From a virus (Duplodnaviria > Caudoviricetes): a DNA stretch of 35,856 nucleotides. The DNA lies in the IMG/VR virus record IMGVR_UViG_3300037789_000045, positions 1-35,856 of that record. The stretch is one strand, 5' to 3'. The first letter of the stretch is position 1. Each line of letters begins with the position of its first letter. This document shows, in pieces, positions 1 to 35,856 of the stretch. The translations under genes and the position numbers were made by a program. The notes under the pieces are model-generated. The model saw nothing but the letters and a program-made list of their open reading frames with translations, did no database searches and was not told the DNA's origin.

Positions 1-127
1 GCTAAGTCTGTGGCAGTTTTTAACACGCCGATAGCATCATCGGCAGCAACACCAGCCGAAATAAGGTCAAATAGCCCTTTGTTTAGATTGTCAAACGTCT
101 CACCAGTAGACGCTCTTAATTCAAGTA
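1..127. repeat. Terminal direct repeat copy 1 (circular-assembly overlap)
   Basis: Identical to 35730-35856; 127 bp is a common assembler k-mer size; the tape-measure frame is continuous across the join. Confidence 0.97.
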
Positions 128-413
128 ATCCTTTTTTAAGATCATCAACACCTTCATTAAGGGTTTTTGTTCTAAATGAACCTTGATCCAGAAGGGTTAC
201 AACATTAGAAAACGTAGATTCGAATTGTGCAAATTGATTGAAGGCAGCGATACCACCCGCAGCAGCAGCGGCAAATCCAACAGCAGCGATCCTAGCCCTT
301 TTTTGCATTCGAGCAACTGAAGCTTCTGTTTGCTTTTCAAGCTTATTAAGCTCTTTTCTATATTTTTCGGAATTAGCGCCAATTTTGACAATTAATTCAG
401 CGTTGCTAGCCAT
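1..413 (-). CDS. Tail tape measure protein, 5' part (continues at 35729 down to 33893; 749 aa total)
   Basis: ATG at 413 gives MASNAELIVKIGANSEKYRKELNKLE..., in frame with ORF 33893..35755 across the overlap; follows the tail chaperones. Confidence 0.92.
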   Translation of the reverse strand, partial: MASNAELIVKIGANSEKYRKELNKLEKQTEASVARMQKRARIAAVGFAAAAAGGIAAFNQFAQFESTFSNVVTLLDQGSFRTKTLNEGVDDLKKGLLELRASTGETFDNLNKGLFDLISAGVAADDAIGVLKTATDL

Positions 414-717
414 TCTGAATATCCTGCATCATTTTATCCATGTCACTGTGCATCTTATCATAGTCTATATCTTTTTGCTTTTGCTGTTTTTGGGTTGTTT
501 TCCACGAATTCAGCACTGAAAAAGATTTAGTTTTTATTTTATGCCCATGTAAAGCGGCTTGAGCAGCATATTCATTATGCTCTCTTATCGCAGCACATTC
601 TAACATTTCGTTAATTTGAATCAACGTCATGTCAAATATTTGATTAGGGGTATATCCGTATTTAGCGGCTAGCTGATCGAAAAGAATCGCAAAATTATAT
701 TCTTCTGTGTCTTTTTT
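406..717 (-). CDS. Tail assembly chaperone gpT-like extension, reached by -1 frameshift
   Basis: The -1 frame is open from A AAA AAG (711-717) through DTEEYNFAILFDQLAAKYGYTPNQIFDMTLIQ... to the stop at 406. Confidence 0.85.
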   Translation of the reverse strand, partial: KKDTEEYNFAILFDQLAAKYGYTPNQIFDMTLIQINEMLECAAIREHNEYAAQAALHGHKIKTKSFSVLNSWKTTQKQQKQKDIDYDKMHSDMDKMMQDIQNG

Positions 718-1115
718 TTTGATGGTTCATCCATCAACTCATCAACAACACTATTTAAACCACGCGCTTTCATAACGGCATTAAAGGCATAGATAATTTG
801 TTCAACGCCGCCGAAAGATTCCATGAGCTTTTCATAGCCCTGAAGATCAACTTCATTACCATCATCATCAACCGCCTTCACACGATCAAAGATTTTTTTG
901 CTTTCAGGCTCTAATTGCCTCCAAACAAGTTTTGAAATTAACGTAAGATCTAATGACTGCAGTCCTTGAGCAAGCTCTTGCATATCAAAATTGTCTCTGA
1001 GATATGCTTCATCACGCAAAGTATAGGGGCGTAAGTGCAAGGTGTATTGTTTGCCATTATTAAAGACCACATCGAACTGTGATTTTTTCGGTAAAAGTTT
1101 TGATAATTCAGCCAT
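669..1115 (-). CDS. Tail assembly chaperone (gpG-like)
   Basis: 148 aa, upstream of tape measure, ends with an A9G slippery run (PSKKK). Confidence 0.85.
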   Translation of the reverse strand: MAELSKLLPKKSQFDVVFNNGKQYTLHLRPYTLRDEAYLRDNFDMQELAQGLQSLDLTLISKLVWRQLEPESKKIFDRVKAVDDDGNEVDLQGYEKLMESFGGVEQIIYAFNAVMKARGLNSVVDELMDEPSKKKTQKNIILRFFSIS

Positions 1116-1121
1116 AGACTC

Positions 1122-1150
1122 AAGTTAAAATAATTGACTAAAAAAAACAA
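1122..1150 (-). promoter_or_regulatory. Candidate promoter for a leaderless chaperone/tape-measure transcript
   Basis: TTGTTT-N17-TAACTT-N6-ATG(1115); no Shine-Dalgarno present. Confidence 0.4.
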
Positions 1151-1160
1151 ATCTTTTTTG

Positions 1161-1190
1161 TTGACTCAAGTGAATATGAGTGATTATATA
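1161..1190 (+). promoter_or_regulatory. TTGACTCAA-class promoter of the + strand cassette
   Basis: TTGACT followed by an AT-rich -10-like box (TTATAT at N17, TATATA at N18); AAGAGGAAG RBS before ATG 1219. Confidence 0.7.
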
Positions 1191-1218
1191 GGGGAACATT
1201 AAGAGGAAGTTTTAAACA

Positions 1219-1596
1219 ATGACACATTCAAAACACACAGAGAAAGTAACGCCTTTGGCTGAACGTGAGGCGAAAGCTTCACACACACCAGCACCTTGGG
1301 AATTATGCAATAGAACAAATGCTATTGTTTGGGAACAAGACTGGAGTAATGGTAAACAATTTTTAATAAGCTCACACTCTGTATTAAAGAAAGGCCGAGC
1401 GATAGAGCCTTTGACAAGAGAAGAAGCTGAAGAGCATAAAGCCAACGCTCACCTTATAGCCGCCGCACCTGAATTGCTTGAGGCTTTGGAGGCTGCAAAG
1501 GCGCACATGCAAAACCCTTACCCAGCTGGTGATGATTTGTCACACATTTTGGCACGAGCTGAAGCAGCAATCGAAAAAGCAAAGGGTGAATCATGA
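1219..1596 (+). CDS. Conserved phage hypothetical protein
   Basis: HTPAPW...ANAHLIAAAPELLEAL motif common in phage early genes; good RBS. Confidence 0.8.
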   Translation: MTHSKHTEKVTPLAEREAKASHTPAPWELCNRTNAIVWEQDWSNGKQFLISSHSVLKKGRAIEPLTREEAEEHKANAHLIAAAPELLEALEAAKAHMQNPYPAGDDLSHILARAEAAIEKAKGES

Positions 1597-1739
1597 AAGC
1601 TGTAAACGATAACCTTAAGCAAGAATTTGACCACAACAAAAAGTGTGCTGTTGTGTTTCTTAATAGCTGTAAAATCACTTTTTACAAAATCCTTGAGGCC
1701 AAAGCCTTTATCGATGATTACTATTCGAGGGTGCTATGA
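1593..1739 (+). CDS. Hypothetical protein (48 aa, below ORF-track cutoff)
   Basis: ATGA overlaps with both neighbours; MKAVNDNLKQEF... Confidence 0.6.
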   Translation: MKAVNDNLKQEFDHNKKCAVVFLNSCKITFYKILEAKAFIDDYYSRVL

Positions 1740-1918
1740 AACTTGCAAATATCATTTTACTCAATCTTATTGCTGGCTTGATGGTTGCTGTATTTGCGCA
1801 AGCTATACATATAAAAGCATCAAAAAAGTATGTTTTTACGTACTCGGAAATGGAAGAGCTTGTTAAGGCATCTTATGAGCTTGGACGTGAGTCCATTGTT
1901 ATTGAGGCTATAGAGTGA
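1736..1918 (+). CDS. Small membrane protein
   Basis: N-terminal hydrophobic helix; GAGG RBS; coupled overlap. Confidence 0.65.
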   Translation: MKLANIILLNLIAGLMVAVFAQAIHIKASKKYVFTYSEMEELVKASYELGRESIVIEAIE

Positions 1919-2064
1919 TGAAGTTTTTATTAAAAGCCCTTGGCATAAAACTTAAGTGTCGCCACGTTTACGGCAGGAAACGGAGAACGCCGTATAAAGA
2001 TGAGTACGCCGAAAAATGCAAGAAGTGTGGTCACATTAATGTCTTTGAAAAAGATTATAGGTGA
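1918..2064 (+). CDS. Small Zn-ribbon-like protein (48 aa)
   Basis: TGATG overlap; CxH...CKKCG pattern. Confidence 0.6.
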   Translation: MKFLLKALGIKLKCRHVYGRKRRTPYKDEYAEKCKKCGHINVFEKDYR

Positions 2065-2093
2065 AGTGATAACTTACATTACGGGAATTTTAT

Positions 2094-2279
2094 ATGAATA
2101 AACAAATGCAAGCGTTTGAAAACCTTTTACAGGCCAGAGAGGAATTTATAACAGCAAAGAAGAATGTCCCAGATTACACAGGACACTTGAACCCTTGTGA
2201 TTATTATCAAGATGAAGAGCATGCGTATGAGAAGGCTATGGAACGTTTTATTCAAATCGTAAAGGAAACCGACAAATGA
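2094..2279 (+). CDS. Hypothetical protein
   Basis: 61-aa ORF in tightly packed cassette. Confidence 0.65.
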   Translation: MNKQMQAFENLLQAREEFITAKKNVPDYTGHLNPCDYYQDEEHAYEKAMERFIQIVKETDK

Positions 2280-2416
2280 CCAGTAGCACTTATGAAAGAT
2301 CAAAATTTATTACGTTAGGCGTTTTAATCGGCTTAGTCGCGTCATTATTTGTAATTTTACCAGCGGCTTGGCATGTATCCAATCAGTATTGCGTACCTTG
2401 GGAGAGAAGCCAATGA
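2276..2416 (+). CDS. Small single-TM protein (46 aa)
   Basis: ATGA overlaps on both sides; FITLGVLIGLVASLFVILPAAW helix; AAGGA RBS. Confidence 0.6.
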   Translation: MTSSTYERSKFITLGVLIGLVASLFVILPAAWHVSNQYCVPWERSQ

Positions 2417-2805
2417 CCGACAAGATCGATGAATTGATTGAGGCTGGCGAGAAGGCCACTAAGGGTGAGTGGGATCTTAACGGGAACATTGAGGGAAAGC
2501 CTGAGTATTCAGTCTTTGTCCAATGGGGTGATAAGTTTGCGCGTCTGTTCGGAATACTTATACCTGAATACCACAGAAATAAAAATAAAGGGTGGGAAGA
2601 AGCACACAGGAACGCCGTGTTCATAACCAAAGCCGCCAATTCCAGAGAAGCAATCAAACAGCTACGCCAAGAGCGTGATGCGTTGCGGGAGCTATTAAGG
2701 GAACTTGGCAAGCAAGTAATAGCTGATGGATTACACAAAAAACAGAGATACGGCATTATAATTGAGAGGGCGCGTAAAGTTTTCAAGAAAGGCGGTGAAG
2801 GATGA
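2413..2805 (+). CDS. Ead/Ea22-like phage protein
   Basis: L...EKATKGEW...NAVFITKAAN...LRQERDALRE pattern; start at MTDKID with GGAG RBS. Confidence 0.6.
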   Translation: MTDKIDELIEAGEKATKGEWDLNGNIEGKPEYSVFVQWGDKFARLFGILIPEYHRNKNKGWEEAHRNAVFITKAANSREAIKQLRQERDALRELLRELGKQVIADGLHKKQRYGIIIERARKVFKKGGEG

Positions 2806-2951
2806 AAGCTAAACTTGTAATAGACGGCATCAAAGAAGCGAGTGTGGAGGGTGCTGATAGGGAAGCCGTAATTCATCAGATAGGCCACTACTTCCTACAA
2901 TACGTAGAGGATTTTGAACATTCAATAAAGTTGGAGATTGAGAATGAGTGA
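2802..2951 (+). CDS. Hypothetical protein (49 aa)
   Basis: ATGA overlap; ends IKLEIENE inside the 30-bp repeat. Confidence 0.6.
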   Translation: MKAKLVIDGIKEASVEGADREAVIHQIGHYFLQYVEDFEHSIKLEIENE

Positions 2952-3145
2952 TAACGCAGGATTAGGGACTTGCATAATCGCCGCGGCTGTTCTTCACGGC
3001 TGCATTAGCAACGACATTAACCTTACTATTAAGGAGCCGGATACAGTGACAAAGGAATATTGTGACGCAAGAGTTGCAGGCACAAGAATGCGCGAGTGGA
3101 TAGATAAAAACAATCCAATAAAGTTGGAGATTGAGAATGAGTGAT
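2923..3145 (+). repeat. 30-bp perfect direct repeat (2923-2952 and 3116-3145) flanking one gene
   Basis: CAATAAAGTTGGAGATTGAGAATGAGTGAT occurs twice, 193 bp apart. Confidence 0.95.
2944..3144 (+). CDS. Hypothetical protein, possible lipoprotein
   Basis: Hydrophobic N-terminus ending LHGC; RBS and ATG lie within the repeat. Confidence 0.6.
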   Translation: MSDNAGLGTCIIAAAVLHGCISNDINLTIKEPDTVTKEYCDARVAGTRMREWIDKNNPIKLEIENE

Positions 3146-3247
3146 TACTGGAATTATGACGATGACTTACCAAGCGTACAGCTTGCGAAATGTAAGATAT
3201 GTAATGAATATTCCGATGAATGTATGTGTGGGGAGTACGGAGAATGA
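3137..3247 (+). CDS. Small Cys-rich protein (36 aa)
   Basis: Starts in the second repeat copy; CKIC...CMC. Confidence 0.5.
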   Translation: MSDYWNYDDDLPSVQLAKCKICNEYSDECMCGEYGE

Positions 3248-3332
3248 TGACGAAAGGAATGGTGAAAACGAAATGAAGAAAATATACGACGTTGGAGGAA
3301 ATCCACGCTGTTCTTAAAGCTTTGGAGGAAGT

Positions 3333-3530
3333 ATGACTGATATTTTTTACTACTTATTTATTTTAGCTGTTTATTTTTTTCCTGCATACGCAGCCTTTAA
3401 AAGAAGGCATAAAAACTTTTTGCCAATATTTCTTTTAACTCTGTTTACAGCATGGACTCTTATCGGGTGGTTAGCTGCTCTTATATGGGCTTGTACAAGC
3501 AACACACATAAAGGCGAAAGCCCCGCATGA
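3333..3530 (+). CDS. imm: Superinfection immunity protein (T4 Imm-like)
   Basis: YFFP..AA..R.HKN...IFLL.LF.AWT.IGW..ALIWA signature. Confidence 0.85.
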   Translation: MTDIFYYLFILAVYFFPAYAAFKRRHKNFLPIFLLTLFTAWTLIGWLAALIWACTSNTHKGESPA

Positions 3531-3541
3531 AAGCGAGGCTT
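3517..3541 (-). terminator. Intrinsic terminator after major tail gene (possibly bidirectional)
   Basis: Minus-strand stem AAGCCUCGC/GCGGGGCUU followed by short U tract, between convergent genes. Confidence 0.65.
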
Positions 3542-3575
3542 AAGCTAATGGAGACAATAGAAAGCACCCAAAACT

Positions 3576-4466
3576 TTAATTTGAAGCGTCAACCGATACA
3601 AATCTAGCCAAACCGTCACGATCTGCGTCACGGAATGCTTGCAGTGTAATCTCTGCTTCTGAGAAGGCCTGCTCAGCCAGATTAACAGGAGCGCCAACAC
3701 CGATAGCACGATAAACGTCAATATAGAAAATATTCTTAGAGCCTGACTTTTGAGCGGCAAGCAATAAACCAACATCAACATAATTCTCAGTAGAAGATCC
3801 TATAACAACTTCTGTTGAGCCTGTGTTAGCTGTGCGCACCTCAAAGATGGCAATGTCGCCCGCAGTCATTCCAATTGTTCCAGAACCACCTGTTAGCTCA
3901 ATACCAAAATCAGGAACCGTAACCGCTGTGGAGGCGGTAATAGTCAAAGCTGAAGATGTGATCTTTAAACTATCATCAACAAAAACCTTATCTGTACCTT
4001 GCGCAAAATCAACATCAGATAGGGCGTAAACGTCTACCGTAGTAGCAGAAGCGGCAACAACCGCATAAATACCGCTCTTAAGATCCGACTCAGATCCTGA
4101 CTTAACTGTAGCCGTTGCAATACCTGTTGTGGCGTCCTGAACAGAAGTATTCTTAGTGTTTGTAAGGGCGATTGATACGGCTCCGTTAGCCTCAGCAGCG
4201 TTGCTTGTAACAGCCTTACCGAGGAAAACTTCATAAAGCCAATCTGGATACTCACGAAGAGTAACGCTAATCTCTGAAGTAATCAGGCCACGCTCAACGC
4301 GCCAAGGATAAGCAGACGAACCACCGTTAAGGGGTGTAAGCTCACCAGTAAGATTAAAGTTAGCTTGCCCTAAAACCTTTGCTGTACCATAAGGCAAGCG
4401 AGTATCAGGGTTGTAAGCTGTAAGGGAGTGGATACCGAAAACGGAATTAGGAGACGATAAGGCCAT
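3576..4466 (-). CDS. Major tail tube protein
   Basis: 296 aa, S/T/G-rich beta character, after neck genes; strong RBS. Confidence 0.75.
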   Translation of the reverse strand: MALSSPNSVFGIHSLTAYNPDTRLPYGTAKVLGQANFNLTGELTPLNGGSSAYPWRVERGLITSEISVTLREYPDWLYEVFLGKAVTSNAAEANGAVSIALTNTKNTSVQDATTGIATATVKSGSESDLKSGIYAVVAASATTVDVYALSDVDFAQGTDKVFVDDSLKITSSALTITASTAVTVPDFGIELTGGSGTIGMTAGDIAIFEVRTANTGSTEVVIGSSTENYVDVGLLLAAQKSGSKNIFYIDVYRAIGVGAPVNLAEQAFSEAEITLQAFRDADRDGLARFVSVDASN

Positions 4467-4472
4467 TTGTTT

Positions 4473-4652
4473 TTATCCTTTCAAAACTTCTTCTGTAATT
4501 AAAACTTGATTAAACTCTTGTGGAACTTTGAGCTTGTCCAGGTCATCACCTTTTTTAATATCAAAATGAGAATCATTCTGATGCAAAACATGATCTTTCA
4601 ACGCTACGCGCTTTCCTTTTACCTTAGACTTTTTCGCTTTCTCTTCTGTCAT
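4473..4652 (-). CDS. Small hypothetical protein (59 aa)
   Basis: ATGA overlap with upstream gene, fills the gap; MTEEKAKKSKVKGKRVALKD... Confidence 0.7.
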   Translation of the reverse strand: MTEEKAKKSKVKGKRVALKDHVLHQNDSHFDIKKGDDLDKLKVPQEFNQVLITEEVLKG

Positions 4653-5125
4653 GTGAATAAGCTCCCTTCAATTTCTATACCACCCGCTTGATAATCTGCA
4701 CCGTCTAAATCACCAAACGACACAATAGCGGGCGGCAAAGGTATAATTTTAACCGTGGAAATCATAGCATTATTTGTAACATTTGCAGCTATAATCTCAG
4801 TCATTGCCCTAGTATATCTTAAAAGTTTGTTTTCTGCTACACCCCCGTCACGATCTATAAAGTAAAAGGCAAAAAACATCCTCGGAGTCCATTGAACGCT
4901 CGCGGCTTGGCTATCTGCCTTAATGTCACTAAAACCATAATGAATAAACGGATCAAACGCTAGCGCCTGATCGTTGACCTTATGTATAAAATGACTAGCA
5001 TCAGGCTTGGCAAGGGTAATCGAATCGGCTTTTTCAGCGTTCAACTCATCAATCTTAGCATCAAGATTATCTTTTATAAGATTAAGAAAATAATCCCTAA
5101 AATCTTCTAAATCAAACTTTGCCAT
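4649..5125 (-). CDS. Putative tail terminator
   Basis: Size and synteny upstream of the tail tube gene. Confidence 0.55.
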   Translation of the reverse strand: MAKFDLEDFRDYFLNLIKDNLDAKIDELNAEKADSITLAKPDASHFIHKVNDQALAFDPFIHYGFSDIKADSQAASVQWTPRMFFAFYFIDRDGGVAENKLLRYTRAMTEIIAANVTNNAMISTVKIIPLPPAIVSFGDLDGADYQAGGIEIEGSLFT

Positions 5126-5694
5126 TATCGCCCGCTCCTAGCTTTTAATTTACGTGCAACCTCATCATCAATTATTCTAAGCCACCTTTCAAGCCTTCCT
5201 GTGATTTGCGAAGGTGCAGTTCTTGGAGCCTCCGCACCAATAAACAAAAATTTACGCTGAGGCATCTTAAAACGTGGAGAATCTGACTGGTGATAAATAC
5301 CATATGGCACTTTTGTCCCTAATATCATAGATTTTTTGCCAATGCGAACAATAGAATCACTGTTAGGCGTTCCCGTTAACGAGTTCTTCAGCCTTCCAGA
5401 AAACACCAATATAGGCGCTCTACGGCCTAAAACCCTGTCTTTTCTTTCTTGGTATTCTGGTGATAAAGGCGGATATTGCCCGCCGTTCTTTAATGTAAAT
5501 ATAGCCTGATTTGATTTGAAAAAATCACGCGCTATTTCACCAAAAGCAAACCTTAAATCATCAACTTCCTTTATGGCAGCGTCTAAGGCTTTTGCAAAGG
5601 CTATATCATTTTCAATAGAGAAAGAAAGCGCGGGGGGCGGTATTTGCTCGCCGAAAGCTCTTGCAAAACTTTCAACTGATGGGTTTTTTACCAT
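5125..5694 (-). CDS. Virion morphogenesis/tail completion protein (Mu gpG-like)
   Basis: ILVFSGRLKNSL...GTKVPYGIYHQ...MPQRKFL motifs. Confidence 0.85.
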   Translation of the reverse strand: MVKNPSVESFARAFGEQIPPPALSFSIENDIAFAKALDAAIKEVDDLRFAFGEIARDFFKSNQAIFTLKNGGQYPPLSPEYQERKDRVLGRRAPILVFSGRLKNSLTGTPNSDSIVRIGKKSMILGTKVPYGIYHQSDSPRFKMPQRKFLFIGAEAPRTAPSQITGRLERWLRIIDDEVARKLKARSGR

Positions 5695-6152
5695 TGCTTA
5701 GTGCCTACATCAAAATTCGCTTCATATGAATTATCAAGGTTATCCGAAGCAAATAATGATTTTCCAGCCGCGCTATTTTTAGCGTCTTCATCAGGAAGGC
5801 TCATATCGCCTTTTCTTAAGGCTTCAAGATCCTTGATAGCCCTCTTGTATGCCGTTGCAAGACTCACATCTTGCGAAATCATGCCGTTAGGTAATTGTTG
5901 CGTTTTTCGAGTTGAAATTATTTCACTAACACGCCACGCAACCAAAGAAATACAAATTACCTTTAAAAACAAAAGGCTTTCAGTACCTGTAATTGGGGTG
6001 TCATATCGAGTTGTTAAATACGAATCAATACGCGCCGATTCTTGGTCAATAAACGCCGTTACTTGTGCCGTAGTCGGAATAGCATTAGAAGCGGAAAGAT
6101 CAAGCGCCTTAATTTCCGCTTCTATGTCCGATGTTGTGCAGTATGCGCTCAT
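5688..6152 (-). CDS. Head-tail adaptor (Mu gp36/DUF1320-like)
   Basis: YCT..DI...IDSYL..RY..P...Y..AIK.L..L..G pattern. Confidence 0.8.
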   Translation of the reverse strand: MSAYCTTSDIEAEIKALDLSASNAIPTTAQVTAFIDQESARIDSYLTTRYDTPITGTESLLFLKVICISLVAWRVSEIISTRKTQQLPNGMISQDVSLATAYKRAIKDLEALRKGDMSLPDEDAKNSAAGKSLFASDNLDNSYEANFDVGTKQW

Positions 6153-6155
6153 GAA

Positions 6156-6386
6156 TTAGCCTTGCTCTAAAGCACCCGCTTCAAGAAGCTCTTGAGCGTG
6201 ATCACCTTTGTAAACACTGCCAATCTCAAGAACTTTTCCATTTTCTTTAATACGAGAAGCAACCATAAGCTTGCCTTTTGGGGCTTCAGTCATTTGCTGA
6301 GTCTCTTCTTCAGCTTTTTGTTCATTGCTTTCTACAGCCTCAGTGACTGCAGGTTGTTCGGCTTTATCTGATTTGCGTCTAGCCAT
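6156..6386 (-). CDS. Small head-associated hypothetical protein
   Basis: Strong RBS, follows the capsid gene. Confidence 0.7.
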   Translation of the reverse strand: MARRKSDKAEQPAVTEAVESNEQKAEEETQQMTEAPKGKLMVASRIKENGKVLEIGSVYKGDHAQELLEAGALEQG

Positions 6387-6441
6387 ATCTCAGCTTTCCT
6401 TTTGTAAATTAATAAATATCTTCTGCCATACATAGTAATAG

Positions 6442-6471
6442 AAAAAGCCCCCGTATGGCAACAGGGGCTTT
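6442..6471 (-). terminator. Intrinsic terminator after major capsid gene
   Basis: AAAGCCCCUGU/ACGGGGGCUUUUU. Confidence 0.8.
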
Positions 6472-6497
6472 CCACTCAGTATTACATACTTACCAAA

Positions 6498-7439
6498 TTA
6501 GGCGACTGCGTTCTTGATCAAGTAAGCCGCTGTAACTTTCTGAAGAAGATCATCATAGTAGTTTTCACAAACGATTTTCATAGAACCAGCAGGTTCGTCA
6601 TGATTGTACTTGTAAACAGCAAATGGGTTCTTGCCGCGCAATGTAAGCTTATAGCCGAGGCTGGTTTGCTCAATTGCAGGAGCTGAAGGGCGAACGTAGA
6701 ATACAATGTCTTTACCCCATACAGGAGAGAAAGAATCTGTTTGACCTTTATTAGCTGTGTTGTAAATCGCTTTACCAACCAAGATTTTTTCAACTTCCAT
6801 CGCCTTAGCAAGCTCTTCAAGAGAAAGACCGCCTGGACGATTATCTTTATAGCCAAGAGCATCAAGCATTTGTGAGTGATAGCGAAGGTGATTCCAAACT
6901 TTCCAGCTCATAATCGCATAGTTTGGAGCCATGCCAACGGCATCATATACAGTTTCACGCGCTGTAGCGAAATCTGTAAGCGGTGTTGAGTCTGCATGAT
7001 CGCGATTGTTGTACTGATCGTTACCTGAAAGAGTTGTGTTGTTTGTCAAAACGCTTGTGCTTGTAAGACTATCAGCCAAAGCTTTTTCACGACCAAGCTT
7101 AAGCGCTGTAGTCAAAACTGCTGTTTTGTCTTTTTCAGCGTCAAATGGCTTGTTTACATTTGCGTAATCAGCAGGAAAAACATAATCCTTCAAGCCGTGA
7201 GGCTCAATGCTGTAAGTATCTGTATTGTATGTGATACTTTCAACGCGAGGGAAACCGTTCTCTTGTGCTGAGATTGTTTGTTGAATGCGGAGATGTTCAC
7301 CACCATAGCGGCCTACTTTACCCGTCATCATGTCAACTTGCTTTTCAGGCAAAACTTCGTCTGCAATAAAGCCCGCTGGTTGAATTTTGTTTGATACGCC
7401 CGTTAGGAGCTGATCAACTACTGCTGTAGATTGTGGCAT
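6498..7439 (-). CDS. Major capsid protein (HK97 fold)
   Basis: 313 aa; VDQLLT.VS...FIAD.V.P start; position, RBS and terminator. Confidence 0.9.
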   Translation of the reverse strand: MPQSTAVVDQLLTGVSNKIQPAGFIADEVLPEKQVDMMTGKVGRYGGEHLRIQQTISAQENGFPRVESITYNTDTYSIEPHGLKDYVFPADYANVNKPFDAEKDKTAVLTTALKLGREKALADSLTSTSVLTNNTTLSGNDQYNNRDHADSTPLTDFATARETVYDAVGMAPNYAIMSWKVWNHLRYHSQMLDALGYKDNRPGGLSLEELAKAMEVEKILVGKAIYNTANKGQTDSFSPVWGKDIVFYVRPSAPAIEQTSLGYKLTLRGKNPFAVYKYNHDEPAGSMKIVCENYYDDLLQKVTAAYLIKNAVA

Positions 7440-7522
7440 TTTAAAACCCTTTCCTTTTAAACTAAATTAAAAACCTTTTACTTTAGCTTCCTCTGACAAT
7501 CGGAAAAGGCTGTTTATGGTTT

Positions 7523-7903
7523 CTATGCGCCGTAGAAGCCAGTGTTTACAAACACATGGAACTGATCACCATCAGCAGCAGCAACAATAGCGCGACCGAT
7601 GTAAAAGTCATTGTCTGTTGTTGTGGCAACCAACTCGCCACTTGCGTCTGCTTTTAAGAAGTCACCTTCATTAATAGCACCGCCCGCAATTGCGATAGCA
7701 CCACCGAAACCAACTACAGAAGCGGCTGCGCCTGTACCTGATCCAACGATACCGCTAAGAATACCGATACCAGTTTCACCAGCACCAGCTAGAACTACGT
7801 CACCACTTGCATCAAGCTTTACAACTTTACCAACATCAGAAGATGTTAGCGCCGCGCCTGTTTTCAAACCTGCAATATATAGAGAGTCTGATCTTGAACT
7901 CAT
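7523..7903 (-). CDS. Capsid cement/decoration protein (DUF2190-like)
   Basis: AGGAI..GD.LK.DA.G...GRA..AA.DGD pattern upstream of capsid gene. Confidence 0.8.
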   Translation of the reverse strand: MSSRSDSLYIAGLKTGAALTSSDVGKVVKLDASGDVVLAGAGETGIGILSGIVGSGTGAAASVVGFGGAIAIAGGAINEGDFLKADASGELVATTTDNDFYIGRAIVAAADGDQFHVFVNTGFYGA

Positions 7904-7982
7904 TTTTCTAATCCTTTTTTAAAATTAAACTTACAAAATTTTTGCAACCCTGCCCCGAAAGGGGCAAAGATCACGGAATTAC

Positions 7983-8480
7983 TTAAGCGGCTTTCTGGCT
8001 CAACTCATAGAGCTTTTCATTCTCATGAATAGCGCGGCTCATAGCATCAGAAAACTCAAGGCCTTCTTTTTCAACTAAAGCATCGGCAATTTCAGAAAGC
8101 TTGTTAGCTGCATCTTCAGGAGTTTTCGGCTCATCCTCAGCGCCTTCGCCGCCTTCAGATCCTGCCTCGGAAAGATTTACATCTTCTTTTAGGGAGGCAA
8201 ATTTTTCCATGTCGTTAGCAAGGAAAGGCTCGCGCTGTGCTTCAACAACTTTACCTTCTGAAAGAAGTGCGTCAAACTTGCGCTCTTGCTCAAGCTTCTC
8301 TTTCTCTTCAGAAAGCTTCTTCTTTTCTTCTTCCAAGTCCTTAACTTTTTGGTTAGCCTCTGAAAGCTGCTTATCACTTTCATCGTTTGACTTAGGGGCT
8401 ACACCGATAGCCTCTGAAAGCTGTGTTTTCTCTTCATTAGAAAGATTTTTCACTGCTTCAAGCAATTCTTTAAAATTCAT
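7983..8480 (-). CDS. Internal in-frame scaffold protein (Mu gpZ-like)
   Basis: AAGGA RBS upstream of an internal ATG (MNFKELLEAV) right after the protease domain. Confidence 0.65.
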   Translation of the reverse strand: MNFKELLEAVKNLSNEEKTQLSEAIGVAPKSNDESDKQLSEANQKVKDLEEEKKKLSEEKEKLEQERKFDALLSEGKVVEAQREPFLANDMEKFASLKEDVNLSEAGSEGGEGAEDEPKTPEDAANKLSEIADALVEKEGLEFSDAMSRAIHENEKLYELSQKAA

Positions 8481-9035
8481 AACAATATCCTTCTCGTTAG
8501 GTTGTTCGTCTTTACCGTGAATTATACCACGGATTTTACAAATCTGTTCGTTTGATAACTCTACATCATTTATTTCCGATAGTATAGGGTTCATACCACG
8601 AATAAAAGGACGATTAGTTAAACCTGCACCATGTAGCATTTGACCGATAACTTCATTTGTCTCTTCATCAATATACTTCATTGAAAAATCAGCAGACAAA
8701 TATCGATATTGTTTATCCTGAATCTTCTTCTTTGCTTCATCAGTCCAATCAACTTGAATCCATAGCTCAGTGTCTTGTTCACGTAACTCAATATTCGTAA
8801 TCCATCCAGCGGCCTCTAAGTGCGCCATGTGCGAATAATCAACAGCCAGCTCAACGCGGCGTTTTTTCTCGTCAAAATTCTTTTTAAAAGCTTGCAAGTC
8901 TTTAGTATCAAGCTTTACAGCACCATAAACACCATGCTCGGCCTTAATGGTTCTCATCAACTGCACCCATTCAGGGGCTTTATTGTCTATTTCAGCAAAA
9001 ATATATTCATGCTGATTTGTAAAATCTTTCGGCAT
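7983..9035 (-). CDS. Mu gpI-like prohead protease with C-terminal scaffold
   Basis: VDYSH, AAGWI, V.WT..A, YRYLSADF, GAGLTNRPF motifs; coiled-coil tail. Confidence 0.9.
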   Translation of the reverse strand: MPKDFTNQHEYIFAEIDNKAPEWVQLMRTIKAEHGVYGAVKLDTKDLQAFKKNFDEKKRRVELAVDYSHMAHLEAAGWITNIELREQDTELWIQVDWTDEAKKKIQDKQYRYLSADFSMKYIDEETNEVIGQMLHGAGLTNRPFIRGMNPILSEINDVELSNEQICKIRGIIHGKDEQPNEKDIVMNFKELLEAVKNLSNEEKTQLSEAIGVAPKSNDESDKQLSEANQKVKDLEEEKKKLSEEKEKLEQERKFDALLSEGKVVEAQREPFLANDMEKFASLKEDVNLSEAGSEGGEGAEDEPKTPEDAANKLSEIADALVEKEGLEFSDAMSRAIHENEKLYELSQKAA

Positions 9036-11612
9036 TTAACAACACTCCGTAAACTGTTTTGACTTCATAATCTTTTCTTTATCCTCGCCATCAGCCGTAA
9101 CCTCTAAGCCCTCCTTACTTATAGGAAGGTTATCTGGATCGCCCTTTGTTTGCGCCCTTATCGTGCTTTTGCAATTGTGATGAAGGGGCGGCAAGAATGG
9201 GCTTTTGGCGTATTCCTCCTTAGAGAATACACGACCCGTTAAATGTTGACAAATAGGGCTTTTAGGATCTGGATTAACAAAGACAAAGGATTCAATATCG
9301 TCTAGCACATCAGGCGATTGAAAAAAATCATTGCGAACACCATTCACCGCATTAGAAACAGCATTGACTGCAGCCACGTCATATTTTGATTTATCAATCT
9401 CTTGCTCATGCATTCTTGAAAGTTCTTCAAGGGTATCATCAACAGACGCTTCGCTATCAAAGTTTTGATTTAGGAAAAAGTAAGAAATTTTTTCTATTTC
9501 TTCAAACTGCGTAGAAGCTAGCAAGGCGATTTGTGCGAGCAATCTTTGGCGGGTTTTTTTAGGTAAATCGTCTATATCTGCAAATTTTTTAGACGGGTTA
9601 ACCTCATTAGCCACGTCCTTTAGCGCCCTGTCTGAAAGGTCTATAAGAAAGTTCAGAAGATCCGCTTCATAATCCTTAGCGTTTGGCATTTTAATTTTAA
9701 GAACTTTACTTCTAGATTCACCACTCTCAAGCGAATCTTGAACATCAACTCTGAACCGTGAAGCGCTCTCAGTAAGTCCTTCACGCATAATTTTTGATAG
9801 ATTTTTTGCATTTTTACCAATGAATTCCCCTACCTTTTTATTTTTTTTTTCAGCCAGTGTAAGATTTTCCGAAAGTTTGGAATCAATTTCCTTAGACTTT
9901 CTCAAAGCCCAGTCAATGCCAGCGGTTCCACCCCATGCCAACCACATAAGATAGCCCTTGTCCTTCCAAGGTGTATTTTTAAACTCAGGATCAACGGCAG
10001 CATTTTTTCTATGACGGTTAAATGAGGCCATGCGCTTTACCGTTTTAGGGCTTAACTGCCCTCCATTAGCTATTTGTCGCGCCCTAGCCCATCCTACAGC
10101 AGTACCAGCTCCCTTTGTTTCTTTTGGGTACTGTTTCCGCCACCTTATAGCTTTCTTAGCATTTTCTATTGCTTGCTTAGGGGGTTTGAGGTTTATTGTC
10201 CCTTCATCAAAAAAAACGGAGTCAGGAAGAGCAGATAATTCTGCGTCCTCCTGATCGTCTTCTGCGGTGGGGTCATCCTCCGAATCTCCAGAGGCGGGAT
10301 TGTTAGGATCATCTTCGGACGGTGAGTCCTCTTCGTCCTGCTCTCTTTCCACATCAGGGAATTTATAGAGCTTGGATAAATGTCTTTCTAATCTCTCACC
10401 AGTACGAATAGCACCCGCTTCGACCAACATTTTAACAACCTCGGCAAGCTCTTTACCTGCCTTGTCATTAATACCAGCTGCATATGTTTTCGGATAAAAA
10501 TCACGATCACCATATTTAGCCCTGATGATCTTTCTCATAACTTTACGGTCAAGACATTCTGCAACCTCATCGGCAACAGTTTGAATTGACGACAAGAAAA
10601 TATCTGATAAATCAGACCCAAGGCTATAAGAGCCGCCACCCGTCAAGCCAAGCTCCATAAAGTTAGCCAAAAAGCTTTTTGTCATCTCAATGTTTTCACC
10701 ATCGATAGCCTTTTGAACCTTTTCGGGATCATGGGAAAGCTTAAGCTCAGAAACCTTGAACCCCTTCTCTAAGGCGATGTAATTTTGCTGATTCGCTGCA
10801 AAGCGTTGTAGCATCTTTTTAAATGCAGCCCATTGCGTCTCAAAATTCCCACCAGTCCTTATAGCGTCATCAATTTCCCCCATCGGAACGCCTGAAGAGG
10901 CTCTTTCTATTCCTACAGCTTGGAATTTTCTAAACAGCGTCTTTCTAAAGTGATTGCCATAAATTGAGCGCAAGGCAGATATACCTTGATAATTAGAGCC
11001 TTCTAATTCATTAGTGAGCACAAGCAAGTTCTTGGCGGGAATCTTAACATCAACGGCTATATCCCCTTGTGTCACTTGCCTGATGCAATCAAGAGAACCA
11101 TTACGCGCTAAGTGCCATTCATAAATTGTTTTAGGGCTTCTCCATGACAAATCGCTTAGGCCGATGTAATTACCAAACTTAGGATTATTCATAACAACCT
11201 TATGAACCACCTCAAAAACAGAATGCCCGAACTCAATCATGGTTAGGGCTTCACGCATAAATTGCCTAAAGGTTTTTTCTTTGGAACCGTCTTTATAGCC
11301 TATGTCATGAAATAAAACATGCTCTGCAAATGCCGCTATTTCTTTTTCTTCGTCGCTATCGTCTACAGGCTGGACACCCCAAGAGGCGGAAAGAATAGGG
11401 TTTTTAACCACACTTAGAAGCATTTTGACTTGCGCGTCTGATCGACGCATTTCGTCGTAAAGGTCAATTCCGTCTAAGTCACGAATCTTCTGAAGATACT
11501 CTTCATCATAGTAACCAGAAAAATTAGCTGTTCCTGTTGCTCCACGCTCTTTCGGGTGAAGGGATTCGCGCTCTTTAGGCTCGTTTTTAAAAAAATCTAG
11601 GAAGCTTACCAT
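9036..11612 (-). CDS. Portal (Mu gp29/DUF935-like) fused to an uncharacterised domain and a MuF domain
   Basis: LYDEMRRSD.QV, GHSVFE, G.SALR portal motifs; C-terminal SPIC..L.G.VF...PPLHHNCKS MuF motif. Confidence 0.88.
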   Translation of the reverse strand: MVSFLDFFKNEPKERESLHPKERGATGTANFSGYYDEEYLQKIRDLDGIDLYDEMRRSDAQVKMLLSVVKNPILSASWGVQPVDDSDEEKEIAAFAEHVLFHDIGYKDGSKEKTFRQFMREALTMIEFGHSVFEVVHKVVMNNPKFGNYIGLSDLSWRSPKTIYEWHLARNGSLDCIRQVTQGDIAVDVKIPAKNLLVLTNELEGSNYQGISALRSIYGNHFRKTLFRKFQAVGIERASSGVPMGEIDDAIRTGGNFETQWAAFKKMLQRFAANQQNYIALEKGFKVSELKLSHDPEKVQKAIDGENIEMTKSFLANFMELGLTGGGSYSLGSDLSDIFLSSIQTVADEVAECLDRKVMRKIIRAKYGDRDFYPKTYAAGINDKAGKELAEVVKMLVEAGAIRTGERLERHLSKLYKFPDVEREQDEEDSPSEDDPNNPASGDSEDDPTAEDDQEDAELSALPDSVFFDEGTINLKPPKQAIENAKKAIRWRKQYPKETKGAGTAVGWARARQIANGGQLSPKTVKRMASFNRHRKNAAVDPEFKNTPWKDKGYLMWLAWGGTAGIDWALRKSKEIDSKLSENLTLAEKKNKKVGEFIGKNAKNLSKIMREGLTESASRFRVDVQDSLESGESRSKVLKIKMPNAKDYEADLLNFLIDLSDRALKDVANEVNPSKKFADIDDLPKKTRQRLLAQIALLASTQFEEIEKISYFFLNQNFDSEASVDDTLEELSRMHEQEIDKSKYDVAAVNAVSNAVNGVRNDFFQSPDVLDDIESFVFVNPDPKSPICQHLTGRVFSKEEYAKSPFLPPLHHNCKSTIRAQTKGDPDNLPISKEGLEVTADGEDKEKIMKSKQFTECC

Positions 11613-13018
11613 TCTTTTTTCTCTATCAGATTCACATCTTCTGCACTATTTATATCATTTAAAGTTGATTTAGAGAAACCTAAACCTTCACCTTCGCCAA
11701 CTCTTAACAAATATTGGCTAACAGTATCGACAAAATCATCATGCGCAGTTGAGCCTGAACCCTTAAAATTAACTAATTCATTTATACACTCTTGTAAATA
11801 CGGGCATCCCTGCCAAAAGTAAACATTTCGCGTTTCAAACCAAGTAGAAGCAAGGCTCAAGCGTTCTACTTTGTCCTTTGTTCCAGGCTCGCAAGCAACA
11901 ATTGGGAGCTGTGTTGAGTTTTGAAGGTCTTGTATTAGGGCAATACCACTCGATTTATCCTCAATTAGAATTTCATGCGCTGGCCTTTCCGCTTGTTTAT
12001 CCTGAATAACCTTTTTCAAATCAGGATAACGCACACGGTCTTTATAAATATCCAAGAGATAATGACCGTTTGTGGTTTCAGCCCAAAATGTGCCGCATGT
12101 AGGGTCATTGACTGTTTTATCTTTTGATGCCGTATCCCAAGACCATCTATAGCGTATAACCTCATGTTCTTTTGGTACAGAATTAACAATAATCACCCAT
12201 TCACGGTTTACAATTCCATCATTGCTCGAAATATTCCAATTACCGCCTAACAATCTTTCACGCTCAATTAACGGAAGCGCTTGAAGTTTTGCCACATAAT
12301 CAGGGTCTGCCCTTAATAGGGCGGGGTTATCAGCAAGCGAAGCAGGAATAAAAGTAAAGCTTAGAGGCTTACAATCTGCGCCAAACTTTTCTATTAACTC
12401 TTGAGCGCTATCAGCCCAGTAAAGCGTCTCATCCATACGAACAAAGTAGCGAAGCATACCAGCTCGCTCATGAATCGGAAGACCTGTGTCATTATCAACG
12501 TACCAATCTACAAGCTCGCGGGTTATGTGGTCTGGATCTGGATTGCATGTTGCGCGGAAATAAGGGCGAACACCACACATAGAGCGATTACGTGAAAGCA
12601 TATAAAAGATTTGCTTTTCAGTGAAATGTGTAAGCTCATCCATTAGGATTAGGGGTATCTGCGAACCCTGCCAATCATAGCAATTATTTTCATACTGCAT
12701 TTGAGAGAATGTGACTTTTGAAGTCGGTTTTGAGGGTGTTCCACCAAAGCGCCAATCTAATTTAGGAGACTGTCTCGGAACGCCACCCGCATAGGGATAC
12801 ATCTTTTGACTTTCATCCCATAGCCCGCCCTCATTTGTGATTTGTGGCATGGTGCGGCGAAAGATAACCGCCCCGAAATCAGGAACTTTAACATGCTTTA
12901 TCGGCTCAAAAAGCAAAGCCCATGTTTTACCGCCGCCCGCTTGCCCGCCGTATATAGCAAAATCCGCTGGTGTTGAAAGGAAATTTTCTTGTGCGCCTTT
13001 TTGCGGTTCAAAGTTCAT
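11606..13018 (-). CDS. terL: Terminase large subunit
   Basis: GGQAGGGKT Walker A, LMDE Walker B, ATCNP, SWDTA, IEDKSSG, HDDFVD. Confidence 0.96.
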   Translation of the reverse strand: MNFEPQKGAQENFLSTPADFAIYGGQAGGGKTWALLFEPIKHVKVPDFGAVIFRRTMPQITNEGGLWDESQKMYPYAGGVPRQSPKLDWRFGGTPSKPTSKVTFSQMQYENNCYDWQGSQIPLILMDELTHFTEKQIFYMLSRNRSMCGVRPYFRATCNPDPDHITRELVDWYVDNDTGLPIHERAGMLRYFVRMDETLYWADSAQELIEKFGADCKPLSFTFIPASLADNPALLRADPDYVAKLQALPLIERERLLGGNWNISSNDGIVNREWVIIVNSVPKEHEVIRYRWSWDTASKDKTVNDPTCGTFWAETTNGHYLLDIYKDRVRYPDLKKVIQDKQAERPAHEILIEDKSSGIALIQDLQNSTQLPIVACEPGTKDKVERLSLASTWFETRNVYFWQGCPYLQECINELVNFKGSGSTAHDDFVDTVSQYLLRVGEGEGLGFSKSTLNDINSAEDVNLIEKKEW

Positions 13019-13193
13019 CTTTTAACTTGCTGATATGTGAGTCTATGTTGTCCTCAATAATATCAGAAGTAAGCTTTGAAACAGAGGTTGCTACACCGTC
13101 CTCGACTGCTTTCTGCGCCTTGGCCTTCACATCAGGCTTAACATAACTGATAATCCTGCTGTTTTCTCTATATTCATCGTAATCAAAACCCAT
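13008..13193 (-). CDS. Putative ribbon-helix-helix DNA-binding protein
   Basis: Beta strand (IISYV), helix, G, SVSKL...I helix pattern. Confidence 0.5.
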   Translation of the reverse strand: MGFDYDEYRENSRIISYVKPDVKAKAQKAVEDGVATSVSKLTSDIIEDNIDSHISKLKDEL

Positions 13194-13396
13194 TAATTAA
13201 GCCCCTGCTTAACGAGGATTGCAAGAAAGCTATACTTCCATTCCTTAGACATTTGATCATACTGCTGTTCAGTTTGCATATTTACAACCTGCCAGCCAGA
13301 GCGAACATGATCATTTAATCCTTTTTCAAACTCTTTATTATCCGAGGCAGTAAGCACTTTATGGCTTGGTAATTTTGATAAATCCAACGCTGACAT
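13193..13396 (-). CDS. Small DUF1737/DUF4177-like protein
   Basis: FEK.LN.....GWQVV...AILVK. Confidence 0.55.
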   Translation of the reverse strand: MSALDLSKLPSHKVLTASDNKEFEKGLNDHVRSGWQVVNMQTEQQYDQMSKEWKYSFLAILVKQGLN

Positions 13397-13424
13397 TTTT
13401 TTCCTTATTCAGTAATTGACCCTT

Positions 13425-13454
13425 ATATTAGATAATAAGAAATCATTGAGTCAA
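13425..13454 (-). promoter_or_regulatory. TTGACTCAA-class promoter
   Basis: TTGACT-N18-TAATAT upstream of 13396. Confidence 0.6.
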
Positions 13455-13664
13455 CTTTTTTATAATATTGTTTTTCAGCGCCCAAGCCTCGGCCTTTTCC
13501 CTTGTCTTAAAGCCGCCGATATAAATCAACCCATCGTCACGCATCAATGCGTGATCATGCTTTTCATACCAACACCAAGGCAATGCATGACAAAGGATCT
13601 TAGCTAAAACATGCTCACCTGTCGCAATGATTATCTTCATTGTAATAGCTTTTCTTAAGCTCAA
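13443..13664 (-). CDS. Hypothetical protein (start uncertain)
   Basis: ORF fits the strand block. Confidence 0.45.
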   Translation of the reverse strand: MSLRKAITMKIIIATGEHVLAKILCHALPWCWYEKHDHALMRDDGLIYIGGFKTREKAEAWALKNNIIKKLTQ

Positions 13665-13782
13665 GCTTAACTATAGGCTTCTTCCCTGCATTCACCTTTT
13701 CAAAACATTGCTTTAATTTACGTTTCTTTAATTTTTCCATCGTACTATAATAACTGAGGTTTAATCCCCACGCGAAACTAAT

Positions 13783-13810
13783 GAAGCCGCTCCCTGCGGC
13801 TTCTTTTTTT
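13783..13810 (+). terminator. Plus-strand intrinsic terminator within a minus-strand gene block
   Basis: GAAGCCGC-TCCCT-GCGGCTTC followed by a T run. Confidence 0.8.
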
Positions 13811-14129
13811 ATGTATCTATATTCCTAGGCAAATAAGGCCTATTGCCTTTGATAACCCTGCTTTCAGCGTATATCTTACGCCTTTTTCTGCGCTTATCAG
13901 CATCAAGCAAATAAATAATTGAGCTATGATCTTTTTGCATTGCAAACCCTATAGCAACCAAAGAATGACCGCGCTTTTTTAAATATTCAGCACAAGCTTT
14001 CCTGTTCTTTGATATTTGCCTGTCCTTACGCTTAGAAACCACATTAACAAAACTGATATGATGCCTATCACAAAAAGATTGCAAGTCTATCAGGCATTGC
14101 TGTCTACTTAATTCTGCTGCTCTATTCAT
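13809..14129 (-). CDS. DnaA C-terminal (domain IV)-like HTH protein
   Basis: S.RK.R.IS..R...SL..IG..M.KDHSSII resembles the DnaA RDHTTV signature. Confidence 0.7.
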   Translation of the reverse strand: MNRAAELSRQQCLIDLQSFCDRHHISFVNVVSKRKDRQISKNRKACAEYLKKRGHSLVAIGFAMQKDHSSIIYLLDADKRRKRRKIYAESRVIKGNRPYLPRNIDT

Positions 14130-14133
14130 TTAA

Positions 14134-14439
14134 TCAAGCCTCCTCGTTAAACACGCCACCCTTAACAAACCCTGATGCGTCTCTTAAACCGTCTTCATAT
14201 CCAGAGTCATTTGCGTTTTTTGTGTTAACCCAAGATTTAGGAATCTCTGTTTTTTCAGGCTCTATCTTGCTTACAACGTAATAAACAATTGGAAAATCTT
14301 TAAAAGGACGTTGATCATTATTAACAACTATTCCTAAAGCTTCGTCTTCATTTTTAGCTGAAACAATTGATTGAAAAAGACTTTGCTCGATTTTAAATCC
14401 ATCATCATATTGAGAGAATATAGCTACTGCATACTGCAT
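14134..14439 (-). CDS. Hypothetical protein
   Basis: 101 aa with GGAG RBS. Confidence 0.65.
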   Translation of the reverse strand: MQYAVAIFSQYDDGFKIEQSLFQSIVSAKNEDEALGIVVNNDQRPFKDFPIVYYVVSKIEPEKTEIPKSWVNTKNANDSGYEDGLRDASGFVKGGVFNEEA

Positions 14440-14739
14440 CTAATCAACTCCAATCATAACAACGCGCTTAACAAAATAACCCTCGCGCTTTTTCTTTCGC
14501 CAAAAGTTTTTCTCTTTAGCTTCTTCATTGTACTTCATATAAATATTTAGAAAGTTCCTTATACATCCTGCTCTTGTGTATGAAGATGTTCTTTCAAGAT
14601 AATATTCTTGGTTTGAACGTTTACAAAAATATCCAACAACCCAAGAGGCATTTCTGTTGTATTTAGTCCGTTCGTATGGTGTTCCAATCTCATTTAAGAG
14701 CGGCTTAAATATGCGGTTGATGGACTTATAAACCTTCCG
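14440..14739 (-). pseudogene. 99-codon open frame lacking an early canonical start
   Basis: Stop abuts next ATG; -1 frame relative to the DUF1353-like gene. Confidence 0.45.
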
Positions 14740-15005
14740 TTACCTGCACGATTTACTTTAATCTGCCCCTTATTCACATAGATATAATCATGCACAAGTG
14801 CGGCAGGTCTATGAATACCATCGCGTGTTAATCCCGTTATGCTCCAAAACCAGCGCGGAACTGTTGCGCCATCATACCTAAAACCTTTTGGGATGAAGAT
14901 ATAAAAATCAAGACCGTAAGGCTTAAGGCTAATTTCATAATCTTCTTCAAGCATGTAAAGATCGCCTGATTCTTTTATCGGAATAATGTGTGGTTGTTTG
15001 ATCAT
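14694..15005 (-). CDS. DUF1353-like protein, apparently C-terminally truncated
   Basis: IPKGF.YDGATVPR.FW...AALVHDYIY. Confidence 0.8.
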   Translation of the reverse strand: MIKQPHIIPIKESGDLYMLEEDYEISLKPYGLDFYIFIPKGFRYDGATVPRWFWSITGLTRDGIHRPAALVHDYIYVNKGQIKVNRAGNGRFISPSTAYLSRS

Positions 15006-15397
15006 ATCTTCTTTCCACCTTCTTTAGCGCGGTTTTCAGGCTTATGATCTGCGCGGCTATCATTATAGTTCAGCTTATCAACCACGATCTGCGCAAGGTC
15101 TATACCTAAACCACCCGCTGCATCACAAATGCGAATAAGCGCATCGGCAAGTTCTGTATCAAGCATCTTGTGCTGTGGGAGGTGATCATCATTTAAATCT
15201 TTTCTGTAACCTTCCAAGGCTTCAGAAACTTCAGAATGAATTAAACATAACAATTCAGGAACGGGGCGCGGCTTATATTCGCCTGTTTTGGGGTCATTCC
15301 ACCATCCATTATTATATGCTCTTGCGTGGCAGGCCTTAACAAGTACATCAACACTTGTAATAGTTGCAATATCGCTTGGCACTTCCTTTTTGCCCAT
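15002..15397 (-). CDS. MazG-like nucleotide pyrophosphohydrolase
   Basis: LIHSEVSEALE...ELADALIRI.D. Confidence 0.85.
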   Translation of the reverse strand: MGKKEVPSDIATITSVDVLVKACHARAYNNGWWNDPKTGEYKPRPVPELLCLIHSEVSEALEGYRKDLNDDHLPQHKMLDTELADALIRICDAAGGLGIDLAQIVVDKLNYNDSRADHKPENRAKEGGKKI

Positions 15398-15413
15398 TAT
15401 ATCTTCCTCTTAT

Positions 15414-15530
15414 TTGTGTATTGTTCTATTAAAAATGGGGCCACTCTGCCAGCCGCTATTGATTATTCACGGCTCATCACTCCGTAGAGCGATGTGCTTG
15501 ACCAAAGCAGCCCCTTACACAATGACTCAG
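15414..15530 (-). ncRNA. Candidate structured RNA (three-way junction)
   Basis: 12-bp P1, 8-bp P2 with cUACGg loop, 5-bp P3; G-U pairs work only on the minus strand. Confidence 0.6.
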
Positions 15531-15537
15531 TGAGTCG

Positions 15538-15566
15538 ACTCTATTCACTGTCTTGTGTTGAGTCAA
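15538..15566 (-). promoter_or_regulatory. TTGACTCAA-class promoter
   Basis: TTGACT-N17-TAGAGT within a TGTTGASTCAACA palindrome. Confidence 0.7.
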
Positions 15567-16146
15567 CATCTTTTCTATGAGCTGGATCATCACGACCATT
15601 ATCAGGCAAATAGAAATGCACGTTATCAGCCGTTAAGGCTGCAATTTCTTCGTAAAGCTTTTTGATTTTTGCAATCTCACGCGCCGCCGCTAAAGGATCG
15701 TGAAGCACAACGGCAACTTCATCCGTATTGCCTGATTTATCAGATATGGACTTAATCGCGCCTCTTGCGTGTGGAAGCATATCATCAAATGACTTTAGCC
15801 TCATGCGCCCGTTTTCAGTGACTTCGCACACATCGGAAATATCAACGTGCAACATCCCTGCAAGCCGCTCTAATAGCGCCTCTTTAGAAATATCAAACTT
15901 CTGAACAATGCAGCCTAGATTTTGCTTTATGTATTCCTGAATATGTGAATACTCATCATTTCTTATCATTCTGCTTCCCTGCATATACGCGCTATTAGGG
16001 CTAAAACCCGCTATTTTAGCAGCCTGACAAGCAACGCACCCAGCTTCACCAATATAGGCTTTAGCGAATAGAAATTGCTTCATAGTCCATCCTTTAGGAA
16101 GGTCTTCAAATTGTAGGTTTTCTTTTGTGTAATCAAAATCAGTCAT
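15541..16146 (-). CDS. terS: Terminase small subunit
   Basis: T.KQ..F...Y...A.QAA..AG.S..SA...GSR HTH motif. Confidence 0.88.
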   Translation of the reverse strand: MTDFDYTKENLQFEDLPKGWTMKQFLFAKAYIGEAGCVACQAAKIAGFSPNSAYMQGSRMIRNDEYSHIQEYIKQNLGCIVQKFDISKEALLERLAGMLHVDISDVCEVTENGRMRLKSFDDMLPHARGAIKSISDKSGNTDEVAVVLHDPLAAAREIAKIKKLYEEIAALTADNVHFYLPDNGRDDPAHRKDVDSTQDSE

Positions 16147-16233
16147 ATTTTTCCTTTGTGGGGTATTATAGTACCGTTGATTTTTTCACCGCTGAGTTAG
16201 GTGTTTTTTATCTATGGTACATCCTATCATAAA

Positions 16234-16941
16234 TTACGGTTTATTGCCTTCAGTGAACGAGATTATCCAAGCATCGAACGCTTTATACGGGTATTTAGGG
16301 TATTCTTTTGCCTTTTTGTTGATGAAAGTGTTAAATTTTGTAACAAGCTCATGAAAATCCCAGTCGCGGGTTTTTTGCTTTAGGCGTTCTCGCTCATCAT
16401 CCTTCAAGAACATTTCGATGTTGTAGTTGCGTGGACGTGCCTTTTTTCCCCTATCATTTTCAGAATTTAAAAGATCCTCGCGCGTCTGATCTGTTCTGTT
16501 CTGATTCTGACTCTGATCTAGGCCGTTTCCTGTATCACCTTTGGAACGTTCCCTGAAACGTTTCACTCTTTCCGTAGAACTATCTGATTTATATTGTTTT
16601 TTTCCCCAGTTTCTTAAAAAATAGTTATATTCTTTTCTGTCAAAAAGCGTTTCATTTTCGAGTGTTTTTTGTTTCACTGGCGTTTCATTTCGTTTCACTT
16701 CGCGTTTCAAAAACACGCCTTTTTCGTGCAACTCTTCAAACTTATTAACAGTTTCTTCCACAGACATGCGCAAGTAAAAAGCACACTGTTCTATAGGGGG
16801 AAGCTTTCCAGAATTGCCAACATCTTCTAATGCTAATATACACTGACAATTGACCCAAAATTTGAAAAGTTCAGGGGGTAAGTTCTGTATTCTTTTGTTG
16901 TTTATTACATCCGCGTGATAGCGAAACCAAGACATAGCCAT
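16234..16941 (-). CDS. Phage replication initiator/replisome organiser
   Basis: WFRYH...N-terminus; NW.K.Q...SSTERV.RFRER motif; internal repeats. Confidence 0.7.
   Translation of the reverse strand: MAMSWFRYHADVINNKRIQNLPPELFKFWVNCQCILALEDVGNSGKLPPIEQCAFYLRMSVEETVNKFEELHEKGVFLKREVKRNETPVKQKTLENETLFDRKEYNYFLRNWGKKQYKSDSSTERVKRFRERSKGDTGNGLDQSQNQNRTDQTREDLLNSENDRGKKARPRNYNIEMFLKDDERERLKQKTRDWDFHELVTKFNTFINKKAKEYPKYPYKAFDAWIISFTEGNKP
16485..16710. repeat. Iteron-like repeats (candidate origin)
   Basis: GTTTCA at 16649, 16671, 16682, 16692, 16704; palindromes TGAAACGTTTCA and GGAACGTTCC; TCTG repeats. Confidence 0.55.
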
Positions 16942-16970
16942 AATTCAACTTCCTCTTTATGTTCTTATTT

Positions 16971-16999
16971 AAGTTATGTGATATTTATTTTTGACTCAA
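16971..16999 (-). promoter_or_regulatory. TTGAGTCAA-class promoter of replication gene
   Basis: TTGAGT-N17-TAACTT. Confidence 0.65.
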
Positions 17000-17006
17000 C
17001 TATTAT

Positions 17007-17627
17007 TTAACCCCACTGATCAGCCATAGCTTTAGCAACCCCTTTAAAAAATTTAGAACGCTTTTTTCCTGCATCTTTTGAAGTTCCGCTTATGCTATCA
17101 ACCAAGTATCTTTTCTTTCCGCTTTTATCTATGTAATTTGGTTCAGGTTTTTCTACGTGTGTTTTTTTACCAAACAAATCATCTTCTTTTTTGTGTTCCA
17201 AAGGCGGTAAATTTTTAAGCCATAAGCACGTTCTTTTCATTTCAGAATCGCCAAAATAATACGGATGAATAATTTGCGTGTGTTTCTCAATCACAGAATC
17301 AACAACGCCTACAGGGTTTTCTAAACAAATTTTTTCAATTGGTGCTTCCCAAACTCTTAAGAAAAAATCCAATGCTTCTAGGCGTTTTCTTGCGCGGCCT
17401 GGCCTGTTCCAATATGAAGTTGCAGCATATGTTAAATATGTGCATGGCGGGTGCGCTATCATCATATCCCACCCTTGATTTATAACTTCAAGCAAATCGC
17501 CTTTAATATGGTGTTGTCCATCAGCTTCAGTTTCTAAAATATCGCATGACCATGCATCATGCCCTTTAGCCCTAAAAGCATCACGAACGATTCCAGAATA
17601 TTCACAGCCTATTAAAATTTTCATCAA
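17007..17627 (-). CDS. Short DNA cytosine-C5 methyltransferase-like protein
   Basis: CEYSG, HPPC and ENP motifs. Confidence 0.8.
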   Translation of the reverse strand: MMKILIGCEYSGIVRDAFRAKGHDAWSCDILETEADGQHHIKGDLLEVINQGWDMMIAHPPCTYLTYAATSYWNRPGRARKRLEALDFFLRVWEAPIEKICLENPVGVVDSVIEKHTQIIHPYYFGDSEMKRTCLWLKNLPPLEHKKEDDLFGKKTHVEKPEPNYIDKSGKKRYLVDSISGTSKDAGKKRSKFFKGVAKAMADQWG

Positions 17628-18328
17628 AACAACTCCTCTTGCTTGTGCTTATCGGCCTCGGATAAGCGCTTAACAGCAACATCAAACCATTTCTCATCTA
17701 TTTCAATTCCAATAAATTTACGACCTGATTTAAGAGCGGCGACTCCCGTAGTCGCAACACCCATAAACGGATCAAAAACGGTTTCCCCAGGCTGTGTTGA
17801 GTTTTCAATATAGTGCTGCATAAGCAATACAGGCTTTTCCGTAGGGTGTTTTGTTTCATCTTTTTGAGGCATTTTTACAAGTTGCTTTGATGAGCAGTTG
17901 TTTATCGGAAAAGATGATTGTTTATAGAAGAATCCTATATATTCGCAATTCTTCATATACCAGCGGTTAGCTGTCATGCTTACCTTGTCCCATACAAGAA
18001 GATTGTGAAAAGAAAAACCCTCCGCGCTATGCGCGGTTAGCATTCCCTCAACATGGCGGTTGTTGCACATTATATACGCGTGCTTACCGCTTCTTAGCCA
18101 TGCGTAGTTAATAGCTGCTATCTCTTGCCATTCAATGTCACACTCAACTATACGACCATCATTTTTATAATCTTCGCCCATACGCTTATGAAGCCCGTCT
18201 TCAGTCGTACAACCGCCTTGCTCTAAAAGATACGGTGGATCTGATAAGAGCAAATCAACCTCTTGCGGGTCTACGTCACGCGCATCCCCGCAAAAGATTT
18301 TAAAGTTTTCACCTTCTTCTATACGCAT
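17624..18328 (-). CDS. Beta-class N6-adenine/N4-cytosine DNA methyltransferase
   Basis: DPPY precedes HPTEKP and DPFMG...G. Confidence 0.9.
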   Translation of the reverse strand: MRIEEGENFKIFCGDARDVDPQEVDLLLSDPPYLLEQGGCTTEDGLHKRMGEDYKNDGRIVECDIEWQEIAAINYAWLRSGKHAYIMCNNRHVEGMLTAHSAEGFSFHNLLVWDKVSMTANRWYMKNCEYIGFFYKQSSFPINNCSSKQLVKMPQKDETKHPTEKPVLLMQHYIENSTQPGETVFDPFMGVATTGVAALKSGRKFIGIEIDEKWFDVAVKRLSEADKHKQEELF

Positions 18329-18606
18329 TAAAGCATACCAACGGCAGTTTTATACAAATCAAGAAGCTCATCCGCTTCGCGGCGTTTTTCTGCGTCAAGC
18401 TTTCGAAGGCTTACAATCTTGCGAACAATCTTAGCGTCGAATCCTACGCCTTTAAGCTCGGCGTAAACTTCTTTTATGTCTTCTGCTAAGTGCGATTTTT
18501 CTTCCTCTAATCGCTCAATACGCTCAATAAAAGAGCGAAGCCTGTCGCCCGCTATACCGCCTATTTCACGAGTTTCACCTTTGTTTTCTGGATCGTTGTT
18601 TGTCAT
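18328..18606 (-). CDS. gapR: GapR/DUF2312 nucleoid-associated protein
   Basis: LRSFIERIERLEEEK...DIKEVYAE.KG.GFD.K. Confidence 0.93.
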   Translation of the reverse strand: MTNNDPENKGETREIGGIAGDRLRSFIERIERLEEEKSHLAEDIKEVYAELKGVGFDAKIVRKIVSLRKLDAEKRREADELLDLYKTAVGML

Positions 18607-18631
18607 CGTATTTACTCCTTTTGAAAATGTG

Positions 18632-18660
18632 TTGACTCAAGTTTTATAGCGTGCCATAAA
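18632..18660 (+). promoter_or_regulatory. TTGACTCAA-class promoter
   Basis: TTGACT-N17-CATAAA. Confidence 0.65.
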
Positions 18661-18697
18661 GAGAATGTAAATAGAACAAAGGAAGGAAATTTACAAA

Positions 18698-18799
18698 ATG
18701 ATTAGAGATTTTATCGCATTGGTTTTTGTGTTTGGTGTTATTGTGTACGGAATCCCTTTTGCGCATTTAGCCATAACGGGAGAATATCTATCATTCTAA
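18698..18799 (+). CDS. 33-aa hydrophobic membrane peptide
   Basis: AAGGAAGGA RBS; MIRDFIALVFVFGVIVYGIPFAHLAITGEYLSF. Confidence 0.65.
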   Translation: MIRDFIALVFVFGVIVYGIPFAHLAITGEYLSF

Positions 18800-18803
18800 C
18801 AGC

Positions 18804-18832
18804 AAAAGCCCCCGCACAAAGGCAGGGGCTTT
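18804..18832 (-). terminator. Intrinsic terminator, better formed on the minus strand
   Basis: AAAGCCCCUGC/GCGGGGGCUUUU with a U-G pair (C-A mismatch on plus). Confidence 0.7.
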
Positions 18833-18869
18833 AAATCCGATCCATCCAGAGGAAGCTGTATAAATCTGT
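18804..18869 (-). ncRNA. Candidate ~65-nt antisense sRNA
   Basis: Minus-strand TTGCCA-N17-TTTAAT (18904-18876) and minus-strand terminator 18804-18832; no ORF. Confidence 0.5.
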
Positions 18870-18897
18870 ATCAACATTAAAACATAAGGCTAATATC

Positions 18898-19107
18898 ATG
18901 GCAATAAAAAAAGTATTAGAAGCACGTAAGAAAAACGCACAACTAGACCGACTGCAGTCATACAAAACAGATATGCGGAAAGTTCTTGATCGTATGGAGG
19001 TTGAGGGCGATTGTCCCGTTTTGCACGAGCATATGCATTCATTTATTGGAGAGGTTGAATCAGAGATGATTGAAATTCTTGACGGTGGAATTGTCGAAAA
19101 GAAATAA
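18898..19107 (+). CDS. Hypothetical protein
   Basis: 69-aa ORF in early block. Confidence 0.6.
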   Translation: MAIKKVLEARKKNAQLDRLQSYKTDMRKVLDRMEVEGDCPVLHEHMHSFIGEVESEMIEILDGGIVEKK

Positions 19108-19109
19108 CT

Positions 19110-19310
19110 ATGCCTTACGTTATCTTTAAAGAAAAAATGTTAGACCGCATCGCTCATTTATTTATGGACGGTAAGACAGTACCGCAAATAAGAGGCGTTA
19201 TGACGCTTGAATATGGGAGGCCTAACAGAGTCTTTACAGAAAAAAACATTCAAAAGGAATTAGATGATATGGGCTTTAGCGAAGAGGATATTTTAAAAAG
19301 TGAACACTAA
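19110..19310 (+). CDS. Small HTH protein, loosely GcrA DNA-binding-domain-like
   Basis: LFMDGKTVPQI...T...I...L..MG aligns by eye with GcrA LWLDGLSASQI...TRNAV...LG. Confidence 0.45.
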   Translation: MPYVIFKEKMLDRIAHLFMDGKTVPQIRGVMTLEYGRPNRVFTEKNIQKELDDMGFSEEDILKSEH

Positions 19311-19563
19311 GACGACAACAGAATTAATGCGCATTAAAGATCAAGTGCAGAAAAGCAATGATGCCGCTGAAATAAAAGATCTGATGGAAACAGCTGCTTC
19401 ATTCTATGAATTTATTAAATCTTTAAGGTTTCAGACAGAAAACACAGATATATTCACATCTGGTCTTACCAAAGATTTTAAATTAGACCTATTAACTATA
19501 GGCGCTTTAGCTGCTCAAATCGAAGAAGAGGCTAAAGAAAGGTTGACTCAAGTGCCTGAATAA
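19300..19563 (+). CDS. Hypothetical protein
   Basis: GTG start with GAGG RBS. Confidence 0.6.
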   Translation: MNTKTTTELMRIKDQVQKSNDAAEIKDLMETAASFYEFIKSLRFQTENTDIFTSGLTKDFKLDLLTIGALAAQIEEEAKERLTQVPE

Positions 19564-19572
19564 GTTTTTAAT
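19543..19572 (+). promoter_or_regulatory. TTGACTCAA-class promoter of recE-like gene
   Basis: TTGACT-N18-TTTAAT. Confidence 0.6.
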
Positions 19573-19598
19573 AACGATCTAAATAGAAAGAGGAAGCT

Positions 19599-20486
19599 AT
19601 GGATCAAGAAAAGTACGGCCTTTTTAAGGGCATGAATGATATTACATACCACTTTGAGCGCGATGAAATTTCAAACTCAGCGCTAAAAGTTATTCATAAG
19701 AAAACACTTGCACATTATTATTATCAGTTCCTAGACCCTGATCATAAAGCAGAGCGGCTTGCAGAAAAGCTTGCTGTTATGAGCGGTGAGAATACTAAAA
19801 AATCACACTTGCGTTTCGGTGACTGTTTCCACGTCATGTTACTTGAGCCTGATCACTTTAAAGAAAAGGTTGTTCTTTGGAACGGACTCCCCCGCAATAC
19901 AAAAGCAGGCAAGGAAGCCTTTGCCGAAGCCCTTCAGCAGCTTAAGCCTGGCATGAGAACTATGACAGAGCAAGAATATAAGGATGCAAAGCTTATGTGT
20001 TCTTCTGTCATGAGCTTGTCAAAAGCACGCGCCTTTCTTGAAAAGGAAGGTGATGCCGAGCTTAGTTTTTTTTGGCGCGATGAGGTGCATGAAGTTGATT
20101 GTAAAGCTCGCATGGATTTTGTGACACAAGACGGTTTTATTGTCGATGTTAAGACTGCGGCAAATGCTGATCACGAAACCTTTAGGAAGGATGCTTTTAA
20201 TTTTGGGTATTACATGCAAGCCGCTTTTTATATGCGGGCTTATGCCGCTGTGATGGGCAAAGAGGCGCAAGGCTTTTGTTTTGTTGTTGTTGAGAAAGAG
20301 CAGCCCTTTGGCGCTGCTCCTTACTACGCAACAGAAGAGGAAATTATGCTAGGCAATTACCACCTTGATCAAGCTCTTGAAAAATATGCAGAAGCTAAAA
20401 AGCGAGGATCTTGGCCAGCCTATGAAGATAAGTTTGTAGCTTTAGGCTTGCCGCCATGGGGCATGAAAATGTTGGAGGAGGGTTAG
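19599..20486 (+). CDS. recE: RecE/exonuclease VIII-like PD-(D/E)XK nuclease (DUF3799-like)
   Basis: ISNS.LK, FG..FH...LEP, CKARMD, DVKT, Y.MQAAFY. Confidence 0.9.
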   Translation: MDQEKYGLFKGMNDITYHFERDEISNSALKVIHKKTLAHYYYQFLDPDHKAERLAEKLAVMSGENTKKSHLRFGDCFHVMLLEPDHFKEKVVLWNGLPRNTKAGKEAFAEALQQLKPGMRTMTEQEYKDAKLMCSSVMSLSKARAFLEKEGDAELSFFWRDEVHEVDCKARMDFVTQDGFIVDVKTAANADHETFRKDAFNFGYYMQAAFYMRAYAAVMGKEAQGFCFVVVEKEQPFGAAPYYATEEEIMLGNYHLDQALEKYAEAKKRGSWPAYEDKFVALGLPPWGMKMLEEG

Positions 20487-20488
20487 TT

Positions 20489-20920
20489 ATGGTTGCTTTT
20501 AATTTTAAAAAAGAATTTGTTAGCAAAATTAAAACAGGCGTAAAAACGCAGACAATAAGACAAAAACAAAGATGTAAACCGCTTGATAAAATGCAAATTT
20601 ATACAGGTCAAAGAACAAAAGAATGCAAAAAAATTGGCGAGTATCAATGCATGTTTGTTTGGAAAATTGGCATAATGAAAGAAGAAATAAAGGGGAAAAC
20701 AAGAAAAATAATACAAATTACAAAACCAAAAAACGGTCATTTTTCACAATACATAGAAGGTATTACTGACAAAGATTGTGAAAATATTGAGTCTTTTGCC
20801 GTTTTAGATGGTTTTGATGATTCTGATTCATTATTTGATTTTTTTGAAAAAACATACGGATTGCCTTTTATTGGCTACCTTCATAAATGGATGTGGACAA
20901 AAGAAGGAACAACAAAATGA
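20489..20920 (+). CDS. ASCH domain protein
   Basis: F...F...I..G.KTQTIR...FA..DGF. Confidence 0.85.
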   Translation: MVAFNFKKEFVSKIKTGVKTQTIRQKQRCKPLDKMQIYTGQRTKECKKIGEYQCMFVWKIGIMKEEIKGKTRKIIQITKPKNGHFSQYIEGITDKDCENIESFAVLDGFDDSDSLFDFFEKTYGLPFIGYLHKWMWTKEGTTK

Positions 20921-21309
20921 AAATTCATTGTTGCCAATGCAAAGAAAAAGTTGATGCGCGTTTAACGGATGGTTCGGAAATTTATCCGCATAGGCCTGAT
21001 CTTGAAATTATTCCTTTTTGGAAGTGTGACACATGCGGCAATCATGTCGGTTGTCACCACAAGACCAGCAACCCAACGCAACCACTAGGTTGTATTCCAA
21101 GTGCAGAAATTAAAAAAGCAAGAAGCCATATACATAAAATCCTAGATCCATTGTGGAAATATATGGGGCATAAAAGGCATAAGGTTTACAAGTGTATTTC
21201 AAATGAAATCGGGTGGCGGTATCACACTGCGCAAATAAGAACAATTGAAGAGGCAAGAGAGATTTACAAAATTATCATGAAGATTCACACAGGGGAGTTA
21301 AGGCCATGA
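20917..21309 (+). CDS. Zinc-finger protein (DUF3268-like)
   Basis: CxxC...G.EIYPHR...W.C..C...VGCH...PLG. Confidence 0.8.
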   Translation: MKIHCCQCKEKVDARLTDGSEIYPHRPDLEIIPFWKCDTCGNHVGCHHKTSNPTQPLGCIPSAEIKKARSHIHKILDPLWKYMGHKRHKVYKCISNEIGWRYHTAQIRTIEEAREIYKIIMKIHTGELRP

Positions 21310-21683
21310 TTAGCGCGTATGAAACACCAGCATTTGAAAAAGAATTACTAAAGCTTGCACATGAAAGCGGAAACAAAAGACTTTTAAAGCTTTGCTTGAA
21401 TATGGTGAACAGAAACAAGGTTTTAACATATGCAAACTCTAAGCTTTTATTAGGGGTTGCGCCCCCTGAATGGGGTGACTCGGCTGCGTATAAGCAGCAA
21501 GTTCAAATGCTCGGTAAACAGGTTAGAAAAATGGCAAGGGAATATATGAGGGCAATGAATGAAATTAATGAGCAGTCTAACGGGCGATACATTGGATACC
21601 ATAGACAGGCAAAAATAAGGTTATCCGAAGTTGAAAACTTTTTTATTAATCACAAATTACCCCCTGTATACCCAAAGCATTAG
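21306..21683 (+). CDS. Hypothetical protein
   Basis: ATGA overlap, GGAG RBS. Confidence 0.7.
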   Translation: MISAYETPAFEKELLKLAHESGNKRLLKLCLNMVNRNKVLTYANSKLLLGVAPPEWGDSAAYKQQVQMLGKQVRKMAREYMRAMNEINEQSNGRYIGYHRQAKIRLSEVENFFINHKLPPVYPKH

Positions 21684-21712
21684 TTGACTCAACAATAAAG
21701 CAAGGGTACATT
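21684..21712 (+). promoter_or_regulatory. TTGACTCAA-class promoter of recT
   Basis: TTGACT-N17-TACATT. Confidence 0.7.
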
Positions 21713-21734
21713 GTGGGAACATATGGAGGAAGAC

Positions 21735-22802
21735 ATGAATCAATCAACTGCTTTAAGCCCGCAGCAGCAGGGCTATAATAACATCTCTACAGCCTTACGC
21801 TCAGAAAAGGCTGTCAATAGAATTTCAGCCGCTCTTGGTATCGACTTACAAGATGAGAACGCCAAAGCTGAGGTTGTCCCTTACACGTCCTCGGTTCTCA
21901 TGGAAATTGAACGGAACTTTGGTGATTCAAAGAAAGACCTTTCAACCTGCCAGCCTGAATCTATTGTGCAGTGCGTTGTCGATGCAGCCCGCATGAAGAT
22001 ATTCATTGATAACAGGCAACACGCGCACCTTGTTAAATACGGAAACAAGGCGACATTGCAAATCGGTTACAGGGGTTATGTTCACAAGATTAAGGAGCAT
22101 TTTCCCGATGCTGATTTTTCTTATGGTGCAATCTATGAGGGTGACACTTTTAAGATTAATTCACAAGACGGTTTTGATCATTACACATTAGATAAGGCCG
22201 ATGCATTTGAAGATGATGAAAACAAGCTTAAAGGTATTTTTGTTGCTATTTCTTATACACTTGGCGGGGTTCCAAAGCAAAAGGTAACAACACTTTCAAA
22301 GGCTATGATTACTAAAATAAGAAGCAGCGCAAAGCAGGACTATATATGGAAGTCATGGTTTATTGAAAAGGCTATAGCGGCAGCAATTAAACGCGCTTGC
22401 AAGGTTCATTTTGCTTCTATTAAAGAATTAAAGGCTGTAGCGGATTTTGATAATGAAGCGCACTTCAAGCCCTTCAACAATCAAACACCAACAACAAAGG
22501 CAAGCAACCCGTTTGAGACAATGAATAAAATCGCGCAAGGCGAAGATATTATTGAACAGGAAGCCGAGACACCTGAAGAGAGCGCTAAAGATATTGACCC
22601 TCCAAAGGATTTGTTTGATCAACACGGAAAGATTGATATTAAAAAAGCCATTCAAGATGCTGTTGAGAACATCAATGATCAAGAAAGCTATACCGCATTT
22701 TTATTAGAGTTTGAGGAGGATTTGACAACTCTTAGCGAAGAAGAACAGGCATCTATTAAGATCCGCCTCAAAGAAATACAAGAAGGACTAGGAATAACAT
22801 GA
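21735..22802 (+). CDS. recT: RecT-family single-strand annealing recombinase
   Basis: C.PESI...AHLV.Y...ATLQIGYRG...YEGD.F; start moved to ATG after GGAGG. Confidence 0.9.
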   Translation: MNQSTALSPQQQGYNNISTALRSEKAVNRISAALGIDLQDENAKAEVVPYTSSVLMEIERNFGDSKKDLSTCQPESIVQCVVDAARMKIFIDNRQHAHLVKYGNKATLQIGYRGYVHKIKEHFPDADFSYGAIYEGDTFKINSQDGFDHYTLDKADAFEDDENKLKGIFVAISYTLGGVPKQKVTTLSKAMITKIRSSAKQDYIWKSWFIEKAIAAAIKRACKVHFASIKELKAVADFDNEAHFKPFNNQTPTTKASNPFETMNKIAQGEDIIEQEAETPEESAKDIDPPKDLFDQHGKIDIKKAIQDAVENINDQESYTAFLLEFEEDLTTLSEEEQASIKIRLKEIQEGLGIT

Positions 22803-23023
22803 GCGAAAAGAAGCCACTAACAAAAGTACAAAAAGAAGTTTTTGATTACGTCAAAGGTTTTATCAGGGAAAATGGAATTTCCCCTTGCATGAGAGAGATT
22901 CAGCAAGGCTTAGATTATGAATCTACTTCGCCCGTTCATAAGCACGTCCAGACTCTTTGTAAAAAAGGTTATTTGAAAAAAACGCCTAAAGTTTGGCGCG
23001 GTATAGAAGTTTTAGAGGCGTAG
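22799..23023 (+). CDS. LexA-type winged-HTH DNA-binding domain only (no peptidase)
   Basis: LT..Q..V..Y......G.SP..REI...L...STS.VH.H...L..KGY...RGI. Confidence 0.85.
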   Translation: MSEKKPLTKVQKEVFDYVKGFIRENGISPCMREIQQGLDYESTSPVHKHVQTLCKKGYLKKTPKVWRGIEVLEA

Positions 23024-23031
23024 AATTAGCC

Positions 23032-23307
23032 ATGAAAATACTGATTTTAGCTTTTATATTGGTGCTTCTGCCAACAGCCTCTTATTCAAAAACAAAGGCC
23101 GAGCTACCAGCAAGTTTCTCAACAGCTCCGCAAGCTGTTATTGATTGGTACTTATGCCAAAAAACGGGGGAGCGTTGCATAGCATCGCAAAGCGCTAATA
23201 ATTGCTATATAGAAAGTATTCCTTGTGATGAGATGATAATTGAAAGCGATAATGAAAAAAAGGGCGACTCGCAAGCCACCCTTTTAAAAATCAAAAACAC
23301 CGAATAA
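23032..23307 (+). CDS. Small exported Cys-containing protein
   Basis: MKILILAFILVLLPTASYS signal-like N-terminus; four Cys. Confidence 0.55.
   Translation: MKILILAFILVLLPTASYSKTKAELPASFSTAPQAVIDWYLCQKTGERCIASQSANNCYIESIPCDEMIIESDNEKKGDSQATLLKIKNTE
23255..23285 (-). terminator. Terminator of the late lysis/spike operon
   Basis: GGGUGGCU-UGCG-AGUCGCCC-U7 on the minus strand. Confidence 0.8.
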
Positions 23308-23309
23308 TT

Positions 23310-23528
23310 TTATTCAGGTACGTTACTTAGCGTAATTGAGTCCGTCATAGGCTCAAAAGATGCCATTGTAAAAGATGATGAGTATACACCGAGGCGGGCA
23401 GGATCTGGGCTGGCGATAACCATGCCTTCACCAGCTTGCTTAAAGTATACATGTTCTTGTGTTGTGCCGTTATACTCAACACGAGGGTAAGCGTAAGTAG
23501 GGGGATTTACGGAAGCAGTTGTAGACAT
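23310..23528 (-). CDS. Hypothetical protein
   Basis: AAAGGAG RBS; last gene of late operon. Confidence 0.75.
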   Translation of the reverse strand: MSTTASVNPPTYAYPRVEYNGTTQEHVYFKQAGEGMVIASPDPARLGVYSSSFTMASFEPMTDSITLSNVPE

Positions 23529-23574
23529 TTTTTTTCTCCTTTATGTCATGTTAGCTGTAAGTTACTCAGTAAAA

Positions 23575-26500
23575 CTAATTGCTCCAGGGGGTGTTATCAT
23601 TAGCGTATGTTCTTGCGGCAACCAAATCAGAATCTGAAATAGCTCTATCAATAATAGCCATTCCGTAAAGCCTTGCACCCGTTGCCCCTGTTGTTCCTGT
23701 GTCAGTGGCTAAGATACCAATATTAGAAGTGGCGTTATCTGTATTCGTTCCTATGGCAGTACCACTTGTGAAGCTTGTAGCGTTCATAGAATAGCTCAAG
23801 GCTGTACCACTCTGCTTAATAGCTATTAAGTAATCTGTGCTTGCACTCAACGCGCCCATATTTGTGTTCTTGAATGTACCCGCACCATCAGCAACACGCA
23901 CCTCCATATTGCCAGAAACAGACAAAATACGGAAATCAGGATCACCGCTTGCCGCGCTGTCAACATTCACATAGAACGCTGTTCCGATACTTGACGGCGT
24001 TCTAAGTGCGATAATGTATGTTACGTCTTGGTCTGAGCGTACAAGCCTATTCCATATCGTTGCAGTTGCGGCATCGTTTTTAGAAACCAAGTAATCACCC
24101 GCGTCAGTGGCTTCTATATATCCTGAACTTGTACCGCTTCCCGATATTGTAACATCATCAGAAGACCCGCTGTCGTTACCATTCCAGAAATCAAGGTTAG
24201 TGTCGCCGCTGTATTCCGCAATAGTCTGCGTTGTGTCATTCGCAACTGAATCCGTTAAGTGTACCCACCATTCAACAACACTATCGCCGCTAAACTCAGA
24301 TAGGCCAGCAAGTCCTGTAGCGCCAGCTGAAGCCGCTGCAATAGTTCCTGTAGCTGCACTTTCCGCTGTGGCAGCGCCTTCTGAGTTGGTTGCTGTAACA
24401 TCACAAGTTAGTGTGTCCCCCTCGTCGGTTGCATCGACAAGATAAGTTGAAGATGTAGCACCCGATATATCGACTCCCGTATTTTCCCATTGATATGTGT
24501 ATGTCGGAGTCGGGAATCCTGACCATGTACCAGTTGAGCAGGAAAGTGTCTCTCCAACCTGTTCAGTCCCAGAAATAACAGGAAGCACAGAGTTAACAGG
24601 GGCTGAGTTTTCAGGGTCAATAGTGCCTGTGGCTGCTGTCTCTGCTGTGGCAGAGCCTTCTGCATTTGTACCAGTCACTTCGCACGTAATAGTTTCGCCA
24701 ACATCAGCAGCCGCAAGAAGATATGTATTAGAAGTTGCGCCTGATATGTTCACCCCGCCGCGCTGCCATTGATACGTAATCGATGGTGCCGGGTATCCTG
24801 TCCATGTCCCGTCTGTAACAGAAAGGGTTTCGCCTTGCTGTTCTGTGCCAGATATAACGGGAAGAACAGTATTAACAGGTGCTACATATTCTTGCTCAAT
24901 AATGCCTGTGGCTGCGCTTTCCGCCTCAACAGCCCCCGCAATATTTGTTGCCGTTACAACGCAAGTAATAGTTTCGCCAACATCAGCAACAGCTAATAAA
25001 TATGTGCTGCTTGTTTCACCAGATATATCTACCCCTGACCGTTCCCATCCATAAGCATATGTTGGAGTCGGCGTTCCGCTCCATGTGCCAGTTGAGCAGG
25101 TGAGTGTTTCGCCTTGCCTTTCGGTTCCTGTTATCACAGGAAGAACTGAATTCGAAGGCGCTACCGTGGTAACTGTCTGTTGAATCGCTGTATTTTTTTG
25201 CAAAGGAAGATCATTCGCATCAGCCAAGATATTAGAAAGCGTTGCATTTCTAAATGTTGTGTTCATGGCATTGAGGGTAATAACCTCATTACCTACAAGC
25301 GTATATCCGTTTGTACGCGCTCTAATTCTATCATTAGATTTTTCTAATACAGCATAAGAAGCATTATAAAGTGTTCCATCAACATCAAATGTAAACATGT
25401 CAGTCTCAAGCGATGCAGCGTCTGCTTGAGAAATTGCGTTTCCATCGTCCAAGGTATAATTGACATAGATTTGATTGCTATCAATATCAAAAGTCATTGA
25501 GCTAACAGACGCGCCAACAGTGCCGCCTGTGCTTCGCTTACCTTCAAGAGCAGCGATTCTTTCGCCAACATCTGCCCAGTAGTCCCCCGCCCCATCGTCA
25601 TCTAGGTGAGTATCATCTCTGTATGATTTGTTAACGTAAGAGGGGATAAAGTAAGCCTCATTATCCGCTAGCAGTTCACTTTCAATCTGTCCGTATTCTC
25701 GATAGCCAGTAAATTCAGTTGAGTTTGTATCAGCACCAACAGGGCTGATACCTATCTTGGCATTACTAAAATCTGACTCAAGAATACCAAGGAATGCATT
25801 GTATGAAGTTTTAACCTCAGCCTTTGTAGAGCTTCCTGCATCAATGCCAGCCGCGTCTGTATTACCGATAACAATCGGAATAAAATCAATTTCAGAATTT
25901 ACTAACCCTGCCGCAGTAACATTCGTTGTTATTTGCGCCGTATAATCTGTGGATTTAGCATCGCTTGAATTCAGGTAAGAGCCAGCAGCCCCAGCATTAT
26001 CAGCATTAATAGAGATTCCAGCCTTAGCACCGTCAATAACTGTGAGCTTGCCGTAATATTCAAAGAGTGTTTCTTTTAATGTATCAATTCCGATAGTGGG
26101 ATCAGTCAAATTAACATCATTAAACATGTAATCGGCAACAGACTGACCGAGAACCAATATATTCAAATCAAGATCATCTGAAGCGCCGTATATTGTGCCA
26201 AAATCTGTAGCATCACCGCTAAAGCTTCCAAGGCTTACAATATGCCCTCCAGAAGTCCTATATCGGTCATAAGTAGACCCTGCTGATCGAGAATTTTGAA
26301 TCCAAACAATAGACGGGCTATTATCATTATAGGTTCCTGTTTGAAAATTAGAATCTCCTGAACTTGTGCCGTTACTGTTGTGAGCATAAATATCATAATT
26401 CCAAGACTTAGCCCCTAGAACATCGACCATATTCGGGCCATAGTTTGCGGTATATTCGCTGCCTACTCGAATACCTACAGCCTCATCATGTGCCGTACTT

Positions 26501-27585
26501 CCATTGTCGTTATTGTCCTGTGCATCCCATCCGTTGCGTGCCGCAAAGGTGCGTTCTTCGAAAAACTTAAGAACAGTGTTATGCGAGTTATCAATGGAAT
26601 AGCCAAAGCCATCGCTGTTATTGTCTGTTGAGCTACATTCCACGCAATAGGAATATGCAGCATCTCTAATGTCTAGTCCTGCCGTTGTGTCTGCGTATCT
26701 AAATGCGGATTTATAACCTACAAAAGTGCCGTCATTTGTACCAGAATAACTAAGTTTTACAGGTCTTCGCCCCCAAAACTCTATACCTTCCGCATAAAGG
26801 GTAATGTCGTTTGTTACATCAACATTATCAACAGCGAGCATGACATAAACATCTTCATCAGGCTCGCGTGAATCGTGTGTGTGAATGTATAAGGTTCCGC
26901 CTGTCTCATACCAAGATCCAGCATTGGCTTGTACATTTGCAATACTGCTTTCTTTATCGTAAGGAATCGGAACTTCTGTTGTCCCGTCTGTCAGATATTC
27001 GCCGCTGCGCGTGTGTGTACGATCAACAATGTTTGTAACATTGTTTCTTGTAGTGGAATAAACATTATCATTCGGAGAGCTTTGCTGAGTCCACGTGAAA
27101 TAATCCCCCAGCCTCCCCCTAAATATAATAACAGTTCCAGCCCCATCGGCGGCAACTAATGCCGTGTCTACCGTGGGATTATACCCATCAAATCCACTAA
27201 ACACTCCGTTGCCGTCATGATAAACACCGCTAACTAAATTAATTACAGCAGGGTTGTCTGCCTCAGCCGTTGGAATATCTGCATAGGCTTGCGCTCGGCT
27301 TGATCCATCGTTGGAATTATCGCCGTTAACTAAATCAACCCATCTTTCAGTCCCAGAGGGCTTTAATGTTGTGTGATCAAAGGAGGTTGTAGAATTACTA
27401 TATACGGTAATCCCTGAATCCCAGTATTCAGTGAATAAAGTAGGTTCTTCTACCTCAGCGCTGAATATACCGACATTGCTTGCTACTGAAGGGCTTACAG
27501 CATTACCAATAAGTTGAGCATCAGCCTGTAAAGCTGATGCCGCAAATATTAGTAATGATAATAAAAATGTCTTTATCGACCGCAT
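23575..27585 (-). CDS. Signal-peptide-bearing putative head fibre/depolymerase: beta-helix, SGNH esterase, 3 Ig-like repeats, LamG-like C-terminus
   Basis: MRSIKTFLLSLLIFAASALQADA|Q; DGF.Y/NGST.H beta-helix motifs; GQS, GNTD, DDTH SGNH blocks. Confidence 0.8.
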   Translation of the reverse strand: MRSIKTFLLSLLIFAASALQADAQLIGNAVSPSVASNVGIFSAEVEEPTLFTEYWDSGITVYSNSTTSFDHTTLKPSGTERWVDLVNGDNSNDGSSRAQAYADIPTAEADNPAVINLVSGVYHDGNGVFSGFDGYNPTVDTALVAADGAGTVIIFRGRLGDYFTWTQQSSPNDNVYSTTRNNVTNIVDRTHTRSGEYLTDGTTEVPIPYDKESSIANVQANAGSWYETGGTLYIHTHDSREPDEDVYVMLAVDNVDVTNDITLYAEGIEFWGRRPVKLSYSGTNDGTFVGYKSAFRYADTTAGLDIRDAAYSYCVECSSTDNNSDGFGYSIDNSHNTVLKFFEERTFAARNGWDAQDNNDNGSTAHDEAVGIRVGSEYTANYGPNMVDVLGAKSWNYDIYAHNSNGTSSGDSNFQTGTYNDNSPSIVWIQNSRSAGSTYDRYRTSGGHIVSLGSFSGDATDFGTIYGASDDLDLNILVLGQSVADYMFNDVNLTDPTIGIDTLKETLFEYYGKLTVIDGAKAGISINADNAGAAGSYLNSSDAKSTDYTAQITTNVTAAGLVNSEIDFIPIVIGNTDAAGIDAGSSTKAEVKTSYNAFLGILESDFSNAKIGISPVGADTNSTEFTGYREYGQIESELLADNEAYFIPSYVNKSYRDDTHLDDDGAGDYWADVGERIAALEGKRSTGGTVGASVSSMTFDIDSNQIYVNYTLDDGNAISQADAASLETDMFTFDVDGTLYNASYAVLEKSNDRIRARTNGYTLVGNEVITLNAMNTTFRNATLSNILADANDLPLQKNTAIQQTVTTVAPSNSVLPVITGTERQGETLTCSTGTWSGTPTPTYAYGWERSGVDISGETSSTYLLAVADVGETITCVVTATNIAGAVEAESAATGIIEQEYVAPVNTVLPVISGTEQQGETLSVTDGTWTGYPAPSITYQWQRGGVNISGATSNTYLLAAADVGETITCEVTGTNAEGSATAETAATGTIDPENSAPVNSVLPVISGTEQVGETLSCSTGTWSGFPTPTYTYQWENTGVDISGATSSTYLVDATDEGDTLTCDVTATNSEGAATAESAATGTIAAASAGATGLAGLSEFSGDSVVEWWVHLTDSVANDTTQTIAEYSGDTNLDFWNGNDSGSSDDVTISGSGTSSGYIEATDAGDYLVSKNDAATATIWNRLVRSDQDVTYIIALRTPSSIGTAFYVNVDSAASGDPDFRILSVSGNMEVRVADGAGTFKNTNMGALSASTDYLIAIKQSGTALSYSMNATSFTSGTAIGTNTDNATSNIGILATDTGTTGATGARLYGMAIIDRAISDSDLVAARTYANDNTPWSN
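24325..25161 (-). repeat. Three tandem 279-bp (93-aa) Ig-like repeats
   Basis: AP.N.VLPVI.GT...GETL...GTW.G.P.P...Y.W starts at 25161, 24882, 24603. Confidence 0.92.
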
Positions 27586-27917
27586 ACTATTGTAGCTGTT
27601 GTTGAAGTGTTAACTTTTGAAATCATAGCAGGAATCAACTGACCTGCTATAACTGTGATTGTGACACTTGAAGCATTCTTAATAGGGGTAATTGTTAAAT
27701 CACCAGCAGTTTCAACAATACACCCACGCAAAGGAGGATCATATGTCGTTACATCAGAAGCGGTAATTTGCAGCACCTCTTCAAAGGGTGCGTATGCGTC
27801 ACGAGTATTTGTGGCGCTCTTGGTTTGCTGTGCATAAGCCTTTTCAAAAGGCGCGACAAGCAAAAAGGCCACTAGAAGTCCTAGAAAATTAGATGCTAAA
27901 AAACTTGGTAAATTCAT
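27573..27917 (-). CDS. Head-spike base protein (RcGTA Rcc01079-like) with signal peptide
   Basis: IT.SD...RG..V..AGDL.I...VT..V.AG..IP....V...TA.IV pattern; GAGG RBS; AYA|Q site. Confidence 0.78.
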   Translation of the reverse strand: MNLPSFLASNFLGLLVAFLLVAPFEKAYAQQTKSATNTRDAYAPFEEVLQITASDVTTYDPPLRGCIVETAGDLTITPIKNASSVTITVIAGQLIPAMISKVNTSTTATIVCGR

Positions 27918-27930
27918 AATATCCTCTTTC

Positions 27931-28197
27931 TTATGGCAATTTTTCATTGCGGGCAATTCGGTTTTTATCTCTCAGCTTTTTATAGCCTACCATCATTTTT
28001 TCCAAAACTGAACAGCCATTGCAATTATAATAGCTATCAAGAATGTCTAACTCATCGGCGGCAACGGATTGCTCATTTTCCGTATACCCTATGGGCTTTG
28101 CAACTGTTAGCTTTTTTGTCGGTGCGTCAAAGTCTGCCTTTGCGCAAGATACCGTTCCTAAAGCTATCAGGATCATAAGAAATCGAGTCCACTTCAT
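27931..28197 (-). CDS. o-spanin (Rz1-like lipoprotein)
   Basis: MKWTRFLMILIALGTVS|C lipobox; overlaps the i-spanin 3' end. Confidence 0.75.
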   Translation of the reverse strand: MKWTRFLMILIALGTVSCAKADFDAPTKKLTVAKPIGYTENEQSVAADELDILDSYYNCNGCSVLEKMMVGYKKLRDKNRIARNEKLP

Positions 28198-28435
28198 CCT
28201 GCTTCTCTCTTATATTAACATCTCTTTCGATAACCTTCATATTGGCAGAGGTTTGTAGAATTTTTTGTAACTTCCAACCACTATAAAACCCGCCAAACAA
28301 GCACATAACAGCTATAGCCACCATCGCATAAAGCATAAATCTGTTGCGAAAAACAAACTTAGCTACTTTAGCGTAATTGAATATTTGAAATATCATTGTA
28401 GACCCAAAAATATTTATTAAGAGCCGTTCCACCAA
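28127..28435 (-). CDS. i-spanin (Rz-like; true start probably 28396 or later)
   Basis: Single TM followed by helical region, after endolysin. Confidence 0.7.
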   Translation of the reverse strand: MVERLLINIFGSTMIFQIFNYAKVAKFVFRNRFMLYAMVAIAVMCLFGGFYSGWKLQKILQTSANMKVIERDVNIREKQDEVDSISYDPDSFRNGILRKGRL

Positions 28436-28851
28436 GACGACACATCAAAGCAAGGGCAAGCTTTATAACGATCCTTATCCCTATGTCCAAGAACTTCAGC
28501 TTGCGGAAATTCAGCCTTTAACTGCCCTATAAGAGCCTCTAGTGACTTCATTTGCTCTTTTGTATAATTAAAGTCAGGCCTTCCAACCCAATCAACACCA
28601 CCAACCAAGCAAACGCCAAGAGAAACAGAATTAAGCCCTCGAACATGAGCGCCTGTTTCCTCCATAAAATCACCATCTTGATCTAAATCTCTTCCGCCTT
28701 CTACTGTGCCATTCCTGCGTATAACATAATTGTAGCCTATATCTTTCCATCCTCGCCTTAAGTGCCACTCCCTAATTTCGCAAGCCCCTATATCAAGGTT
28801 TGGCTTAGTTGCCGAGCAATGAACAAAGATATAATCAGTACGGCTTCTCAT
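28417..28851 (-). CDS. Endolysin, T7 gp3.5-like N-acetylmuramoyl-L-alanine amidase
   Basis: VHCSAT, WH..RGW.DIGY, GAHV.G.N, GHRD, KACP.F. Confidence 0.95.
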   Translation of the reverse strand: MRSRTDYIFVHCSATKPNLDIGACEIREWHLRRGWKDIGYNYVIRRNGTVEGGRDLDQDGDFMEETGAHVRGLNSVSLGVCLVGGVDWVGRPDFNYTKEQMKSLEALIGQLKAEFPQAEVLGHRDKDRYKACPCFDVSSWWNGS

Positions 28852-29054
28852 TATTCAGATTCTCCGTGTTTCCATTTTTTCACGGTTCTCATGCCAGCAA
28901 ACCACATAAGCGGCATTGTAACCGCGCCTATAAGAATACCCAAGGCGGTTAGATCCGATCCTTCATATATTCCATAGCAAGCTATTAAGAATGCGGCGAT
29001 AAAAGCATGATAGCAAGCCTTTCTTTCGCTTGTCCTGTGTCCTCGTGTAGCCAT
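28851..29054 (-). CDS. Putative holin (2 TM)
   Basis: Two hydrophobic helices, basic C-terminus, adjacent to endolysin. Confidence 0.65.
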   Translation of the reverse strand: MATRGHRTSERKACYHAFIAAFLIACYGIYEGSDLTALGILIGAVTMPLMWFAGMRTVKKWKHGESE

Positions 29055-29377
29055 TATTTATCAGCCTTTTCGTCTAATTTATCAAAAATTTTATCCTGCT
29101 TGCGCTCAATTCGGCCTAACGCTCTCTCAATGTCTTTTTGATATAGATCAAATTTTGCATTAATATTTTTGATAACTATATCTGCCTTCTGCTCTATGCG
29201 CTCATCTTCTTTGTGTAAACCATTTAAACGTGTTTCAACACTTGAAGCCCACCATAGGCCGCTAACCAGTATACATATTAAAGTGACCAACTGCCCTATT
29301 GTTACTTCTTTTTTTAAATGCCACCCTGCCACAATAACCTCTTCTGCATATTCTTTTTCTTTCGTCATGTAGGCCAC
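29054..29377 (-). CDS. Single-TM coiled-coil lysis-region protein (holin/antiholin-like)
   Basis: WHLKKEV.IG..TM then coiled coil. Confidence 0.6.
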   Translation of the reverse strand: MAYMTKEKEYAEEVIVAGWHLKKEVTIGQLVTLICILVSGLWWASSVETRLNGLHKEDERIEQKADIVIKNINAKFDLYQKDIERALGRIERKQDKIFDKLDEKADK

Positions 29378-29892
29378 CCCACAGTTATATCATAATCTAA
29401 TATATCCTGTTTCGCATTGAGATTGTTAATATTTTCTTTATGCAACCATGCTTGATTTTTGATTGCGTACACATAAGCAAAGGTTGCCTGTATGAAAATC
29501 TGAACTTCGCTGTCTGACATTTGAATAGCTTCATTGTTTGAAGTTCGCCATGAACCGCCATGTGGATTGGAATTTCCTAGTGCAAATTGAAGCATAATAG
29601 CGGTCATGTCTTTTTGCGCCTCAAGATCACACTGAAAAAGATTATCCTGATACATAAACCCGTTTTTATACTTTTGATTGCGTAAAGCAGATACTTCCTT
29701 CAAACGCTCGGCCTTAACTTCATCAACTGTTTTGAGGCTTTCAGGAGAGGAAAAAGAATTTCCGTCAAAATGCCACCCTTCCTCAACTGCTTCATTGGCT
29801 TCGACCCAAACTAAAGAGGGGTGAAATTCTGGCAATCTGTCACCTTCGTAAATCTCTACTACTTTTTCATCTTCTATGCGCGCAAATTTCAT
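29365..29892 (-). CDS. Tail fibre assembly protein (DUF4376-like)
   Basis: FHPSLVW, WRT.NN, C-terminal GWP. Confidence 0.8.
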   Translation of the reverse strand: MKFARIEDEKVVEIYEGDRLPEFHPSLVWVEANEAVEEGWHFDGNSFSSPESLKTVDEVKAERLKEVSALRNQKYKNGFMYQDNLFQCDLEAQKDMTAIMLQFALGNSNPHGGSWRTSNNEAIQMSDSEVQIFIQATFAYVYAIKNQAWLHKENINNLNAKQDILDYDITVGWPT

Positions 29893-29894
29893 AA

Positions 29895-31802
29895 TTAATA
29901 CTCCACAATACAAATTCCTTGTGCGCCGTTACCGCCACTAGTTGCGCCGCTGCCGCCGCTTCCTATTGTAACCGCAACGCGGCTTGTTAAATTGGAAATA
30001 TATTTAATAGACGTACCGCCGCCGCCACCGCCACCGCCTGTGCCTTGGGAACTTACGCCGCCGCCGCCGCCGCCGCCGCCGTAATTATTTCCCGCGCTCC
30101 CTGATCCTGTTACATCGCTACCAGTGTCAAAATCTGTATGCGCCTTTCCACCGCCCCCCATAGTTGAGCATCCCCCAGCGCCGCCATAATTAGCCTCTAA
30201 TCCACTAACGTCTATTACAAATCCATTACCCCCATCTTGCCCAGTGATATTAACATCACCACCAGACCCAGAGCCGCCGTTTCCGCCTGTAGCCTCGCCT
30301 ACTGTAGCCGCTCCGCTTTGCCCTGCACTTCCACCAGTTGCAGAGCATTCAGACCCGAATGACGTTGTTCCGCCACTTGAGCCGCTTCCGCTGCTTCCAC
30401 CCGCGCCGCCGCCGCCGCCAACAACAGTGACCTTGGCATTATCCACATTAGGAAGGGGCAGGTATTCACCCGAAGAAGTAAATACCTCTACCTTTGCTTG
30501 ATTGTTATTCTTTGAATTCGCTGATGTTAAATCACTTGAACCATCGTTATAGCAGACACCGACATAGCGCCATGTATGATATGGATGATAAAACCCTTGC
30601 AAATCAGCTACTCGATTATATGGTCGTTCATCTGAAATAATCGTGTCACCCTGCTCGGTAACGTAAAGGTAATAAAGCGTATCACTCGCTTCCGTTAACC
30701 CGCTCTCAAGATCGCTTGAAATATCCCATTCAACAGGTGCGCCGTGATAATCTTTAGTAGCCCCATATACTGAAATGGAAGAATACGCTTTAGCTGATCT
30801 TACTTTAGTAACGCTCTCTAGCGTGACTTCCAGATCAACAAAATCAGAAAATGATTTAGAAAAATCTAATGAACGTGTTGCAATACAATCCGTACCATCA
30901 ATAACAACAAGCCCTAAAAGAGTTCTATCAATAGTAATCCAATTAGCGCCATCGTAACGCTTCCAGATATTATTAACCTGATCAAACCAGTAATCATCCG
31001 TTACACCGCTAGCAGGTTCATCCGCCTGGATATATGGGGATCTATAAGACACGTCAAATGTCGTACCGTTATCCTCACCAAAAACCCATCCTAAGCTCAT
31101 AAGTGTTAATGTGTCATTATTTGATAGTGTTTCACGCACAATAGGATCGCCGCTATCGTCAAAGAAGAATCCTCTAAAGCAGTTTCTTAGCGTTGTCGCA
31201 GATTCAACAAAAGCCAACATAATTTCATTTGTGCCTTTGAGTGCTACGTATTCCCCTACGCGGCTTGTAATTTCACTGCCAGCCGTGTCAATTGTTATTG
31301 TGCCTGTGCCTTCGCCTTCGTATTTTGTAGAGTTGCCCCCAGAATAAGAAGAATCGTTAATAAGGCATGTGTTATTTGTTGAAGGCGCTACCGTTAAAGA
31401 TGAAACTGTTATATCCGTTGAAACGGTTGCTGATGTTGCGTTAGCTGTGTAAACAAGGTTTGTTGTAGCCCCTAAAATGTCAAACTCAGCGCCGCCACCA
31501 GATCCAGCAGCCCTAAGAAAGTCAGGTTGCCCCGATGCTGCACGAGTCGCCCCAGAAATTACAGCGTTGTTAGAATTTGTCGCGCCGAGGTTATCGAAAT
31601 CAATAACTCTACCACCAACATTTACATTATTCGTGTAGACCGTCCCCCAAGGAACCGCAGCCGTACCAAGGTTTTGACCAGAAGTTGGAGAGCCGCCCGC
31701 TGCTCGCCCCACAAAATCAACGCGCATAGCGTTGCGAATATCATTGATATGATCAAGTTCAACAGTTGGAGCTGTTACATCAGGTAAATTTCCCGTACCC
31801 AT
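29895..31802 (-). CDS. Tail fibre protein with glycine-rich C-terminal domain
   Basis: FTSSG...VVGGGGG...G.GA.G.CIVEY. Confidence 0.85.
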   Translation of the reverse strand: MGTGNLPDVTAPTVELDHINDIRNAMRVDFVGRAAGGSPTSGQNLGTAAVPWGTVYTNNVNVGGRVIDFDNLGATNSNNAVISGATRAASGQPDFLRAAGSGGGAEFDILGATTNLVYTANATSATVSTDITVSSLTVAPSTNNTCLINDSSYSGGNSTKYEGEGTGTITIDTAGSEITSRVGEYVALKGTNEIMLAFVESATTLRNCFRGFFFDDSGDPIVRETLSNNDTLTLMSLGWVFGEDNGTTFDVSYRSPYIQADEPASGVTDDYWFDQVNNIWKRYDGANWITIDRTLLGLVVIDGTDCIATRSLDFSKSFSDFVDLEVTLESVTKVRSAKAYSSISVYGATKDYHGAPVEWDISSDLESGLTEASDTLYYLYVTEQGDTIISDERPYNRVADLQGFYHPYHTWRYVGVCYNDGSSDLTSANSKNNNQAKVEVFTSSGEYLPLPNVDNAKVTVVGGGGGAGGSSGSGSSGGTTSFGSECSATGGSAGQSGAATVGEATGGNGGSGSGGDVNITGQDGGNGFVIDVSGLEANYGGAGGCSTMGGGGKAHTDFDTGSDVTGSGSAGNNYGGGGGGGGVSSQGTGGGGGGGGTSIKYISNLTSRVAVTIGSGGSGATSGGNGAQGICIVEY

Positions 31803-31848
31803 ATGTTAAAATTCCTTCATTTTTCTAACATTACTTTACACATTAGCC

Positions 31849-33078
31849 CTAAAAAACACCATCACCAAATTCAGTGCCAGCTACACGAAGCTTAAGAACA
31901 CGGCTTAAACTTTTGGGTTTTTCCCGAATTGCGATAACCTTCCATTTGACAGAAGGATCAATTTTATAAGAGCCGAAACTTTGCGGATATTTAGCAGTTC
32001 CGTATTGCGCCACACCATACAGCGGAACATGATCTTCACCATCAGCGGGTACAATACGATAATTCAAATCAATGCTAACCATATCTAATAATTCAATATC
32101 TTTTGAATCAACTAAAGGAACTTCTATTTCAAGCTCCTGCTTTGGTGCTTTGAATTGATTCAAAATGTTTGTAGCTATTGATTCGATATTGTCCGTATCT
32201 GTCATAAAAGAGAGAGATACATCTTTTTGCCTAAATCCATAAAGCTCTAAATATGCCTCATCTGTCTTGACTGTTTCATTGATTTTTACAGAAGAAAAAG
32301 CCCGCTGCACTCCTGTATTAAAATTGTTAATACTTAATATGTTCTCGCGCCCGTACAAATCACCTCGACCATAAAAATAAAAGACATTACTGCTTTCAGT
32401 TCTTGGCTTCACATAAACTGTATCTGTGTTATCAACTACCAAAATTGAATTTGAAGCCAGTAACAATTCATCCAAGGCTTCTTTCGCGCTCAAATCCGTA
32501 AAGTAATCGCCGTTATCAATAGCTAAATCAAGATCAACGGTAATATTAGCAGGATCATATGTAAGAACATTGGTAATAGCAGGGACATTTAATATAGACT
32601 TAATAGCACTGCTGAATAGCTGAGTCGCTGTAACGCTACCACCCGAAACACGCACTTGCCGCAAAATACTATCTAAGCTAAATACTCGGAATTTAACGTC
32701 ATTAGAAAGCACATCTGCGCGGGTTGCATCATCATTAATTAGCCCCTTAAAGCTAAATTGATTGTTTCCAAGACCGTCATAATATTTGACATGTACTTTT
32801 GTCCTATCTCTCTTATAGGGGAAAATACTTTTCCAATCTTCGGCAGGTGAAAATTTACGATCATGATTGATGCAACGCAATGTTAAATCACCAAAGGTAA
32901 AAACGCCTATATCAAAATCGCCGTTATCAATCTCATTTATGATATTTGATATGTCTTGTGTAAGATCCGTTATGTCAACATCTTGCGTAACGTCAACTTC
33001 CGTTCCGTAGGTGTCCTCATCAATCAAGGTTGTAAACAAGACCTGATAACGTGGAAACGTATGTAAATCAGTTGCCAT
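31849..33078 (-). CDS. Tail tip/hub protein
   Basis: Synteny and size. Confidence 0.6.
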   Translation of the reverse strand: MATDLHTFPRYQVLFTTLIDEDTYGTEVDVTQDVDITDLTQDISNIINEIDNGDFDIGVFTFGDLTLRCINHDRKFSPAEDWKSIFPYKRDRTKVHVKYYDGLGNNQFSFKGLINDDATRADVLSNDVKFRVFSLDSILRQVRVSGGSVTATQLFSSAIKSILNVPAITNVLTYDPANITVDLDLAIDNGDYFTDLSAKEALDELLLASNSILVVDNTDTVYVKPRTESSNVFYFYGRGDLYGRENILSINNFNTGVQRAFSSVKINETVKTDEAYLELYGFRQKDVSLSFMTDTDNIESIATNILNQFKAPKQELEIEVPLVDSKDIELLDMVSIDLNYRIVPADGEDHVPLYGVAQYGTAKYPQSFGSYKIDPSVKWKVIAIREKPKSLSRVLKLRVAGTEFGDGVF

Positions 33079-33896
33079 TAGGGAATAACCTCTTCAAACG
33101 AATAGCGCCCTGTAACGCCCAAAGAATACACATTCTTTTCATAGCCATTTTGAAGATTGTTGTCTATTTGCATAGGCATTAGATCGCCAAGTTTCCATCC
33201 CCTTTGCTTAATTCTAAAGTTATCGGGCTTGCCCCCACACAGCCACACCAGAAAAGATTTTTCTCTCTCATGCAAGGAATCTAGAATATCTACATCAGCC
33301 TGATAGGGGTAATTTAAAAGCCTTAAGTTAAACGATCTTGCTTCATAGCTTTTTTCAATGATAGACCGTCCCGTTATTGTCTTGTCCCTTGTAGGGTTTC
33401 TGCTTATTTGCACATTGGTTAATTCTGGAAAGCCCGCCAATGTCCCAAGCTCGTTAGTCACAATAATTTGCGTTACATGCTTTTCTTCATCGGCTGTTTG
33501 GGTTGTGTCCATTGTAAGGATTAAATCGTCCAAACTAACAGCATCAAATTCATAATATGCAGTTTCTCTATTATAAGCTGTTTCTGATATGCCAGTTAGC
33601 CCAGTACCATCAAGAGAATTTACATTTGTAAATGACCCATCGTTAGAAGTGATGCTAAAGTTTTTAAGATTATGCCCTAGAATAAAAATCCTAGACACGC
33701 TTACCGTATTAGGAAAAGTAAGGGTAAGGGTTTCCTGCGTTGTGTCGTCTGATCCGTTAGATTCCCATCTAAGATATTGATTAGATCCTAGCGCAAGGTT
33801 TTGTGCAGCCGTATTACTTGAAGCAACGGCTGTTATCCCATCTTTGAACAGGGAAAGACTTCTATCAAAAAACGAAATTCCACCACTTAAGCTCAT
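33078..33896 (-). CDS. Distal tail protein-like
   Basis: Directly follows tape measure. Confidence 0.6.
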   Translation of the reverse strand: MSLSGGISFFDRSLSLFKDGITAVASSNTAAQNLALGSNQYLRWESNGSDDTTQETLTLTFPNTVSVSRIFILGHNLKNFSITSNDGSFTNVNSLDGTGLTGISETAYNRETAYYEFDAVSLDDLILTMDTTQTADEEKHVTQIIVTNELGTLAGFPELTNVQISRNPTRDKTITGRSIIEKSYEARSFNLRLLNYPYQADVDILDSLHEREKSFLVWLCGGKPDNFRIKQRGWKLGDLMPMQIDNNLQNGYEKNVYSLGVTGRYSFEEVIP

Positions 33897-35856
33897 CTTT
33901 GCACCCCTAAAATTCTGTCTTCACGCTGCTTAATTGTAATAAACCTTGCTGCATCGTCTTCAATACCGATCATAACATCAGTTTCAGTTTTCGAATTGCC
34001 CCCGCCTTCAAATTGTAAATCCTGCATAATCCCCGCAAATGTAGGGGTTAAGGCTTTTGGAACGACCATTTCTCCAGGCTCTAATACGGCTGGTATTCTA
34101 TCACCCCCCCCAAAGCCAGGCACTATCCCGCCTTGCTGCGCTGCGATAGTGCCAATTAATTCAGGAAGGGCTGTAGCGGCAACAATACCAGCTTGCACCT
34201 TACCCATAGCAATTCGCTGTGCTGCGATAGCTTCACCAGCAGGGGGCGGGATGGTAGCAATAGCCAATGATGCCGCCTGTTGAGCATTCATAATGATTTT
34301 GGCAATTGTCACGCCTTTTTCGGCTAGGAAAAGCGCAGTTTGAGCCGCCTTATTATCTCCTACAATTTGATTGAGGGCTTTAAAAGATGAGTCGACAATA
34401 ACAGCGTCAAGCTGCTCTTCGGCTTTGGCACGATCTTGCTTTAGCTTTTCTAGTGTTTTTTCATGCTTGGTTCTTTCGGTTTGCTGCTTCTTCTGCGCGT
34501 CCTTTTCATTTTTCAATAACTCAGCAGAGCGCTCTCTTTGCCGCTCTACAGTCTCTTCAAACTGCTCTTCTGTTTGTTGCTCAAGAGGGCGGGATAAGCC
34601 GGCTTCCTGATCCGCTTCCAAAGACTCAATGCGCAAGGCTCTCTCTTCTTCTAGCCCCTCGGCTAAAATCGAGTTCTTTTGCTGCTGAAAGTCTCTTTGA
34701 CGCTCAAGTGCTGCTTCTGCCTCTTCATCCGTGGTGGTGAAAAAGTCCAATCCTTGGCGGGCTAAATCTTCACCAATAGCCGCGTTTACATCTTGATTCC
34801 CTCTTGCTTGCGCCGCATTCCCTAATAGCTGAGACCGCCTATCTTCTGAAAGGAATGGAAGTCTTGCAAGCCCCTCATTTGTAGACGCTACCAAACCATC
34901 AAAGGCAGATTGTACCTGCTTTACACCAGACAAAAGGAACGCAATCGCTGATCCAAACGTCTCTTTAATAATTGTGGCAACACCAGAAACAATAACACCA
35001 AGAGCCTCAAAGCCTTCAGTAAGATTAATAATCTGTGTTGTCGATTCCTCAACAAAAGCAATGACCGCAGGAGCAACCAACTCGCCAAGAGCAACAGTGG
35101 CGGCTTCTATAGCGCCATTCATGCGCCTAATTTTATCTTCAGCAGTTTCTGTTTTTGCTGCTAGTGCGTCCTGAAATGTTGCCGCGCTTTGTGCTTCGTT
35201 TCCTAATGCGGTTAATGTATCTGCAAACTCATCTGATTGATTCCCTGCAAGGGCTGTAACAACATTAAGAGCCTCAACAGATCCGAACAACCTACCAAGG
35301 GAATCTTTATTAAAGTTCGCGCTTTGTGTAATTTCGTCAATAAATCCAGCTAAACCTTTAGAGCGCAAAGCAGCAGCATCAAACTGTATACCAAGCATAG
35401 CGGCTTCGTCTGCTGCGTCTTTTGTTGGTTTAATAACATTTGAGAAAACAGCCTTAAGGCCAGTAAAAGCCTCACTTGTCTTAATCCCCGCCGTTGTCGA
35501 TGCCGACACAGCGGCTAAAAGCTCGTTAAGCGACACGCCAAGAGAAGCAGCTATAGGGGCGGCTTGACCGATTGAGCCTGAAAGTTCTTCAATCGTAGTT
35601 TTACCGAATTTCTGAGCAGTAAAGAACGCCTCGCTTACAGCCTGTGCATTTTCACCTTCAAGATTATACGCATTTAGGGCGGAGGTAAGACCATCAACAG
35701 CTACGCTAGTGCTTGTTGCACCAGCTTTAGCTAAGTCTGTGGCAGTTTTTAACACGCCGATAGCATCATCGGCAGCAACACCAGCCGAAATAAGGTCAAA
35801 TAGCCCTTTGTTTAGATTGTCAAACGTCTCACCAGTAGACGCTCTTAATTCAAGTA
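33893..35856 (-). CDS. Tail tape measure protein, 3' part (TP901-like core)
   Basis: GKTT..EL...G...P.A..LGVSL.E; C-terminal GG.VPG.G.GD..PA.L.PGE.V. Confidence 0.92.
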   Translation of the reverse strand, partial: LELRASTGETFDNLNKGLFDLISAGVAADDAIGVLKTATDLAKAGATSTSVAVDGLTSALNAYNLEGENAQAVSEAFFTAQKFGKTTIEELSGSIGQAAPIAASLGVSLNELLAAVSASTTAGIKTSEAFTGLKAVFSNVIKPTKDAADEAAMLGIQFDAAALRSKGLAGFIDEITQSANFNKDSLGRLFGSVEALNVVTALAGNQSDEFADTLTALGNEAQSAATFQDALAAKTETAEDKIRRMNGAIEAATVALGELVAPAVIAFVEESTTQIINLTEGFEALGVIVSGVATIIKETFGSAIAFLLSGVKQVQSAFDGLVASTNEGLARLPFLSEDRRSQLLGNAAQARGNQDVNAAIGEDLARQGLDFFTTTDEEAEAALERQRDFQQQKNSILAEGLEEERALRIESLEADQEAGLSRPLEQQTEEQFEETVERQRERSAELLKNEKDAQKKQQTERTKHEKTLEKLKQDRAKAEEQLDAVIVDSSFKALNQIVGDNKAAQTALFLAEKGVTIAKIIMNAQQAASLAIATIPPPAGEAIAAQRIAMGKVQAGIVAATALPELIGTIAAQQGGIVPGFGGGDRIPAVLEPGEMVVPKALTPTFAGIMQDLQFEGGGNSKTETDVMIGIEDDAARFITIKQREDRILGVQR
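35730..35856. repeat. Terminal direct repeat copy 2 (assembly overlap)
   Basis: Identical to 1-127. Confidence 0.97.

Follow-up and report, generated by a model that had tools for sequence, protein, structure and literature searches.

The c4 RNA of phages P1 and P7 is 77 nt long, is produced by processing, and pairs in two parts, a′ and b′. It sits in an immI region, ahead of icd-ant. A role in controlling ant is ascribed to it in PMC8201110. Like c4, the candidate RNA reported below is a short phage RNA that would pair, through more than one block, with separate and partly complementary sites in the phage's own mRNAs. Whereas c4 acts on a single antirepressor operon and maintains lysogeny, the sites found here are spread over several early operons and also include the capsid leader. 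In further distinction from c4, the candidate would have a promoter and a terminator of its own, a search of the whole window with the 4227 families of Rfam release 15 (with C4, sar, OOP, and cuckoo/alpha-r14 among them where the release has these) gave no match at E ≤ 1, and no antirepressor family was recognised among 59 ORFs.

Each of the RNAs P22 sar, lambda OOP and aQ is encoded in cis and is antisense to a single target, and most of the phage antisense RNAs covered in the consulted part of a review (PMC12197685) act on one phage target or on host genes. The candidate is like sar, OOP and aQ, within what that part reports of them, in being a small RNA with its own promoter that would be directed against an early operon and would block translation or destabilise phage mRNA. 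Unlike theirs, the stretch that it overlaps in cis contains no ribosome-binding site (RBS), and its best sites are unlinked.

A third comparison is provided by the start-associated sequences (SAS/ESAS) of cluster K mycobacteriophages. According to the sections of the source used here, these are asymmetric, RBS-like tags that precede non-structural genes and in many cases have an inverted repeat upstream of them; four cluster K phages have one SAS copy in the opposite orientation and away from any gene start, and the authors left it open whether an RNA or a protein binds (PMC3203893). As described in those sections, SAS is 13 bp long and present in 11–19 copies, while the tag found here has 7–10 nt and six start-linked copies, and it does not belong to SAS. 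Sequence and host are unrelated as well, the odd copy lies here between a promoter-like site and a terminator, and the resemblance is one of possible working only.

Among bacterial small RNAs, DsrA and RprA acting on rpoS, and RNAIII of S. aureus, combine two actions: occlusion of an RBS represses, and opening of an inhibitory hairpin activates. The predicted opening of the capsid leader by an anti-antisense mechanism, and the pairing of a C/U-rich loop with a Shine–Dalgarno (SD)-like sequence, are reminiscent of these RNAs, although the candidate is encoded by a phage, would act on phage targets, and has no sequence relation to them. In the open-access literature, searched at the level of listings and apart from the supplementary table of 38 uncharacterised phage sRNAs in PMC12197685, no phage RNA was found that combines repression of a set of tagged early genes with activation of the capsid gene.

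Our preferred reading, to which we assign a probability of roughly 40%, is that a trans-acting small RNA would damp early recombination and replication genes and free capsid translation, and would in this way act as an early-to-late switch.

Genome Organisation and Early Promoters

The window (the whole stretch of DNA that was analysed, 35,856 nt; IMG/VR record IMGVR_UViG_3300037789_000045) is a complete phage genome of 35.7 kb with a terminal repeat of 127 nt; the public runs listed with the phage are five pond DNA runs, with no RNA run among them. A gapR gene suggests an alphaproteobacterial host. Virion genes are located on the minus strand. The plus strand between 18698 and 23307 encodes recE, recT, a LexA-type DNA-binding protein, and small ORFs, and leftward from 18606 follow gapR, two methyltransferase genes, and a putative initiator gene. 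The latter, at 16941 and called rep below, is presumed from its position to encode the replication initiator; it has no family match. The LexA-type protein (74 aa, 22799–23023, encoded after recT) has a DNA-binding domain without a peptidase domain. It is a candidate Cro-like regulator, and a comparison locus, L083, has a similar gene after gapR. A tyrosine integrase was looked for in the genome and not found, and neither a recombinase nor a partition gene was recognised among the 59 ORFs scanned.

Seven TTGA(C/G)TCAA palindromes occur at promoter-like positions (1161, 13446, 15558, 16991, 18632, 19543, and 21684). The palindrome, which lies at the −35 position of all seven putative promoters, includes the sequence at which CcrM methylates, GANTC, and one of its strands matches the GcrA motif YGAKTCK, as given in PMC4647560, at six of seven positions. 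The seven promoters may be methylation- or GcrA-dependent; alternatively, the LexA-type protein may use the palindrome as its operator. Genome-wide, GANTC is not enriched (111 copies vs 130 expected). One palindrome is placed between two promoters in the divergent control region 18607–18697, where TTTACA-N17-TATAAA faces leftward to gapR and TTGACT-N17-CATAAA rightward to a 33-aa ORF.

Two other parts of the genome are mentioned in passing. The 143-nt intergenic stretch 15398–15540, which separates the mazG-like gene from the 15558 palindrome (itself located within the end of terS), contains several hairpins and is possibly a structured leader; in pond run X3, one contig has a joint that skips 265 nt (15282–15548) across this leader and has only 26 nt on its short side, and it may represent a deletion variant or an artefact. 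At 23575–27585, a tail-region protein of 1336 aa is encoded; its N-terminal part is hydrolase-like, and it contains three Ig-like repeats of 93 aa each (279-nt period).

Table 1. Positions of the predicted RNA, its signals, and its putative target sites in the window.
Feature	Position	Strand	Remarks
−35-like hexamer TTGCCA	18904–18899	−	5/6 matches; runs over codons 1–3 of ORF 18898 (opposite strand)
−10-like hexamer TTTAAT	18881–18876	−	5/6 matches; TG at extended −10; no −11A
Predicted small RNA	18800–18869	−	about 66–72 nt; predicted ends
Predicted 5′ hairpin	18839–18866	−	−7.1 kcal/mol; CUUCCU (18855–18850) in loop
Seed AGCUUCCUCUG	18857–18847	−	complement of the early-gene RBS tag
Terminator-like hairpin	18800–18832 (stem 18805–18832)	−	4-U tail on minus strand, 3-U tail on plus strand
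33-aa hydrophobic ORF	18698–18799	+	ends 5 nt before the hairpin stem
TATAAA	18859–18864	+	possible sense-strand −10 for ORF 18898, if the tag acts in cis
Major capsid leader	7440–7522	−	10-bp helix (7511–7502 with 7454–7445) covers the RBS; predicted activation
RNA site in capsid leader	7505–7485	−	in an open bulge, overlapping the 5′ arm
recE (exonuclease VIII) start region	19575–19605	+	strongest predicted trans target; predicted repression
Tagged RBS of rep (putative replication initiator, 16941)	16945–16957	−	seed match only
Tagged RBS of recT	21725–21732	+	seed match only
Tagged RBS of ORF 1219	1202–1211	+	seed match only
Tagged RBS of mazG-like gene 15397	15403–15410	−	weak; mazG label is ours, PHROG match is to pyrophosphatase
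Tagged RBS of imm	3324–3331	+	weak, about −6 kcal/mol

A Promoter-Like Site and a Terminator-Like Hairpin on the Minus Strand

The TTGCCA-N17-TTTAAT element to which the initial annotation had drawn attention is present on the minus strand, 43 nt upstream of the hairpin. It is one of nine sites in the genome with at least 10 of 12 matches and the sole one of the nine with TG. A stock promoter scan omitted it because its −10 has no A at position 2. The lack of −11A speaks against our preferred reading: in every species that PMC8407463 analysed, TA at −12/−11 was overrepresented in the −10 motifs. Two of the palindrome promoters also score 10/12 without −11A. The −35 hexamer is the reverse complement of the beginning of ORF 18898, namely the T–G of its ATG plus the four coding bases that follow, and, also against our preferred reading, it may be a by-product of this gene start. 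No CtrA-like TTAA-N7-TTAA was found near the locus, and a 44-aa ORF on the minus strand (18831–18965) has no family match and no visible RBS.

As also claimed at the outset, the hairpin folds better on the minus strand (−19.5 kcal/mol vs −16.6 kcal/mol on the plus strand; 36- and 41-nt windows). It has its stem in common with the post-capsid terminator at 6443–6471, in the same orientation, and its direction is therefore probably mainly minus, though the flanking genes are all on the plus strand; the late operon has its own hairpin near 23250–23290. Since the hairpin directly follows the conserved 33-aa ORF, its use as a two-way terminator is plausible. A 10/12 match with TG and without −11A, and a hairpin with a z-score of about −4 and a 4-U tail, would be the possible promoter and intrinsic terminator of the candidate RNA. 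In contigs of other pond runs, the letters of the locus are identical in X3 and X2 (the latter may be the source sample) and those of the capsid leader in X3, X4, and X5; no variants were found over either in the pond-run contigs.

The 33-aa ORF is kept elsewhere, at 58% and 39% identity, and has no family match. In the window and in the comparison locus L081 (9995–10102), a hydrophobic peptide of 33–35 aa is the first product after a divergent promoter, next to different head modules. A type I toxin–antitoxin system of the Fst/par or txpA kind, with the 33-aa peptide as the toxin, was considered and rejected: the RNA is predicted to bind at the 18698 start with no more than −2.0 to −3.5 kcal/mol, and in L081, the peptide homolog is directly followed by another gene, without a terminator between them.

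The Predicted RNA and Its cis Overlap

The RNA likely encoded here, of about 70 nt, would consist of a 5′ hairpin with CUUCCU in the loop, followed by the terminator. The 5′ hairpin is no more stable than expected from shuffled sequences (119 of 1000 shuffles were as stable). The seed is predicted to be exposed in the loop, with an unpaired probability of about 0.8–0.9, and would pair with GAGGAAG. An accessible seed complementary to unlinked mRNA start regions is predicted in this way: it lies in a loop, has exact 10- and 11-nt matches, and would take part in 24-bp duplexes with recE and the capsid leader.

The RNA would also be fully antisense to positions 18833–18869 of a read-through transcript from the 18632 promoter. 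One alternative is a minus-strand RNA that acts in cis only, in the manner of P22 sar or lambda OOP, by pairing or colliding with the rightward transcript that runs from the 33-aa gene through 18898–19563. The complementarity is perfect (−55.7 kcal/mol), two possible −10 sites face each other, and genes 18898–19563 have no palindrome promoter and may need read-through of the weak plus-strand terminator. We nevertheless consider a cis-only action very unlikely. The 5′ end of the predicted RNA lies about 29 nt ahead of the 18898 start codon, and the RNA extends in the direction away from that codon; the antisense stretch leaves the 18898 RBS uncovered (a change in opening of 0.0 kcal/mol), and the tag, the recE match, and the capsid match would go unexplained.

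GAGGAAG as a Tag of Early Gene Starts

GAGGAAG occurs ten times in the genome (Markov expectation 3.3–5.0). Six copies are at gene starts (1203, 3325, 15403, 16949, 19590, and 21726), two are inside genes (18501 and 29778), and two are intergenic and not part of an RBS, at 18849 and, in the capsid leader, at 7487. The initial annotation had described the motif as the RBS of the first genes after five palindrome promoters and of imm, and had listed a 10-nt match at 19589 and an 11-nt match at 7485–7495; the copies are found at all six starts, and both matches are exact. Among first genes behind TTGACTCAA palindromes, five of eight have the tag, compared to one of 52 other genes. Any 7-mer common to at least five of eight genes was obtained in 1 of 20,000 random gene sets, and in 353 of 20,000 when the sets were sampled from 21 independent starts only. 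Elsewhere, in seven comparison genomes (some represented by a large part), the commonest 7-mers at gene starts are other words, mostly ordinary SD sequences. The accompanying statement that the late-gene RBSs inspected mostly use AAAGGA needs qualification: this motif is found at 6 of 13 other independent starts, but also at two of the eight palindrome-first genes.

Two simple explanations of the tag were rejected. It is not simply a stronger SD sequence, as tagged starts range from −6.9 to −9.3 and AAAGGA starts from −6.0 to −9.8 with the 16S tail as we presume it to be. Nor is it a CsrA/RsmA site, for which we take ANGGA to be the motif. In three tagged leaders (1194–1209, 16949–16964, and 21717–21732), GAACAT is positioned exactly 3 nt before GAGGAAG and near the predicted start site; at the candidate locus, CAT is found in this register.

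The tag could also work on the sense strand. GAGGAAG would then be a protein-bound, start-associated sequence or part of a promoter–leader cassette, the 18849 copy would be a cis site in the leader of ORF 18898 and the 7487 copy one in the capsid leader, and the hairpin would be an ordinary terminator working in both directions, at which transcription of the 33-aa gene ends and by which the divergent promoters (18607–18697) are shielded. Several observations agree with this: both extra copies are on the sense strand, 40–45 nt before a start codon; the hairpin begins 5 nt past the stop codon of the conserved 33-aa ORF; GAACAT is in register in three tagged leaders; and ORF 18898, for which there is no palindrome promoter, could be driven from the TATAAA at 18859. 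This TATAAA, however, has no matching −35 and is one of 38 copies, the plus-strand copy of the tag has no stable fold, the hairpin is better on the minus strand, and pairing that extends past the tag for recE and the capsid leader is left without explanation. As CCGAT-N16-19-TAWA has eight matches, of which only these two are intergenic, there is no wider promoter class. Altogether, we judge a sense-strand role of the tag to be somewhat unlikely, but a strong rival to the preferred reading.

A decayed RBS next to a terminator, with a promoter match produced by an AT-rich leader and a Met–Ala gene start, would make the arrangement a relic or the result of chance. The absence of −11A from the −10, the presence of the same start heptamer in 3 of about 60 genes, the mediocre binding ranks (see below), the SD-like nature of the tag, and an in-frame CTG directly after it point in this direction. 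Yet only about 0.12–0.19 extra intergenic copies are expected and two are found, with 11 nt and a second block in common, and the CTG is too close to the tag to be a start codon. An N-terminal extension of ORF 18898 is likewise unsupported, as its database form has 69 aa and neither of the two candidate homologs scored is longer. We regard chance or decay as quite improbable.

Predicted Effects on Early Genes and on the Capsid Gene

In a scan of 5948 windows, the best duplexes of the RNA, after its cis copy and one match on a non-mRNA strand, were with the capsid leader and the recE start. With recE, the 37-nt body of the RNA is predicted to form 24 bp in three helices over the RBS and the AUG (−29.5), and with the capsid leader also 24 bp (−30.6); pairing past the seed is favoured only for these two. 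Accessibility-corrected binding to 59 trans leaders decreased in the order recE, 21306 (a gene without the tag), capsid, rep, 1219, mazG, and recT, while imm was weak. When the 7-nt seed was kept and its flanks were shuffled (n = 452), as good binding was reached by 3 shuffles for recE and 12 for the capsid leader; rep (89), recT (181), the 1219 gene (196), and mazG (399) were no better than chance. In a second shuffle run, recE and the capsid leader were matched simultaneously by 1 of 578 sequences. An asymmetry of G·U pairs between strands was dropped as evidence, since control sites inside genes show the same.

Cofolding with 60 genes closed the RBS most for recE (+12.2 kcal/mol), rep (+10.2 kcal/mol), and recT (+7.5 kcal/mol), and the eight most closed genes were all outside the virion genes. 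The initial annotation had proposed that one RNA could silence replication and recombination genes together. A block of recE, rep, and recT is indeed predicted, but the list of targets was too wide: recE does better than shuffled sequences, rep, recT, 1219, and mazG do not, and imm binds at about −6 kcal/mol.

The capsid leader is predicted to be activated rather than silenced. It is about 50 nt longer than in L002, the nearest structural relative (81% in the capsid). The helix over its RBS has pair probabilities of 0.64–1.0 and is stable across five context lengths, and 75 of 500 leader shuffles match this occlusion. Upon cofolding with the RNA, the cost of opening the capsid RBS falls from 8.1 to 4.3 kcal/mol, and the capsid gene is the most opened of the 60 genes (−3.9 kcal/mol); 108 of 578 seed-keeping RNA shuffles open it as much. 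The L002 capsid leader has no site for the RNA and an open RBS (1.1 vs 8.1 kcal/mol here). The capsid helix could also be melted by ribosomes that terminate on the upstream gene, some 12 nt ahead of the arm. As a DNA repeat, the match between the locus and the capsid leader scores 22 against a background of 21. The effects on the capsid gene and recE hold at 15–37 °C and for five different 5′ ends.

Joint closing of rep, recE, and recT, together with the presence of imm, would also suit an RNA that takes the place of CI as a repressor and maintains the phage as a prophage or in a carrier state, as was originally envisaged. The premise of that proposal is absent: no integrase, recombinase, or partition gene was recognised in the 59 ORFs, the 74-aa LexA-type protein is present, and the capsid gene is predicted to be opened rather than closed. 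We find a role as a CI substitute extremely improbable.

How Unusual the Locus Is

The locus stands out by the conjunction of a promoter, a terminator, and a complement of the tag, while its binding strength alone is unremarkable. In accessibility-corrected binding, it ranked 25, 26, 36, and 40 among 173 intergenic windows by four measures, and several of the top-ranked windows are simply antisense to RBS regions. When raw duplex energy was used, with a shortened capsid site, the locus was not among the best 25 of 329. The choice of targets was made with the matches already in view. A crude blind pipeline flagged the locus, one of three non-coding terminators in the window, and none of 35 in 81 other loci, a comparison from which loci shorter than 9 kb were left out and in which a score was possible for only 15 terminators, from 13 loci that are partly redundant.

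Relatives

No homologous locus was found in scans of viral, metagenome, and genome sequences or in GenBank phages. Searches of viral and metagenome contigs with ORF 18898, recE, and a recE alignment, and of GTDB genomes with recT and capsid alignments, gave no loci. Homologs of recE are known at 64–74% identity. Single genes, and not the candidate region, are held in common with 26 recT loci and 20 gapR loci, and the 51 single matches of a search for the cassette pattern look like chance. The available part of L002 (21 kb) contains neither the palindromes nor the tag. Its terminase large subunit (L002:3484–5994) has 836 aa, compared to 470 aa here, and the insertion looks like an intein by its motifs. 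L081, from the same metagenome, was considered as the missing half of L002 and rejected because of its different head module.

The sole DNA match, a weak one (E 0.004; one of four records), was with L083. It covers 18857–18913 and ends before the seed. In L083, the matching DNA is the leader of an unrelated gene, read on the sense strand of that gene, and contains a perfect extended −10 in this orientation. This favours the sense-strand role of the tag.

Discussion

The features that can be read directly from the DNA are the order and strand of the promoter-like and terminator-like elements, the exact 10- and 11-nt complements, and a tag specific to one class of genes. On the preferred reading of a trans-acting small RNA, pairing would cover the RBSs of early genes, most strongly that of recE, then those of rep and recT, and the RNA would unfold the hairpin predicted over the capsid RBS. 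The RNA would have to be transcribed, presumably after the early burst, and to act on translation, perhaps with a need for Hfq. In the most far-reaching form, one small RNA would run the whole early-to-late transition post-transcriptionally, the same loop shutting recE, rep, and recT and switching the capsid gene on; the lineage would then have gained the inhibitory capsid leader together with the tag. This full dual switch appears clearly unlikely.

If the preferred reading is true, the phage would possess a protein-free early-to-late switch, and the question raised for SAS in 2011, whether an RNA reads such tags, would have a testable answer.

Follow-up and report, generated by a model that had tools for sequence, protein, structure and literature searches.

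The RcGTA head spike is made up of a pentameric base, Rcc01079, and a fibre, Rcc01080, and is represented in PDB 6tb9 (PMC7296036, PMC5026251, PMC10218006). Residues 2 to 10 of Rcc01080 are described as a plug of alternating leucine and glycine, and both parts are reported to bind by their N-termini (PMC7296036). Spikes of this type are synthesized in the cytoplasm and carry no signal peptide. A base of the same family sits on a phage capsid in PDB 8cjz, which we take to be the spike base of Cobetia phage Carin-1; its chain of 92 residues is near the predicted mature length of the base discussed below. In phages RcapNL, P8625, and vB_FspM_immuto, a base gene is likewise followed by a fibre gene that begins with a GLG plug, but both parts are signal-less. 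Filamentous phage coat proteins are virion proteins that do carry Sec signals, being assembled at the membrane into virions that are secreted. The Sec route would be common to them and to the parts described here, whereas the heads of tailed phages are built in the cytoplasm. The decoration protein Dec of phage L has been reported to bind finished capsids in vitro (PMC7602432), and, as a point against the reading preferred below, virion disulfides are described also for ordinary phages built in the cytoplasm, namely 7-7-1 (PMC12796354) and Milano (PMC10811340).

The pair of genes considered here comes from the complete 35.9-kb genome of an uncultured tailed phage, and "the window" refers to this whole stretch of 35,856 nucleotides. 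Both open reading frames are real and lie on the minus strand. As in RcGTA, a base of family NF048002 (85 residues in its predicted mature form, compared with 84 in Rcc01079) is encoded directly ahead of a fibre with a body of sugar-binding type and an N-terminal plug-like segment. The differences are that both parts carry signal-like segments, that the base contains a Cys66/Cys112 pair, that the fibre is four times as long (1336 versus 325 residues) with domains that are unrelated as far as tested, and that the head is Mu-like and not a GTA head. On our preferred reading, this gene pair specifies a head spike of the RcGTA type, consisting of a base and a giant fibre, and the parts of the spike are very probably exported by Sec. 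No published description of such an export-tagged spike system was found in the literature searched.

Gene layout and family of the base

The base and fibre genes overlap by 13 nt and the pair begins 13 nt behind a lipoprotein gene (27931-28197), in agreement with a preliminary description of the sequence that had placed two overlapping genes directly behind the spanins (Table 1). The spanin labels are based on a lipobox and gene order, without a profile match. Contigs of a second run (X3) span the base/fibre junction with zero differences, and AGAGGA serves as a ribosome site ahead of the base gene. The order of lysis genes, base, fibre, and then a regulator on the opposite strand is the same in RcapNL. 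The preliminary description had counted the position behind the lysis genes in favour of export; this argument was dropped because the signal-less bases of RcapNL and RSJ5 are placed there as well. Neither a host nor a prophage was found, and relatives of the base were absent from a pattern scan of 185,579 species genomes.

Table 1. Positions of the features discussed, in window coordinates
Feature	Position	Strand	Basis or remark
Head-spike base, Rcc01079 family	27573..27917	-	114 aa, N-terminal signal-like segment; NF048002, PDB 6tb9/8cjz
Predicted signal peptide of base, residues 1-29, cleavage AYA/Q (Q30)	27831..27917	-	homologue columns; signal-less sisters
Cys66 of base, first partner of putative disulfide	27720..27722	-	invariant 51/51
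Cys112 of base, second partner of putative disulfide	27582..27584	-	invariant 51/51
Giant head-spike fibre candidate	23575..27585	-	1336 aa
Predicted signal peptide of fibre, residues 1-23, cleavage ADA/Q (Q24)	27517..27585	-	signal rule
Candidate plug for base pentamer, putative mature N-terminus LIGNAVSP	27466..27516	-	L003 near match; P0057
Parallel beta-helix of a type that binds or degrades polysaccharide	26176..27465	-	phrog_16653 E 7e-35; AF2; Foldseek
SGNH/SASA-like esterase candidate	25486..26172	-	motifs in order; ESM look-alikes
Three Ig-like repeats	24331..25161	-	about 50% identical to Hoc-like protein of phage Moby
LamG/concanavalin-like terminal domain	23578..24318	-	ESM score 0.98
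Lysis genes upstream: amidase endolysin, i-spanin and o-spanin candidates	27931..28851	-	Amidase_2; lipobox, overlap
72-aa last gene of run, no signal	23310..23528	-	ORF
Terminator-like hairpin, 12 pairs, closes late gene run	23258..23285	-	sequence

Against NF048002, the Rcc01079 spike base family, the base scored 41.3 bits (curated cut-off 28), and the only PDB matches below E 0.1 were 6tb9 and 8cjz, with E values near 2e-4. A jelly-roll domain of about 85 residues can be aligned to the solved bases, its fold being assigned by homology. At the level of sequence, the product is thus confirmed as an Rcc01079-family head-spike base, a likeness that had first been noticed by eye. Its capsid-facing N-terminal arm is strongly conserved, and the length and conservation of the arm fit penton binding in the style of RcGTA. 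Compared with cultured phages, the mature base had no real match.

Signal-like segments and the base cysteine pair

Signal peptides were called by a simple rule of our own and by alignment columns, not by SignalP; judged in this way, the segments have the n-, h-, and c-regions and the small residues at -3 and -1 that mark a substrate of Sec and signal peptidase I. The rule flags 4 of the 46 window ORFs, which besides base and fibre are a gene of 91 aa and the one that bears the lipobox, and the sites AYA/QQ at Q30 and ADA/QL at Q24 stand where the preliminary description had put them. All 51 close homologues of the base have a hydrophobic core, with A, S, or G at -1 and A, S, G, or V at -3. 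Mean identity among them is 25% in the signal segment versus 67% in the mature part, and a methionine lies close to the cut in a single homologue. Three signal-less bases of 85 to 87 aa (P0071, P0073, and P0075), which are among the five closest single-domain matches of a profile built from the mature part, begin at the predicted cut and lack both the segment and the two cysteines, with glycine in the Cys112 column. Counting against export, the signal of the window base is long and its n-region has no positive charge.

The cysteine pair of the base had been missed in the preliminary description. Among family representatives, the Cys66 column holds cysteine in 4 of 7 signal-flagged members versus 0 of 141 unflagged ones, and the pair goes along with the signal; RcapNL, P8625, and vB_FspM_immuto have no cysteine pair at the two positions. 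Independent origins of signal and cysteines were considered but are not claimed: the best tree has three changes, but a single clade was not rejected (p-AU 0.124), which means that one event may account for the covariation, and just one independent pair stands on starred branches. No genome context was found for P0073 or P0137.

In five related loci (L001 to L005), signals are flagged in 20/20 cassette genes versus 0/45 valid head and tail control genes. Counting against the preferred reading, the bases of the five cultured phages checked are all signal-less. The survey of homologues that had been proposed earlier bore out the co-occurrence of signals, while the location behind lysis genes proved to be shared with signal-less phages. 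Past its own signal, the gene after the base reads GIGPGIGIF, GIGSGLSIF, or FVGIGSSP in relatives, segments that resemble the leucine and glycine plug of Rcc01080, and in some of these relatives the partner of the base is a peptide of 46 to 48 residues without an enzyme domain. The candidate plug of the window fibre is less regular than those in the genes of relatives. It has a near match in L003, just past the signal there, and the signal-less homologue P0057 has a GLGLG-type plug as its N-terminus. In L005 the base has no fibre gene behind it, which counts against the preferred reading. The 298-aa upstream protein of L001 had no match when compared with cultured phages.

Domains of the giant fibre

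The beta-helix, three Ig-like repeats, and lectin-like end that had been read from the fibre sequence all held up. For the beta-helix, the AF2 model reached a pLDDT of 89 and Foldseek matches were glycoside hydrolases and tailspikes (best E 6e-7), but with TM-scores of at most 0.48 the enzyme family cannot be specified. The complete SGNH set described earlier is present as motifs, those of blocks I, II, III, and V following one another at residues 480, 519, 574, and 657. A corresponding domain was not recovered: the stretch had no match in Pfam, NCBIfam, PDB, or the phages, plasmids, and other loci compared, its PHROG match was at chance level (E 0.03), and single-sequence AF2 of residues 472-810 gave no usable fold (pLDDT 31). 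The ESM look-alikes were SASA (score 0.85, a lead only), and on its motifs the esterase domain is a candidate. The Ig-like repeats resemble those of gp47 from Stenotrophomonas phage Moby, a Hoc-like Ig capsid decoration protein that differs in lacking a signal and cysteines. Two of the three carry a cysteine pair (C830/C875 and C1016/C1061); these were set aside as evidence of export, contrary to the preliminary description, because 1/16 Ig repeats in phage proteins that lack a signal has such a pair as well, and because the cysteines of the fibre add up to an odd number, 7. The LamG-like end aligns at 18-23% with signal-bearing LamG-like proteins of L001 to L003.

Proposed export and docking, and other readings

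The preliminary description had proposed that the spike parts are exported and dock on heads at lysis. Export of both parts is well supported by conservation, the signal-less sisters, and the base cysteine pair, while docking at lysis would fit the kept length of the capsid arm and the plug motifs; we judge the combination of export and virion docking to be probable, if by a smaller degree than export itself. The pair would be expressed late, together with the lysis genes, in keeping with its place in the late gene run, the lack of any excess of promoter-like sites in the region, and the terminator-like hairpin behind the run. Since the RcGTA parts bind by their N-termini (PMC7296036), cleavage would be needed here, and signal peptidase I would release the mature base, freeing its capsid-binding arm and the N-terminal plug of the fibre. 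The Cys66-Cys112 disulfide would then form and pentamer and plug would assemble in the periplasm. Upon failure of the inner membrane, at or after lysis, the base arms would bind the capsid pentons of finished heads, a step favoured by the in vitro behaviour of Dec. The docked fibre may then let the particle attach reversibly to the surface polysaccharide of the next host and might also loosen it.

Alternatively, the exported and cleaved parts may work off the virion, with free spikes that loosen capsule or biofilm at lysis, act as decoys, or, placed in the infected cell's envelope, prevent superinfection. The glycoside hydrolase- and tailspike-like beta-helix and the SGNH-like motifs would suit such a role, as would the separation from heads that export entails, and the same genome encodes a superinfection immunity gene (PF14373) and a LexA-like repressor. 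However, no integrase was found among the ORFs scanned and promoter-like sites in the region show no excess (15 versus 16.7 expected, chance level), the conserved capsid-facing arm of the base points to the virion, and relatives pair their base with the short plug peptide that has no enzyme domain. We regard off-virion function as doubtful, while giving it some weight. The short peptides are also left unexplained by the earlier suggestion that the parts act on capsule from inside.

Phages use anchor-release for lysis proteins, and the segments, of which that of the window base is long and lacks positive charge, could in the same way be membrane anchors, uncleaved or slowly cleaved, that tie spike components to the inner membrane and let them go on lysis. 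In that case timing rather than periplasmic folding would be their purpose. This is unlikely, as the small residues at -1 and -3 are kept throughout the homologues, the cysteine pair tracks the segment, and an uncleaved segment would cover the N-termini that bind in RcGTA. It is more improbable still, to the point of being hard to sustain, that the segments go unused because translation begins further down or the genes are over-called, leaving an ordinary cytoplasmic spike. Such a reading could draw on GTG and TTG at base codons 16 and 19 and on the lack of a separate ribosome site for the fibre. The fibre start also falls within the last codons of the base, where relatives have TAATG, and both features of the fibre weigh against the preferred reading. 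Against unused segments, the window and L002 to L005 contain no start codon close to the cut (L001 has TTG at codon 33), the first ATG is preceded by strong ribosome sites, fibre codons 2-120 contain no other ATG, GTG, or TTG, and the cassette signals set these genes apart from the controls.

Tailed-phage particles are taken to be complete before lysis, their assembly having ended in the cytoplasm. A spike matured in the periplasm would, if true, add a post-lysis assembly step, and would explain disulfide-bonded or otherwise export-dependent appendages on phages. We give an even chance to the broader proposal that some tailed phages split virion assembly, with heads and tails made in the cytoplasm and vertex spikes and fibres made in the periplasm, cleaved and disulfide-locked. 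Lysis would then be the last assembly step, the signal would lock the binding N-termini until that point, and entire cassettes with as many as six genes for appendages would have changed to this route, perhaps more than once. If so, phage proteins that are secreted and labelled "hypothetical" may belong to the virion, and this lineage, with signal-bearing bases that have the cysteine pair and near relatives that have neither, offers a clean test pair.

Identity and signal-like segment of the spike base

The small gene was proposed in the preliminary description to encode an Rcc01079-type spike base, and this reading held up. Its product scores 41.3 bits against NCBIfam NF048002 (cut-off 28) and matches PDB entries 6tb9 (Rcc01079) and 8cjz, with residues 44-111 aligned to residues 14-81 of Rcc01079. 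The gene is thus identified as a spike base, and Q30, the residue after its predicted cleavage site, corresponds to approximately residue 1 of Rcc01079 (84 residues). The RcGTA base is described as attaching to the capsid through its N-terminus, and the fibre as attaching to the base pentamer through residues 2-10 (PMC7296036); capsule polysaccharide is described as the ligand of the spike (PMC10218006).

Conservation indicates that the signal-like segment of the base exceeds chance. Of 57 candidates from a search with the full base, 51 were homologues (the window's protein is one of them); this set is biased towards signal-bearing forms because the query held the segment. Our simple signal rule (not SignalP) flagged all 51. 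Mean pairwise identity is 25% in the segment vs 67% in the mature part, the -1 column holds A in 45, S in 4 and G in 2, the -3 column A in 35, S in 9, G in 5 and V in 2, and only one homologue has a Met near the predicted cut. A less biased, mature-only profile search returned 385 matches, the best 150 of which were examined and two long repeat proteins dropped. The rule flagged 7 of these 148 representatives (two of them, P0119 and P0136, apparently falsely on visual inspection), and the base family therefore appears mostly signal-less among these best matches. Three close relatives of the base (P0071, P0073 and P0075, 85-87 aa) start at the predicted cleavage site and carry Leu and Gly at the positions of Cys66 and Cys112. 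The window's base signal lacks positive charge, which counts against export.

Cys66 and Cys112, invariant in the 51 homologues, track the signal in the base family. In the best-match set, Cys occupies the Cys66 column in 4 of 7 flagged vs 0 of 141 unflagged representatives (Fisher p 2e-6, kinship ignored). P0137 and P0191, distant on the best tree, both combine a signal, a Cys at the Cys66 column and a Cys third from the end, which MAFFT places one column off Cys112. P0219 has a signal and no Cys pair, and P0127 has the second Cys only. Repeated origin of signal and pair is not established, as a single clade of signal-plus-Cys proteins was not rejected in a tree test (p-AU 0.124).

A mosaic fibre

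The product of the large gene is a fibre of mosaic composition, in which residues 24-479 are predicted to form a β-helix (pLDDT 89) resembling glycoside hydrolases and tailspikes, with TM-scores too low for a family to be named. The Ig repeats share ~50% identity with the Hoc-like protein of phage Moby, and the LamG-like end aligns with signal-bearing LamG-like proteins of related loci. The SGNH motifs pointed out earlier do stand in the correct order, and beyond them the backing for a candidate SGNH domain is an ESM lead at 0.85. Among 14 shorter fibre homologues, P0057 and P0058 have GLG-type plugs at the N-terminus, and P0062 has a signal there. Codons 2-120 of the fibre contain no ATG, GTG or TTG, so a standard later start cannot skip its signal. 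The fibre does lack a ribosome site of its own, which counts against the export reading.

Related cassettes and genome setting

In five related loci with a base homologue (L001-L005), the base is surrounded by 2 to 6 neighbouring genes. The rule flagged 20 of 20 such cassette genes, chosen post hoc after inspection of the loci; the 20 exclude a gene truncated by a contig end and, in L005, a holin-like gene that follows the base. None of 46 head and tail genes used as controls was flagged, and 45 of these count, the other having been entered out of frame. In L001, L002 and L004, the base is followed by a gene for a signal and a 46-48-residue peptide (GIGPGIGIF, GIGSGLSIF or FVGIGSSP at its start), likely an adaptor linking the base to a separate fibre, and signal-bearing fibre genes come next. 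The corresponding gene of L003 combines a signal with a plug closely resembling that of the window and with a LamG-like domain. The protein preceding the base in relatives, for which no family match was found, might serve as another exported decoration of the head.

The virus record is complete, with a 127-nt terminal repeat, and encodes terminase, a Mu-type portal, protease, major capsid protein, neck, tape measure, tail proteins, amidase, RecT, exonuclease and a LexA-like repressor; no integrase was found among the ORFs scanned. A GapR-like gene suggests that the host may be an alphaproteobacterium; among 14 control genomes, this family matched one, that of Caulobacter. A pattern scan for base relatives in 185,579 species genomes found no host. 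The minus-strand late run consists of tail genes, lysis genes, base, fibre, a 72-aa gene and a 12-pair hairpin, placing base and fibre near its close. Sequencing runs X2 (possibly the record's own source) and X3 show zero differences from the window over covered parts, including the base/fibre junction. One of two records searched has a capsid protein with 45% identity to that of the window. The base was found in none of five records searched, four of them fragments; in the other, a related record that is 95% complete, spanin-like genes adjoin a LexA-like gene, and the spike module is therefore accessory.

Features of the window, related loci and phage RSJ5
Feature	Location	Observation
Superinfection immunity protein (PF14373)	3333-3530 (+)	Strand opposite tail genes
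Portal gene, 858 aa	9036-11612 (-)	Fused to extra domains: phrog_2859-like stretch (476-569), head-morphogenesis-like end (784-840)
91-aa gene	23032-23307 (+)	Behind LexA-like repressor; signal-like start, four cysteines; no match in Pfam, PHROG or NCBIfam; perhaps a small periplasmic protein with a role in exclusion or lysis control
72-aa gene	23310-23528 (-)	Last of late run; strong ribosome site, no signal; phrog_34898 at E 0.004
Base/fibre junction	27573-27585	TAAAG vs TAATG in L001-L003; fibre starts at ATG 13 nt upstream, within last base codons; same letters in X3
Signal-bearing 210-300 aa protein ahead of base	L001 6977-7873; L002 7067-7951; L003 1076-1711; L005 8649-9545	Conserved K-S/T-x-A-x-L-Q start; missing from window
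Tiny signal-plus-plug genes	L001 8273-8479; L002 8348-8551; L004 962-1180	Ends are W-x-D/G-x repeats
Spike base gene of RSJ5 (L026)	~43150-43380 of AB983711.1	Unannotated, signal-less; behind Rz gene

Proposed export and docking at lysis

No signal-bearing form was found in cultured phages, the five distinct phages examined (11 records matched with P0137) all having signal-less bases. Two of these bases, in RcapNL and RSJ5, also lie behind lysis genes, so that this position, earlier taken as a sign of export, is uninformative. The Ig Cys pair likewise loses its value as export evidence, as 1 of the 16 Ig repeats compared from phage proteins lacking a signal also has it. A further point against is that virion disulfides are described in phages 7-7-1 (PMC12796354) and Milano (PMC10811340).

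Beyond the conserved signal-like segments, each step of the mechanism is one that we infer. Both chains would be made late and exported, presumably by Sec as the sequence contains no twin-arginine motif. After signal cleavage, five bases would assemble on one fibre plug, and a disulfide would form in the base. Holin, amidase and spanin action would then mix periplasm with cytoplasm, allowing the base arms to attach to capsid pentons. We favour this course, from export through docking on heads at lysis, as somewhat the better bet; Dec of phage L is described as decorating finished capsids in vitro (PMC7602432). Spikes that are free or held in the envelope, rather than on the virion, are an unlikely outcome that still deserves some weight, and release of membrane-anchored spike parts is less probable again. 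That the signal-like segments go unused seems very improbable.

Signal peptides occur in <5% of viral membrane proteins according to one census (PMC4641393). SignalP is listed among the methods of PMC5026251, which mentions no signal in the portion concerned. The literature searched, mostly main texts outside subscription journals, yielded no paper describing tailed-phage head spikes with signals. The window system is an RcGTA-type head spike in a new, signal-bearing form.
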